A stretch of DNA of 32,000 bases from an archaeon GW2011_AR10. GTDB lineage: Archaea; Iainarchaeota; Iainarchaeia; Iainarchaeales; GW2011-AR10. Every line of letters starts with the position of its first letter. Position 1 is the stretch's first letter. A program made the position numbers and the translations under genes. Shown one piece after another: positions 1 to 32,000 of the stretch. The DNA is taken from NCBI GenBank assembly GCA_000830275.1, contig CP010424.1, positions 1,080,001 to 1,112,000 on the forward strand, read 5' to 3'. The notes under the pieces were generated by a model. It was given only the letters and a program-made list of their open reading frames with translations, was not told the DNA's origin and made no database searches.

Positions 1-240
1 GTCAGCTGAAACGGTTGAATGCCATTTCCTGTGAAATGCAGATTCCTGCTTTGATTCCTCTGCGTTAACTTTTAACAGCACGATTCTGCCGGAGCAGCTG
101 CTTGAAGTGAAAAACTGCTTGGTTGAAGCAATGAATCGGCATAGGGAAACCAGTTGGGGGTCCATTTTTCCGTTTATGGCAGCGTCCTCAAATGTTTTTT
201 TGTGGTGTTCTTTCACCATTTCGAACCTTTTTTCAAGCAT
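1..240 (-). CDS. taw3: tRNA wyosine-derivative methyltransferase Taw3/TYW3; N-terminal 80 aa only, gene runs off the window start
   Basis: Hand translation of the minus strand from ATG at 240-238 gives MLEKRFEMVKEHHKKTFEDAAINGKMDPQLVSLCRFIASTKQFFTSSSCSGRIVLLKVNAEESKQESAFHRKWHSTVSAD. The FFT(S/T)SSC(S/A)GRI block is the TYW3/Taw3 family signature. The frame stays open to position 1. Not in the supplied ORF track. Confidence 0.75.
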   Translation of the reverse strand, partial: MLEKRFEMVKEHHKKTFEDAAINGKMDPQLVSLCRFIASTKQFFTSSSCSGRIVLLKVNAEESKQESAFHRKWHSTVSAD

Positions 241-312
241 GCGGCCAACTCATTATGTAGAACTTACTACATTAAATTTTTAATCCTCTTCCAGGGAAAT
301 ATTTTAGATATA

Positions 313-1119
313 ATGTTAAAAAAGCCTTTATTTTTGCTCGCGCTCTTGGTTCTTTTTCCGCTTGCTTTAGCCGATGTACTTATGATTTCGCCGTTTGAGA
401 AAACGCTTTCGGTTGGTGATGTGGTTGAACTTGGCTCAATCGCTCCAGGCGAATCCTTTGAACTGATATTCTCTGATGAAAGCCTTTTGGGGCAGGAAAT
501 TATGTGGAGCAAGGCTTCAGTGAAGCAGTCTTCGCTTCCTGCAGCATGGGCTGCCATTGACTCGGAGGAAGGAAAGAAAAGACTTGTTGTTTTGGTTTCA
601 GTGCCTGCAGCAGCAAAACCAAATGTTTACCAGTTTAAAGTGGCTCTATCCAACGATGACTTTCAACTCAGCGAGGAAATAACAGCCAAAATAGATGTAA
701 AGAAGGGCCTTATCAAAGCAGTAATTGACGAGGCAGAGCTAAACCAAAGCCCGATGGTAAACGAGAAAGTTAAGTTCAACATTGTTCTAACAAACTCCTC
801 AATTTCTGATCACAGGGTAAAGGTCAAGTCAACACTGCCTTTCAACTGGTTCGAGGAAAAAGAATTCATTGTGCCGGCAAAGCAGGTTGTAGAACAGCAA
901 CTGTTAGTGGCCCCAAGGGTTTTCGGCAGAAAGGCATTCTCGTTTTCTGTGGTTTCAGAGCTGAATGGAGAGCACATTTCCTCTTTTGATTCAGTGCTCA
1001 GCGTAAAACCAACGCTTAAGGGAAAGTTTGCTTCTTCTATTTCCGGGTTCCCGTTCTTCACTGTAACGCTGTTGCCTTACCATTTCTTTAACGCATTGTT
1101 CTCCTTGTTTTTTGTTTGA
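313..1119 (+). CDS. Secreted/cell-surface protein with N-terminal signal peptide and C-terminal hydrophobic anchor; function unknown
   Basis: The internal ATG at 313 gives MLKKPLFLLALLVLFPLALADV, a classic signal peptide. The body is beta-rich and the C-terminus (GFPFFTVTLLPYHFFNALFSLFFV) is hydrophobic. The track ORF start at 154 would overlap the divergent taw3 gene. Confidence 0.6.
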   Translation: MLKKPLFLLALLVLFPLALADVLMISPFEKTLSVGDVVELGSIAPGESFELIFSDESLLGQEIMWSKASVKQSSLPAAWAAIDSEEGKKRLVVLVSVPAAAKPNVYQFKVALSNDDFQLSEEITAKIDVKKGLIKAVIDEAELNQSPMVNEKVKFNIVLTNSSISDHRVKVKSTLPFNWFEEKEFIVPAKQVVEQQLLVAPRVFGRKAFSFSVVSELNGEHISSFDSVLSVKPTLKGKFASSISGFPFFTVTLLPYHFFNALFSLFFV

Positions 1120-1139
1120 TTCCACTTGAATGAAGTCTT

Positions 1140-2732
1140 ATGGCAAAGCAGATGCTTGCACTGAACCGGATTCTTTCGGAGGTTAGAGAGGGCAGCATTC
1201 AGTCTCAGTTCCAGCTCAACAAGGTGAAAATCCGGGCAGCCAGAAAGTTCGGGTTAAAGCAACTTCCAACAAACGCTGAAATTATTGCTGAAGCATCAGA
1301 AGAGGACAGGCGCGCCTTTCAGAGAATCCTTTCCAGAAAACCTGTTAGAAGCATTTCAGGCGTAACAGTTGTTGCAGTAATGACAAAGCCTTATGGCTGT
1401 GTTGCCAAATGCATTTACTGCCCTTCCTCTCTTGTGCCAGGCAAAGAAACCCCTAAAAGCTACACTGGCTTTGAGCCTTCAACAAGGCGCGGCATGATGT
1501 TCAACTTCAACCCGTACAGGATTGTCGAGAACCGGCTGAAGCAGTACAGGGAAATAAACAATTTTTCTCCAAAAATTGAGCTCATACTTCAAGGAGGAAC
1601 ATTCACTGCGCTGCCTTTTTCTCATCAAAAATATTTTGTAAAGCGCTGCTTTGATGCGGTCCTCGGGAAAACAACAAGCTCTTTGAGTGAAGCGAAGTCA
1701 CTTGCCGAACACAGCCAAAACCGGGTTGTAGGGTTGACAATCGAAACAAGGCCTGACTGGTGCAAGGAAAAGGAAATAAACCGGATGCTTTCCTATGGCG
1801 TAACCAGGGTTGAGTTAGGGGTGCAAAACCCTGACAATGAAATATACAGGCGCTCAAACAGGGGCCACACAGTTGAGGATGTTGTCGAGTCAACGCAGTT
1901 GCTGAAGGATTCCTCGCTGAAAGTATTATATCATTTAATGCCAGGCTTGCCAGGCTCAACACCTGAAGCTGATTTGAGAAACTTTAGGAAAGTTTTTTCA
2001 GAGCAGGAATTCTTGCCTGACATGGTAAAAATTTATCCCTGCCTTGTAATTGATGGCACACCACTTCACAGGTTATGGGAAAAAGGCTTGTTCGAACCGC
2101 TTTCAACAGAGAAAGCAGCAAAGCTTGTTGCAAGGCTTAAAGAGTTTATTCCAAGGTACGTAAGGGTTATGAGAATACAGCGCGACATTCCAAGTAATCT
2201 GGTTGCAGGCGGGGTAAAGAAAACAAATTTGCGGCAGCTAGTGGAAAAAGAGCTTGAAGCCAAAGGAATAAAGTGCAATTGCATTCGCTGCAGGGAAATC
2301 GGTTTCAAAAACCTAAAGCATAGTGAGGTTGAAGGCCTTGCACCTGAGCTTTTAAGGGAAGACTACAATGCGAGCAAAGGCTCGGAAGTGTTCCTTTCAT
2401 TTGAAGACAAGAAAAGCAATGCGTTGTTTGGATTCTGCAGGTTAAGAATTCCGTTCAAGCCGTTCAGAAAAGAAATCACTCCAAAAACCGCCCTCCTAAG
2501 GGAGCTGCACGTTTACTCCAAGGCACTGGAACTTTCCTTAAAGCCTTCAAATGGAGAGTTCCAGCACAGGGGCTTTGGCCAAAAGCTTGTGTTGGAAGCT
2601 GAGAGAATTGCAAGGGAAGAGTTTGATTGCAACAAGATAGTGGTTATTGCGGGCATCGGCGTGAAGCAATACTACCGCGAAAAAATCGGTTATGCCAATG
2701 AAGGCGTTTATGTTTCGAAATCCCTGCAATAA
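1140..2732 (+). CDS. elp3: Elongator protein 3 homolog (radical SAM plus GNAT acetyltransferase; tRNA U34 modification)
   Basis: 530 aa. Radical-SAM CX3CX2C motif (CVAKCIYC) at nt 1398-1421. Elp3-typical blocks are present: LILQGGTF, ETRPDWC, GVTRVELGVQ, and a C-terminal GNAT block QHRGFGQKL. Confidence 0.95.
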   Translation: MAKQMLALNRILSEVREGSIQSQFQLNKVKIRAARKFGLKQLPTNAEIIAEASEEDRRAFQRILSRKPVRSISGVTVVAVMTKPYGCVAKCIYCPSSLVPGKETPKSYTGFEPSTRRGMMFNFNPYRIVENRLKQYREINNFSPKIELILQGGTFTALPFSHQKYFVKRCFDAVLGKTTSSLSEAKSLAEHSQNRVVGLTIETRPDWCKEKEINRMLSYGVTRVELGVQNPDNEIYRRSNRGHTVEDVVESTQLLKDSSLKVLYHLMPGLPGSTPEADLRNFRKVFSEQEFLPDMVKIYPCLVIDGTPLHRLWEKGLFEPLSTEKAAKLVARLKEFIPRYVRVMRIQRDIPSNLVAGGVKKTNLRQLVEKELEAKGIKCNCIRCREIGFKNLKHSEVEGLAPELLREDYNASKGSEVFLSFEDKKSNALFGFCRLRIPFKPFRKEITPKTALLRELHVYSKALELSLKPSNGEFQHRGFGQKLVLEAERIAREEFDCNKIVVIAGIGVKQYYREKIGYANEGVYVSKSLQ

Positions 2733-2772
2733 GAAAAGCATTTATTTAAGTTTGGTAATCTCTTCTTAGGCC

Positions 2773-3075
2773 ATGAACCCAAAAGAAGAATTTATACGGT
2801 TTGTTCAGGATAACCCCTCTTACTACTATATTGTGCAGTCAGGGCTTTTTCTGGAGCTCTTAAACTTCATTTGCTCTGCCGCAAAAAACACTACTGACAT
2901 TTACTCGCATTTTGCCGGCATTGAAAACTCTGACGTTGAAGAAATGCTGCAGGTGTTGCTGGCAGCCAAGCTTATTTCTAGGGCCAGGGGTTCAGACAGG
3001 GAAATATATTACTGTACGGATGCAGCCAGAACCCTCATAGAAAAATACAATGCAGCCAAAAAGTTTATGGGTTGA
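2773..3075 (+). CDS. Small hypothetical protein, possibly winged-helix DNA-binding
   Basis: 100-aa ORF with ATG start. The helix-rich pattern (TDIYSHFAGIENSDVEEMLQVLLAAKLISR...IYYCTD) resembles a wHTH; this is a motif-level impression only. Confidence 0.5.
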   Translation: MNPKEEFIRFVQDNPSYYYIVQSGLFLELLNFICSAAKNTTDIYSHFAGIENSDVEEMLQVLLAAKLISRARGSDREIYYCTDAARTLIEKYNAAKKFMG

Positions 3076-3095
3076 TAGGCTAATTTCAATCAGGT

Positions 3096-3119
3096 AATTC
3101 CACTGTTTTCAAACAGTGG
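3096..3119. repeat. Perfect 9+9 palindrome CCACTGTTT-TC-AAACAGTGG (3100-3119), core of an element of about 60 nt repeated in inverted orientation at 24715-24775
   Basis: Read directly. GGTAATTCCACTGTTTTCAAACAGTGGTTAGGT here matches GGCAATTCCACTGTTTTGAAACAGTGGTTTAGT on the reverse complement of 24726-24758. It lies about 35 nt upstream of a TATA-like box (tttataat, 3152-3159) and about 75 nt upstream of the ATG at 3185. Confidence 0.8.
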
Positions 3120-3184
3120 TTAGGTAAAATTGCCCAATATATACTATATACTTTATAATGATATAAGGTGTAGAAGAGAATCTT

Positions 3185-3532
3185 ATGGCTAAATCGTTTA
3201 TGGCTACCCTGGGGGTTGGAAAAGGGACCTGGGGCCACGTCGCAAGGCTTATTACTGAAGAGCAATTCAAAAAGATTGTCCTAATTTCAACAGAGTGGGG
3301 TAAAGAGAATTTCGCCCCCCAAAAGGAATGCGACTGGGTTATTGTAAACAATAGGGCTGGATTTGAGGTAATAAAAGATGAAATCAAGGGAAAGCTGCCT
3401 GACGGGGAAATATGCGTTTCACTAGTCAGCGGTTCAGGCAAAGAGCATATGGCACTGTTGGCAGCCTTAAAGGAATCAAACAAACCATTTCAAGTGGTAA
3501 CTTTAACCGGTAACGGAGTAAAGTACTACTGA
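3185..3532 (+). CDS. Small Rossmann-like protein, candidate stand-alone CARF-like ligand-sensing domain (hypothetical)
   Basis: 115 aa. It shows an alternating beta/alpha pattern. An N-terminal strand plus Gly/Thr loop (FMATLGVGKGTWG) and a later VSLVSGSGKEHMALLAALK resemble the two CARF signature regions (hhhxxGxS/T and xTGGTKxMxxA). Its stop at 3530-3532 abuts the next gene. Confidence 0.45.
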   Translation: MAKSFMATLGVGKGTWGHVARLITEEQFKKIVLISTEWGKENFAPQKECDWVIVNNRAGFEVIKDEIKGKLPDGEICVSLVSGSGKEHMALLAALKESNKPFQVVTLTGNGVKYY

Positions 3533-3542
3533 AGTGAGCCTG

Positions 3543-3911
3543 ATGGCAGACATTTTTCTTCCCTTAGCAGTTTTGGTAATTCTAATCCTGGCAGTGCTTG
3601 TTTTAGTGCTTTTCAGGCAGAACCATTTTCTCCGCCAGCAAATTGAGGGACTGGTTTTTCAGAAAACGAGCCAGTCAGTAAAGTACGGGAAGCTCACAGA
3701 GCAGTTCATTCCCTTCACGCAGGATTTTCCTTTTGACGTGCAGCAGTTCCGCTTTATTGGAAACCCGATTGATGGAATAGTGTTTGACGAGGACAGCATA
3801 TATTTTTGTGAATTCAAGACCGCGTCCTCACAGCTTAATGCAAGGCAGAAGAAAGTAAAAGAGCTTGTTGAAGAAAAGAAGGTTAAGTGGTTCGAGTTCA
3901 GGCTCCGTTAA
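3543..3911 (+). CDS. Membrane-anchored Holliday-junction-resolvase-like PD-(D/E)xK endonuclease (COG4741-like)
   Basis: N-terminal TM helix (IFLPLAVLVILILAVLVLVLF) followed by basic residues, which predicts a cytoplasmic C-domain. The C-terminal block GNPIDGIVFDEDSIYFCEFKTASSQLNARQKKVKELV carries a D...ExK nuclease motif. The start could instead be GTG at 3534, 1 nt after the upstream stop. Confidence 0.7.
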   Translation: MADIFLPLAVLVILILAVLVLVLFRQNHFLRQQIEGLVFQKTSQSVKYGKLTEQFIPFTQDFPFDVQQFRFIGNPIDGIVFDEDSIYFCEFKTASSQLNARQKKVKELVEEKKVKWFEFRLR

Positions 3912-3919
3912 GGCTGCTG

Positions 3920-4963
3920 CTACCATCTCACTGCGTATCGTAGCAGTGCAGCAACCCCGCCTATGCCCTTAAGCTTTCTGCCGGCATCGTTTTTTACTGA
4001 AACAATATGGATTTCTCCGTTGAGCTTTTCAGCCCTTTCAAGAAGCTCCTCTGCTTTTTTCCTGTTGGAGAGCAGAAACTCGTCGCTTACAAGCAAAGCC
4101 GAAATTGCCCCTGAATCAATTGCGTTCTCCGTTTCTTTCAGGCTTGCTGCTGCAAGGCCTTTTCCTTTTCCAAGCTCCTCGAAAACCCTTTCCACTAGTT
4201 TGGTTTCTTTTGCAAGCTGTGTTTCCTCCACAATTCTCTCCAAAATGCCTGACTTCAGCAGCTCGTTCAAACCACTTATTCCCACTGAATTGATTTGCTC
4301 AAAGAAAGCATTAAGCTTAATTCCTTTTTCTTCCAAGTATTTTTCCAGATTGTTTTTTGTGAAGCCCGGCCCAGCAAAAACAATTTTTTCAGGCTTGATT
4401 TCTTCAATCTTGCTTATAATTTTCTCAAAGTAGTGGTTTTCTTTTTCCTCGTCCTTAAACCGTTTTCCATGCTTTCCTGCGATCAGCCTTCCTCTAGGCT
4501 CAAAATCAAACTCTTTCAGCAAAGCGAATTCTGCTTCTTCGTCATCCAACACTACTAGAAGCGTTTTAACTCTTCCTGCAGCGCGCTTTGCTTTATGGAG
4601 TCTTTCAATCTGGTAGTTCTTCAACGCTTTTTTTTTCACTGTTATTTCCTTTCCCGGCACAACTTCTAGTGCGTGATGTGATTTAAGCTCCACATACTCT
4701 TCCGGTTTTCCTGTCATAACCACTCCAAGCACTCTGAGGTTTCCAGAGCTTTCATGGAATTCAATCCTTTCAGCGTCCAATTCCACAAAAATGTTTTCCT
4801 TTGAGGCCTTCAAGCCTTCTTCCTTTGGCTTTACTTTTCTTTCAGCCTTGCCGCTGACCACATCATGTTCTTCAATTAACCTTTCAAGGTGCCACAAATC
4901 ATCCAGGTTGTCTGGCACAACTTTGAAGGAATTATTCTTTTGGTCAATTTTAAGGATTCGCAT
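3920..4963 (-). CDS. pelA: Pelota/Dom34 ribosome-rescue factor
   Basis: 347 aa. The N-terminus MRILKIDQKNNSFKVVPDNLDDLWHLERLI is the canonical Pelota N-domain. An eRF1-like central and C-terminal region follows (GPGFTK, GGVAALLRY). Confidence 0.95.
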   Translation of the reverse strand: MRILKIDQKNNSFKVVPDNLDDLWHLERLIEEHDVVSGKAERKVKPKEEGLKASKENIFVELDAERIEFHESSGNLRVLGVVMTGKPEEYVELKSHHALEVVPGKEITVKKKALKNYQIERLHKAKRAAGRVKTLLVVLDDEEAEFALLKEFDFEPRGRLIAGKHGKRFKDEEKENHYFEKIISKIEEIKPEKIVFAGPGFTKNNLEKYLEEKGIKLNAFFEQINSVGISGLNELLKSGILERIVEETQLAKETKLVERVFEELGKGKGLAAASLKETENAIDSGAISALLVSDEFLLSNRKKAEELLERAEKLNGEIHIVSVKNDAGRKLKGIGGVAALLRYAVRW

Positions 4964-5020
4964 GAATTAATAATAGAGAAGCAGGGGTTTAAATTAGGTA
5001 ATTCCTCTGTTGTTTTCCCA

Positions 5021-6538
5021 TTAAAAGAAATAGCGGGTTTCAACAGTGTAGGAAACTGTTTTTTCGCCTTTTGCCGGAACCTTGACCGTGAACTCAATTT
5101 CTGTTGCGCTTTTTTTCTCAAAGGCATCAGAGTTGCTTGTAACGGTTGCATAGGGGCCGATTCTCTCTACCACAACAACCTCTATTTCAGTGTCCTTCTG
5201 GTTTTCAAGGGTTATCTCGTAGCTGTCAAGGTAAACTCCTTTCCTTACATTAACTGATTCTGTCTGTATTCTTTCACCGCTCACATCAAAAGCGTTCCCG
5301 ACAAACAGCCTTACCTCGTCCTCTGTTTTAGTATGGTCGATGCTGTCTTCCCCCAAAAACTGGAGCTGGCCGGAACTGTCTTCCTTGTAAACTCTTACAA
5401 TTCCTTTAGGCAAAGGCACGCCAAGCGCTTGTTCCTCAGAATTCTTGAACTTAAGTTTAACTTGCACTTTGTTTCCCTGCGCTGCACCGTCAAACACAAA
5501 CTCTTTCTGCACAGGAACATTTTCTGAGGCAAGCAGTGAAATCTGCTTTGTCTCGTTGTCCTTTATATCGGTTGTTCTATCCAAAGTGTAAAGATGGTAC
5601 TCAAAAAGCGCTTCCTCAGTGAAAGCCTTTGGCACTGCACCTCCAAGTGCTTCAGCATAATCGTAATACCTGTCAGGGTATGGCTGCACTGGACTAACCA
5701 AGTGAATGTCTCCTGCAACAAGCTTCAGTTTAGTGTTAGGGTATGAAGTGCCGGAGCTATTGGTTATTGTTGTCCAGCCAGAAAAATCCATTGCTGTTTC
5801 CTCTTCATTTACCTTTGCAACATAGTCTGCTCTCCAGTTCATTCCAGAGGTTAAATAAACAGTCTGAGTGTTCCTTTTGCCAGTGCTTTCAGTCCATATT
5901 TTCCACACAAGTGTGGGCTTTGTTATCAAGCCTTCAGGCAACTCTGGAAAAGAAATCCTTGAAATGTTTGAAAGAGCCACAATTCCTTCCCCTGTTTCCA
6001 AGAGCAGGCCATCGCTTGCATTCAGCAGCTTTCCGGTGAAAGTGGCTGTTGAATCGCCTTCAATCACTTCAACAGTTATTTCCTTGTCAATGTACTTTTC
6101 AAGCATTTTGGCCTCGCTCACTATGTCAAACTCGTAGTTTTGCTCCAGCACAATCGTGTCCTCAAAGCTTAGGTCCCGGAACAAAACAGATGTTGCGTCA
6201 ATCTGCGAGGCAATGTCCTTGTACTCCACAAGATTCACTCCTGACTCCAAAAACATTTCCCTAACTTCTTTCACCAGCGCCAGGTTCTGGTTGTAAACAG
6301 TTAGTTCGGTGCTGGTCTTTTCGCCTGCTTTCTTTGCATCCCCCAGCTCTTGAAAGAACAGCTCTGGCTTTTCAACAGAAACCTTGTAAGAGTAATCGCT
6401 CACATTAACCAGTGGAGCGCTTTTCCTAACAGGCTTTAATTCCTCTATCTTGGGCAGCATTACCAGTACGCCGATAACCAGAATGGCAGCAACAGCCACA
6501 AGTGCAAATGCAATTACTTTCTTGTCCACAAAAACCAC
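5021..6538 (-). CDS. DUF4139-family protein with N-terminal membrane anchor
   Basis: 505 aa. N-terminal TM (VIAFALVAVAAILVIGVLV). It has DUF4139-like blocks (TVYNQNLALVKEVR, GMNWRADYVAKV, LFEYHLYTL). The start is GTG. Confidence 0.7.
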   Translation of the reverse strand: MVFVDKKVIAFALVAVAAILVIGVLVMLPKIEELKPVRKSAPLVNVSDYSYKVSVEKPELFFQELGDAKKAGEKTSTELTVYNQNLALVKEVREMFLESGVNLVEYKDIASQIDATSVLFRDLSFEDTIVLEQNYEFDIVSEAKMLEKYIDKEITVEVIEGDSTATFTGKLLNASDGLLLETGEGIVALSNISRISFPELPEGLITKPTLVWKIWTESTGKRNTQTVYLTSGMNWRADYVAKVNEEETAMDFSGWTTITNSSGTSYPNTKLKLVAGDIHLVSPVQPYPDRYYDYAEALGGAVPKAFTEEALFEYHLYTLDRTTDIKDNETKQISLLASENVPVQKEFVFDGAAQGNKVQVKLKFKNSEEQALGVPLPKGIVRVYKEDSSGQLQFLGEDSIDHTKTEDEVRLFVGNAFDVSGERIQTESVNVRKGVYLDSYEITLENQKDTEIEVVVVERIGPYATVTSNSDAFEKKSATEIEFTVKVPAKGEKTVSYTVETRYFF

Positions 6539-6645
6539 AAATAACTTGCATCCTCAAGTTTATAAATAATTCTCCTTTTTGTTAGGTTTTCCCCTAACAA
6601 ACCAAATAAATTTCCCTTTTAAACCTTTCAAAGCGCAGAATAGCT

Positions 6646-7476
6646 ATGCCTGACTTCATTAAGGTGCTGCAAGACATGGAAGCGTTGAACCGCTTTAAAG
6701 CCGCAATTTCAAGGCAGCACTCTCATGGAAAATTAAAGGCCGCATTCATTTCCTCGGTAAAAGAAAACACGTCCGGCCTAAAAAAAGTGGCAGTGCTTTT
6801 TTCTGGCGGAGTTGACTCCGCCTTGGTTGCAAAAGCAGTCAGCGAAGAAGTTAAAGAAACAGTTCTTTTTTGCTCTGGAACAAGTACGGCACCAGATTTA
6901 AACGATGCAGAAAAAGCGGCAAAGCAGCTTAACCTGCCTTTAGTGAAAATAATTGTTAAAGAAAAAGAATTGCCTTCTCTCATCAATGAGTCAAAAAAAA
7001 TCATTAATTCCAATGCTGTTCTCCAGCTTCAGATTGCCGTGCCGGAACTGGCTTCAATGCAGGAAGCGAAAAGGCAGGGCTTTGAGTTTGTTTTCTGCGG
7101 TCAAGGGAGTGATGAGTTGTTCTGCGGCTACAATTCTTTCAGGAAAGTGCTGGCCGAAAAAGGGTTTGACGGAGTTCAAGAGGAAATCTGGAACAAGCTC
7201 GAGAATTTGTGGGAGCACGACCTGAAAAGGGATTTGTCAATAGCAGAGCACTTTAAACTGAAGTTAAAGGCACCGTTCTTATACTATGATTTCGCTTTGC
7301 AGGCAATGGCTTTTCCCTCTGAAACAAAAATTTTTTCACCAGAAGACGAGCTGCGAAAGCACCCAATAAGGCAGCTAGCCAAAGAGCTGGGCCTGCCTGC
7401 ATCAATTTACGCTAAAAGAAAAAAAGCAATACAGTATGGCTCTGGCATTGCAAGTAAAGTTAGTGGGCTGATTTAA
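6646..7476 (+). CDS. PP-loop ATP pyrophosphatase related to the asparagine synthetase B C-terminal (synthetase) domain; no glutaminase domain
   Basis: 276 aa. It has the SGGVDS PP-loop (VLFSGGVDSALVA) and an AsnB-like QGSDELFCGY motif. There is no N-terminal Ntn glutaminase region. Confidence 0.8.
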   Translation: MPDFIKVLQDMEALNRFKAAISRQHSHGKLKAAFISSVKENTSGLKKVAVLFSGGVDSALVAKAVSEEVKETVLFCSGTSTAPDLNDAEKAAKQLNLPLVKIIVKEKELPSLINESKKIINSNAVLQLQIAVPELASMQEAKRQGFEFVFCGQGSDELFCGYNSFRKVLAEKGFDGVQEEIWNKLENLWEHDLKRDLSIAEHFKLKLKAPFLYYDFALQAMAFPSETKIFSPEDELRKHPIRQLAKELGLPASIYAKRKKAIQYGSGIASKVSGLI

Positions 7477-7485
7477 TTCAACTCA

Positions 7486-7745
7486 AAAGATACCTCGGCT
7501 TTTAAGCCGCGGTCATTGGTCTCGGTATCTTTTCAACACTTTGTCAAGTGAAATAAAAACACCTGTTTTCTTTTTGACAAAGTGTTGCGTTGACGGGTTC
7601 ATGACGTCCATTAAATGTTTGGATATCCCTGCCTTAAGCCTTTTAGAAAACCCAAGCAAAATCAGGGATTTTGCGGGCCTCGCAAAACCAAAGGTTTTAC
7701 GAGGAGGCTTGCGAAAAAGAGGCTGCGCCTTTAGGCAGGGGAGGG
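7486..7745. ncRNA. Highly structured convergent intergenic region; candidate ncRNA or terminator cluster, class unknown
   Basis: Three stems were read directly: AAAAGATACC (7486-7495) with GGTATCTTTT (7524-7533); a perfect 14-bp stem CAACACTTTGTCAA (7534-7547) with TTGACAAAGTGTTG (7573-7586); and GCAAAATC-agg-GATTTTGC (7655-7674). A stem cctcg...cgagg lies around 7678-7705. A long-range pairing joins CCCTGCC (7627-7633) to GGCAGGG (7734-7740). The segment is locally more GC-rich than its flanks. Confidence 0.25.
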
Positions 7746-7753
7746 CGTCATTT

Positions 7754-8290
7754 TTATGCCGGCGTGTTTTGAGTCCAGCGTATGCCGCTTGCTTCATCCG
7801 TAACAGTTATCTCGCATGCTGGGCCTGAAATTTCAGTTGCAGAATAATTTTTCCTGTAATTAAATACATTGTAAATGTTGACATTTCCGGTTTGGCATGT
7901 GATTATTGTTGCGGCTTCCACTTTGCCTGCCTGAAAATTAATGATTTCCACTTCAATTGAGCAAGGCTTGATTTTTTCACTTGCCTTGGAAAAATAAAGG
8001 TCTGCCTTTTCCTGCAGTGTGTTTTGGAAATCTGCACTATTAATCTGGCATGGCGCGCCAGGATTTATGGGGTAAACCTCATCATACACTGAATCAGCTA
8101 CTGCTTCGGTGAAGCTTTGCTCCGCAACAAAATATGAATTTTGCAGCCGGAATGAATTCGTTGTAATTGCTTGCTGTATAATATCTGATTTCATGTCTGC
8201 TGCAGGTATCCTCGCCAAATTAATTGCAAAAACAATAGCAACAATTGCCATTGCGCCAATAACCAGAGAATAGCTTCCTTTTCGCTTCAT
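7754..8290 (-). CDS. Type IV pilin-like protein (class III signal peptide)
   Basis: The N-terminus MKRKG|SYSLVIGAMAIVAIVFAINL has a basic n-region, Gly at -1 and a hydrophobic helix. Its ATG overlaps the upstream stop (ATGA). Confidence 0.7.
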   Translation of the reverse strand: MKRKGSYSLVIGAMAIVAIVFAINLARIPAADMKSDIIQQAITTNSFRLQNSYFVAEQSFTEAVADSVYDEVYPINPGAPCQINSADFQNTLQEKADLYFSKASEKIKPCSIEVEIINFQAGKVEAATIITCQTGNVNIYNVFNYRKNYSATEISGPACEITVTDEASGIRWTQNTPA

Positions 8291-8649
8291 CCGAATTCAC
8301 CACAAAATCTTTTTTCATTTATCGGAGCAGCTCCTGCTCCTGTTCCAAGCCTTGAATTGTCGCTGCGTTCAAGGGTGTCCTCTCTTATGAACAAGTAATC
8401 GTATATTATATTGCATTTGGATTGCTTTGCAGCTATGCTGAATGTTTCGCTCAAGCCGAAATCTGATGCTTCTCTGTTGAGGTAAAATCCAACGAGTGCT
8501 GCATCCGCGGTTTCCCTGTCAACAGAATAAATTGCTTTTTCCTCGCTTTGTTCAATCAAAAAATACGTTGTAAGCGTGGAAAAAACCACTATCACTATTA
8601 GAACAGCGAACAATGCGTCAGAACTGAAAATAAAACCTTTTTCCTTCAT
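8287..8649 (-). CDS. Type IV pilin-like protein (class III signal peptide)
   Basis: The ATG at 8649 overlaps the upstream TGA (ATGA). N-terminus is MKEKG|FIFSSDALFAVLIVIVVF. The track start at 8658 is a GTG three codons upstream. Confidence 0.75.
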   Translation of the reverse strand: MKEKGFIFSSDALFAVLIVIVVFSTLTTYFLIEQSEEKAIYSVDRETADAALVGFYLNREASDFGLSETFSIAAKQSKCNIIYDYLFIREDTLERSDNSRLGTGAGAAPINEKRFCGEFG

Positions 8650-9311
8650 GCTCTCCACACCTTTATCGTAGCGCCTGCCTCTTCAAGCGGGCAGCTTCCA
8701 GCTCCAGAAATGCAGTTCTCAAAATCTGCCCTTTTTAGGTTTTTTCCATTCCCTTCAGTGTTGTAATAAACAAGTTTTCTTTCAATTGAATAAATGTCTT
8801 CAGTGCCAGAGCTGAAACTATTGCATCCAATTACTGGCACAACCAAGCTGCTAGGGTTCAATGCCCCACCACTTATTGTTAACTCGCAGTCGTAGTCAGC
8901 AGGAATCCCCAAATCTTCCTTGCGTATTACTTTAGCAAACCTGTCAGCTTGTCCCGGAGCAGTCCACCAGCCACCTTCATAATAGCCATAAGGCGATCTC
9001 CATTGTCCAGGTGGAACATCATTCCTGCTTACGGCTGTAACGCAGTTTTGCATGAAAAGAATTGATACATCATCATCAGGATCATCTGGCGTGCCATTGT
9101 CGTTTTCCACCAGTTTGCAAACAATATCAGGATTGCTCACCAACAAATCAGAAGCAGTTTCTCCAACTATTTGGAGTTCTTCAAAAATTTCGTTCTCTTT
9201 CATGTTTTGAACAGTCAATTCGCTGAAGTTTAGGATTAAGCCAATTGCAAGAACAGCCAAAATAACAGAAATAATGAAGTCCAATGAAAAAATTTGCCCG
9301 TTTTTGTTCAT
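8646..9311 (-). CDS. Type IV pilin-like protein (class III signal peptide), larger minor-pilin or adhesin candidate
   Basis: N-terminus MNKNG|QIFSLDFIISVILAVLAIGLIL. 221 aa with an acidic PDDPDDD stretch and several Cys. Confidence 0.75.
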   Translation of the reverse strand: MNKNGQIFSLDFIISVILAVLAIGLILNFSELTVQNMKENEIFEELQIVGETASDLLVSNPDIVCKLVENDNGTPDDPDDDVSILFMQNCVTAVSRNDVPPGQWRSPYGYYEGGWWTAPGQADRFAKVIRKEDLGIPADYDCELTISGGALNPSSLVVPVIGCNSFSSGTEDIYSIERKLVYYNTEGNGKNLKRADFENCISGAGSCPLEEAGATIKVWRA

Positions 9312-9317
9312 TTTTCA

Positions 9318-9755
9318 TCAACTTGAAAGCGTTAATTCGCCCCCGCATTTTGCACTGGAAATGTCGGTTACAATGCTGCTGGTGATTGGGACAACAGAAT
9401 AAACATTTGTTTTAATTGTAGTTCCTGCAGCAGCTAATTTCTGATAATGGCTGCTGTCAACTGTAATAGTGATTGTGTTAGGAAGCACGGCATTTAAACC
9501 GCATTCTATTGGGTTAGAACCCAAAACCGAGATTTTTGGAATATTATAACTAATAACATGTCCGAATCCGGATATTTTTTTTTCATTAGCAAGCAGTTTG
9601 ACTATGGCCGAGCCAATCTGTTTTTGCTGTGCACGAATGCTTAGTTCTTCCTGGTCTTTAGTGAACTCATCCCTAAAATTTGCAAGCGAAAGCATGAAAA
9701 TGAGCATTATTGTTACCGCTAGCACCAAATCAAAGCTTATCTGGCCTCTTTTCAT
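9318..9755 (-). CDS. Type IV pilin-like protein (class III signal peptide)
   Basis: N-terminus MKRG|QISFDLVLAVTIMLIFMLSL, with Gln at +1 and an acidic residue at +5. Confidence 0.8.
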   Translation of the reverse strand: MKRGQISFDLVLAVTIMLIFMLSLANFRDEFTKDQEELSIRAQQKQIGSAIVKLLANEKKISGFGHVISYNIPKISVLGSNPIECGLNAVLPNTITITVDSSHYQKLAAAGTTIKTNVYSVVPITSSIVTDISSAKCGGELTLSS

Positions 9756-9777
9756 GCTAACTAATATAATATTCTAT

Positions 9778-9787
9778 GTATATAAAA
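9778..9787 (-). promoter_or_regulatory. TATA-box-like element (TTTTATATAC on the minus strand) for the four-pilin sub-operon
   Basis: It lies directly after the apgM stop and about 23-32 nt upstream of the ATG at 9755. This spacing fits a leaderless or short-leader archaeal transcript. Confidence 0.4.
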
Positions 9788-10993
9788 TTAGCGCCTTCCA
9801 GAAAGCCTCAGAAGCTTTGGCATCAATTGCAATCCGCTTAAATGTCCAAGAGTTCCTTTCCTGCAGGCTCTTTCAGAGAACTCCTTAACCTGGCCTCCTT
9901 TAATTCCTTGCCCGGCAACAAGCACCGGCACTGCGTCACTTGAATGCTTTTTCAGCTCACAAGGAGTTGAGTGGTCAGCAGTAACAGCAATAACAGTGTT
10001 TTTCAAGTCCAAAAACTCTTTTGCGGCTCTGTCAATTTTTTCAATGAACTTCTTTTTTCCTTCGGCGTTTCCATCTTCCCCAAAGCTGTCGGCTGCCTTA
10101 ACGTGAACAAACACGAAATCAAATTTTTTCAGCGCTTTTTTTGCAGCCAAAAACTTTGCTTTTACGTTCGTGTTCGGCAAACCTGTTGCGCCCTTAACTT
10201 TCAGCACTTTCATTCCAACGATTTTGGCAATGCCCTTGTACATTCCTGCTCCAGCAATCACTGTCGCTTTCAGGCCATACTTTTTCTTAAAGCCGGGAAT
10301 GTATTTTACTTTTCCTGCGCCCCTACAAAGCAAATAATTTGCTTCAAGGAGGCCAAGCTTTTTTCGCTTCAGGTTTTCCGGGTGCATTAAAAGAATTTCA
10401 TGCGCTCTTTCAGTGAACGCGTTCAGTATTTCAGCAGTGCGTTCTGCATTTCCAGAACTGTTTTCTGCCATGAATTTCAGTGGCTTCACCCCAATTTTCT
10501 TTGGGTCGTTCTGCGTTACTTTTTCACTCAGGCCTTTTCCCCTAACCACAACGACGGCTCTGTAGCCCGTTCCAGCTTTAACAAAAATTCTTGTACCGTT
10601 GATTTTGATTCCATCAAGTTTTTTCACAAATTTTTGAACTGACTCAATTCTTCCAGCGCGCCTGTCAACGATAATTCCTTTCTGGTCAACAGTAGCAATG
10701 TTTGCACGCAGCGCAATGTCCCCTTTCCTTAGCTTCAAGCCAATTCCTGCTGCTTCTATTGGGCCCCTGCCGCAGTAATACTTTCCAAGCGGATAACCAA
10801 AAATTGAGAGGTGCGCTTTGTCAGAATCAGGGTAAAGTTTTCTGTCAACTGCATTCATTGTGCCGGTTAAACCATTTGCTGCAAGCCTATCAAGATTTTT
10901 GGTCTTTGCTGCCTCAAGCGGGGTCTTTCCGCCAAATTTTTTTGTCGGCCTGTCTCCAAGGCCGTCGCATATCACCAGCAAAATTTTTTGCAT
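9788..10993 (-). CDS. apgM: 2,3-bisphosphoglycerate-independent phosphoglycerate mutase, archaeal type
   Basis: About 401 aa. The N-terminus ILLVICDGLGDRP and the C-terminal TADHSTP block are typical of ApgM. The ATG is at 10993; the track starts one codon earlier at a TTG. Confidence 0.92.
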   Translation of the reverse strand: MQKILLVICDGLGDRPTKKFGGKTPLEAAKTKNLDRLAANGLTGTMNAVDRKLYPDSDKAHLSIFGYPLGKYYCGRGPIEAAGIGLKLRKGDIALRANIATVDQKGIIVDRRAGRIESVQKFVKKLDGIKINGTRIFVKAGTGYRAVVVVRGKGLSEKVTQNDPKKIGVKPLKFMAENSSGNAERTAEILNAFTERAHEILLMHPENLKRKKLGLLEANYLLCRGAGKVKYIPGFKKKYGLKATVIAGAGMYKGIAKIVGMKVLKVKGATGLPNTNVKAKFLAAKKALKKFDFVFVHVKAADSFGEDGNAEGKKKFIEKIDRAAKEFLDLKNTVIAVTADHSTPCELKKHSSDAVPVLVAGQGIKGGQVKEFSERACRKGTLGHLSGLQLMPKLLRLSGRR

Positions 10994-10996
10994 CAA

Positions 10997-11362
10997 TTAA
11001 ATCAATTCAATTGCTGTTTTTATTCCTTTCGAATCAAATGCGTTGAAGCTTTCTGAATTGAAGGGGTAAGCAATTATGAGGTGAATTGAACCCATTTTTC
11101 CAAAAGTTGCAATGTCCTGCTTTGAAGGCCTGCTTGAATAGGAAGGGTGGCTGTGAACTGTGCCAATCATTTTTGAATCAAAAGGAATAAGGTGCGATTT
11201 TATTAAGGTGAAATTTCTGCCGTAAGTTGCGGGCACAACAATTAGCTCATCAACAATTTTCTCCCCCGGGCTTCCACCCAGCACCCCAAAAAACTCGTGG
11301 GGATAAGTGTTTTTGCTTGCTTCAATTATTGCTCCAAGCACTTCCCGCTTTATTTTGTACAT
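10997..11362 (-). CDS. Stand-alone JAB/MPN (JAMM) metalloprotease domain protein
   Basis: 121 aa from the ATG at 11362 (MYKIKREV). It has a complete JAMM motif: the Glu of PHEFFG plus HSHPSYSSRPSKQD (HxHx7Sx2D) at nt 11114-11155. The longer track ORF to 11587 overlaps the upstream gene and is rejected. Confidence 0.9.
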   Translation of the reverse strand: MYKIKREVLGAIIEASKNTYPHEFFGVLGGSPGEKIVDELIVVPATYGRNFTLIKSHLIPFDSKMIGTVHSHPSYSSRPSKQDIATFGKMGSIHLIIAYPFNSESFNAFDSKGIKTAIELI

Positions 11363-11370
11363 TAACTGCT

Positions 11371-12564
11371 TTAAGCCGCGAACCCCAAATAAAGCAATAT
11401 TGTGGGGAACATTAGGAAAGCCATGCAATGGGTTCTCTTTATGCCTGTTGATAGCGGGAGCAGCCCAATTGCGGTTGAAACAAGAAACAGAATCATTCCG
11501 TATAGGCCGCTTAAAAATAGCACCAGCAGAAAAAGCAGTCCAAGAACATACTTGCTCAGGTTTCTGTAATTGACCGCTAAAATCCATTTAATTGCTTTTT
11601 TCCCTATTATGTCTGTTGCAATATACCCAAAAGAAGCAGAAATCAGCACTGCTGCAAAAATCAGCAGAAGTGAAGTTTCATTCAATCCAATGAGTTGCTT
11701 CACTGTTGCTGCGGCCCCTGTTCTTGCTTTGCCAATCAAGAATAGCACGGCAAAACTGAAAATAGTGTTCGCAGTGTTAACCCCGCCGAGAACCACCAAA
11801 AACTCGTTTCTTGAAATCTTTTTTGTGAACTCTCCAAGAAGAAATGCCGCCGTGCTTGCTCCAACGCTTGGAAAGAATGACACGATTGCCCCTGCAACAG
11901 TGCTAAAAAAGCTTCCCTTGATTATTGTTTTCTTTTCTTCCTTGAACACTCCAGTTTTTTGCTCAGTTATAGAGTGCTCTTTAGTGAGAGAATAAACCAG
12001 TGTTGACGACCCAAAAAAACCTGTCACAAGCGGAAAAAGCGTTTCCTGCATGGAACCGCTGTTTAAGCCAATAATTCCCGTGATGCCAGAAAGCAAAATT
12101 GTAGCAAGAGCCCATTTTTTCTTTCCCCCCTTTTCGCTTAAAACCATTAGTGCAATTAGTGCAACTAAAATAAACGGAATCAAGGAGTAAAGGAATTCTG
12201 CCAAACCAGCAATAAGCAGCCAAAAGAATGGCAGAAGCAAAATGCAGAAAAGCACTGAAAAAATCCCTCCGGCTGCAGTCAGCTTTATTGCGTAGAGCCC
12301 TTCGCCTTTCAAAAAAAAATAGTGGCCAGGCAGAACCGAGAGAAACGAGTCAGTGTCCGGTGCCCCAATTAAAATGCTTGGAATGAAGTCAACAAAACTG
12401 TGCACAACGCTTGTTGCAACAATAAGCAGGGCAATGTTCAAATCGTTGCTCTCCGAAAAAGCAAGGAAGAGAACCGCGATGGTGTTAACGTGTATTCCTG
12501 GCATCAGGCCGGTGAAAACTCCAAGCAGGCAGCCCAGCAGAATCCATGAAAGTGCTTCAATCAA
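11371..12564 (-). CDS. Polytopic membrane protein, TctA/DUF112-like permease
   Basis: 397 aa with about 10 or more TM segments. GLMPGIHVNTIA and GAPDTDSFLSVLPGHYFFLKGEG resemble the conserved DUF112/TctA loops. The start is TTG and overlaps the upstream gene by 8 nt. Confidence 0.65.
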   Translation of the reverse strand: MIEALSWILLGCLLGVFTGLMPGIHVNTIAVLFLAFSESNDLNIALLIVATSVVHSFVDFIPSILIGAPDTDSFLSVLPGHYFFLKGEGLYAIKLTAAGGIFSVLFCILLLPFFWLLIAGLAEFLYSLIPFILVALIALMVLSEKGGKKKWALATILLSGITGIIGLNSGSMQETLFPLVTGFFGSSTLVYSLTKEHSITEQKTGVFKEEKKTIIKGSFFSTVAGAIVSFFPSVGASTAAFLLGEFTKKISRNEFLVVLGGVNTANTIFSFAVLFLIGKARTGAAATVKQLIGLNETSLLLIFAAVLISASFGYIATDIIGKKAIKWILAVNYRNLSKYVLGLLFLLVLFLSGLYGMILFLVSTAIGLLPLSTGIKRTHCMAFLMFPTILLYLGFAA

Positions 12565-12919
12565 TTCTTTTCACTTTTTCCGCAACTATTTCAATTTTTC
12601 CCTTGTATTCCTGGACAGTGCCTTCAATCCTGATAACCGCGCTGTTTTCAATTTCTTTCAGCTCTTTTTCGGTTGGGGAAAAAACCACTGCCTTGATGCT
12701 TTTCCCATCAACCAGCTCAAACAACAGCGTGTTCTTTGAATAGAACCTGTTCTTCACTATTCCCTCAGTTGAAACCTTTTTCTGTAGCATTCCCCCGTTT
12801 ATTTCCGGAATGCTTACTTCAAGGGGTTTTGTTGCAGCGCTCATGGCTGCAAGCAGCAGTATTCCTGCAATTCCAATGCCTAAAGCCAGTTTTCTGAAGA
12901 AGAAATCGTCGAATTCCAT
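12557..12919 (-). CDS. Membrane-anchored OB-fold (nucleic-acid-binding type) protein
   Basis: From the ATG at 12919 the sequence is MEFDDFFFRKLALGIGIAGILLLAAM (TM with RK on the N-side), followed by an OB-fold-like VSTEGIVKNRFYSKNTLLFELVDGKSIKAVVF...IRIEGTVQEYKGKIEIV. By the positive-inside rule the OB domain is predicted to be extracytoplasmic. Confidence 0.65.
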   Translation of the reverse strand: MEFDDFFFRKLALGIGIAGILLLAAMSAATKPLEVSIPEINGGMLQKKVSTEGIVKNRFYSKNTLLFELVDGKSIKAVVFSPTEKELKEIENSAVIRIEGTVQEYKGKIEIVAEKVKRID

Positions 12920-12949
12920 TAAAGAATTAGGAGAAGAAAACAATAAAAA

Positions 12950-12967
12950 ACTTCGTCAATCGTCGAA
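12950..12967. promoter_or_regulatory. Quasi-palindromic motif ACTTCGTCAATCGTCGAA abutting a TATA-like box; a second copy lies at 30800-30817
   Basis: Read directly. It is identical at 17 of 18 positions to 30800-30817 (ACTTCGTCAATTGTCGAA). On the minus strand it is followed by TTTTTATT (12943-12950), 24-31 nt upstream of the ATG at 12919. Confidence 0.6.
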
Positions 12968-13537
12968 CTATATTATTTGTGTTGGTTTCCTTGTGAAAAA
13001 CCTGTTTTCCACCTTTATCTTTACCTTTTTTCCTACTGGCTGCTTTCCTTTGCTTTCAACAATGAACCGTCCTCCATTTGAAAGGGAAAGCAAGTCATAA
13101 TCTGTTTCCACCACTGCCATTTCGCTGTCACTTAACAGTACCTTTCCATAAGTGTAGTTTCTAACGACAAAAAGCTTGAACAGGACAAAGAAAACCAGCA
13201 GCCCAAAAATCAGCACTGAAAAGAATGCCAGCCTTGTTATTGTGTCTGAAATAATGCTCTGTCCAATCCATGAGACCTGAATTGCCGTGGGCAGAACAAT
13301 AAAAAACAATGCATACCGGCTAAAGCCTTCCTTAACCTCTTTCCTTAAATCAATTACCAGAAGCTTCAAGTAAATTAAAATCAGCACAGCGTTCACTGCA
13401 AGAAAAACAGTTTCCCCCAAAAGCGGTGCAGCAATTACTGCTAAAAGCATCAGGAAAACGAGCAACTGCAGTGCAATTACTATGAAGCTCCTGTAGCTTA
13501 AATCCTTCACGTTTTTTTCCAGAAAAGTTTTGAGCAT
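12968..13537 (-). CDS. Membrane protein (about 4 TM) with small C-terminal soluble beta domain; DUF2101-like, function unknown
   Basis: 189 aa. Four hydrophobic segments are followed by GKVLLSDSEMAVVETDYDLLSLSNGGRFIVESKGKQPVGKKVKIKV. Confidence 0.55.
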   Translation of the reverse strand: MLKTFLEKNVKDLSYRSFIVIALQLLVFLMLLAVIAAPLLGETVFLAVNAVLILIYLKLLVIDLRKEVKEGFSRYALFFIVLPTAIQVSWIGQSIISDTITRLAFFSVLIFGLLVFFVLFKLFVVRNYTYGKVLLSDSEMAVVETDYDLLSLSNGGRFIVESKGKQPVGKKVKIKVENRFFTRKPTQII

Positions 13538-13541
13538 TCAA

Positions 13542-13931
13542 TCACGGACAGCGTGTTTCATATGGTGTGCCAGCGTTCACACTTAGTTTGAATTCGGATG
13601 TTGGACTCAGTTCCCATGCAGTTGAATCATCCACCGTGGTTATAATTTTTTGGCAATCAGAAGCGCTCAAACGAAAAGTTTTAGGAACTGTGTTAGCATC
13701 AATATTGACTGTCGGCGGGGCTCCTGTTACCTCGATTTTTTCAATGAAGTAGGCCTCTTCTAGGCTTTCATCAGTGGCGAATATGCTCACCAGCTTTTCC
13801 TTCACAATTGCGGGTGCGACCACGTAATCCACCACCTCAAAAAAGTTTCCCATTATTGCAGTTCCGACTATGAAGATCGCAGCGGTAACGAAAATTATTT
13901 CAAAGCTGGATTGGCCTTTTTCTCTGAGCAT
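13542..13931 (-). CDS. Type IV pilin-like protein (class III signal peptide)
   Basis: The ATG at 13931 gives MLREKG|QSSFEIIFVTAAIFIVGTAIM, with Gln at +1 and Glu at +5. The track start at 13940 is a TTG. Confidence 0.8.
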   Translation of the reverse strand: MLREKGQSSFEIIFVTAAIFIVGTAIMGNFFEVVDYVVAPAIVKEKLVSIFATDESLEEAYFIEKIEVTGAPPTVNIDANTVPKTFRLSASDCQKIITTVDDSTAWELSPTSEFKLSVNAGTPYETRCP

Positions 13932-13941
13932 GGAAACCAAT

Positions 13942-14409
13942 TCAGATTCTTACTTCAACTTCATCAGCGGTAATTTTTTGAACAATAACCCTTTTCATCT
14001 GCGGTCCCTCAATTTCTGTGCCGTTAATACAGCGAAGCGTTATTTCTTCCAATATATCAAGGTCAAGAGCGCATTTTCCTGTGGCATCACAGGCAGGGTG
14101 CGATAAATCAGTGTTTATAAGCTCTGTTTCAAATCCAATCTTTTTTGTTGCTTCTTTGCAAAGCACTTTGCTTCCAGCTGGAACAAAAACAGTTATTGTC
14201 TGCTTGGTGTCAATGCCAAGTGTTCCTACAAGGTTTGTTGTATTAGCGATTTTTTCGGCTGCAAGCCTTGCTTCAGCCAGCCGTGCAACCTCTTTTGCAC
14301 TGTCAACTGCAAGATTCACGTTTGGCTGGATAATTGTCTGAATGAACAGCAGCATTACTGCTACAAGGAAAATGAACTCGATTGCTGCCTGCCCTCTATT
14401 GCCTTTCAC
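13942..14409 (-). CDS. Type IV pilin-like protein (class III signal peptide)
   Basis: The GTG at 14409 overlaps the peptidase TGA stop (GTGA). It gives MKGNRG|QAAIEFIFLVAVMLLF, with Gln at +1 and Glu at +5. The track start is a TTG at 14424. Confidence 0.75.
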   Translation of the reverse strand: MKGNRGQAAIEFIFLVAVMLLFIQTIIQPNVNLAVDSAKEVARLAEARLAAEKIANTTNLVGTLGIDTKQTITVFVPAGSKVLCKEATKKIGFETELINTDLSHPACDATGKCALDLDILEEITLRCINGTEIEGPQMKRVIVQKITADEVEVRI

Positions 14410-15524
14410 AGAAAAAAATTCCAAACCAAATCACCAACCAACTGAAGCAAAATATATGCAATTAATACTGCCGGAACAAACGGCACTGACTTTTTTACCG
14501 CCAGTTTGTTTTCAAGCTTTTTTTCATTCACCAGCTTTTTTAATTCCCTTATCTGCTCTTCTGTGAGACCACCTGCGGCCCTGCTGCTTGCAAGGATTCT
14601 TCCAGAAGGCCAAATCAGGCGCCTGACAGCGTCTACATTATTATTTCTGAAGTGCTTTATAATTGTTCCGATGCCTGCTTTTTCAAGCCTTTTCACTTTC
14701 CCTTTTTCTTCCACAATTGTTTCCCCGGAAATCATTCCCTCTTCCAGGGCAGTTATTTTAACGTTCTCTGCCAAAATTTCCCTGCTTGCAAAGTAAAGCT
14801 TCAGCAGCAGGAACAGGAAAAGCAGAGGCAGAAAAACCATTAAAGCGCCCTGAAGCGCAGAAACATAGTCAGTGTACAGCGCAAACGCAAAAACCACGGC
14901 TACAACAACGGCACTGATTTTTTTTCTCAAAAAACCAATTGCAAGCAGCATTGGCAGCACAAACAGTGCATCAAGCCTCATTGCTGCAACAACCGCGCTT
15001 AAGCCAGCAACTAATATGCTGAAAGCCGCCAGATGAACAAACCTCTTTTTTATTTCAGCAAAAACTTTTTCCGAAAGGTCCTTGTTTTTTGCAATGCCGT
15101 TCAGTGAAATCATTGCACCGTAGGGGAACATTGCGAATACGCTGAAAACAAAAAGCCAGAACGGGAAAACAGGCAAATGAATTGAAGCAAATAACGCCCC
15201 GTTCAACCCAATTAAATCCCTTAATACTCCGTAATTAACGGGGTTCAATGCTGCGAGGCCAGTGAAAAGCTTTACATCGCCTCCAGCCCACACGCCGAGC
15301 TTCCACAGCAGCATTGCTCCGAGGAACGTTCCAATTGTTGCAATTCCAGAAAACAATATGAAGCCAAAATCATCAGTTAGAAATGAAAGGAACAAATGCA
15401 GGAGCAGCCCCAGCGCAATCATGGAGTAAGTTATTTTGTCTGAAACAATCCTTTCCCTTAAATCAGTGTAGGTTGCAACAGCAAGCAGGATAAAGGAAAT
15501 AGAGAAAAAGAGAGCGGCTGCCAA
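14406..15524 (-). CDS. A24-family prepilin/preflagellin peptidase (PibD/EppA/FlaK class) with extended C-terminal region
   Basis: Two catalytic Asp motifs are present: ATYTDLRERIVSD near the N-terminus, and WAGGDVKLF (the GxGD type). 372 aa, multi-TM, with a soluble insert of about 95 aa before the last TM. The start is TTG. Confidence 0.85.
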   Translation of the reverse strand: MAAALFFSISFILLAVATYTDLRERIVSDKITYSMIALGLLLHLFLSFLTDDFGFILFSGIATIGTFLGAMLLWKLGVWAGGDVKLFTGLAALNPVNYGVLRDLIGLNGALFASIHLPVFPFWLFVFSVFAMFPYGAMISLNGIAKNKDLSEKVFAEIKKRFVHLAAFSILVAGLSAVVAAMRLDALFVLPMLLAIGFLRKKISAVVVAVVFAFALYTDYVSALQGALMVFLPLLFLFLLLKLYFASREILAENVKITALEEGMISGETIVEEKGKVKRLEKAGIGTIIKHFRNNNVDAVRRLIWPSGRILASSRAAGGLTEEQIRELKKLVNEKKLENKLAVKKSVPFVPAVLIAYILLQLVGDLVWNFFL

Positions 15525-15536
15525 AACAACCCGCCC

Positions 15537-15710
15537 TTAGTTTTCAAGTAGAGAGCTTATTGTCGAGTCCCTGCTTTCAAGTATTTGCTGCTGTGCAACG
15601 TTTGAAACTGTCACAACCTGTAAAGCGATGACTGAAGCAGCCAGCACCAACAGCAACGCAAATGTTACTGTTATGAGGTATTCAAACGAAACCTGTGCTC
15701 GCTGCTCCAT
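15537..15710 (-). CDS. Small class III signal peptide pilin
   Basis: The ATG at 15710 gives MEQRA|QVSFEYLITVTFALLLVLAASVIAL, with Gln at +1 and Glu at +5. About 57 aa. Confidence 0.75.
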   Translation of the reverse strand: MEQRAQVSFEYLITVTFALLLVLAASVIALQVVTVSNVAQQQILESRDSTISSLLEN

Positions 15711-15728
15711 GGAGATCACTTAACCCTG

Positions 15729-16076
15729 TTATACTCCAGCGCCTGGAGCGTTACAATTGGATGTTGGTATGAGTGGTGCTACTGGTGTTGGGTCATATCT
15801 TGATTTACAGACTGTACTTGGTGCTGTTCCTGCAGGGCCGCAATAACATGTAACATTGTCTGGACCTATAACTTGTATTGAACCAACTAGCACATTAGTG
15901 CAACTCGTAGTTGTTGCCGGGTATTTTATGCACAAAGCATCAAATGCTTGTTTTTTTGATTCTGTTCCTCCGCTGCTTCCTAACCCTGATATTACACTGA
16001 TGACTATCACTGCAACAAGCACTGCTCCGCCGATTAACAGCAGGTATTCAAGTGCACCTTGTCCTTTTTTTTGCAT
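15729..16076 (-). CDS. Class III signal peptide pilin; candidate major pilin with Cys/Pro/Thr-rich globular part
   Basis: N-terminus MQKKG|QGALEYLLLIGGAVLVAVIVISVI, with Gln at +1 and Glu at +5. There are six Cys in the C-terminal 65 aa. It has its own promoter-like region and a strong SD. Confidence 0.85.
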   Translation of the reverse strand: MQKKGQGALEYLLLIGGAVLVAVIVISVISGLGSSGGTESKKQAFDALCIKYPATTTSCTNVLVGSIQVIGPDNVTCYCGPAGTAPSTVCKSRYDPTPVAPLIPTSNCNAPGAGV

Positions 16077-16082
16077 TCCTTG

Positions 16083-16127
16083 ACCTCCTTTTAAAGTGTT
16101 TAAAGCATTAATTTACTTATAATAATT
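16083..16127 (-). promoter_or_regulatory. Shine-Dalgarno GGAGGT (16083-16088) and TATA-like AATTATTATAAGT (16115-16127) upstream of the candidate major pilin gene
   Basis: The minus strand reads ...aattattataagtaaattaatgctttaaacactttaaaaGGAGGTcaaggaATG. The SD lies 6 nt from the ATG. This is the only sizeable intergenic gap (78 nt) inside the pilin block. Confidence 0.5.
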
Positions 16128-16154
16128 CTTTCTTCTATTTAAATGTTTTGTGCT

Positions 16155-16334
16155 TTAAGGCGTTGATTCGAAGCCTGTAACTGTTCTTTCAAGTTCTTCC
16201 TTTGCTTCCTGCTGGCCTGTTGTTGCAATGCTTTTCAAGTACAAGCCAATTATTGCTGCTGTAAGAGTTATTCCGCCCAAAATCAGCAGCAGTTCAACTG
16301 AACTCTGCGCTCTTTCCTCCTTCAATAGCCTCAT
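16155..16334 (-). CDS. Small class III signal peptide pilin (59 aa; absent from the ORF track)
   Basis: Hand translation gives MRLLKEERA|QSSVELLLILGGITLTAAIIGLYLKSIATTGQQEAKEELERTVTGFESTP*. The ATG at 16334 directly follows the upstream stop (16335-16337). Confidence 0.75.
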   Translation of the reverse strand: MRLLKEERAQSSVELLLILGGITLTAAIIGLYLKSIATTGQQEAKEELERTVTGFESTP

Positions 16335-17267
16335 TTAACTCACCAAGTTCATTGAAAGCAATTGCCCTAAAATATAGGTAGTGTAAGCCACAAGTAATAG
16401 GATTGGAAAGTATATAATGCTTTTGCTTATCCTGCCCTCCCTCATAATTGCAATTACTAGGCTTGCTGCAAAAACCTCTACAAGGAGGTAAATTTGGATG
16501 CCTAGGTTAATGATGCTGCTTGCGCTCTCAGCCCTCTGAATAATCAACTGGTCTTTGCTTATTTTTGCTGCAGTGCTTATCAGCACTGAGCTTATTGTTG
16601 CCACGAAACCGAAAATTAGTGGCGCAACGAAGCCTCCAGCAGCAACCATGAACAGCACTTGGAGAATTGTCCTAGTTTTTCTTTCAGCATTAATTCTGTG
16701 GATTGCCCTTACATCCTCGCTTATTTCATCCAGAATGTCCGCGAGGCCTGCTCCTGCTTTCACTGAGTCAATTATGATTGTGACGGTTCTCTTCACAAGC
16801 CTTGAGTCCACGTTCTGGCTTAAAGAGCTTAGCGCTGTTTCAAAGTTGTCTCCTTCCTCAAGTTTTCTAAGAACAGTGTTGATTTCTTTTTTCAAATAAC
16901 CATATTCAGCGCTTGCAACTTCTCGCAATGCATACTCGTAAGTGCCACCAGCCCTTAAAGTGTCAGCCATCTGCTTTAATGCATCAGAAAGGTTCCTTTC
17001 AATGTCGTCAATCCTCTGCGATGCCTTAAGGTAAGGGTAGCCAATCATTATATCGGCTATTACAAGGAACATAATAATTCCAAGCTGCCAGAGCTCTGGC
17101 ACCAACAGAATTATTGCCGCACCAACAACAAACGAGACAAGGAATGAAAGAATTATCCAAAGTACTGGGTCAACCTTGAAGTCTATTTGCTTCAAGTAAA
17201 GAGAGTACTTTTTTAGGAAACCGATTCTTTCCAGCAGCGGGATTTTTTTGGTTAAGTCAAGTGTCAT
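16335..17267 (-). CDS. Type II secretion system F-domain membrane protein (TadC/FlaJ-half-like pilus platform protein)
   Basis: 310 aa with a single T2SS-F-like cytoplasmic helical domain (LSDALKQMADTLRAGGTYEYALREVA) flanked by TM segments. Confidence 0.8.
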   Translation of the reverse strand: MTLDLTKKIPLLERIGFLKKYSLYLKQIDFKVDPVLWIILSFLVSFVVGAAIILLVPELWQLGIIMFLVIADIMIGYPYLKASQRIDDIERNLSDALKQMADTLRAGGTYEYALREVASAEYGYLKKEINTVLRKLEEGDNFETALSSLSQNVDSRLVKRTVTIIIDSVKAGAGLADILDEISEDVRAIHRINAERKTRTILQVLFMVAAGGFVAPLIFGFVATISSVLISTAAKISKDQLIIQRAESASSIINLGIQIYLLVEVFAASLVIAIMREGRISKSIIYFPILLLVAYTTYILGQLLSMNLVS

Positions 17268-17270
17268 TCA

Positions 17271-18434
17271 TCACACCCTCGGTTGGACAAATTTCAGGTA
17301 AACAAGCAAAAGCGCAATAACAAGCGGCATTATCAGCGCGTAAAAGATTATTATAAACTGTGGAGTAAGCTGGAATGCCTGTGAAAAGTTTACTCCTAAT
17401 GGTGCATTGGTTACTGCGCCAATTATTGCTACAAAAACAGGCAGAACAATTGCACCGAAAATGAATATTACCCCAAAAAAATTCATTTTTTCCGCGAAGT
17501 CCCTTATCTTCATTCTCAGCTCGAATGAAACGTCCTCAGCGATTTCCCCCATAACGTTTGAAAGGTTGCCGCCGGTTTTAAGCGCCCTGATGACGTGGAA
17601 CAAGGCGCTCCTCAGCGCTCTTGACTGGGTTCTCAGCGCGAAGTGCCTTAACGCGTCTTTAGTGTCAGTGCCCTCCTCTATCTCATTAATTGTTCTTGAA
17701 AACTCGTCTGATAAAACCCCGTAATCTGACTGCGCTATTGCCTGCAGCGCTTTGTAGAGGCCTATTCCTGCCTTTAATTCTGTTGCCATGTGCCTTAATG
17801 CGAAAGGAAGTTCAACACTCATTTCGTCGCCTCTTCTTTGAGCAATTGTCTTGGGTATAATCATCACAAGTATGAGCGTAATGAAGAAGAACAGGATTCC
17901 AATCAACAGCGCGCTCCAGATGGGCCATGCCCATAAAAACGAGACTATTGCCCCTATGACCATTCCAAAAATCAGGCCTATTGCGGCTGAAGCAACGCTT
18001 AATGCAAGGTATTGCTGCGCTGAAAACTTCATGTTTGCGCTGTAAAGGTAGTATGCTAACTCTTTTGCTATTGGAAACCTCCTGAGGTTTCGGGTTAGTG
18101 GCTTGAATAGGAACTGGAATGAGAGGTAAAAGTTTCCAAGCTGCCTTATTATTGGGGATCTAAACTCTTTCAGCTCTTCAACAGGCTGAACGTTTATTTT
18201 TGCTGCTTCCCCTTCCGCTATTATGCCGCGCAGCTCGCTAAGCCTTCCCCCAACTTCTTCAAATTCAATGCCTTGCTCGCGGTACTTTTTCTTCATTTTG
18301 GCGACTATTTTTTCAACCTGCTCCAGGTCAACGGTTTCCGGCTCGGCTAATTCATCCTTTCCAGGGGCTTTTATGTCTGCCTTCTTGCTCTCAATTTTTT
18401 TCCTTAAGTCATCAATTGAAGGCACGCTTTCCAC
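17271..18434 (-). CDS. Type II secretion system F-domain membrane protein (TadB/FlaJ-half-like pilus platform protein)
   Basis: 387 aa. The T2SS-F-like block is LPFALRHMATELKAGIGLYKALQAIAQSDYGVLSDEF plus TM segments. The start is GTG and overlaps the ATPase stop region. Confidence 0.8.
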   Translation of the reverse strand: MESVPSIDDLRKKIESKKADIKAPGKDELAEPETVDLEQVEKIVAKMKKKYREQGIEFEEVGGRLSELRGIIAEGEAAKINVQPVEELKEFRSPIIRQLGNFYLSFQFLFKPLTRNLRRFPIAKELAYYLYSANMKFSAQQYLALSVASAAIGLIFGMVIGAIVSFLWAWPIWSALLIGILFFFITLILVMIIPKTIAQRRGDEMSVELPFALRHMATELKAGIGLYKALQAIAQSDYGVLSDEFSRTINEIEEGTDTKDALRHFALRTQSRALRSALFHVIRALKTGGNLSNVMGEIAEDVSFELRMKIRDFAEKMNFFGVIFIFGAIVLPVFVAIIGAVTNAPLGVNFSQAFQLTPQFIIIFYALIMPLVIALLLVYLKFVQPRV

Positions 18435-21400
18435 CCCTGCTCAGCAGGTATTTTTCGCATTCAGTTGAAACCCTGTTTATGTCCCTTACATCAGTTTCAA
18501 CCAACTTCTTTAACACTTTTTCCCTTTCCTTAATTTCCGCTTCAATCTGTTTTCTTTGCATTCCTGTAAACCTTTCAAGCACTTTGAGGTAATTAACTGG
18601 CGCACTTGTTCTCTTTAAACTGTCCGTTGCGGCATCATACTCGAATATTGCCTGGGTTTTTGTTTTTCCTTCAAGCACGCCGTATACCTCAGAAATTTCT
18701 GTAATCCTCCTGATAGTACCCTTCTTTTTGTCGTGTAGCCTGTGCTCAACAATTATGAAGTCAAGGCCGCTCATCATTATTTCCGGCACGTTCATCGGGG
18801 GAGAAGTAATCCTTACAATTGTTTCCTCCGGCGAATTAGCGTGAACTGTGCCAAGGCAGTTTGAAACAAATAGGCCGTTTGCAATGTAATTGTGGTTGTC
18901 TTTTACAGTCAAGTCATACATATAACCATTGAACTCTTCTTCTTCAATTTTCACAATTTCCTCAAATCGGAAATCTGAATTGACTAGCATTAAAACCTCT
19001 TTGCCCATTGAAGTGTTAGCGGTAATATTTGCGATTTTTTCTAGCTGGTTTCTTGAAGGGCTTCTTTTATTTGTTTCATATGCCTCAATGGTTGACCTTG
19101 TCTGCGTTCCCATTAATGAAGCCAGTTCTGTTTGCGTCATTGAAGCATCATTTCTTGCTTTTCTAATCAGTGCAGAAATTTTTGGGAACAAATCTTTTGC
19201 ATTTTTTGAACTTAAAATTAATTTTTCAAGTTTTTTACTTTTTTCAGCATGCCCAAATCCTATTTTGTTTGCAAATTTTTCTAAATTGTCCTTTCCATAA
19301 ATTGATACCCTATAATATGGCCCAATTTTTCCTTTTCCGTCCCTTTCTTGGGTGTTTAGCGATGAATGAATGCCAAATCTTTGAATTATCATTGGAAGCT
19401 TTCTGGCTATCCTGGGGTTGGAGGTTGAAAACTGAATTGATTGAGAGTGAAGATTTACGTGAGCATCTGCATCAAATAAGCCCCTGATAAGTTTTCCAAG
19501 CCCTGATTGGCTCGCGGTCAAAACTTTTTTATTTAATTCAAAAATTTTTGTCTTGTTTCCAAGAGGGATGTCATATTCGTTTACGATTTTTTTGACCAAT
19601 TTTTTGTCATAAACATTTACTCTTGAAAAGCCACCGAAATCTTTGATTGAAATCTTATTTTTTGTAACTTCCCCAATTCCCCTTTCAAAACTTTGTATAA
19701 GGGACGGTTCTTTGTTAACAAACTGGATTCCTTCGCTGTGGATGTGCCCGTCTCCGTAAATTAAACCCATAAGATACGGTTTAATTATTTCTTCACTTGC
19801 ATTAATTGGAATTTGCTTTGGAAACGCAATAAAGTCCCCTTTTTTTGCTTCTTCTGCATTTATTTCCTGAATGCCATTGTTTATTCTGTAAATGGGGTGG
19901 TCTTCAGTTAACCTAATTTCTTTGCCTGACTTGGTTTTAATTCTTCTAATTTTTTGTCTTGCATTTTTTCTCCAAACCCTTATTACTGGGTTATCCTCAA
20001 TTTTAAACGTTTTTTTGTTGAAGCTTGGGACAAATATTTCCCCCTTAATATCAACAAATTCAAAGTCCCCTTCTTTTAAGGGATTTTTTTCCATGAATTT
20101 ATTTTCAACAAAATTTCCTATTTCCTCAATGTTGCCATTAGAAAACTGAATTAATGTATCGCCTGTTGTTGCACCATCATGGCCCGTATTCATTGCAGTG
20201 AACAATGAGAATGCCTCATCGTGCCTTATTTCTCCTACAATTATCCTGTCAGGCCTCATCCTCAAAGAGTTCTTGGTTAAAATGTCAAGGCTTATTTCTC
20301 CTGTTCCTTCAATGCCCGGCGGCCTTCCCTCAAACCTTATCCAGTGCTTGAGCGGAAGATTCAATTCAGCAGTGTCTTCGATTGAAATAATTCTCTCGTG
20401 CCTTGGAATAAATGATGCCAGCACGTTCAATGTTGTTGTTTTGCCGCTTCCAGTGCCGCCTGAAATGACAATGTTTGCAGGCTTCACTCCCATGCCTTCA
20501 ACGCAAGCCCACAGAAAAGCTGAGGCTTCCAGTGTCACAGTGTTCATTTTAATCAAATCAATCATGGAGAAAGGGTCTCCCCTAAATTTCCTGATAGTTA
20601 AAGTTGCACCGCTGACTGAAGCCGGAGGGATTGTTGCGTTGACCCTGCTGCCGTCAGGCAGCCTTGCATCCAGAAGAGGAGCCGAAATGTCAATCCTTCT
20701 TCCCACTTGCCGTGCAATCCTGTTAACCAAGTCAATTATTTCTTGGTCAGAGAAAAACTCAATGTTTGTTGTCATCATCTCATACTGCCTGTGGAAAACG
20801 TAAACAGGCTGGCCTTGGCCGATAACCATTATTTCCTCAAGTTTGTCGTCGTTAACCAGCGGGTCAATCATGCCGTAGCCAACCATTTCTCTTACAACTG
20901 CATCAGCGTAAAAGTCAAACCTTGAGGCAGGAATGTTTAATTCAGGCGAGCTGCGTATTATCTCCATTATTCGCTGATAGTAAACGTTTCTTTTCTGCTC
21001 CGGGTCCCTGATTTTGTAAGGAGTGATGCTGATAATTCTTGTTGCCGCTTCCTTTATGGTGTTAATGATTGTTTTCTCTGTGCCAGCGGAGCGCGGCACC
21101 GGAGTCCAATAGTATAGCAGGGGCTCCCCCTCAACCCTGTAAATTTTTATGTTCCCATAAGAGTCTATTTCCTCCTTTTCTGCCTGCTCCATTTGTTTTT
21201 CGGTTTTGGATTTGGCTGTCTTAACTGGAAGGCGCTGTTCAGTTGCAGGGGCAACTTCCAAAGCCTCTTGTTCTGTTTCCTTAACTGCTTCGGGTTTTTT
21301 TCTGGAGCTCGGTTCCTTTACTGATTCCCTTGGAATAACAATTTTTGTAAAAATTTTTGCAGGCTTAAACGGTTCTATTTCAGCAGGGGCTGCTTTGCGT

Positions 21401-21567
21401 TGAGCTTCTCCCTCCGGCATCCTTTTGAGGGCCTCAATGATTTTCTGCTTCTTTTGTTCCTTCTCTTCCTCGGCTTTTGAGTCAGCAACGCCTGCCTTTT
21501 TCTTCTTCATTTGCTCAATCAAGTCACCCATATAGCTAGGCATGGCTAATCCATTATGAAGACGCAT
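18412..21567 (-). CDS. FlaI/VirB11/TadA-family type IV filament assembly ATPase, interrupted by an intein (613-aa extein)
   Basis: Walker A GGTGSGKTT lies at nt 20434-20460. Walker B and Asp box read RMRPDRIIVGEIR. The His box NTGHDG is split from CLGTVHANS by 438 aa. There is a K/E-rich N-terminal extension of about 140 aa. A TATA-like GTTTAAATAA (21573-21582) sits only 6 nt from the first ATG, so the true start may be the ATG at 21543 (MPSYMGD). Confidence 0.9.
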   Translation of the reverse strand: MRLHNGLAMPSYMGDLIEQMKKKKAGVADSKAEEEKEQKKQKIIEALKRMPEGEAQRKAAPAEIEPFKPAKIFTKIVIPRESVKEPSSRKKPEAVKETEQEALEVAPATEQRLPVKTAKSKTEKQMEQAEKEEIDSYGNIKIYRVEGEPLLYYWTPVPRSAGTEKTIINTIKEAATRIISITPYKIRDPEQKRNVYYQRIMEIIRSSPELNIPASRFDFYADAVVREMVGYGMIDPLVNDDKLEEIMVIGQGQPVYVFHRQYEMMTTNIEFFSDQEIIDLVNRIARQVGRRIDISAPLLDARLPDGSRVNATIPPASVSGATLTIRKFRGDPFSMIDLIKMNTVTLEASAFLWACVEGMGVKPANIVISGGTGSGKTTTLNVLASFIPRHERIISIEDTAELNLPLKHWIRFEGRPPGIEGTGEISLDILTKNSLRMRPDRIIVGEIRHDEAFSLFTAMNTGHDGATTGDTLIQFSNGNIEEIGNFVENKFMEKNPLKEGDFEFVDIKGEIFVPSFNKKTFKIEDNPVIRVWRKNARQKIRRIKTKSGKEIRLTEDHPIYRINNGIQEINAEEAKKGDFIAFPKQIPINASEEIIKPYLMGLIYGDGHIHSEGIQFVNKEPSLIQSFERGIGEVTKNKISIKDFGGFSRVNVYDKKLVKKIVNEYDIPLGNKTKIFELNKKVLTASQSGLGKLIRGLFDADAHVNLHSQSIQFSTSNPRIARKLPMIIQRFGIHSSLNTQERDGKGKIGPYYRVSIYGKDNLEKFANKIGFGHAEKSKKLEKLILSSKNAKDLFPKISALIRKARNDASMTQTELASLMGTQTRSTIEAYETNKRSPSRNQLEKIANITANTSMGKEVLMLVNSDFRFEEIVKIEEEEFNGYMYDLTVKDNHNYIANGLFVSNCLGTVHANSPEETIVRITSPPMNVPEIMMSGLDFIIVEHRLHDKKKGTIRRITEISEVYGVLEGKTKTQAIFEYDAATDSLKRTSAPVNYLKVLERFTGMQRKQIEAEIKEREKVLKKLVETDVRDINRVSTECEKYLLSRGGKRAFN
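18859..20172 (-). mobile_element. 438-aa intein with LAGLIDADG homing-endonuclease domain and an XRE-type HTH; starts with Ala1, ends Ser-Asn, +1 Cys
   Basis: Junctions were read from the DNA: ...AMNTGHDG|ATTGDTLIQFSNG... and ...HNYIANGLFVSN|CLGTVHANS. Block A is xxxGDTLI and block B is RLTEDHP. The LAGLIDADG motifs are YLMGLIYGDGHI and LIRGLFDADAHV. Blocks F and G are YMYDLTVKDNHNYIANGLFVSN. Confidence 0.85.
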
Positions 21568-21673
21568 TTCTCTTATTTAAACATTGCTTTGCGTTTTTTT
21601 TCTCAGCAGCCCAAGCACAGGCCCTTGTCTTTATGTTCAAGAGGGCTAATGCTTTTGAAGATGGAGACTGCTT

Positions 21674-22804
21674 TCATTTAGTGGCTTGCGCTTCCTGTTT
21701 TCCCATGAAGCCGTCAAGCACATTTAGGTTAAAGTTGAACAGGAAAACGTAAACAGGAGTTAAAACTAGCAGAATCACATACTGCAGTGCCACAAAAATT
21801 GCAATCAAAATCGTGGCTCCACCCAGTGCAACAACAATTAATAGCGCCATATTTCCCTGCAGCACCGGGTAAAGCAGAACGCCTAGTGCGATCACTGCAA
21901 TCATAAGAAAAACCGTGAAAATTGCCACAAAAAGCCCTATGATAAAGGCTAGTCCCATCAAAACAAGCAAGAACGCTATCTGCAATGCAATCAAAATGAC
22001 TAGCTCTACGGGTTTGCTGAAACCTATTAGAATTCCCTGCAATAGTGCGCTGAAAGCATTAATGTTTTTCCTGTACATCAAATAAACGCCGAACTGCCCC
22101 AAAAAATAATTCACCGCTGCAAAGAATACCAATCCGATAATTCCTACAACTGCCAGGAGCACAAGCGTGCTCGAGTCCTTCAAGAAAGCAAGCTGCGGCA
22201 GAACGCTTTCAAGCCCCAAGCCAGGTGAAAATAGATTCCAGAAAAAGCCAATCAATGCAAGAACCAAGAAAACAAGAAACGGAAGCATGGCAAGAAAAAT
22301 CATTGTTTCAAGCAGTGAGAGGCTGAATCCCTTTGAAATGTTTGATGGAATTGATCGAACGCTTACTTCGCCTGTTTCAGCGCCTCTTATTGCGGAAAAC
22401 ATTGCTGCGTTCCCCAAAATCCTTAAAAAAAACATAATGACGAACAGCACTATTAACACAACGATTATCCAGAAAATTATTCCTTCAAAATTAATTTCCG
22501 AATCATTAAGCACTGCTAAAGCGCTTGCAATTGTATCGACATTGTTTTCTTCCTGTGCAACTGAAGAGCTGATGCCATTTTCGAGGCCGCCTGATGGTCT
22601 TTCCTGCAGCACATCAAAAAAACCTGAAAAATCTCCTGAACCAAAATTGAAGTTTGCCCCACTATAGAAGCCGCTGCCAGTGAAAAGAGTGAAAACAAGG
22701 AGAATGAAAGCAAATCGCAGCCACCTTCCAACCATGTTCGGTTTGTTAAAGAAGGCTTCTGTCTGCTTGAAGCTTTTTCCCAGTGCATCAGTTGCGATCG
22801 GCAT
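21674..22804 (-). CDS. Polytopic membrane protein, function unknown
   Basis: 376 aa with 8 or more hydrophobic segments. It lies immediately upstream of the pilus ATPase in the same orientation. No recognisable catalytic motif. Confidence 0.6.
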   Translation of the reverse strand: MPIATDALGKSFKQTEAFFNKPNMVGRWLRFAFILLVFTLFTGSGFYSGANFNFGSGDFSGFFDVLQERPSGGLENGISSSVAQEENNVDTIASALAVLNDSEINFEGIIFWIIVVLIVLFVIMFFLRILGNAAMFSAIRGAETGEVSVRSIPSNISKGFSLSLLETMIFLAMLPFLVFLVLALIGFFWNLFSPGLGLESVLPQLAFLKDSSTLVLLAVVGIIGLVFFAAVNYFLGQFGVYLMYRKNINAFSALLQGILIGFSKPVELVILIALQIAFLLVLMGLAFIIGLFVAIFTVFLMIAVIALGVLLYPVLQGNMALLIVVALGGATILIAIFVALQYVILLVLTPVYVFLFNFNLNVLDGFMGKQEAQATK

Positions 22805-22836
22805 TTTCCTTAGAATAGATTGGTGGTTTTGCCTAT

Positions 22837-24567
22837 TTATTTCTTTTCATCTATTTCCTTCCGCAGTTTTTCAACAAAACCATCAATTTTTTCGTTAAAG
22901 CGAACTTTTCCGTTCCGCTCCCTAACCGCAATTGTTTTATTGTTTTTCTCTTTCTCTCCCACGATTACAATGTAGTTTACTTTCTGCATCTGCGCGTTTC
23001 TCACCTTGTAGGAAACAGTTTCATTGCTGAGGTCAAGTTTGCTCCTAATCCCTGATTCCACAAGCTTTCTGTGCACTTCCTCCGCGTACTTGTTGAAATT
23101 TTCCCCCACAGCTAAAATCCTAACCTGCTCCGGGCTGAGCCACAAGGGAAACGCTCCAGCAAAGTGCTCGATTAGTATTCCGATGAATCTCTCCATTGAG
23201 CCATAAACAACCCTGTGAAGCATTATTGGCATTTCTCGCTCATCTTTTTCGTTAATGAAAAACAGCTCAAACTTTTCAGGCATTAAAAAATCAACCTGGA
23301 TTGTTGCGCACTGCCATGTCCTGCCAAGAGAGTCCTTTATGTGGAAATCAATTTTTGGACCATAGAATGCCCCATCCCCTTCATTCACTTTGAACTTTGC
23401 TTTCCTTTTCTTTAAGGTGTTCTCTAGTGCAGCAGTGGCCTTTTTCCACGCTTCATCCGAGCCCATCGCGTTCTCCGGCTTTGTGCTAAGCTCTATGTGG
23501 TAAGAGAAACCGCATTTGCCGTAAACAAAGTCAATTAACTCAATTACTTTTCCAATCTCTTCCTCTATCTGCTTCAGAGAGCAAAAAATGTGTGCATCAT
23601 CCTGCGTGAACTTCCTCACCCTGAACAGGCCGTTCAGGACACCGCTTAATTCATGCCTGTGCACAATTCCGAATTCAGTTATCCTTTGTGGAAGCTCCCT
23701 GTAAGAATGCCGCGAGTTCTTGTATATGAGGATGTGGCCAGGGCAATTCATTGGCTTAATGGCGTAACCCTCTTCATCTATTTCAGTGAAGTACATGTTT
23801 TCCTTGTAGTGGTCCCAGTGCCCTGACTTCTTCCAGAGTTCTTCCTTCATTATTATTGGCGTTGTCACTTCAACGTAGCCGCGCTTGAACTGCTCTTTCC
23901 TCAAAAAGCCCTCTAGCTCGTTCCAGACAATTTTTCCTTTTGGGTGAAAGAAAACTGTGCCAGGCGCTTCCTCCTGCATCGAGAAAAGGTCAAGCTCTTT
24001 GCCCAGCCTCAAGTGGTTTCTTTTCTCGGCTTTCTCTACTCTCTTGACCCACTCTTCGAGCATGCTTTTTTCCGGGAAAGCAATGCCATAAATTCTCTGC
24101 AGCATAGGATTTTTTTCGCTGCCCCTCCAGTAGGCCCCGGATGTCTTAACAAGCTTCACTGCCTTGATTTTGCCCGTGCTTTCAACGTGGCCCCCCTTGC
24201 ATAAATCCAGAAACTTCCCTTGGCTGAAAACAGTGAGCTTTTTTCCCTCACCTGCAAACTCGTTTATTAGCTCTTGCTTGAATTGGTTGCCCTTAAACAA
24301 CTGTAAGGCTTCTTCTTTGCTGATTTCTTTGCCTACAATTTTGTCATTTCTCTTAATAATTTCACTCATTTTCTGCTCTATTTTTTTCAAATCATCAGGA
24401 GTGAATGGTTTTTTCACATCAAAGTCATAGTAGAAGCCTTCCTCTATCGGCGGCCCAATAGTTGGTTTTGCATCAGGGAAAAGGCTTGTAACCGCTTCAG
24501 CCAAAACATGTGAGGCAGTATGCCACAACTGTTGCCTGTATTCTTGCTCGGACCATTTTCCAGCCAT
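22837..24567 (-). CDS. thrS: Threonyl-tRNA synthetase (bacterial-type N2 editing/SAD domain, class II core and anticodon-binding domain; no TGS domain)
   Basis: 576 aa. It has the HxxxH motif (WHTASHVLAEA), GAYWRG, class II motifs (FRVRKFTQDDAHIF, GAFYGPKIDF) and a C-terminal anticodon-binding region (IVIVGEKE). Confidence 0.95.
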   Translation of the reverse strand: MAGKWSEQEYRQQLWHTASHVLAEAVTSLFPDAKPTIGPPIEEGFYYDFDVKKPFTPDDLKKIEQKMSEIIKRNDKIVGKEISKEEALQLFKGNQFKQELINEFAGEGKKLTVFSQGKFLDLCKGGHVESTGKIKAVKLVKTSGAYWRGSEKNPMLQRIYGIAFPEKSMLEEWVKRVEKAEKRNHLRLGKELDLFSMQEEAPGTVFFHPKGKIVWNELEGFLRKEQFKRGYVEVTTPIIMKEELWKKSGHWDHYKENMYFTEIDEEGYAIKPMNCPGHILIYKNSRHSYRELPQRITEFGIVHRHELSGVLNGLFRVRKFTQDDAHIFCSLKQIEEEIGKVIELIDFVYGKCGFSYHIELSTKPENAMGSDEAWKKATAALENTLKKRKAKFKVNEGDGAFYGPKIDFHIKDSLGRTWQCATIQVDFLMPEKFELFFINEKDEREMPIMLHRVVYGSMERFIGILIEHFAGAFPLWLSPEQVRILAVGENFNKYAEEVHRKLVESGIRSKLDLSNETVSYKVRNAQMQKVNYIVIVGEKEKNNKTIAVRERNGKVRFNEKIDGFVEKLRKEIDEKK

Positions 24568-24649
24568 CAGCTCACGTTAATACTTAGAACCGCAAAAGAA
24601 GAAATAGGTTTCTGTTCCTGCCTGCTCAACAGTTGGTTTTGCTGATGTC

Positions 24650-24714
24650 AAAAACCACCGACTGAAGTCGGTGGCATGTTTTGATGCTTCTAATAGAAGC
24701 AAGTGGTTTTTGAC
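24650..24714. other. Nested stem-loop cluster between thrS and nreA
   Basis: GTCAAAAACCAC (24650-24661) pairs with GTGGTTTTTGAC (24703-24714). This encloses CCACCGAC-tgaa-GTCGGTGG and GCTTCT-aat-AGAAGC hairpins. All were read directly. Confidence 0.5.
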
Positions 24715-24732
24715 AGTAGCAATTCCACTAAA

Positions 24733-24752
24733 CCACTGTTTCAAAACAGTGG
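24733..24752. repeat. Perfect 9+9 palindrome CCACTGTTT-CA-AAACAGTGG; second copy of the 3100-3119 element in inverted orientation
   Basis: The 9-bp arms are identical to those at 3100-3119. About 20 nt on each flank is also similar after reverse-complementing. AATTCCAC (24721-24728) can alternatively pair with GTGGAATT (24749-24756). Confidence 0.8.
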
Positions 24753-24825
24753 AATTGCCTGATTTGAATACCGCCATACACTGCCATATAACATCAATTA
24801 ATTGTTTTCTTTAATAATACTTTAT

Positions 24826-26085
24826 ATGAAGGGACCGCATGGAAAGGTCACTCCGTCTCCTGAGGTTTGCGTTAAGTGCAAGGGCCGCCTTTGGTGCGGG
24901 CCAAACTGCTTCATTCTTGATAGGTTCGAGAAAAAGCAGAGCGCACTAAAATCAATGGAGGGCAGGGAACTGCATGGAAAAACCCCTCCAGGCGTTTTTG
25001 TTTCATGGTATGGTTACCCAAAAATAAACTTTTCCCCAATGGCTCCTGCCCTTCCAAGCGAAGATTCCTGGATGACTGATGACACAGACAAATGGTTCGG
25101 CTTGCATGCAGAAAAAATAATTTCTTTCAGGGAAAACCTTGTGAGGGGCAGTATGCAGCTCAAGGCAAAGCAGGCTTCAAACCCATCATATGCATTGCTT
25201 GACGTGCAGGAAACACTTATGGCAAAAAAGCCGGTGGAAATTGAAATGGAGCTAAAGAATGCACCGCACGCAAGGAGCCTCTCGTTTTCCGACTTTCATG
25301 CGCCGATGGGCCCGCAAGCAGAACTCAAAAAATTCACCTTAACAGAGAACCCTTCCGTTAACAGAAGAATTGATTCCCTTGTTTCAGACACTGATGTAAA
25401 AGCAAAAGACGCAATGGTTGAGCTTTATGGGAGCAATGTTGGGGTAAACCAGCTTCACAAGATTTTAAGCGCCGGAATGCTCGGAGTGAAAAAAAACAGG
25501 AAGTTAACCCCAACTAGGTGGTCTATTGTGGCAATTGATAGCAACTTATCAGAGCACTTCATTGAAGAAAGAATAAAGCACTTCCCTCAATTGCAGCAAA
25601 TCCAGTTATTTCACTCAGCGTACCTTGAAAACTACTACTTCATCCTGCTTTTGCCGCGCGAGTGGAGCTTCGAACTGCTTGAGGCATGGATGCCTGGGGC
25701 TTCTTGGGCATTGGAAGCAAAGGAACCGCAGTTCATGGCTGATTACGAATTCTATGATGGAAGAAAGGATTACGCTGAAAACACTGCTGGCGGCTACTAT
25801 GCTGCAAGAATTGCAATTGCAGAGCACCTTCTTGAAAAAAAAAGGCAGGCAACAGCACTGGTTTTCAGGGAGATTGGAGATTCAGGGATTCCAAGCCTTG
25901 GAGTTTGGAAATGCAGGGAAACAGTGCGAGATGCAATGAAAAAGAAGCCGCTCTCATTCAACAGCCTTGGGCTGGCACTAAAGTACGTTGAGTCAAAGCT
26001 TTCAATCCAGTTAAAGTACTGGAAAAAGCACTCACAGATTTTAGACCAAGTGCTCCACCAGAAAAAGCTGTCCGACTTCTCTTAA
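24826..26085 (+). CDS. nreA: Archaeal DNA repair protein NreA (Nre_N/Nre_C family) with C-terminal PIP-like box
   Basis: The ATG at 24826 gives MKGPHGKVTPSPEVCVKCKGRLWCGPNCFILDRF, the Cys-rich Nre N-terminus. About 419 aa. The extreme C-terminus QKKLSDFS fits QxxLxxF of a PCNA-interacting peptide. The track start at 24802 is a TTG. Confidence 0.75.
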   Translation: MKGPHGKVTPSPEVCVKCKGRLWCGPNCFILDRFEKKQSALKSMEGRELHGKTPPGVFVSWYGYPKINFSPMAPALPSEDSWMTDDTDKWFGLHAEKIISFRENLVRGSMQLKAKQASNPSYALLDVQETLMAKKPVEIEMELKNAPHARSLSFSDFHAPMGPQAELKKFTLTENPSVNRRIDSLVSDTDVKAKDAMVELYGSNVGVNQLHKILSAGMLGVKKNRKLTPTRWSIVAIDSNLSEHFIEERIKHFPQLQQIQLFHSAYLENYYFILLLPREWSFELLEAWMPGASWALEAKEPQFMADYEFYDGRKDYAENTAGGYYAARIAIAEHLLEKKRQATALVFREIGDSGIPSLGVWKCRETVRDAMKKKPLSFNSLGLALKYVESKLSIQLKYWKKHSQILDQVLHQKKLSDFS

Positions 26086-26089
26086 AGTT

Positions 26090-27052
26090 TTACTCGTCTT
26101 TTTTCATGAATTGAGCGAGCAGTGCTTCTAACTGGATTCTCTCATTTGCTCCTTCAACCAGCCTGAAATTGTATTCCCCTATCTTGTCAACCAATTCAAT
26201 CTTTCTCTTGCTTGGGAGCTCTTTTTCTGGCATAGCAATCACTTCACGGTACATTTGAGTTACAACGTCTTCCCCCGACATTCCATAGTCATACATTAGG
26301 CTGCGGAGTTTTTCCCCGGCTTCAATAAAATTTCCTTTTAGCGCTAAGTCAATCATTTCCCTTATTTCAGCCGGCCGTGCCCTGCTTGCAACATTGAAAA
26401 CACTTTTCTCGTCAACTTTTTTGCTCAATGAACTGCTTGCCTGCAGGACATTGACTGCCTTCCTCAAGTCGCCTTCGCTTACATAATTGATTGCTTCAAT
26501 TGCTTTCGCATCAACTGTTATTCCTTCTTTTTCTGCAATCTCCCTGATTTTCTTTTCCACTTCCTGTGGGGAAAGGCCGCGAAACCTGAAAATAACGCAC
26601 CTTGATTGGATTGGCTCGATAATTCTCGAAGAGTAATTGCAGCTCAGAATAAACCTTGTGGTTCTGGTGTACTTTTCCATTGTTCTCCTGAGTGCCTGCT
26701 GTGCATCAGCAGTCAGGGCATCTGATTCATCAAGAAAAATTATTTTGAAGCCAGAATCGAATGCAAGCGTTCTTGCAAACTCTTTGATTGTTGTCCTTAC
26801 AACGTCGATGCCACGGTCATCACTCGCATTGAGCTCTAAAAAATTCTGGTTAAAAGATTTGCCAAACAATTCTTTTGAAAGAGCAACCGCTGCAGAGGTT
26901 TTTCCAACCCCAGCCGGGCCGGCAAACAACATGTTGGGAACGTTCCTGTCCTCGGCAGCCTTTTTCAATCTTGCAGTTATTTCTTTTTGCCCAACGAGTT
27001 CGTCAAGTTTTTGCGGCCTGTGCTTTTCAATCCAAGGCAATCCAATGTCCAT
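26090..27052 (-). CDS. rfcS: Replication factor C small subunit (clamp loader)
   Basis: 320 aa. It has PWIEKHRP, Walker [14 protein letters not shown]-like LDESD, the SRC motif (QSRC) and RFC boxes throughout. Confidence 0.95.
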
Positions 27053-27274
27053 TCTACCCCCAGAAAGAATTTTCCATGATAACAGTTTTAAACTAATGTC
27101 AGCACTTATTTATATAACAAATGACCTTACTTTGTCAAACATTTTTGTCATTTGCTATCTGTCAGGTGACAATAAATATTCAAAAATTAAAGCAGGTTGC
27201 TATAGCAAATGAACAATAATTGTTCAATTATTAATGTAATTCGCTATAACAAAAAATTTTGTGGAGCGTAGACA

Positions 27275-27754
27275 ATGAACTCAAACCAAGCCTTAAAAGT
27301 TGTTTTTCTGTTTATTCTGTCGTACATTCTGCTTTACTCGCTTGGAGCTGTTTTTGGGGCCTTGACTGGCTTCAGGGATTGGGGTTTCACCACCAACATA
27401 TTCAAGCTAGATTACTTTTACTTTCTAATCCCTATTCCGGCCTTCTTTTTCATGTTCTTCTTGGTTGACTGGATTGAGCAATACTTTGAAACAAAGCTTA
27501 CGAGAAACTTTATTTTCCCTGTTTTTTTCGTTGCACTGGCGCTTATCGCATACTATGTTGCAGTATTCTGGTTTTACTGTAACCTGTTCAGCTTGGCCGA
27601 GGAATCAGTGTGCTCTGCCAACGGCTCATCTGCTGCAATGCAGTATGTCTCACAAACCTTTGTTTCCTCTCTTTTACAGTCACCTTACATAATTTTCGTG
27701 CTTGCAGCGGTTTTGGGGTGGCTTTCAAAGCTCTTGGTCGAGCGCTTCGAGTAG
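27275..27754 (+). CDS. Small integral membrane protein, unknown function
   Basis: 159 aa with 4-5 hydrophobic segments. GGAG lies 9 nt upstream of the ATG. Confidence 0.55.
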   Translation: MNSNQALKVVFLFILSYILLYSLGAVFGALTGFRDWGFTTNIFKLDYFYFLIPIPAFFFMFFLVDWIEQYFETKLTRNFIFPVFFVALALIAYYVAVFWFYCNLFSLAEESVCSANGSSAAMQYVSQTFVSSLLQSPYIIFVLAAVLGWLSKLLVERFE

Positions 27755-27808
27755 CTGCGCCCAATGCTTTTTAAGCCTTTCAAGTGAAAAATATATGGGG
27801 TAAAATGC

Positions 27809-28552
27809 ATGGTGGCAAAACTGGTTTCAAGGGTCTTAAAGCACTATTCAGATAATTTCATTACCGTGCTTGGTTTTGCCATGCTGCTGGTTTTCGTGCT
27901 TTTGTTCCTGCAGCTGCCGTCCAATTTCCTTTCCTCCGGCTCCATAATGCTGGAATTCAGCATCTTGTCCGAGAACTTGCTTGAGTCAGCTGTTCTGCTT
28001 CTCTCTGTAATTGTTTTCCTGCTGATTTACTCTGCCTTTGTCGCATTAATTGTTTTCGCCGTAAGGAAAGACTTCGGAAAAGTGAAGCTTTACTATTACT
28101 TGAACGAAAAAGTGTACAGCTTCGCTAAAAGATACTTTTTGTTTAACCTGGGTTTCTCTGCGGCCCTTTTCGTGCTTTTATCCGCATTTGTTTATTTGTC
28201 CGCGCCAGAAGCATTAACTGCTTTTGTGCTTTTCGTGGTTGCCGCGCTTTTCATTTTTGTGCCGCAGTCAATTGTTGTTGATGAGGGCTCTATAGAGGCA
28301 TCGATTTTAAACAATTTTGAGTTCATAGGCCAGAACAAGAAATACTTTTTTTTGGTTCTGGCTGCAGGCATAGTGCTGGTTGCATTAATCAACCTCGCTG
28401 AATTTTTTATTGACAGCCTTTTCTTTGTCGGCAGCTTCATAACCATTGCATTGTCGCTTATTGTGGTTGTGCCGCTAATGGAAATACTAAAAACTGAGTT
28501 GTATACAAGAAAGTTTGAATTGGTTAAACGCACCATTCACATAAGCCGATAA
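27809..28552 (+). CDS. Integral membrane protein, unknown function
   Basis: 247 aa with about 6 hydrophobic segments. No recognisable motif. Confidence 0.55.
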   Translation: MVAKLVSRVLKHYSDNFITVLGFAMLLVFVLLFLQLPSNFLSSGSIMLEFSILSENLLESAVLLLSVIVFLLIYSAFVALIVFAVRKDFGKVKLYYYLNEKVYSFAKRYFLFNLGFSAALFVLLSAFVYLSAPEALTAFVLFVVAALFIFVPQSIVVDEGSIEASILNNFEFIGQNKKYFFLVLAAGIVLVALINLAEFFIDSLFFVGSFITIALSLIVVVPLMEILKTELYTRKFELVKRTIHISR

Positions 28553-28565
28553 ACCAGCACAAAAT

Positions 28566-30194
28566 TCAAGCCTTTGCATCCAATAAAATGAATTCCGCGT
28601 TTTCATCCATTAATGCTTCAAGTTCTTTTATGCTGTTGCATGAGTGCAACCGCAAAAAATTTTTCTTGAATGGCGCGAGAGCATTTCCTTTTGCTTCCGG
28701 CACTTCAGCAAAAAACTTTCGGTTAACTTCCGCAAATTTGGCTATGCCGGCGGCGTCGCTGAACTCATTCACAACCCACTTGTTTCCTGTGCTTTTGAGG
28801 ACTGCTGAAAGCATTTTTTCCGCGAGCTTTGCGTTTCCTTCCCCGCCAAGATTCATTGCTGCGCTCTCAAGGCCATAGATTCCCAGGGCTGGCACAAATT
28901 TTTCTATTTCAATTTCGTTCTCTTTAAGGTAAGGCTTTTCCGATAGAATGGTTTCCTTTAAATCAGCTGCTGCCTTGAATTCACCAAGTGTTTCCTCAAG
29001 CAATTCAAAGAAGCCGTTTTCCTGCGAGTCAAAAGCCATTTTTTCGAGGTTTAATCCAAAATACTGGCTGATGCCCTGGCCTTTATCCAGATAAATTTTC
29101 TCAGTTAAAGGTACAACTCTCTGCTTTGAGCAGTTGAGGAAAAGAAGCCCTTTTTCAAGCAGCGGCCGGTCAATGAGCTTCAGCCTAAATTTTGAATCGC
29201 ATGAAACCGCAATAGAAAAATTGAATTCCGACCTGTTTTCATTAAATGTGTGGATTGTTTCCAAGGCGAAATCAACTGCATCATCTATTTGGGCAGGGCT
29301 TAAGTCCAATTCTCCATCAGAGAAGAGGTCAAGGCCTAGCACTGGTTTAACATCCGTGCATTCGAAAAGTGCCCTGTCAACCTGCCCCAACAGCATCAGC
29401 GCATAAAACCGTTTCTTTTTCTTCGAGCTTTTCCCTAGCAGCTTGGCAAAAGAAAAATTTGCCGAACGTGCAGCCGGAGCCAGCGAAGAAAATTTTTTTA
29501 ATGCGCCAAGTTTTTTTCCAAACTCAATTACTGCATTTTCAATTGAGGTTGAATTTAACTTCAAAAAAGTTGACTGTGCATAAGGCTTCGAGCTGAAGTC
29601 CTCCGCTGCGACAATGTGGGCCAAGGAGTCAAAATGGAGCTGCCTTGCTTTTTCCGGAATCGCTTCAAGCCAGTTGAATTCCAGGAGTATGTCCTTGTTC
29701 TCGTAAATGCCTCTGCTTAACTTTTTTTTGACGTCAAAAACCGGGAGGCCGAGCCTTGCATACTGCCTGTGTGCTTCTTCCTGCCCGAACTCCAGCAGCT
29801 TGACATTAACCATTTCCCTGATTAATGCGGTATTCAAGTAATTTATGTTTAGGTCCTTTATTTTGTCTTCAACTTCGGCACCAATTTTTTCTGCGGTTGT
29901 TCTGCTCAAAGTCGTTTCTTTCAGGAGTGAGTGAATTATGTTGCCTCTGTCAAAACTTTCTCTTACGCCGCTGGAAGTGTACACACTCAGCTTCTCGAAT
30001 GATGAATACACTTCCGCTGCCTTGGGGTTGATTTCTCTCAGCAGCTCAACCGCTTTTTTTCTGAGTTTTTTCTCTGGCTGCTTTTCGTTTTCAAGCCCCT
30101 TGATTATTTTTAGGATATCCCATTTTGTAGCGCCGGCTTCCTGGAATTCCTTTGCAATCTTTTCAACTGTTTCCTTTACTGGGCTTCCATCCAT
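28566..30194 (-). CDS. ATP-cone domain protein with degenerate NrdD-like (class III RNR) N-terminal architecture; no glycyl-radical or Zn-ribbon C-terminus
   Basis: ATP-cone-like repeats are present: AVELLREINPKAAEVYSSF, and VRESFDRGNIIHSLLKE...TAEKIGAEVEDKI...LIREMVNVKLLEFGQEEAHRQY. LHFDSLAHIVAAEDFSSKPY resembles the NrdD aHxxGxIhiHDLxxxxxpYC block but has lost the His-Asp and Cys. The ATG is at 30194; the track start at 30242 is a TTG. Confidence 0.6.
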   Translation of the reverse strand: MDGSPVKETVEKIAKEFQEAGATKWDILKIIKGLENEKQPEKKLRKKAVELLREINPKAAEVYSSFEKLSVYTSSGVRESFDRGNIIHSLLKETTLSRTTAEKIGAEVEDKIKDLNINYLNTALIREMVNVKLLEFGQEEAHRQYARLGLPVFDVKKKLSRGIYENKDILLEFNWLEAIPEKARQLHFDSLAHIVAAEDFSSKPYAQSTFLKLNSTSIENAVIEFGKKLGALKKFSSLAPAARSANFSFAKLLGKSSKKKKRFYALMLLGQVDRALFECTDVKPVLGLDLFSDGELDLSPAQIDDAVDFALETIHTFNENRSEFNFSIAVSCDSKFRLKLIDRPLLEKGLLFLNCSKQRVVPLTEKIYLDKGQGISQYFGLNLEKMAFDSQENGFFELLEETLGEFKAAADLKETILSEKPYLKENEIEIEKFVPALGIYGLESAAMNLGGEGNAKLAEKMLSAVLKSTGNKWVVNEFSDAAGIAKFAEVNRKFFAEVPEAKGNALAPFKKNFLRLHSCNSIKELEALMDENAEFILLDAKA

Positions 30195-30313
30195 AACTAC
30201 ATTAGTGTGCCAAAAAAGTTTAATTAAAATCCCAGAAAACAAACCACTGCTTTTGAAAAGCTAACTTTTTATACCTTTTGTGTTTGAATTACTAATGAAT
30301 TGTTGGTGTGTTT

Positions 30314-30787
30314 ATGGAACTGGTTTTGGACAAGGTTGACCACAAAATAATCCAGCACTTGCTTCAGGACGGCAGAAGCTCTTTTAGTTCCATTGCAAAG
30401 GACGTTAACCTTACCGATGTTGCAATAAAAAAAAGGGTTGAGAGGCTTAAGAGGAAAGGCGTCATAAGCGCCATAACTGCTGACTTAAACTTAAAGGTTT
30501 TAGGGTATGAGAACCCGATTTTTGTTCAAATCCGTTCCGAGATTTCGAAGAACAAGGAGCTTATAAAGCGCTTGAAGGAGTTTGACTACATCATTGAGCT
30601 TCACCAAGTTTTAGGGGAGTACAACCTTCTTGCAAAGCTTGTGGTGCCAAACCTTTCGCTTGCAGAAAAATTCATTGAGAAGCTTGGCGTGCTCGATGGA
30701 GTGCTTGACATTAAAACCCTTGTCATTTTAAGCGAGCTCAAGAAAACGAATTCTTTGCCCATATTCTCCCTGCAGAAAAAACTTTAA
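30314..30787 (+). CDS. lrp: Lrp/AsnC-family transcriptional regulator
   Basis: N-terminal HTH_AsnC (LDKVDHKIIQHLLQDGRSSFSSIAKDVNLTDVAIKKRVERLKRKGVI) plus a C-terminal RAM/AsnC_trans_reg-like domain. The ATG is at 30314. Confidence 0.9.
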   Translation: MELVLDKVDHKIIQHLLQDGRSSFSSIAKDVNLTDVAIKKRVERLKRKGVISAITADLNLKVLGYENPIFVQIRSEISKNKELIKRLKEFDYIIELHQVLGEYNLLAKLVVPNLSLAEKFIEKLGVLDGVLDIKTLVILSELKKTNSLPIFSLQKKL

Positions 30788-30799
30788 GGCAAAAACCAT

Positions 30800-30817
30800 A
30801 CTTCGTCAATTGTCGAA
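30800..30817. promoter_or_regulatory. Quasi-palindromic motif ACTTCGTCAATTGTCGAA (core TTCGTCAA|TTGTCGAA) abutting a TATA-like box; a second copy lies at 12950-12967
   Basis: It is followed by TTTTTATT (30821-30828), 23-30 nt upstream of the ATG at 30851. It sits 13 nt after the lrp stop. Confidence 0.6.
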
Positions 30818-30850
30818 ACCTTTTTATTCTCTTTGCCGTAAACTTATTTT

Positions 30851-31024
30851 ATGCTGTCAGAGTCAAAGGCGCAGATTTCAGTTGAGTTAATAATCGTAAT
30901 TGCAGCAGTTGTGGCGATTGTTCTGTTGCTCGTTTCACAGCTCCGAGAGACAACAAGTGAAGGCGCAAAAGTAATAGACGAAAAAACAGAGAAAATATTC
31001 AAGGAAATAGATGAAATAAAATGA
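30851..31024 (+). CDS. Small class III signal peptide pilin (57 aa; absent from the ORF track)
   Basis: Hand translation gives MLSESKA|QISVELIIVIAAVVAIVLLLVSQLRETTSEGAKVIDEKTEKIFKEIDEIK*. Its stop overlaps the next ATG (ATGA at 31021-31024). Confidence 0.75.
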   Translation: MLSESKAQISVELIIVIAAVVAIVLLLVSQLRETTSEGAKVIDEKTEKIFKEIDEIK

Positions 31025-31434
31025 AGCACAGCGCGCAGGCAAGCCTTGAACTCGCAATTGTTATTGCGGCTTTTCTCAGCATGTTTCTTCTGCTGCTGCC
31101 AAGCATTCATGCATTGTTTGATGCAGGAATTTTCTCATTCGACGTAAAGAACGCGCAGCAGTTTCTCCACAGTTTCAAGGAAACAGCAAGGCAGCTCAGT
31201 GTTTTTTCTTCAGGCTCAGAGAAAACAATTGAGTCAGCGGTTCTAACAAAGTGGGTAATCTACTCGAAACAAAACAAGGTTTTCCTGCAGGTTCATTCAG
31301 AGGAAGCCGGAAAAACAAAGCTGCTTGAAGCGGAGCTGCCATTAACGGTTGAAATGCAGGAACTTGAGCTGCAAAAAGAAGCAAGGCTCCGCCTTGTAAA
31401 AAGCAGCAGCCATGTTTTAGTGGTAAACGGTTAA
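31021..31434 (+). CDS. Type IV pilin-like protein (class III signal peptide)
   Basis: N-terminus MKHSA|QASLELAIVIAAFLSMFLLLL, with Gln at +1 and Glu at +5. 137 aa. Confidence 0.75.
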   Translation: MKHSAQASLELAIVIAAFLSMFLLLLPSIHALFDAGIFSFDVKNAQQFLHSFKETARQLSVFSSGSEKTIESAVLTKWVIYSKQNKVFLQVHSEEAGKTKLLEAELPLTVEMQELELQKEARLRLVKSSSHVLVVNG

Positions 31435-31776
31435 TACAAACCGTTGCAGTTTCAAGGTGCTTCCGACAAAATGCATTTCCTCAGCTAACACCTTCTCGTA
31501 GGGCTTTTTGATTCCTTCATTCAAAAAAATTTTCCCGCCGTTGAATTCAATCATTCCTTTTTTCTCAGAGAAAACAAAATTGAAATCTGACTCCAGTTCC
31601 TCCTCTGAGAAATTTCTTTCCCGAAGCCACACAATCAGCAGGTCGTGTTGTTTTTGCGCAATGCTCAGCTCATCCAGCCCATGCGCAGGGAAAGTGAATG
31701 GGATTAAAAGCAGCGAGAACAACAGCAGAATGGAAAAAGCCGCCTCCAATGAAAGATAAAAGCCGGGCTCATTCAT
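31417..31776 (-). CDS. Type IV pilin-like protein (class III signal peptide-like N-terminus)
   Basis: N-terminus MNEPG|FYLSLEAAFSILLLFSLLLIPF. Its 3' end overlaps the 3' end of the convergent plus-strand pilin gene by 18 nt. Confidence 0.6.
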   Translation of the reverse strand: MNEPGFYLSLEAAFSILLLFSLLLIPFTFPAHGLDELSIAQKQHDLLIVWLRERNFSEEELESDFNFVFSEKKGMIEFNGGKIFLNEGIKKPYEKVLAEEMHFVGSTLKLQRFVLTVYH

Positions 31777-32000
31777 CGCATATCACCAAGACAATTTTTG
31801 CTTTTCTTTCAGTTGCCGCCTTAACCACTGCAAACCTTTCAAAGCCAGTGCAGTTTTTTCCTGCATTCCCTTTAAACAACAACTCTTTGCTTCCGTCCTT
31901 GAACAGTAGATAGAGTTCCAGAACATTCAAGCCGTCAAGCAGTTCTTTGTTTTCCCTGATTTTCCCAAGCAAAGCATAGTCAAGCACGTTTTGTTCCACT
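31769..32000 (-). CDS. Hypothetical protein, C-terminal fragment (gene continues beyond the window end)
   Basis: The frame is open to the window edge. The stop at 31769-31771 overlaps the start of the downstream pilin-like gene by 8 nt. No recognisable motif. Confidence 0.4.
   Translation of the reverse strand, partial: VEQNVLDYALLGKIRENKELLDGLNVLELYLLFKDGSKELLFKGNAGKNCTGFERFAVVKAATERKAKIVLVICDE

Follow-up and report, generated by a model that had tools for sequence, protein, structure and literature searches.

The known roles of CARF domains are mainly to sense or to degrade the cyclic oligoadenylates made by CRISPR systems, and the combination of a CARF domain with a PD-(D/E)xK nuclease is a known effector logic. 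An earlier note on the 32-kb stretch of archaeal DNA analysed here (the window) drew attention to three short genes, encoding a winged-helix-like protein, a stand-alone CARF-like protein of 115 aa (CARFl) and a membrane-anchored nuclease, and suggested that the last two would, if the resemblance is real, form an orphan, split, signal-activated effector. Here we show that CARFl is the founder of a new, minimal, stand-alone, non-CRISPR CARF family that has no entry in Pfam or NCBIfam. It is probably a nucleotide-binding regulator that works with the membrane nuclease in one archaeal class, the Iainarchaeia.

The three genes are packed on the plus strand between Elp3 and pelota (Table 1), where the earlier note had placed them, and the peptides that it quoted, MATLGVGKGTWG, LVSGSGKEHMALLAAL and DGIVFDEDSIYFCEFKT, each occur in the translations. 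All three open reading frames have many homologues and are therefore genes rather than chance reading frames. The CARFl stop codon (3530-3532) falls 1 nt ahead of a possible GTG start of the nuclease gene and 10 nt ahead of the ATG, spacings that had been given correctly; the ATG at 3543 is favoured by homologues and by public gene calls, and in the window it is preceded by a GTGAG Shine-Dalgarno-like motif. The CARFl and nuclease genes are in different reading frames with a stop codon in between. Because a TATA-like box lies about 26-33 nt before the CARFl ATG, the sequence suggests for CARFl a promoter of its own and an mRNA that is leaderless or nearly so.

Table 1. Features of the Elp3-pelota region, in window coordinates.
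Feature	Position	Strand	Details
Elp3	1140-2732	+	
wHTH gene	2773-3075	+	100 aa
Structured palindromic element	3078-3145	+	inner hairpin inside outer stem GGTAATT/AATTGCC
TATA-like box TTTATAAT	3152-3159	+	read from sequence
CARFl gene	3185-3532	+	115 aa
CARFl loop after strand 1, L9-G-V-G-K-G-T-W-G-H18	3209-3238	+	homologue alignment and model
CARFl loop after strand 4, S82-G-S-G-K-E-H88	3428-3448	+	homologue alignment and model
Nuclease gene	3543-3911	+	ATG start, 122 aa; alternative GTG start at 3534, 125 aa
Nuclease N-terminal transmembrane anchor IFLPLAVLVILILAVLVLVLF	3552-3614	+	sequence, homologue alignment
Nuclease catalytic signature E56, I79-D80, E93-F94-K95 (GTG-start numbering)	3699-3818	+	alignment
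Pelota	3920-4963	-	

Two components of the region proved to be peripheral. Sequence matches identify the 100-aa protein as a winged-helix (wHTH) protein, in agreement with the original annotation: the protein alone gives weak matches (TrmB, E 0.016; the HTH part of the PADLOC Csa3 model, E 8.6e-4), and among 16 homologues Pfam HTH_45 is found in 10 (best E 4e-7) and HxlR in seven. The gene is an optional, fast-evolving neighbour of CARFl. A homologue was detected with a family HMM in 17 fetched Iainarchaeial loci and the gene is missing in roughly 40%, it has no counterpart beside CARFl in the loci of other lineages, and mean identity between Iainarchaeial species is about 30%. The second component is the palindrome, which had been described as a conserved element preceding the module. 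The palindrome itself is real, its inner hairpin (CCACTGTTT-TC-AAACAGTGG, 3100-3119) being a perfect 9+9 inverted repeat, but it sits within the module, between the wHTH and CARFl genes, rather than upstream of it. It recurs once in the window, at 24733-24752, where 0.01 copies would be expected by chance; this second copy of the element spans 24731-24759 in the opposite orientation, and the outer stem covaries among about 18 metagenomic copies. The conservation claimed for it did not hold: in other species the orthologous loci lack the palindrome ahead of CARFl, and none of 54 metagenomic loci that contain it encodes a homologue of CARFl, the nuclease or the wHTH protein. It is therefore not part of the conserved module, and on the same evidence a role as a module-specific operator was rejected.

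The CARF domain has been defined by a six-stranded Rossmann-like alpha/beta core in which strands 5 and 6 form a beta-hairpin, with conservation expected at a polar residue (S/T) after strand 1 and at a basic residue (K/R) just after strand 4 (PMC4012209). The AF2 model of CARFl (pLDDT 94.4) has this six-stranded core with its strand 5-6 hairpin: the elements follow the order b-a-b-a-b-a-b-a-b-b, with strands at residues 4-8, 30-35, 50-53, 76-79, 102-108 and 111-114, helices separating the first four strands, and strands 5 and 6 forming a hairpin that closes the domain. When the model was searched against the PDB with Foldseek, ranks 1-13 were all CARF proteins (E 3e-5 to 1.4e-3, TM 0.51-0.69), with Can2, Csa3, Crn1, Csm6, Cam1, Cdn1 and Cad1 as the top matches, at E 3e-5 to 1e-3 and TM 0.58-0.69, and Can2 (8q41, 8bao) the best; the first matches outside CARF, to generic Rossmann folds, appeared from about E 1.5e-3. 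The CARF-like nature that the earlier note had read from the sequence, and for which it proposed modelling and a fold search as a check, is thus upheld in topology, fold matches and loop positions. As modelled, CARFl is a single-domain, six-stranded Rossmann-like protein with a CARF-type fold.

Sequence comparison supports membership of the CARF superfamily only marginally. The protein could not be assigned to a family in Pfam or NCBIfam; direct searches of Pfam, NCBIfam and PADLOC with the window protein returned noise-level matches and no CARF match, and nothing significant came from searching PDB sequences, whether with the protein alone or with two profiles. A PADLOC scan of 56 diverse members of the family was more informative, since about 20 of the 25 most recurrent families were CARF, Csx1, Csa3, Csm6 or RtcR models, with a best E of 1.8e-5; CARF_m11 was found in 6/56 members and CARF1 in 5/56, and CARFl consensus sequences match CARF1 at E 2e-5 and 1.2e-4. 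Pfam Csa3_N was seen in two of the 56, at an E of only 0.09. CARFl has 253 close homologues, the family comprises 252 clusters at 50% identity, and a scan of a one-genome-per-species collection with a narrow alignment of the family located about 570 loci. Among the 252 clusters there is no credible case of a CARFl-nuclease fusion. Longer family members were considered as fusions and rejected, since they look like frameshift or assembly chimeras with a neighbouring Cdc6 or ZPR1, or like upstream extensions.

Conservation in CARFl is concentrated almost entirely in two loops rich in Gly, Lys and His, one behind strand 1 and one behind strand 4, whose motifs hold the only near-invariant positions across 56 diverse members. 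In the model the first joins strand 4-8 to helix 13-25; all of 34 close homologues share L9, G10, G12, G14, W16, G17 and H18, and in a wider set of 14 K13 is invariant and G14 nearly so (at least 90%). The second is placed between strand 76-79 and helix 86-97; across the 56 members G85 never varies, conservation is at least 90% at S82, G83, H88 and A90, and the set of 14 shows no variation at K86 or E87. T15 in loop 1 and K86 in loop 2 fit the S/T and K/R positions of the CARF definition (PMC4012209), and the spacing N-x-x-S-G-x-G-K is off by one relative to the exact [DN]x[ST]xxx[RK]. As placed by the model, the conserved loops occupy the positions at which CARF domains bind nucleotide ligands.

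The nuclease belongs to a described but functionally unassigned family, no function for PF10107/COG4741 being given in the literature that we found. COG4741 proteins have an N-terminal hydrophobic helix and an E-(V/I)D-E(V/I)K motif, with a predicted N-out/C-in topology (PMC1189080). The window protein matches Pfam Endonuc_Holl (PF10107) at E 2.8e-20 (73.2 bits, cut-off 23.8) and is a short form covering profile positions 72-158 of 159; its 258 close homologues are all of 111-165 aa, mostly 119-123, and among the matches listed every one of 120 homologues carries PF10107. It fits the COG4741 helix and motif, but with F in place of V/I between E93 and K95. The anchor is a 21-residue hydrophobic stretch with an acidic residue before it and R/K after it, and an acidic N-terminus and K/R behind the helix are found in all homologues examined; by the positive-inside rule the same N-out, C-in topology is predicted, with the nuclease domain in the cytoplasm. 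D80 (3771-3773), EFK (3810-3818) and the more distal Q105 are, together with E56 and I79, invariant in 29 homologues. The assignment of this protein as a membrane-anchored PD-(D/E)xK nuclease of the COG4741 type therefore stands on the PF10107 match and on the anchor and catalytic residues shared by its homologues. Its likeness to the nuclease domains of Can1, Can2 and Card1 does not: the AF2 model, of moderate confidence (pLDDT 79.6) and with a continuous helix over residues 2-58, gave no Can or Card match in Foldseek, VRR_NUC alone appearing at E 2, and from the nuclease side the idea of a split Can2 was discarded. Neither the literature searched nor two bacterial and phage contexts inspected offered a CARF partner for PF10107. 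In the phage, the PF10107 gene lies between those for ribonucleotide reductase and an EndoG-type nuclease, a weak hint of a role in salvage.

Linkage between the two genes is strong but restricted to a single class. In each of the 28 Iainarchaeial loci, which were fetched via CARFl, the nuclease gene follows CARFl on the same strand; the two are directly adjacent in 26, with gaps of -23 to +195 nt, and this order persists even though several genomes have Elp3 inverted and pelota further away. The gap is at most 30 nt in about half of the loci, and the spacing is consistent with a two-gene operon in Iainarchaeia. Strict co-transcription is not universal, however, since about ten loci have gaps of 55-195 nt and two carry insertions of 0.6-1.6 kb between the genes. 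Elsewhere the picture is different, so that the co-occurrence which the earlier note had proposed to test among archaeal genomes is found in Iainarchaeia and does not extend further: a family HMM at E<=10 found PF10107 beside CARFl in 0/56 loci of Woesearchaeota/Nanoarchaeota, Methanofastidiosum and others. CARFl can therefore do without the PF10107 nuclease, and its core function is independent of it, since outside Iainarchaeia its downstream neighbour is Orc1/Cdc6, LarA or none.

A model that accommodates these findings, and that we tentatively prefer while holding it at somewhat short of an even chance, is that a CARFl dimer controls or feeds a membrane-held nuclease in a housekeeping task, with the wHTH protein as an optional regulator. 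According to this model, the N-out/C-in anchor would keep the catalytic domain of the nuclease on the cytoplasmic side of the membrane. CARFl, which is probably dimeric, would bind a phosphate-containing nucleotide or oligonucleotide and would then either control the membrane nuclease in trans or pass substrate or product to it. The task would be one of housekeeping, for instance the turnover or salvage of nucleic acids or the processing of DNA at the membrane, rather than accessory CRISPR/cyclic oligoadenylate defence, and the wHTH protein may act as an optional local regulator.

It is possible, though unlikely, that the pairing instead reflects inherited gene order, CARFl being an autonomous housekeeping protein of replication/repair or RNA metabolism beside which a PF10107 gene was inserted in the Iainarchaeial ancestor, the two remaining uncoupled. 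The 56 of 56 non-Iainarchaeial loci in which CARFl stands without the nuclease point this way, as do two loci of related lineages (L034 and L039) in which CARFl is the lone plus-strand gene of the same Elp3-pelota region. In Woesearchaeota CARFl lies 25-46 nt upstream of Orc1/Cdc6 in 12/47 loci and within 1.8 kb of it in 22/47, and mirror-tree analysis gave no specific signal of CARFl-nuclease co-evolution (r = 0.50, not above pelota or Elp3; partial correlation 0.23, control 0.20). However, uncoupled genes would sit poorly with a pair that forms the most stable gene order of the region across 28 loci while Elp3 and pelota vary, whose members overlap or lie within 30 nt of each other in about half, and whose close homologues are near-equal in number (253 for CARFl, 258 for the nuclease).

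A further alternative, to which we give a rather low probability, is that CARFl is not an allosteric switch but an enzyme or sponge in the manner of a ring nuclease, with a cyclic or 2',3'-cyclic-phosphate (oligo)nucleotide as the molecule that it would cleave or sequester. In size and architecture it corresponds to the small single-domain stand-alone CARF ring nucleases, Crn1 (Sso2081) is among its top fold matches, and the strictly conserved K13, T15, K86, E87 and H88 would suit metal-independent phosphodiester chemistry. CARFl is also conserved very highly across phyla, as an enzyme would be, and genes for a LigT-type 2H phosphoesterase and for tRNA modification recur near it. However, neither type III CRISPR nor a cyclase was seen in its surroundings, and the Crn1-type model CARF7 matches only 1/56 members (E 0.004).

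The surroundings of CARFl are those of a housekeeping gene. Over 22 species the mean identity to the window protein is 66.5% for CARFl and 56.5% for the nuclease, against 49.5% for pelota and 49.7% for Elp3; judged by these identities, CARFl and the nuclease evolve more slowly than pelota and Elp3 within Iainarchaeia. The genes of the family are chromosomal and occur in many small-genome archaea, with a wide distribution in Iainarchaeia, Woesearchaeota/Nanoarchaeota and Methanofastidiosum; CARFl's recurrent neighbours in 86 loci are Elp3, pelota, ABCE1, TYW3, LigT, Orc1/Cdc6, TFIIB, S8e and ZPR1, and a search for copies on phages, plasmids and viral contigs found none. This combination of slow evolution, housekeeping neighbours and absence from phages and plasmids does not resemble that of an accessory defence module. 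The 32-kb window contains no Cas protein, Cas10, CRISPR, cyclase or defence system, as the earlier note had said of cyclase and CRISPR-Cas. Among 149 neighbour proteins from 80 species PADLOC gave 141 matches, mostly to generic domains (AAA+, TatD, helicase, methyltransferase), with neither Cas10 nor a cyclase among the 25 families listed.

A bolder idea, which we regard as doubtful, is that CARFl is the receptor of a housekeeping nucleotide signal and belongs to a non-immune, possibly ancestral CARF branch in archaea that generally lack type III CRISPR, gating the membrane nuclease in Iainarchaeia (in DNA uptake, salvage or entry control) and being tied to Orc1/Cdc6 in Woesearchaeota. The original proposal of an orphan split Can2-like antiviral effector, in which a cyclic oligoadenylate made elsewhere in the genome would act through CARFl to make the nuclease destroy invading or host DNA, is improbable: the best structural match to Can2, the established logic of pairing CARF with PD-(D/E)xK, the tandem same-strand genes 10 nt apart in the window and a cytoplasmic, membrane-proximal nuclease suited to attack on entering DNA would all favour it, and its sensor fold, nuclease and pairing have held up, but its linkage beyond the class, Can likeness and defence-like pattern have not, given that the window lacks Cas10, cyclase and defence systems, that the recurrent neighbours are housekeeping genes, that CARFl was not found on viruses or plasmids, that the nuclease is PF10107/YraN-like with no specific match to the Can2/Card1 nuclease domains, and that both proteins change more slowly than pelota and Elp3 and occur together in every CARFl-fetched Iainarchaeial locus, unlike patchy accessory defence genes.

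CARFl is unusual in four respects: it is more conserved than pelota, roughly 570 or more archaeal genomes at species level carry it, its setting is one of housekeeping genes, and no copies were seen on mobile elements. It raises the possibility that DPANN and Methanofastidiosum archaea use an undescribed nucleotide signal or substrate, and it gives the uncharacterised PF10107/COG4741 membrane nucleases their first candidate partner. Small as they are, the two proteins should express easily, so that ligand screening and reconstitution are feasible.

Set beside described systems, the pair shares with Can1, Can2 and Card1, the cA4-activated type III CRISPR effectors, a CARF-fold sensor and a PD-(D/E)xK nuclease. 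In those effectors, however, CARF is fused to the nuclease, whereas here the two are separate polypeptides, the window shows no CRISPR or cyclase context, and CARFl, at about 115 aa and with no inserts, is also found without any nuclease; the nuclease differs from those of Can2 and Card1 in being a transmembrane-anchored PF10107 minimal core with no specific similarity to their nuclease domains. Cam1 and the CARF-TM effector of Panoptes likewise couple a CARF sensor to a membrane-located effector, but they do so with CARF and transmembrane segments in one protein that acts on the membrane, rather than through a separate membrane nuclease, and with a cyclase (Cas10 or mCpol) encoded nearby, which was not seen here. 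The transcription factor Csa3, whose structures are fold matches 2, 3 and 5 of CARFl, also joins CARF to a wHTH domain, as an N-terminal CARF fused to a C-terminal wHTH; here these are separate genes, with the wHTH gene upstream and often absent. The CARF-type ring nucleases and sponges Crn1/Sso2081, Csx15, Csx16 and Csx20 are, like CARFl, small, single-domain, stand-alone CARF-like proteins, and they act in trans on a signalling nucleotide. Their genes lie within or close to type III CRISPR loci or on viruses, whereas CARFl is chromosomal and in a housekeeping setting, without a significant match to their models (CARF7 being the 1/56 hit noted above) and with different signature loops, GxGKGTWGH and SGxGKEH. 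The nuclease, for its part, is a clear member of PF10107/COG4741, with the transmembrane helix, the minimal PD-(D/E)xK core and the E...ID...ExK motif of that family.

Three short ORFs lie between the genes for Elp3 and pelota (table below), and the peptides and intergenic distances that an earlier note had quoted for them were all correct when the window sequence was read again. The likelier start of the third ORF, judged from homologues and from public gene calls, is the ATG at 3543. The product of the first gave weak winged-helix matches when searched alone; among its 16 homologues Pfam HTH_45 is matched by ten (best E 4e-7) and HxlR by seven, and it is thus a winged-helix protein (wHTH), as had been proposed. 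Its gene was found at 17 Iainarchaeial loci and is poorly conserved.

Features of the window, with mean identity to the window protein across 22 Iainarchaeial species
Feature	Position	Strand	Length (aa)	Mean identity	Remark
Protein without annotated domain	154-1119	+	~270		N-terminal hydrophobic segment; cluster 6 in fetched loci L001-L029; kept directly upstream of Elp3 in 21 loci
Elp3	1140-2732			49.7%	flanks the three ORFs
wHTH	2773-3075	+	100	29.8%	
Larger element, first copy	3078-3145	+			includes palindrome
Palindrome, 9+9	3100-3119				between wHTH and CARFl genes, ~35 nt upstream of TATA-like box
CARFl	3185-3532	+	115	66.5%	
Nuclease	3534/3543-3911	+	125 (GTG) or 122 (ATG)	56.5%	
Pelota	3920-4963			49.5%	convergent with the three ORFs
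T2SSE, type II/IV secretion-type ATPase	18412-21567	-	1051		intein-interrupted
Another perfect palindrome, CCACCGACT-GA-AGTCGGTGG	~24657-24676				same intergenic region as the second palindrome copy, upstream of Nre-like gene
Larger element, second copy	24707-24774	-			
Palindrome, second copy	24731-24759	opposite orientation			thrS/Nre-like intergenic region
Nre-like archaeal gene	24802-26085	+			Nre_N E 8e-86, Nre_C E 8e-33

The 115-aa protein (CARFl) matched nothing in Pfam, NCBIfam or the PDB by sequence. The family is large, with 253 close homologues and, at 50% identity, 252 clusters that consist almost entirely of stand-alone proteins of 115-120 aa; conservation falls almost wholly in two loops, LGxGKGTWGH after strand 1 and SGxGKEHMA after strand 4. 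In the confident AF2 model (pLDDT 94.4, pTM 0.87) four beta-alpha units lead into a terminal beta-hairpin, the topology by which CARF domains are defined (PMC4012209). When this model was compared with the PDB by Foldseek, the top 13 matches were all CARF proteins (E 3e-5 to about 1e-3), with ordinary Rossmann proteins appearing from E 1.5e-3 on; the CARF matches included Can2, Csa3, Crn1/Sso2081, Csm6 and Cam1 and, lower down, Cdn1, Cad1, Csx1-Crn2 and VC1899. In a PADLOC scan of 56 family members, models of CARF, Csx1, Csa3, Csm6 or RtcR account for about 20 of the 25 families that recur most (best E 1.8e-5), and CARF1 was matched by the consensus of the whole family (1.2e-4) and by that of its Woesearchaeal branch (2e-5). 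On this model and profile evidence we accept the CARF fold suggested earlier for CARFl, with its two conserved loops probably of phosphate-binding type; captured by no existing model, CARFl is a new family of the CARF superfamily. No credible fusion protein was found among its members, and P0201, a database protein that joins CARFl to Cdc6, is probably a frameshift or assembly artefact.

The third protein matches PF10107 (Endonuc_Holl, COG4741; E 2.8e-20), and the residues invariant among 29 homologues (E56, I79-D80, E93-F94-K95 and Q105) agree with the E-(V/I)D-E(V/I)K motif described for COG4741 by Feder and Bujnicki (PMC1189080). In every homologue an acidic N-terminus is followed by a 21-residue hydrophobic helix and then R/K, so that the positive-inside rule would place the nuclease domain on the cytoplasmic side, a topology already predicted for COG4741 in 2005 (PMC1189080). 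These features bear out its earlier description as a membrane-anchored PD-(D/E)xK nuclease, which we predict to be catalytically intact. The AF2 model (pLDDT 79.6) consists of a single long helix (residues 2-58) running into a small alpha/beta core, and a fold search with it gave nothing significant (best VRR_NUC, E 2), recovering neither Can2 nor Card1. The 120 close homologues listed are 111-165 aa long, mostly 119-123, and all those with an organism name are from Diapherotrites, a Micrarchaeota-labelled MAG or an unclassified archaeon. Elsewhere, a PF10107 gene on a Nostoc plasmid adjoins a tyrosine recombinase, and those of Flavobacterium phages have ribonucleotide reductase on one side and an EndoG-type nuclease on the other, a context that hints at nucleic-acid breakdown for salvage. 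In phage vB_FspM_immuto_3-5A (L145, record 9549-9932) the gene directly follows NrdF/NrdA and precedes the EndoG-type DNA/RNA nuclease, an arrangement that looks like a nucleotide-salvage cluster.

Scanning a single genome for each species gave about 570 loci with a CARFl relative, of which we kept 80, from Iainarchaeia, Methanofastidiosum/Thermococci, Woesearchaeota/Nanoarchaeota and a few unclassified archaeal MAGs. Wherever an Iainarchaeial locus extends past CARFl (28 loci), the PF10107 gene lies downstream of it on the same strand. The gap measures -23 to +195 nt in 26 loci, with no more than 30 nt in about half; in the other two, insertions of 0.6 and 1.6 kb intervene. This tandem order, often very tightly spaced, is kept throughout the class although Elp3 flips orientation and extra genes enter before pelota. 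In one Iainarchaeial genome a HicA/HicB toxin-antitoxin pair (L004, 6813-7258) has entered beside pelota; the CARFl-nuclease pair there is unaltered, its genes overlapping by 4 nt. A lack of conserved linkage in related genomes, which by the earlier note would refute its reading, is thus not observed within the class. Beyond the class, however, a nuclease-family HMM found nothing in 56 CARFl loci of other lineages, even at E<=10, and the linkage is not a trait of the whole CARFl family. Among the 47 Woesearchaeota loci (L041-L084, Woesearchaeota/Nanoarchaeota), Orc1/Cdc6 lies downstream on the same strand in 22, in 12 of them at 25-46 nt; other neighbours are metallophosphoesterase, TatD, TFIIB, S8e, MTS methyltransferase and ZPR1. 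In Methanofastidiosum CARFl has an aminotransferase on one side and a LarA-like gene on the other. Methanofastidiosum/Thermococci MAGs (L031-L037) carry a tight same-strand cluster of aminotransferase, CARFl, LarA-like racemase, ArsR-type wHTH, membrane protein and XPB helicase, and in L032 CARFl overlaps its upstream gene by ~10 nt and lies ~10 nt from the downstream one. That the Iainarchaeial order is merely inherited, without coupling of the two products, we consider somewhat unlikely.

A slower rate of evolution than that of core translation genes, and presence in every fetched Iainarchaeial locus, make the pair unlike an accessory immune module in its behaviour. Our tentative preference is for a housekeeping task in which CARFl would bind a nucleotide-type ligand and, on the inside of the membrane, would control the nuclease or cooperate with it. 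It is unlikely that CARFl is instead a ring-nuclease-like enzyme or a sponge. When co-evolution of CARFl and the nuclease was examined by mirror-tree, their correlation (r = 0.50) was no higher than with pelota or Elp3. As the earlier note had stated, the window contains no cyclase or Cas protein, nor any recognisable defence system; its genes encode Elp3, pelota, ThrRS, RFC, the Nre-like protein, pilus or archaellum components and similar housekeeping functions. Within the intein of the T2SSE gene are a LAGLIDADG homing endonuclease and an HTH_3 domain. No CARFl relatives were found on viral contigs, phages or plasmids, and the orphan nuclease envisaged in that note, read as a cOA-activated defence effector, is improbable.

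The palindrome, described earlier as a conserved element preceding the module, in fact sits inside it; it recurs once in the window, but the CARFl loci of other species lack it. A metagenome scan yielded 54 further copies (L090-L143), not one of which has a CARFl, nuclease or wHTH homologue nearby, and we rejected it as part of a conserved module. It belongs to a larger element, CCACTGTTT-NN-AAACAGTGG being accompanied by a TTGAAATC-like 5' flank, a covarying outer stem of 6-9 bp, an invariant inner hairpin and a 3'-side bulge. The Nre-like gene has the second copy of this element ~60-85 nt upstream of it. This architecture is common to about 18 metagenomic copies, for which RNAalifold gave four outer pairs with 6-7 compensatory double-sided changes each. 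The larger element has no match in Rfam; it may represent a structured RNA that has yet to be described, or else an element of the REP/PATE type. Eight loci with the 20-nt hairpin (L096, L097, L101, L124, L125, L129, L131 and L143) encode a TnpB/IS605 OrfB-like protein (motif ...GVDVG...); the hairpin is at or near the 3' end of the ORF in six and upstream of it in L124 and L125, positions that suggest an IS200/IS605 end or an omega-RNA module. Overall, the palindrome resembles either a structured RNA or a hairpin element of the REP/IS200-IS605 type.

Stand-alone CARF proteins are already known, and so are effectors that combine CARF with a nuclease. What appears new is the combination of a minimal CARF family that no curated model covers, its core-like conservation in DPANN and Methanofastidiosum archaea, flanks in which neither CRISPR nor cyclase was found (in the window and at the CARFl loci examined), and, in one class, the pairing in trans of CARFl with a membrane-tethered PF10107 nuclease.

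Follow-up and report, generated by a model that had tools for sequence, protein, structure and literature searches.

A KlbA-family (class 2) intein with putative endonuclease and helix-turn-helix modules in the pilus assembly ATPase of a DPANN archaeon

Described class 2 inteins and their relatives

Of the three classes into which inteins are divided by mechanism, class 2 is the rarest and has been studied in essentially one protein, its prototype, the KlbA intein of Methanocaldococcus jannaschii (Mja KlbA, MJ0781); five class 2 orthologues had been counted in 2009. Endonuclease-containing KlbA inteins are known from the Thermococcales (Pab, Pfu and Pho KlbA in InBase). According to a 2014 review, every class 2 intein is an orthologue of Mja KlbA, with Ala at position 1 and Ser at position G:6 (PMC4031507). 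In the class 2 route, Cys+1 attacks the amide of the N-terminal junction directly (PMC4031507; PMC2807308), and the residues Asp147 (F:4) and Tyr156 (F:15) have an important role in Mja KlbA (PMC2807308). Class 3 inteins (mycobacteriophage Bethlehem DnaB type) likewise lack the N-terminal Ser/Cys nucleophile but are defined by a Trp(B:12)-Cys(F:4)-Thr(G:5) triplet (WCT), usually with Thr or Ser at +1 (PMC2807308). Accessory domains between the endonuclease and the C-terminal portion of the splicing (HINT) domain, HTH-like in TliVMA and PI-TkoII, have also been described, as has the PhoVMA intein, whose endonuclease is inactive despite a good fold (PMC8966425). In the literature on inteins in DPANN archaea, we found nothing specific to KlbA inteins.

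The intein described here lies in a 32-kb stretch of DNA (the window; position 1 is its first letter) from an Iainarchaeota/Diapherotrites-like (DPANN) archaeon with a type IV pilus-like operon. We conclude that it is very probably a full-length KlbA-family (class 2) intein in the His box (NTGHDG/CLGTVHA; slash at the insertion site) of the operon's assembly ATPase, predicted from its sequence and by analogy with Mja KlbA to be spliced by Cys+1 and to be capable of homing. As such, it is a new member of an already characterised family (class 2, Ala1) and does not overturn current understanding.

The insert and its host operon

The host gene is divided as follows:

18412-21567, minus strand: pilus/secretion ATPase precursor, 1051 aa, a single unbroken ORF (stop codon counted)
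20173-21567, minus strand: N-extein, aa 1-465, with an N-terminal extension rich in Lys/Glu
18859-20172, minus strand: intein, 438 aa, precursor aa 466-903, from Ala1 (GCA, 20170-20172) to Asn438 (AAC, 18859-18861)
18415-18858, minus strand: C-extein, aa 904-1051, opening with Cys+1 (TGC, 18856-18858); LGTVHANSP comes next and supplies the His box's second half

The N-extein has the Walker A (GGTGSGKTT) and Walker B (RPDRIIVGEIR) motifs of secretion ATPases together with the His box's first half (NTGHDG); its description draws on the Pfam T2SSE match (aa 232-468) and on the orthologue alignment. Judging from the N-termini of homologues, the real start of the ORF is possibly the ATG at 21543 (MPSYMGDLIEQ). 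Pfam detected T2SSE (3.6e-39), Intein_splicing (4.2e-25), LAGLIDADG_3 (5.6e-18) and HTH_3 (8.2e-09) in the precursor, and the NCBIfam models intein_Nterm and intein_Cterm both scored above their cut-offs. Because the NCBIfam FlaI, TadA and VirB11 matches of the ATPase fell below the equivalog cut-offs, we assign it to the Tad/CpaF/FlaI superfamily only. The genes that follow it are:

17271-18434, minus strand: T2SSF (TadB/C-like) membrane protein (Pfam T2SSF 3.2e-21), its start overlapping the ATPase stop codon
16335-17267, minus strand: second T2SSF membrane protein (Pfam T2SSF 2.8e-17)
15537-16334, minus strand: three small pilin-like genes (16155-16334, 15729-16076 and 15537-15719) with class III signal peptides
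14406-15524, minus strand: archaeal prepilin peptidase (Peptidase_A24 and Arc_PepC)
13942-14424, minus strand: putative pilin-like protein (Pfam Class_IIIsignal 2.6e-4; sub-threshold at 21.3 bits vs a cut-off of 23.7)

The translations of the three small ORFs contain RAQ/SSVELLLILGG, GQ/GALEYLLLIGG and RAQ/VSFEYLI, and Pfam Class_IIIsignal matches their counterparts at a syntenic locus in a related genome (L009). The T2SSE domain, the Walker A/B and His box motifs, the adjoining T2SSF genes, the pilins with class III signal peptides and the prepilin peptidase together identify the product as an assembly ATPase, in agreement with the pilus/secretion ATPase host named in an earlier note on this DNA. 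Scans of the 32-kb window for tRNA genes and Rfam families gave no matches.

That note had placed a 438-aa intein at 18859-20172, with Ala at position 1 and a Ser-Asn/Cys end, and each of these points stood. The N-extein ends in AMNTGHDG, the insert begins with ATTGDTLIQ (GCA ACA ACA GGC GAT) and ends with NGLFVSN, and Cys (TGC) of CLGTVHANSP follows; the VSN/C end, read at 18856-18867, holds Ser at G:6, Asn at G:7 and Cys at +1. Removal of the in-frame insert restores NTGHDG-CLGTVHANS, exactly as in 19 intein-free orthologues. The pattern NTGHxG-x[LMIFC]G[TS][VIL]H runs uninterrupted in 116 of the 118 closest extein orthologues, and in 115 of these 116 the residue matching the start of the C-extein is Cys, Ser or Thr. 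In addition, the lowest-GC 1314-nt segment of the whole 32 kb begins at 18851, and Ala1 falls on the Cys1 of class 1 relatives in the alignment. The boundaries are thus set independently by the uninterrupted orthologues, the base composition and the class 1 register. Nor is the insert an assembly artefact, since the ORF DNA recurs unchanged in three or more independent metagenome assemblies, and 17 contigs carry the exact protein.

Splicing residues and class assignment

The splicing domain is split into two halves, which carry the conserved intein blocks:

19798-20172, minus strand: N-terminal HINT half, intein aa 1-125 (2JMZ alignment; AlphaFold beta strands E7-E118)
20134-20172, minus strand: block A, ATTGDTLIQFSNG, in the N-terminal HINT half
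19888-19926, minus strand: block B, GKEIRLTEDHPIY, with Thr89 and His92 (TxxH)
18859-18978, minus strand: C-terminal HINT half, intein aa 399-438
18880-18924, minus strand: block F, YMYDLTVKDNHNYIA, with Asp420, His427 and Tyr429
18859-18879, minus strand: block G, NGLFVSN, with Ser437 and Asn438, then Cys+1 (NGLFVSN/C)

A word-indexed search with the intein gave only 5 matches, and we therefore collected homologues by an exhaustive representative search. The best PDB match was 2JMZ/2JNQ, the MJ0781 KlbA intein precursor (E 4.1e-29 with the whole intein, 4.9e-41 with a HINT-only construct). The 2JMZ sequence reads MNTGHDG/ALAYDEP...AVS(N)/(C)SGTLH, and the alignment, MNTGHDG/A...VS(N>A)/(C>S)xGT.H, spans both junctions and pairs the Ala encoded by GCA with Ala1 of 2JMZ. 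The homologue in Methanocaldococcus sp. 16A (P0004) is similar, with NTGHDG/ALAYDEPIY...IIVSN/CSGTLHANSA. The intein shares with Mja KlbA the host family, the insertion site, the MNTGHDG N-extein and the C/S-x-G-T-x-H C-extein, as well as Ala1, the TxxH of block B, the YDLTV..H.Y of block F, the C-terminal Ser-Asn and Cys+1, with about 44-50% identity across the HINT domain. It differs in length and in host: the Mja protein is a 168-aa mini-intein of a methanogen and has neither endonuclease nor HTH domain, whereas the window intein has 438 aa, both modules and a DPANN host. Both its sequence and its position, identical to that of the Mja KlbA intein, mark it as a homologue of the latter and not merely as KlbA-like. 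The likeness claimed earlier was therefore borne out more strongly than it had been put, and alignment with the Mja KlbA precursor and with class 1 relatives upheld the site and the boundaries, with no Cys, Ser or Thr at position 1.

The residues that assist splicing agree with this assignment. Across a 21-sequence alignment, H92, P93, Y419, D420, L421, T422 and N438 are invariant, and the alignments show the assisting residues T89, H92, D420 and Y429 to be conserved or invariant; D420 and Y429 correspond to Asp147 and Tyr156 of Mja KlbA. Position 1 is Ala, and not the Cys or Ser of a class 1 intein. The class 3 triplet is missing as well, with Ile94, Asp420 and Val436 in place of Trp B:12, Cys F:4 and Thr G:5 and with Cys at +1, which rules out class 3 and confirms the reported lack of a block F Cys. 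Ala1, Ser G:6, Asn G:7, Cys+1 and orthology to Mja KlbA in both site and sequence are the features of class 2. The earlier note had also been right about blocks A, B, F and G and two LAGLIDADG motifs, all of which were found. The penultimate Ser is likewise present; its reading as an extra anomaly was ruled out, since Ser G:6 occurs in all class 2 inteins and is part of the definition of the class (PMC4031507), and it is specific to the family at the NTGHxG site. Of 154 library matches to the N-terminal HINT half, the best 12 without exception occupy the NTGHxG site and begin with Ala; those ranked next, at P-loop sites, invariably have Cys as first residue in the same register. Similarly, 17 of 20 inteins at the NTGHxG site end in SN/C, and the ending in 146 relatives at other sites is HN/T, HN/S or HN/C. 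The NTGHxG-site family itself varies, with members carrying Val1, Met1, Arg1, Ala1 with His-Asn, or Cys1 with Gly-Asn/Ser.

Endonuclease, probable mobility and proposed mechanism

Between the HINT halves lie two further modules, so that the intein comprises three (HINT, LAGLIDADG endonuclease and XRE-type HTH):

19210-19785, minus strand: LAGLIDADG homing-endonuclease domain, intein aa about 130-321 (Pfam LAGLIDADG_3 and Hom_end; Foldseek)
19741-19776, minus strand: LAGLIDADG motif 1, YLMGLIYGDGHI, acidic catalytic position Asp
19456-19491, minus strand: LAGLIDADG motif 2, LIRGLFDADAHV, acidic catalytic position Asp
18982-19176, minus strand: accessory helix-turn-helix domain of the XRE type (intein aa about 333-397), flanked by the endonuclease and the C-terminal HINT strands
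19024-19167, minus strand: Pfam HTH_3, aa 336-383 (8.2e-09, above cut-off)

The two motifs (LMGLIYGDG and IRGLFDADA) and an alpha-beta-beta-alpha-beta-beta-alpha fold are those of a two-motif monomer, and Foldseek matched the domain to TliVMA, PI-PfuI, PI-TkoII and I-DmoI. An AlphaFold model of the intein, run without three alignment rows from fetched loci, reached a pLDDT of 93.1 and a pTM of 0.90, with the HINT strands present and the XRE-type domain folded as a five-helix bundle. Its closest Foldseek match is the TliVMA intein 7QSS (TM 0.80/0.81), followed by PI-PfuI, PI-TkoII and PhoVMA. The same three modules, with an HTH-like accessory domain placed alike, are present in TliVMA, PI-PfuI (1DQ3), PI-TkoII (2CW7) and PhoVMA (7QST). 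Unlike the window intein, those are class 1 (Cys1, His-Asn), reside in other host genes and share 14-19% identity with it; the accessory domain here is, moreover, a bona fide Pfam HTH_3 (XRE). The XRE-type domain was overlooked by the earlier note and occurs in 14 of 21 inteins at the NTGHxG site. An HTH within an intein is not a novelty, having been described for TliVMA and PI-TkoII (PMC8966425), and our model superimposes on TliVMA. Two longer relatives (P0062 and P0066, 520-526 aa) share the site, Ala1, SN/C and the order of modules, with LAGLIDADG first, then an HTH-like segment and finally the C-terminal HINT strands, but they are 30-32% identical overall and hold an extra 60 aa or so between HINT-N and the endonuclease. 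Presumably, these two resemble the endonuclease-containing KlbA inteins of the Thermococcales.

The GC content of the intein is 34.2% (GC3 30.6%) vs 44.8% (GC3 46.7%) in the exteins; relative to the 29 other genes in the 32-kb window this corresponds to z = -5.2, and its GC3 is below that of every other gene there. Part of the deficit is accounted for by an amino acid composition rich in Lys, Asn and Ile. The NTGHxG site is free of an intein in about 115 of the 118 closest host orthologues; this absence and the lowest-GC stretch both point to a mobile, horizontally acquired element. Intein relatives reside in genomes of 33-37% GC, where intein and extein GC agree. The syntenic relative L009 has a similar deficit (37% vs 45.5%), which weakens base composition as proof of a recent invasion and fits a foreign origin or weak amelioration, not necessarily a recent arrival.

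Could the N-terminus lie one or two residues further in, making this a class 1 intein with Thr2 or Thr3 of ATTGD as nucleophile and Ala left in the mature ATPase? Insert positions 2 and 3 are indeed Thr, which is chemically capable of an N-O shift. However, nothing comes between NTGHxG and C/S/T-[LM]-G-T in intein-free orthologues, neither Ala nor Ala-Thr, and positions 2-3 of relatives are not conserved nucleophiles (AL-A, AV-I, AI-I, AL-N, AQ-R); we reject the boundary on these two grounds. Ala1 also falls, in one register, on Ala1 in 2JMZ and on the Cys1 of class 1 relatives, and Thr1 is essentially unused among known inteins, for which Ser or Cys is named (PMC2807308), making a shifted N-terminus extremely improbable. 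We also considered a degenerate remnant that no longer splices, leaving the ATPase gene dead and a paralogue elsewhere to take over its function. In vitro, class 2 splicing is slower than class 1 and more fragile, the case for splicing here is drawn from the sequence and the M. jannaschii orthologue, and the 32 kb visible is a fraction of a genome that could hold an intein-free paralogue. Yet neither a stop nor a frameshift interrupts the 3156-nt ORF, several independent assemblies contain it in identical form, all splicing residues that matter in Mja KlbA are conserved, and the AlphaFold model is confident throughout. Furthermore, intein-free orthologues share 73-76% identity with the exteins, in which Walker A/B and the His box are kept, and the pilus operon headed by the gene is otherwise complete and syntenically conserved. 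Such a dead gene is very unlikely.

A possible, though on balance doubtful, reading retains splicing but treats the endonuclease as dead and the intein as a fixed, vertically inherited passenger, with the HTH a relic or in a non-homing role. L009 has this intein as well (68% identity, similar GC deficit), which fits a common ancestor; the mini-inteins P0003, P0028 and P0004 at the NTGHxG site have lost the endonuclease, and P0014 has kept the HTH only. There are documented cases of endonucleases that are inactive although their fold is intact (PMC8966425), PhoVMA being the example that keeps the two LAGLIDADG Asp residues from proving activity. Both catalytic Asp are nonetheless retained here, in a domain that is well conserved in at least six full-length relatives. 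The distribution, too, argues against simple vertical descent, because it does not just track host phylogeny: the closest extein orthologues, P0155 and P0156 (76%), have no intein, whereas the more distant P0006 (73%) does.

For the full-length class 2 intein that we favour, the biochemistry of Mja KlbA suggests the following route. After translation, no N-S acyl shift would be possible at Ala1, and the Cys+1 thiol would attack the Gly(-1)-Ala1 amide directly to give a block G branched thioester. Cyclisation of Asn438 to a succinimide would set the intein free, and an S-to-N shift would join Gly465 to Cys904 in an active ATPase of 613 aa with its His box intact (predicted ligated junction peptide, NTGHDGCLGTVHANSPEETIVR). 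Pilus assembly would depend on splicing, since the unspliced precursor should be inactive. The freed intein, a putative homing endonuclease, may cut intein-free alleles at the NTGHDG/CLGTVH coding sequence; the predicted intein-free target is ...ATGAATACGGGCCATGATGGT/TGCCTTGGCACAGTTCACGCT... and the reconstituted site TTCACTGCAATGAATACGGGCCATGATGGT/TGCCTTGGCACAGTTCACGCTAATTCGCCG, and the HTH module may add DNA contacts during homing. Such a role would account for both the patchy distribution and the foreign base composition. More speculatively, and in our view improbably, class 2 splicing could be conditional (e.g., on Cys+1 redox state or temperature) and gate pilus assembly, with the excised HINT-endonuclease-XRE-HTH protein perhaps also acting as a sequence-specific DNA-binding regulator. 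The family leaves room for functions and mechanisms beyond Ala1/Ser G:6, since P0014 has an HTH but no endonuclease and catalytic positions vary.

This locus and its relatives extend the KlbA intein family to Iainarchaeota/Diapherotrites-like DPANN archaea, where it is full-length, equipped with an XRE-type accessory domain and an endonuclease that looks intact, and bears signs of horizontal spread. Mechanistic studies and intein engineering gain additional class 2 sequences from nature, and the natural series at a single site (position 1: Ala, Val, Met, Arg or Cys; G:6: Ser, His or Gly) bears on how class 2 splicing evolved from the class 1 route. In the organism itself, the analogy with Mja KlbA implies that its type IV pilus-like surface structure should need a post-translational splicing step.

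The split ATPase and its operon

The ATPase precursor is encoded in an uninterrupted ORF whose coordinates bore out the 438-aa in-frame insert proposed in the earlier note. The same ORF, without any difference in its DNA, was recovered from three independent assemblies (two ENA assemblies and a 167-kb JGI contig), and the exact precursor protein is present on 17 contigs. Both NCBIfam models, intein_Nterm and intein_Cterm, scored above their curated cut-offs on the precursor. Its features and those of the genes downstream are:

18412-21567, reverse: precursor ATPase ORF, 1051 aa
18859-20172, reverse: intein, exactly 438 aa (precursor aa 466-903)
Precursor aa 232-468: T2SSE (Pfam, 3.6e-39)
Precursor aa 488-903: Intein_splicing (Pfam, 4.2e-25)
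Precursor aa 693-770: LAGLIDADG_3 (Pfam, 5.6e-18)
Precursor aa 801-848: HTH_3 (Pfam, 8.2e-09)
Downstream of the ATPase, first in order, reverse: two T2SSF membrane proteins
15537-16334, reverse: three small genes (59, 115 and 60 aa), each encoding a class III (type IV pilin-like) signal peptide
After the small pilin-like genes, reverse: prepilin peptidase (Peptidase_A24 and Arc_PepC)
After the prepilin peptidase, reverse: further protein that matches the class III signal peptide family weakly, below the cut-off

The ATPase and the downstream genes form a complete archaeal type IV pilus-like operon, and the same gene order adjoins the 68%-identical intein of a homologue, P0006 (GCA_043816965.1). 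The T2SSE match and this operon confirm the host as a pilus/secretion ATPase at the superfamily level; the claim is limited to that level because the matches of the spliced protein to the FlaI, TadA and VirB11 NCBIfam models fell below the equivalog cut-offs. The three small ORFs occupy what looks like an empty stretch between the prepilin peptidase gene and the second T2SSF gene, and the 115-aa product has a Cys/Pro/Thr-rich C-terminal part. At its N-terminus, the ATPase carries an extension of about 130 aa (21177-21567, reverse), rich in Lys, Glu and Ala and of low complexity, before the conserved core; the N-termini of homologues (MPNYLKDL, MAKYLSDL) suggest that translation starts at the ATG at 21543 rather than at 21567.

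Elsewhere in the window lie genes of archaeal housekeeping function: ELP3, Nre, ThrRS, the RFC small subunit and a Pelota/eRF1-like protein. A gene for a DUF7544 polytopic membrane protein (21674-22804, reverse) separates ThrRS from the ATPase; it is also found in the identical contigs L006-L008 and is absent at that position in a syntenic relative locus (L009). A 558-aa ORF (28566-30242, reverse) has an N-terminal ATP-cone (Pfam, 5.8e-08) as its sole recognizable domain; it had no NCBIfam hit, and its remaining ~400 aa carry no recognized domain.

Intein boundaries and class

Four independent lines fix the boundaries of the intein: intein-free orthologues, the structure of the Methanocaldococcus jannaschii (Mja) KlbA intein precursor (2JMZ), the register of class 1 inteins, and base composition. 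The N-extein terminates in AMNTGHDG, directly before the intein start ATTGDTLIQFSNG (codons GCA ACA ACA GGC GAT); the intein ends in NGLFVSN and is followed by the Cys (TGC) of CLGTVHANSP. The spliced extein, used as query, retrieved orthologues of 67-76% identity and 97-100% query coverage, most of them in MAGs of the Diapherotrites/Iainarchaeota type. In 116 of the best 118, NTGHxG runs directly into x-[LMIFC]-G-[TS]-[VIL]-H, the first C-extein residue being Cys, Ser or Thr in 115 of these 116. Removal of the 438 aa thus restores the host motif, which reads exactly NTGHDG-CLGTVHANS in 19 of the 118. The 2JMZ alignment spans both junctions (MNTGHDG|ALAYDEPIY ... GFAVS(A)|(S)SGTLH, opposite MNTGHDG|ATTGDTLIQ ... 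GLFVSN|CLGTVH), confirming the insertion site and both ends. By blastp (intein residues 1-125, 154 library hits), Ala1 lines up with Cys1 of class 1 relatives inserted elsewhere, as in A-T-T-G-D-T-L-I-Q versus C-V-S-G-D-T-L-I-Q. Finally, the lowest-GC 1314-nt segment of the whole 32 kb begins at 18851, on the intein. A boundary that would make Thr2 or Thr3 the first residue is excluded, since the extra Ala it would require is missing from the orthologues and residues 2-3 of relatives are not nucleophiles; Ala at position 1 is therefore upheld.

The best match among solved structures was the Mja KlbA intein, with E-values of 4.1e-29 for the whole intein and 4.9e-41 for a HINT-only construct. 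HMMER, run exhaustively against 1.84 billion representatives, gave 3835 hits; the top-scoring ones (P0006, P0001, P0007-P0012) all interrupt T2SSE ATPases at the NTGH[DEN]G site. An alignment of 21 same-site inteins revealed invariant (H92, P93, Y419, D420, L421, T422, G433 and N438) and nearly invariant residues (T89, H427, Y429 and S437). Asp147 (F:4) and Tyr156 (F:15), shown to be important in Mja KlbA (PMC2807308), have D420 and Y429 as their counterparts in this intein. The class 3 triplet was not found, its positions in this intein being occupied by Ile94, Asp420 and Val436; the earlier note had already stated that a block-F Cys of this type is lacking. The note had also regarded the penultimate Ser as an additional peculiarity, a view we do not retain: the C-terminus is SN|C in 17/20 tabulated same-site inteins versus HN|T/S/C in 146 relatives at other sites, and this Ser is therefore part of a known signature. 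In the review literature, every class 2 intein is an orthologue of the Mja KlbA intein and has Ala1 and Ser at G:6 (PMC4031507). Best structural match and shared site support assignment of the intein, from its sequence, to the already known KlbA/class 2 family.

Same-site relatives vary at position 1, with Val (P0010, P0012), Met (P0011, L002:3001-4311) or Arg (P0241); P0054 was also among those examined. P0009 combines Ala1 with His-Asn|Cys, and P0080 (29% identity over its full length) has a class 1-like state, Cys1 with Gly-Asn|Ser.

Domain modules and predicted activity

An AlphaFold model of the intein, built from a 17-sequence alignment, had high confidence (pLDDT 93.1, pTM 0.90) and resolved three modules:

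Intein residues 7-118 and 401-437: HINT strands
Intein residues 132-321: two-motif LAGLIDADG domain
Intein residues 333-397 (18982-19176, reverse): five-helix bundle coinciding with Pfam HTH_3

Every intein block named in the earlier note was located, as were its two LAGLIDADG motifs (LMGLIYGDG and IRGLFDADA, the acidic residue kept in both), but its account missed the HTH_3 domain. Foldseek searches of the PDB gave the TliVMA intein (7QSS; TM 0.80/0.81), PI-PfuI (1DQ3), PI-TkoII (2CW7), PhoVMA (7QST) and, for the HINT part only, Mja KlbA (2JMZ; 44% identity) as best matches. Beyer et al. (2022; PMC8966425) described "accessory domains" that follow the endonuclease and precede the C-terminal HINT part, noting HTH-like ones in TliVMA and PI-TkoII; the HTH thus belongs to a module type already known. 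LAGLIDADG_3 is present in 15 of the 21 same-site inteins and HTH_3 in 14. One relative, P0014 (cited alongside P0007), is a 236-aa mini-intein that lost the LAGLIDADG domain and kept the HTH, which hints that the XRE-type HTH_3 may be retained for reasons besides homing.

By homology with Mja KlbA, Cys904 (+1) would attack the Gly465-Ala466 amide directly to form a branched thioester. Cyclization of Asn903 would then release the intein, and an S-to-N shift would yield a 613-aa ATPase with its His box intact. Once excised, the intein probably acts as an endonuclease on alleles that lack it, cutting them at the reconstituted site, and the HTH probably adds DNA contacts.

Distribution and origin

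Of the 118 orthologues nearest to the host ATPase, only about three carry an intein at this site: the closest, P0155 and P0156 (~76%), lack it and P0006 (73%) carries it. Its GC content is 34.2% versus 44.8% in the exteins (GC3, 30.6% versus 46.7%). Against a mean of 42.7 +/- 1.7% GC for the remaining 29 genes of the window, the intein stands at z = -5.2, and its GC3 is below that of each of them. Full-length relatives (58-59% identity) come from Iainarchaeum MAGs of 33-37% GC, where intein and extein GC are in agreement; in the low-GC MAGs L001-L003 the intein is not AT-richer than its host gene. Patchy occurrence, the GC deficit and the low-GC relatives together indicate, at the level of sequence, a horizontal derivation from lower-GC relatives. 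The syntenic L009 intein shows the same deficit (37.1% versus 45.5%; GC3 of L009:7345-8658, 38.1 versus 47.1 in the host gene), so the acquisition need not be recent.

Further inteins were seen in other ATPases. The orthologue at L001:166-4737 (MAG JBDRFE010000005.1) has two inteins, one at the KlbA site and a class 1-looking one (Ser1 ... VFVHN|T) in RIVTIED|TAELNLP, a site uninterrupted in the window gene (RIISIEDTAELNLP). A distantly related LAGLIDADG intein (24% identity, Cys1 ... VHN|S) is present in the bacterium Candidatus Amesbacteria (L004:3001-4731), where it interrupts a large ATPase at the P-loop (GAGK|C); this intein lineage therefore has relatives in CPR bacteria as well.

To a specialist, a KlbA/class 2 intein at this site is expected rather than surprising. 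The family is now known, in full-length form and as a probably mobile element, in a DPANN-type archaeon.
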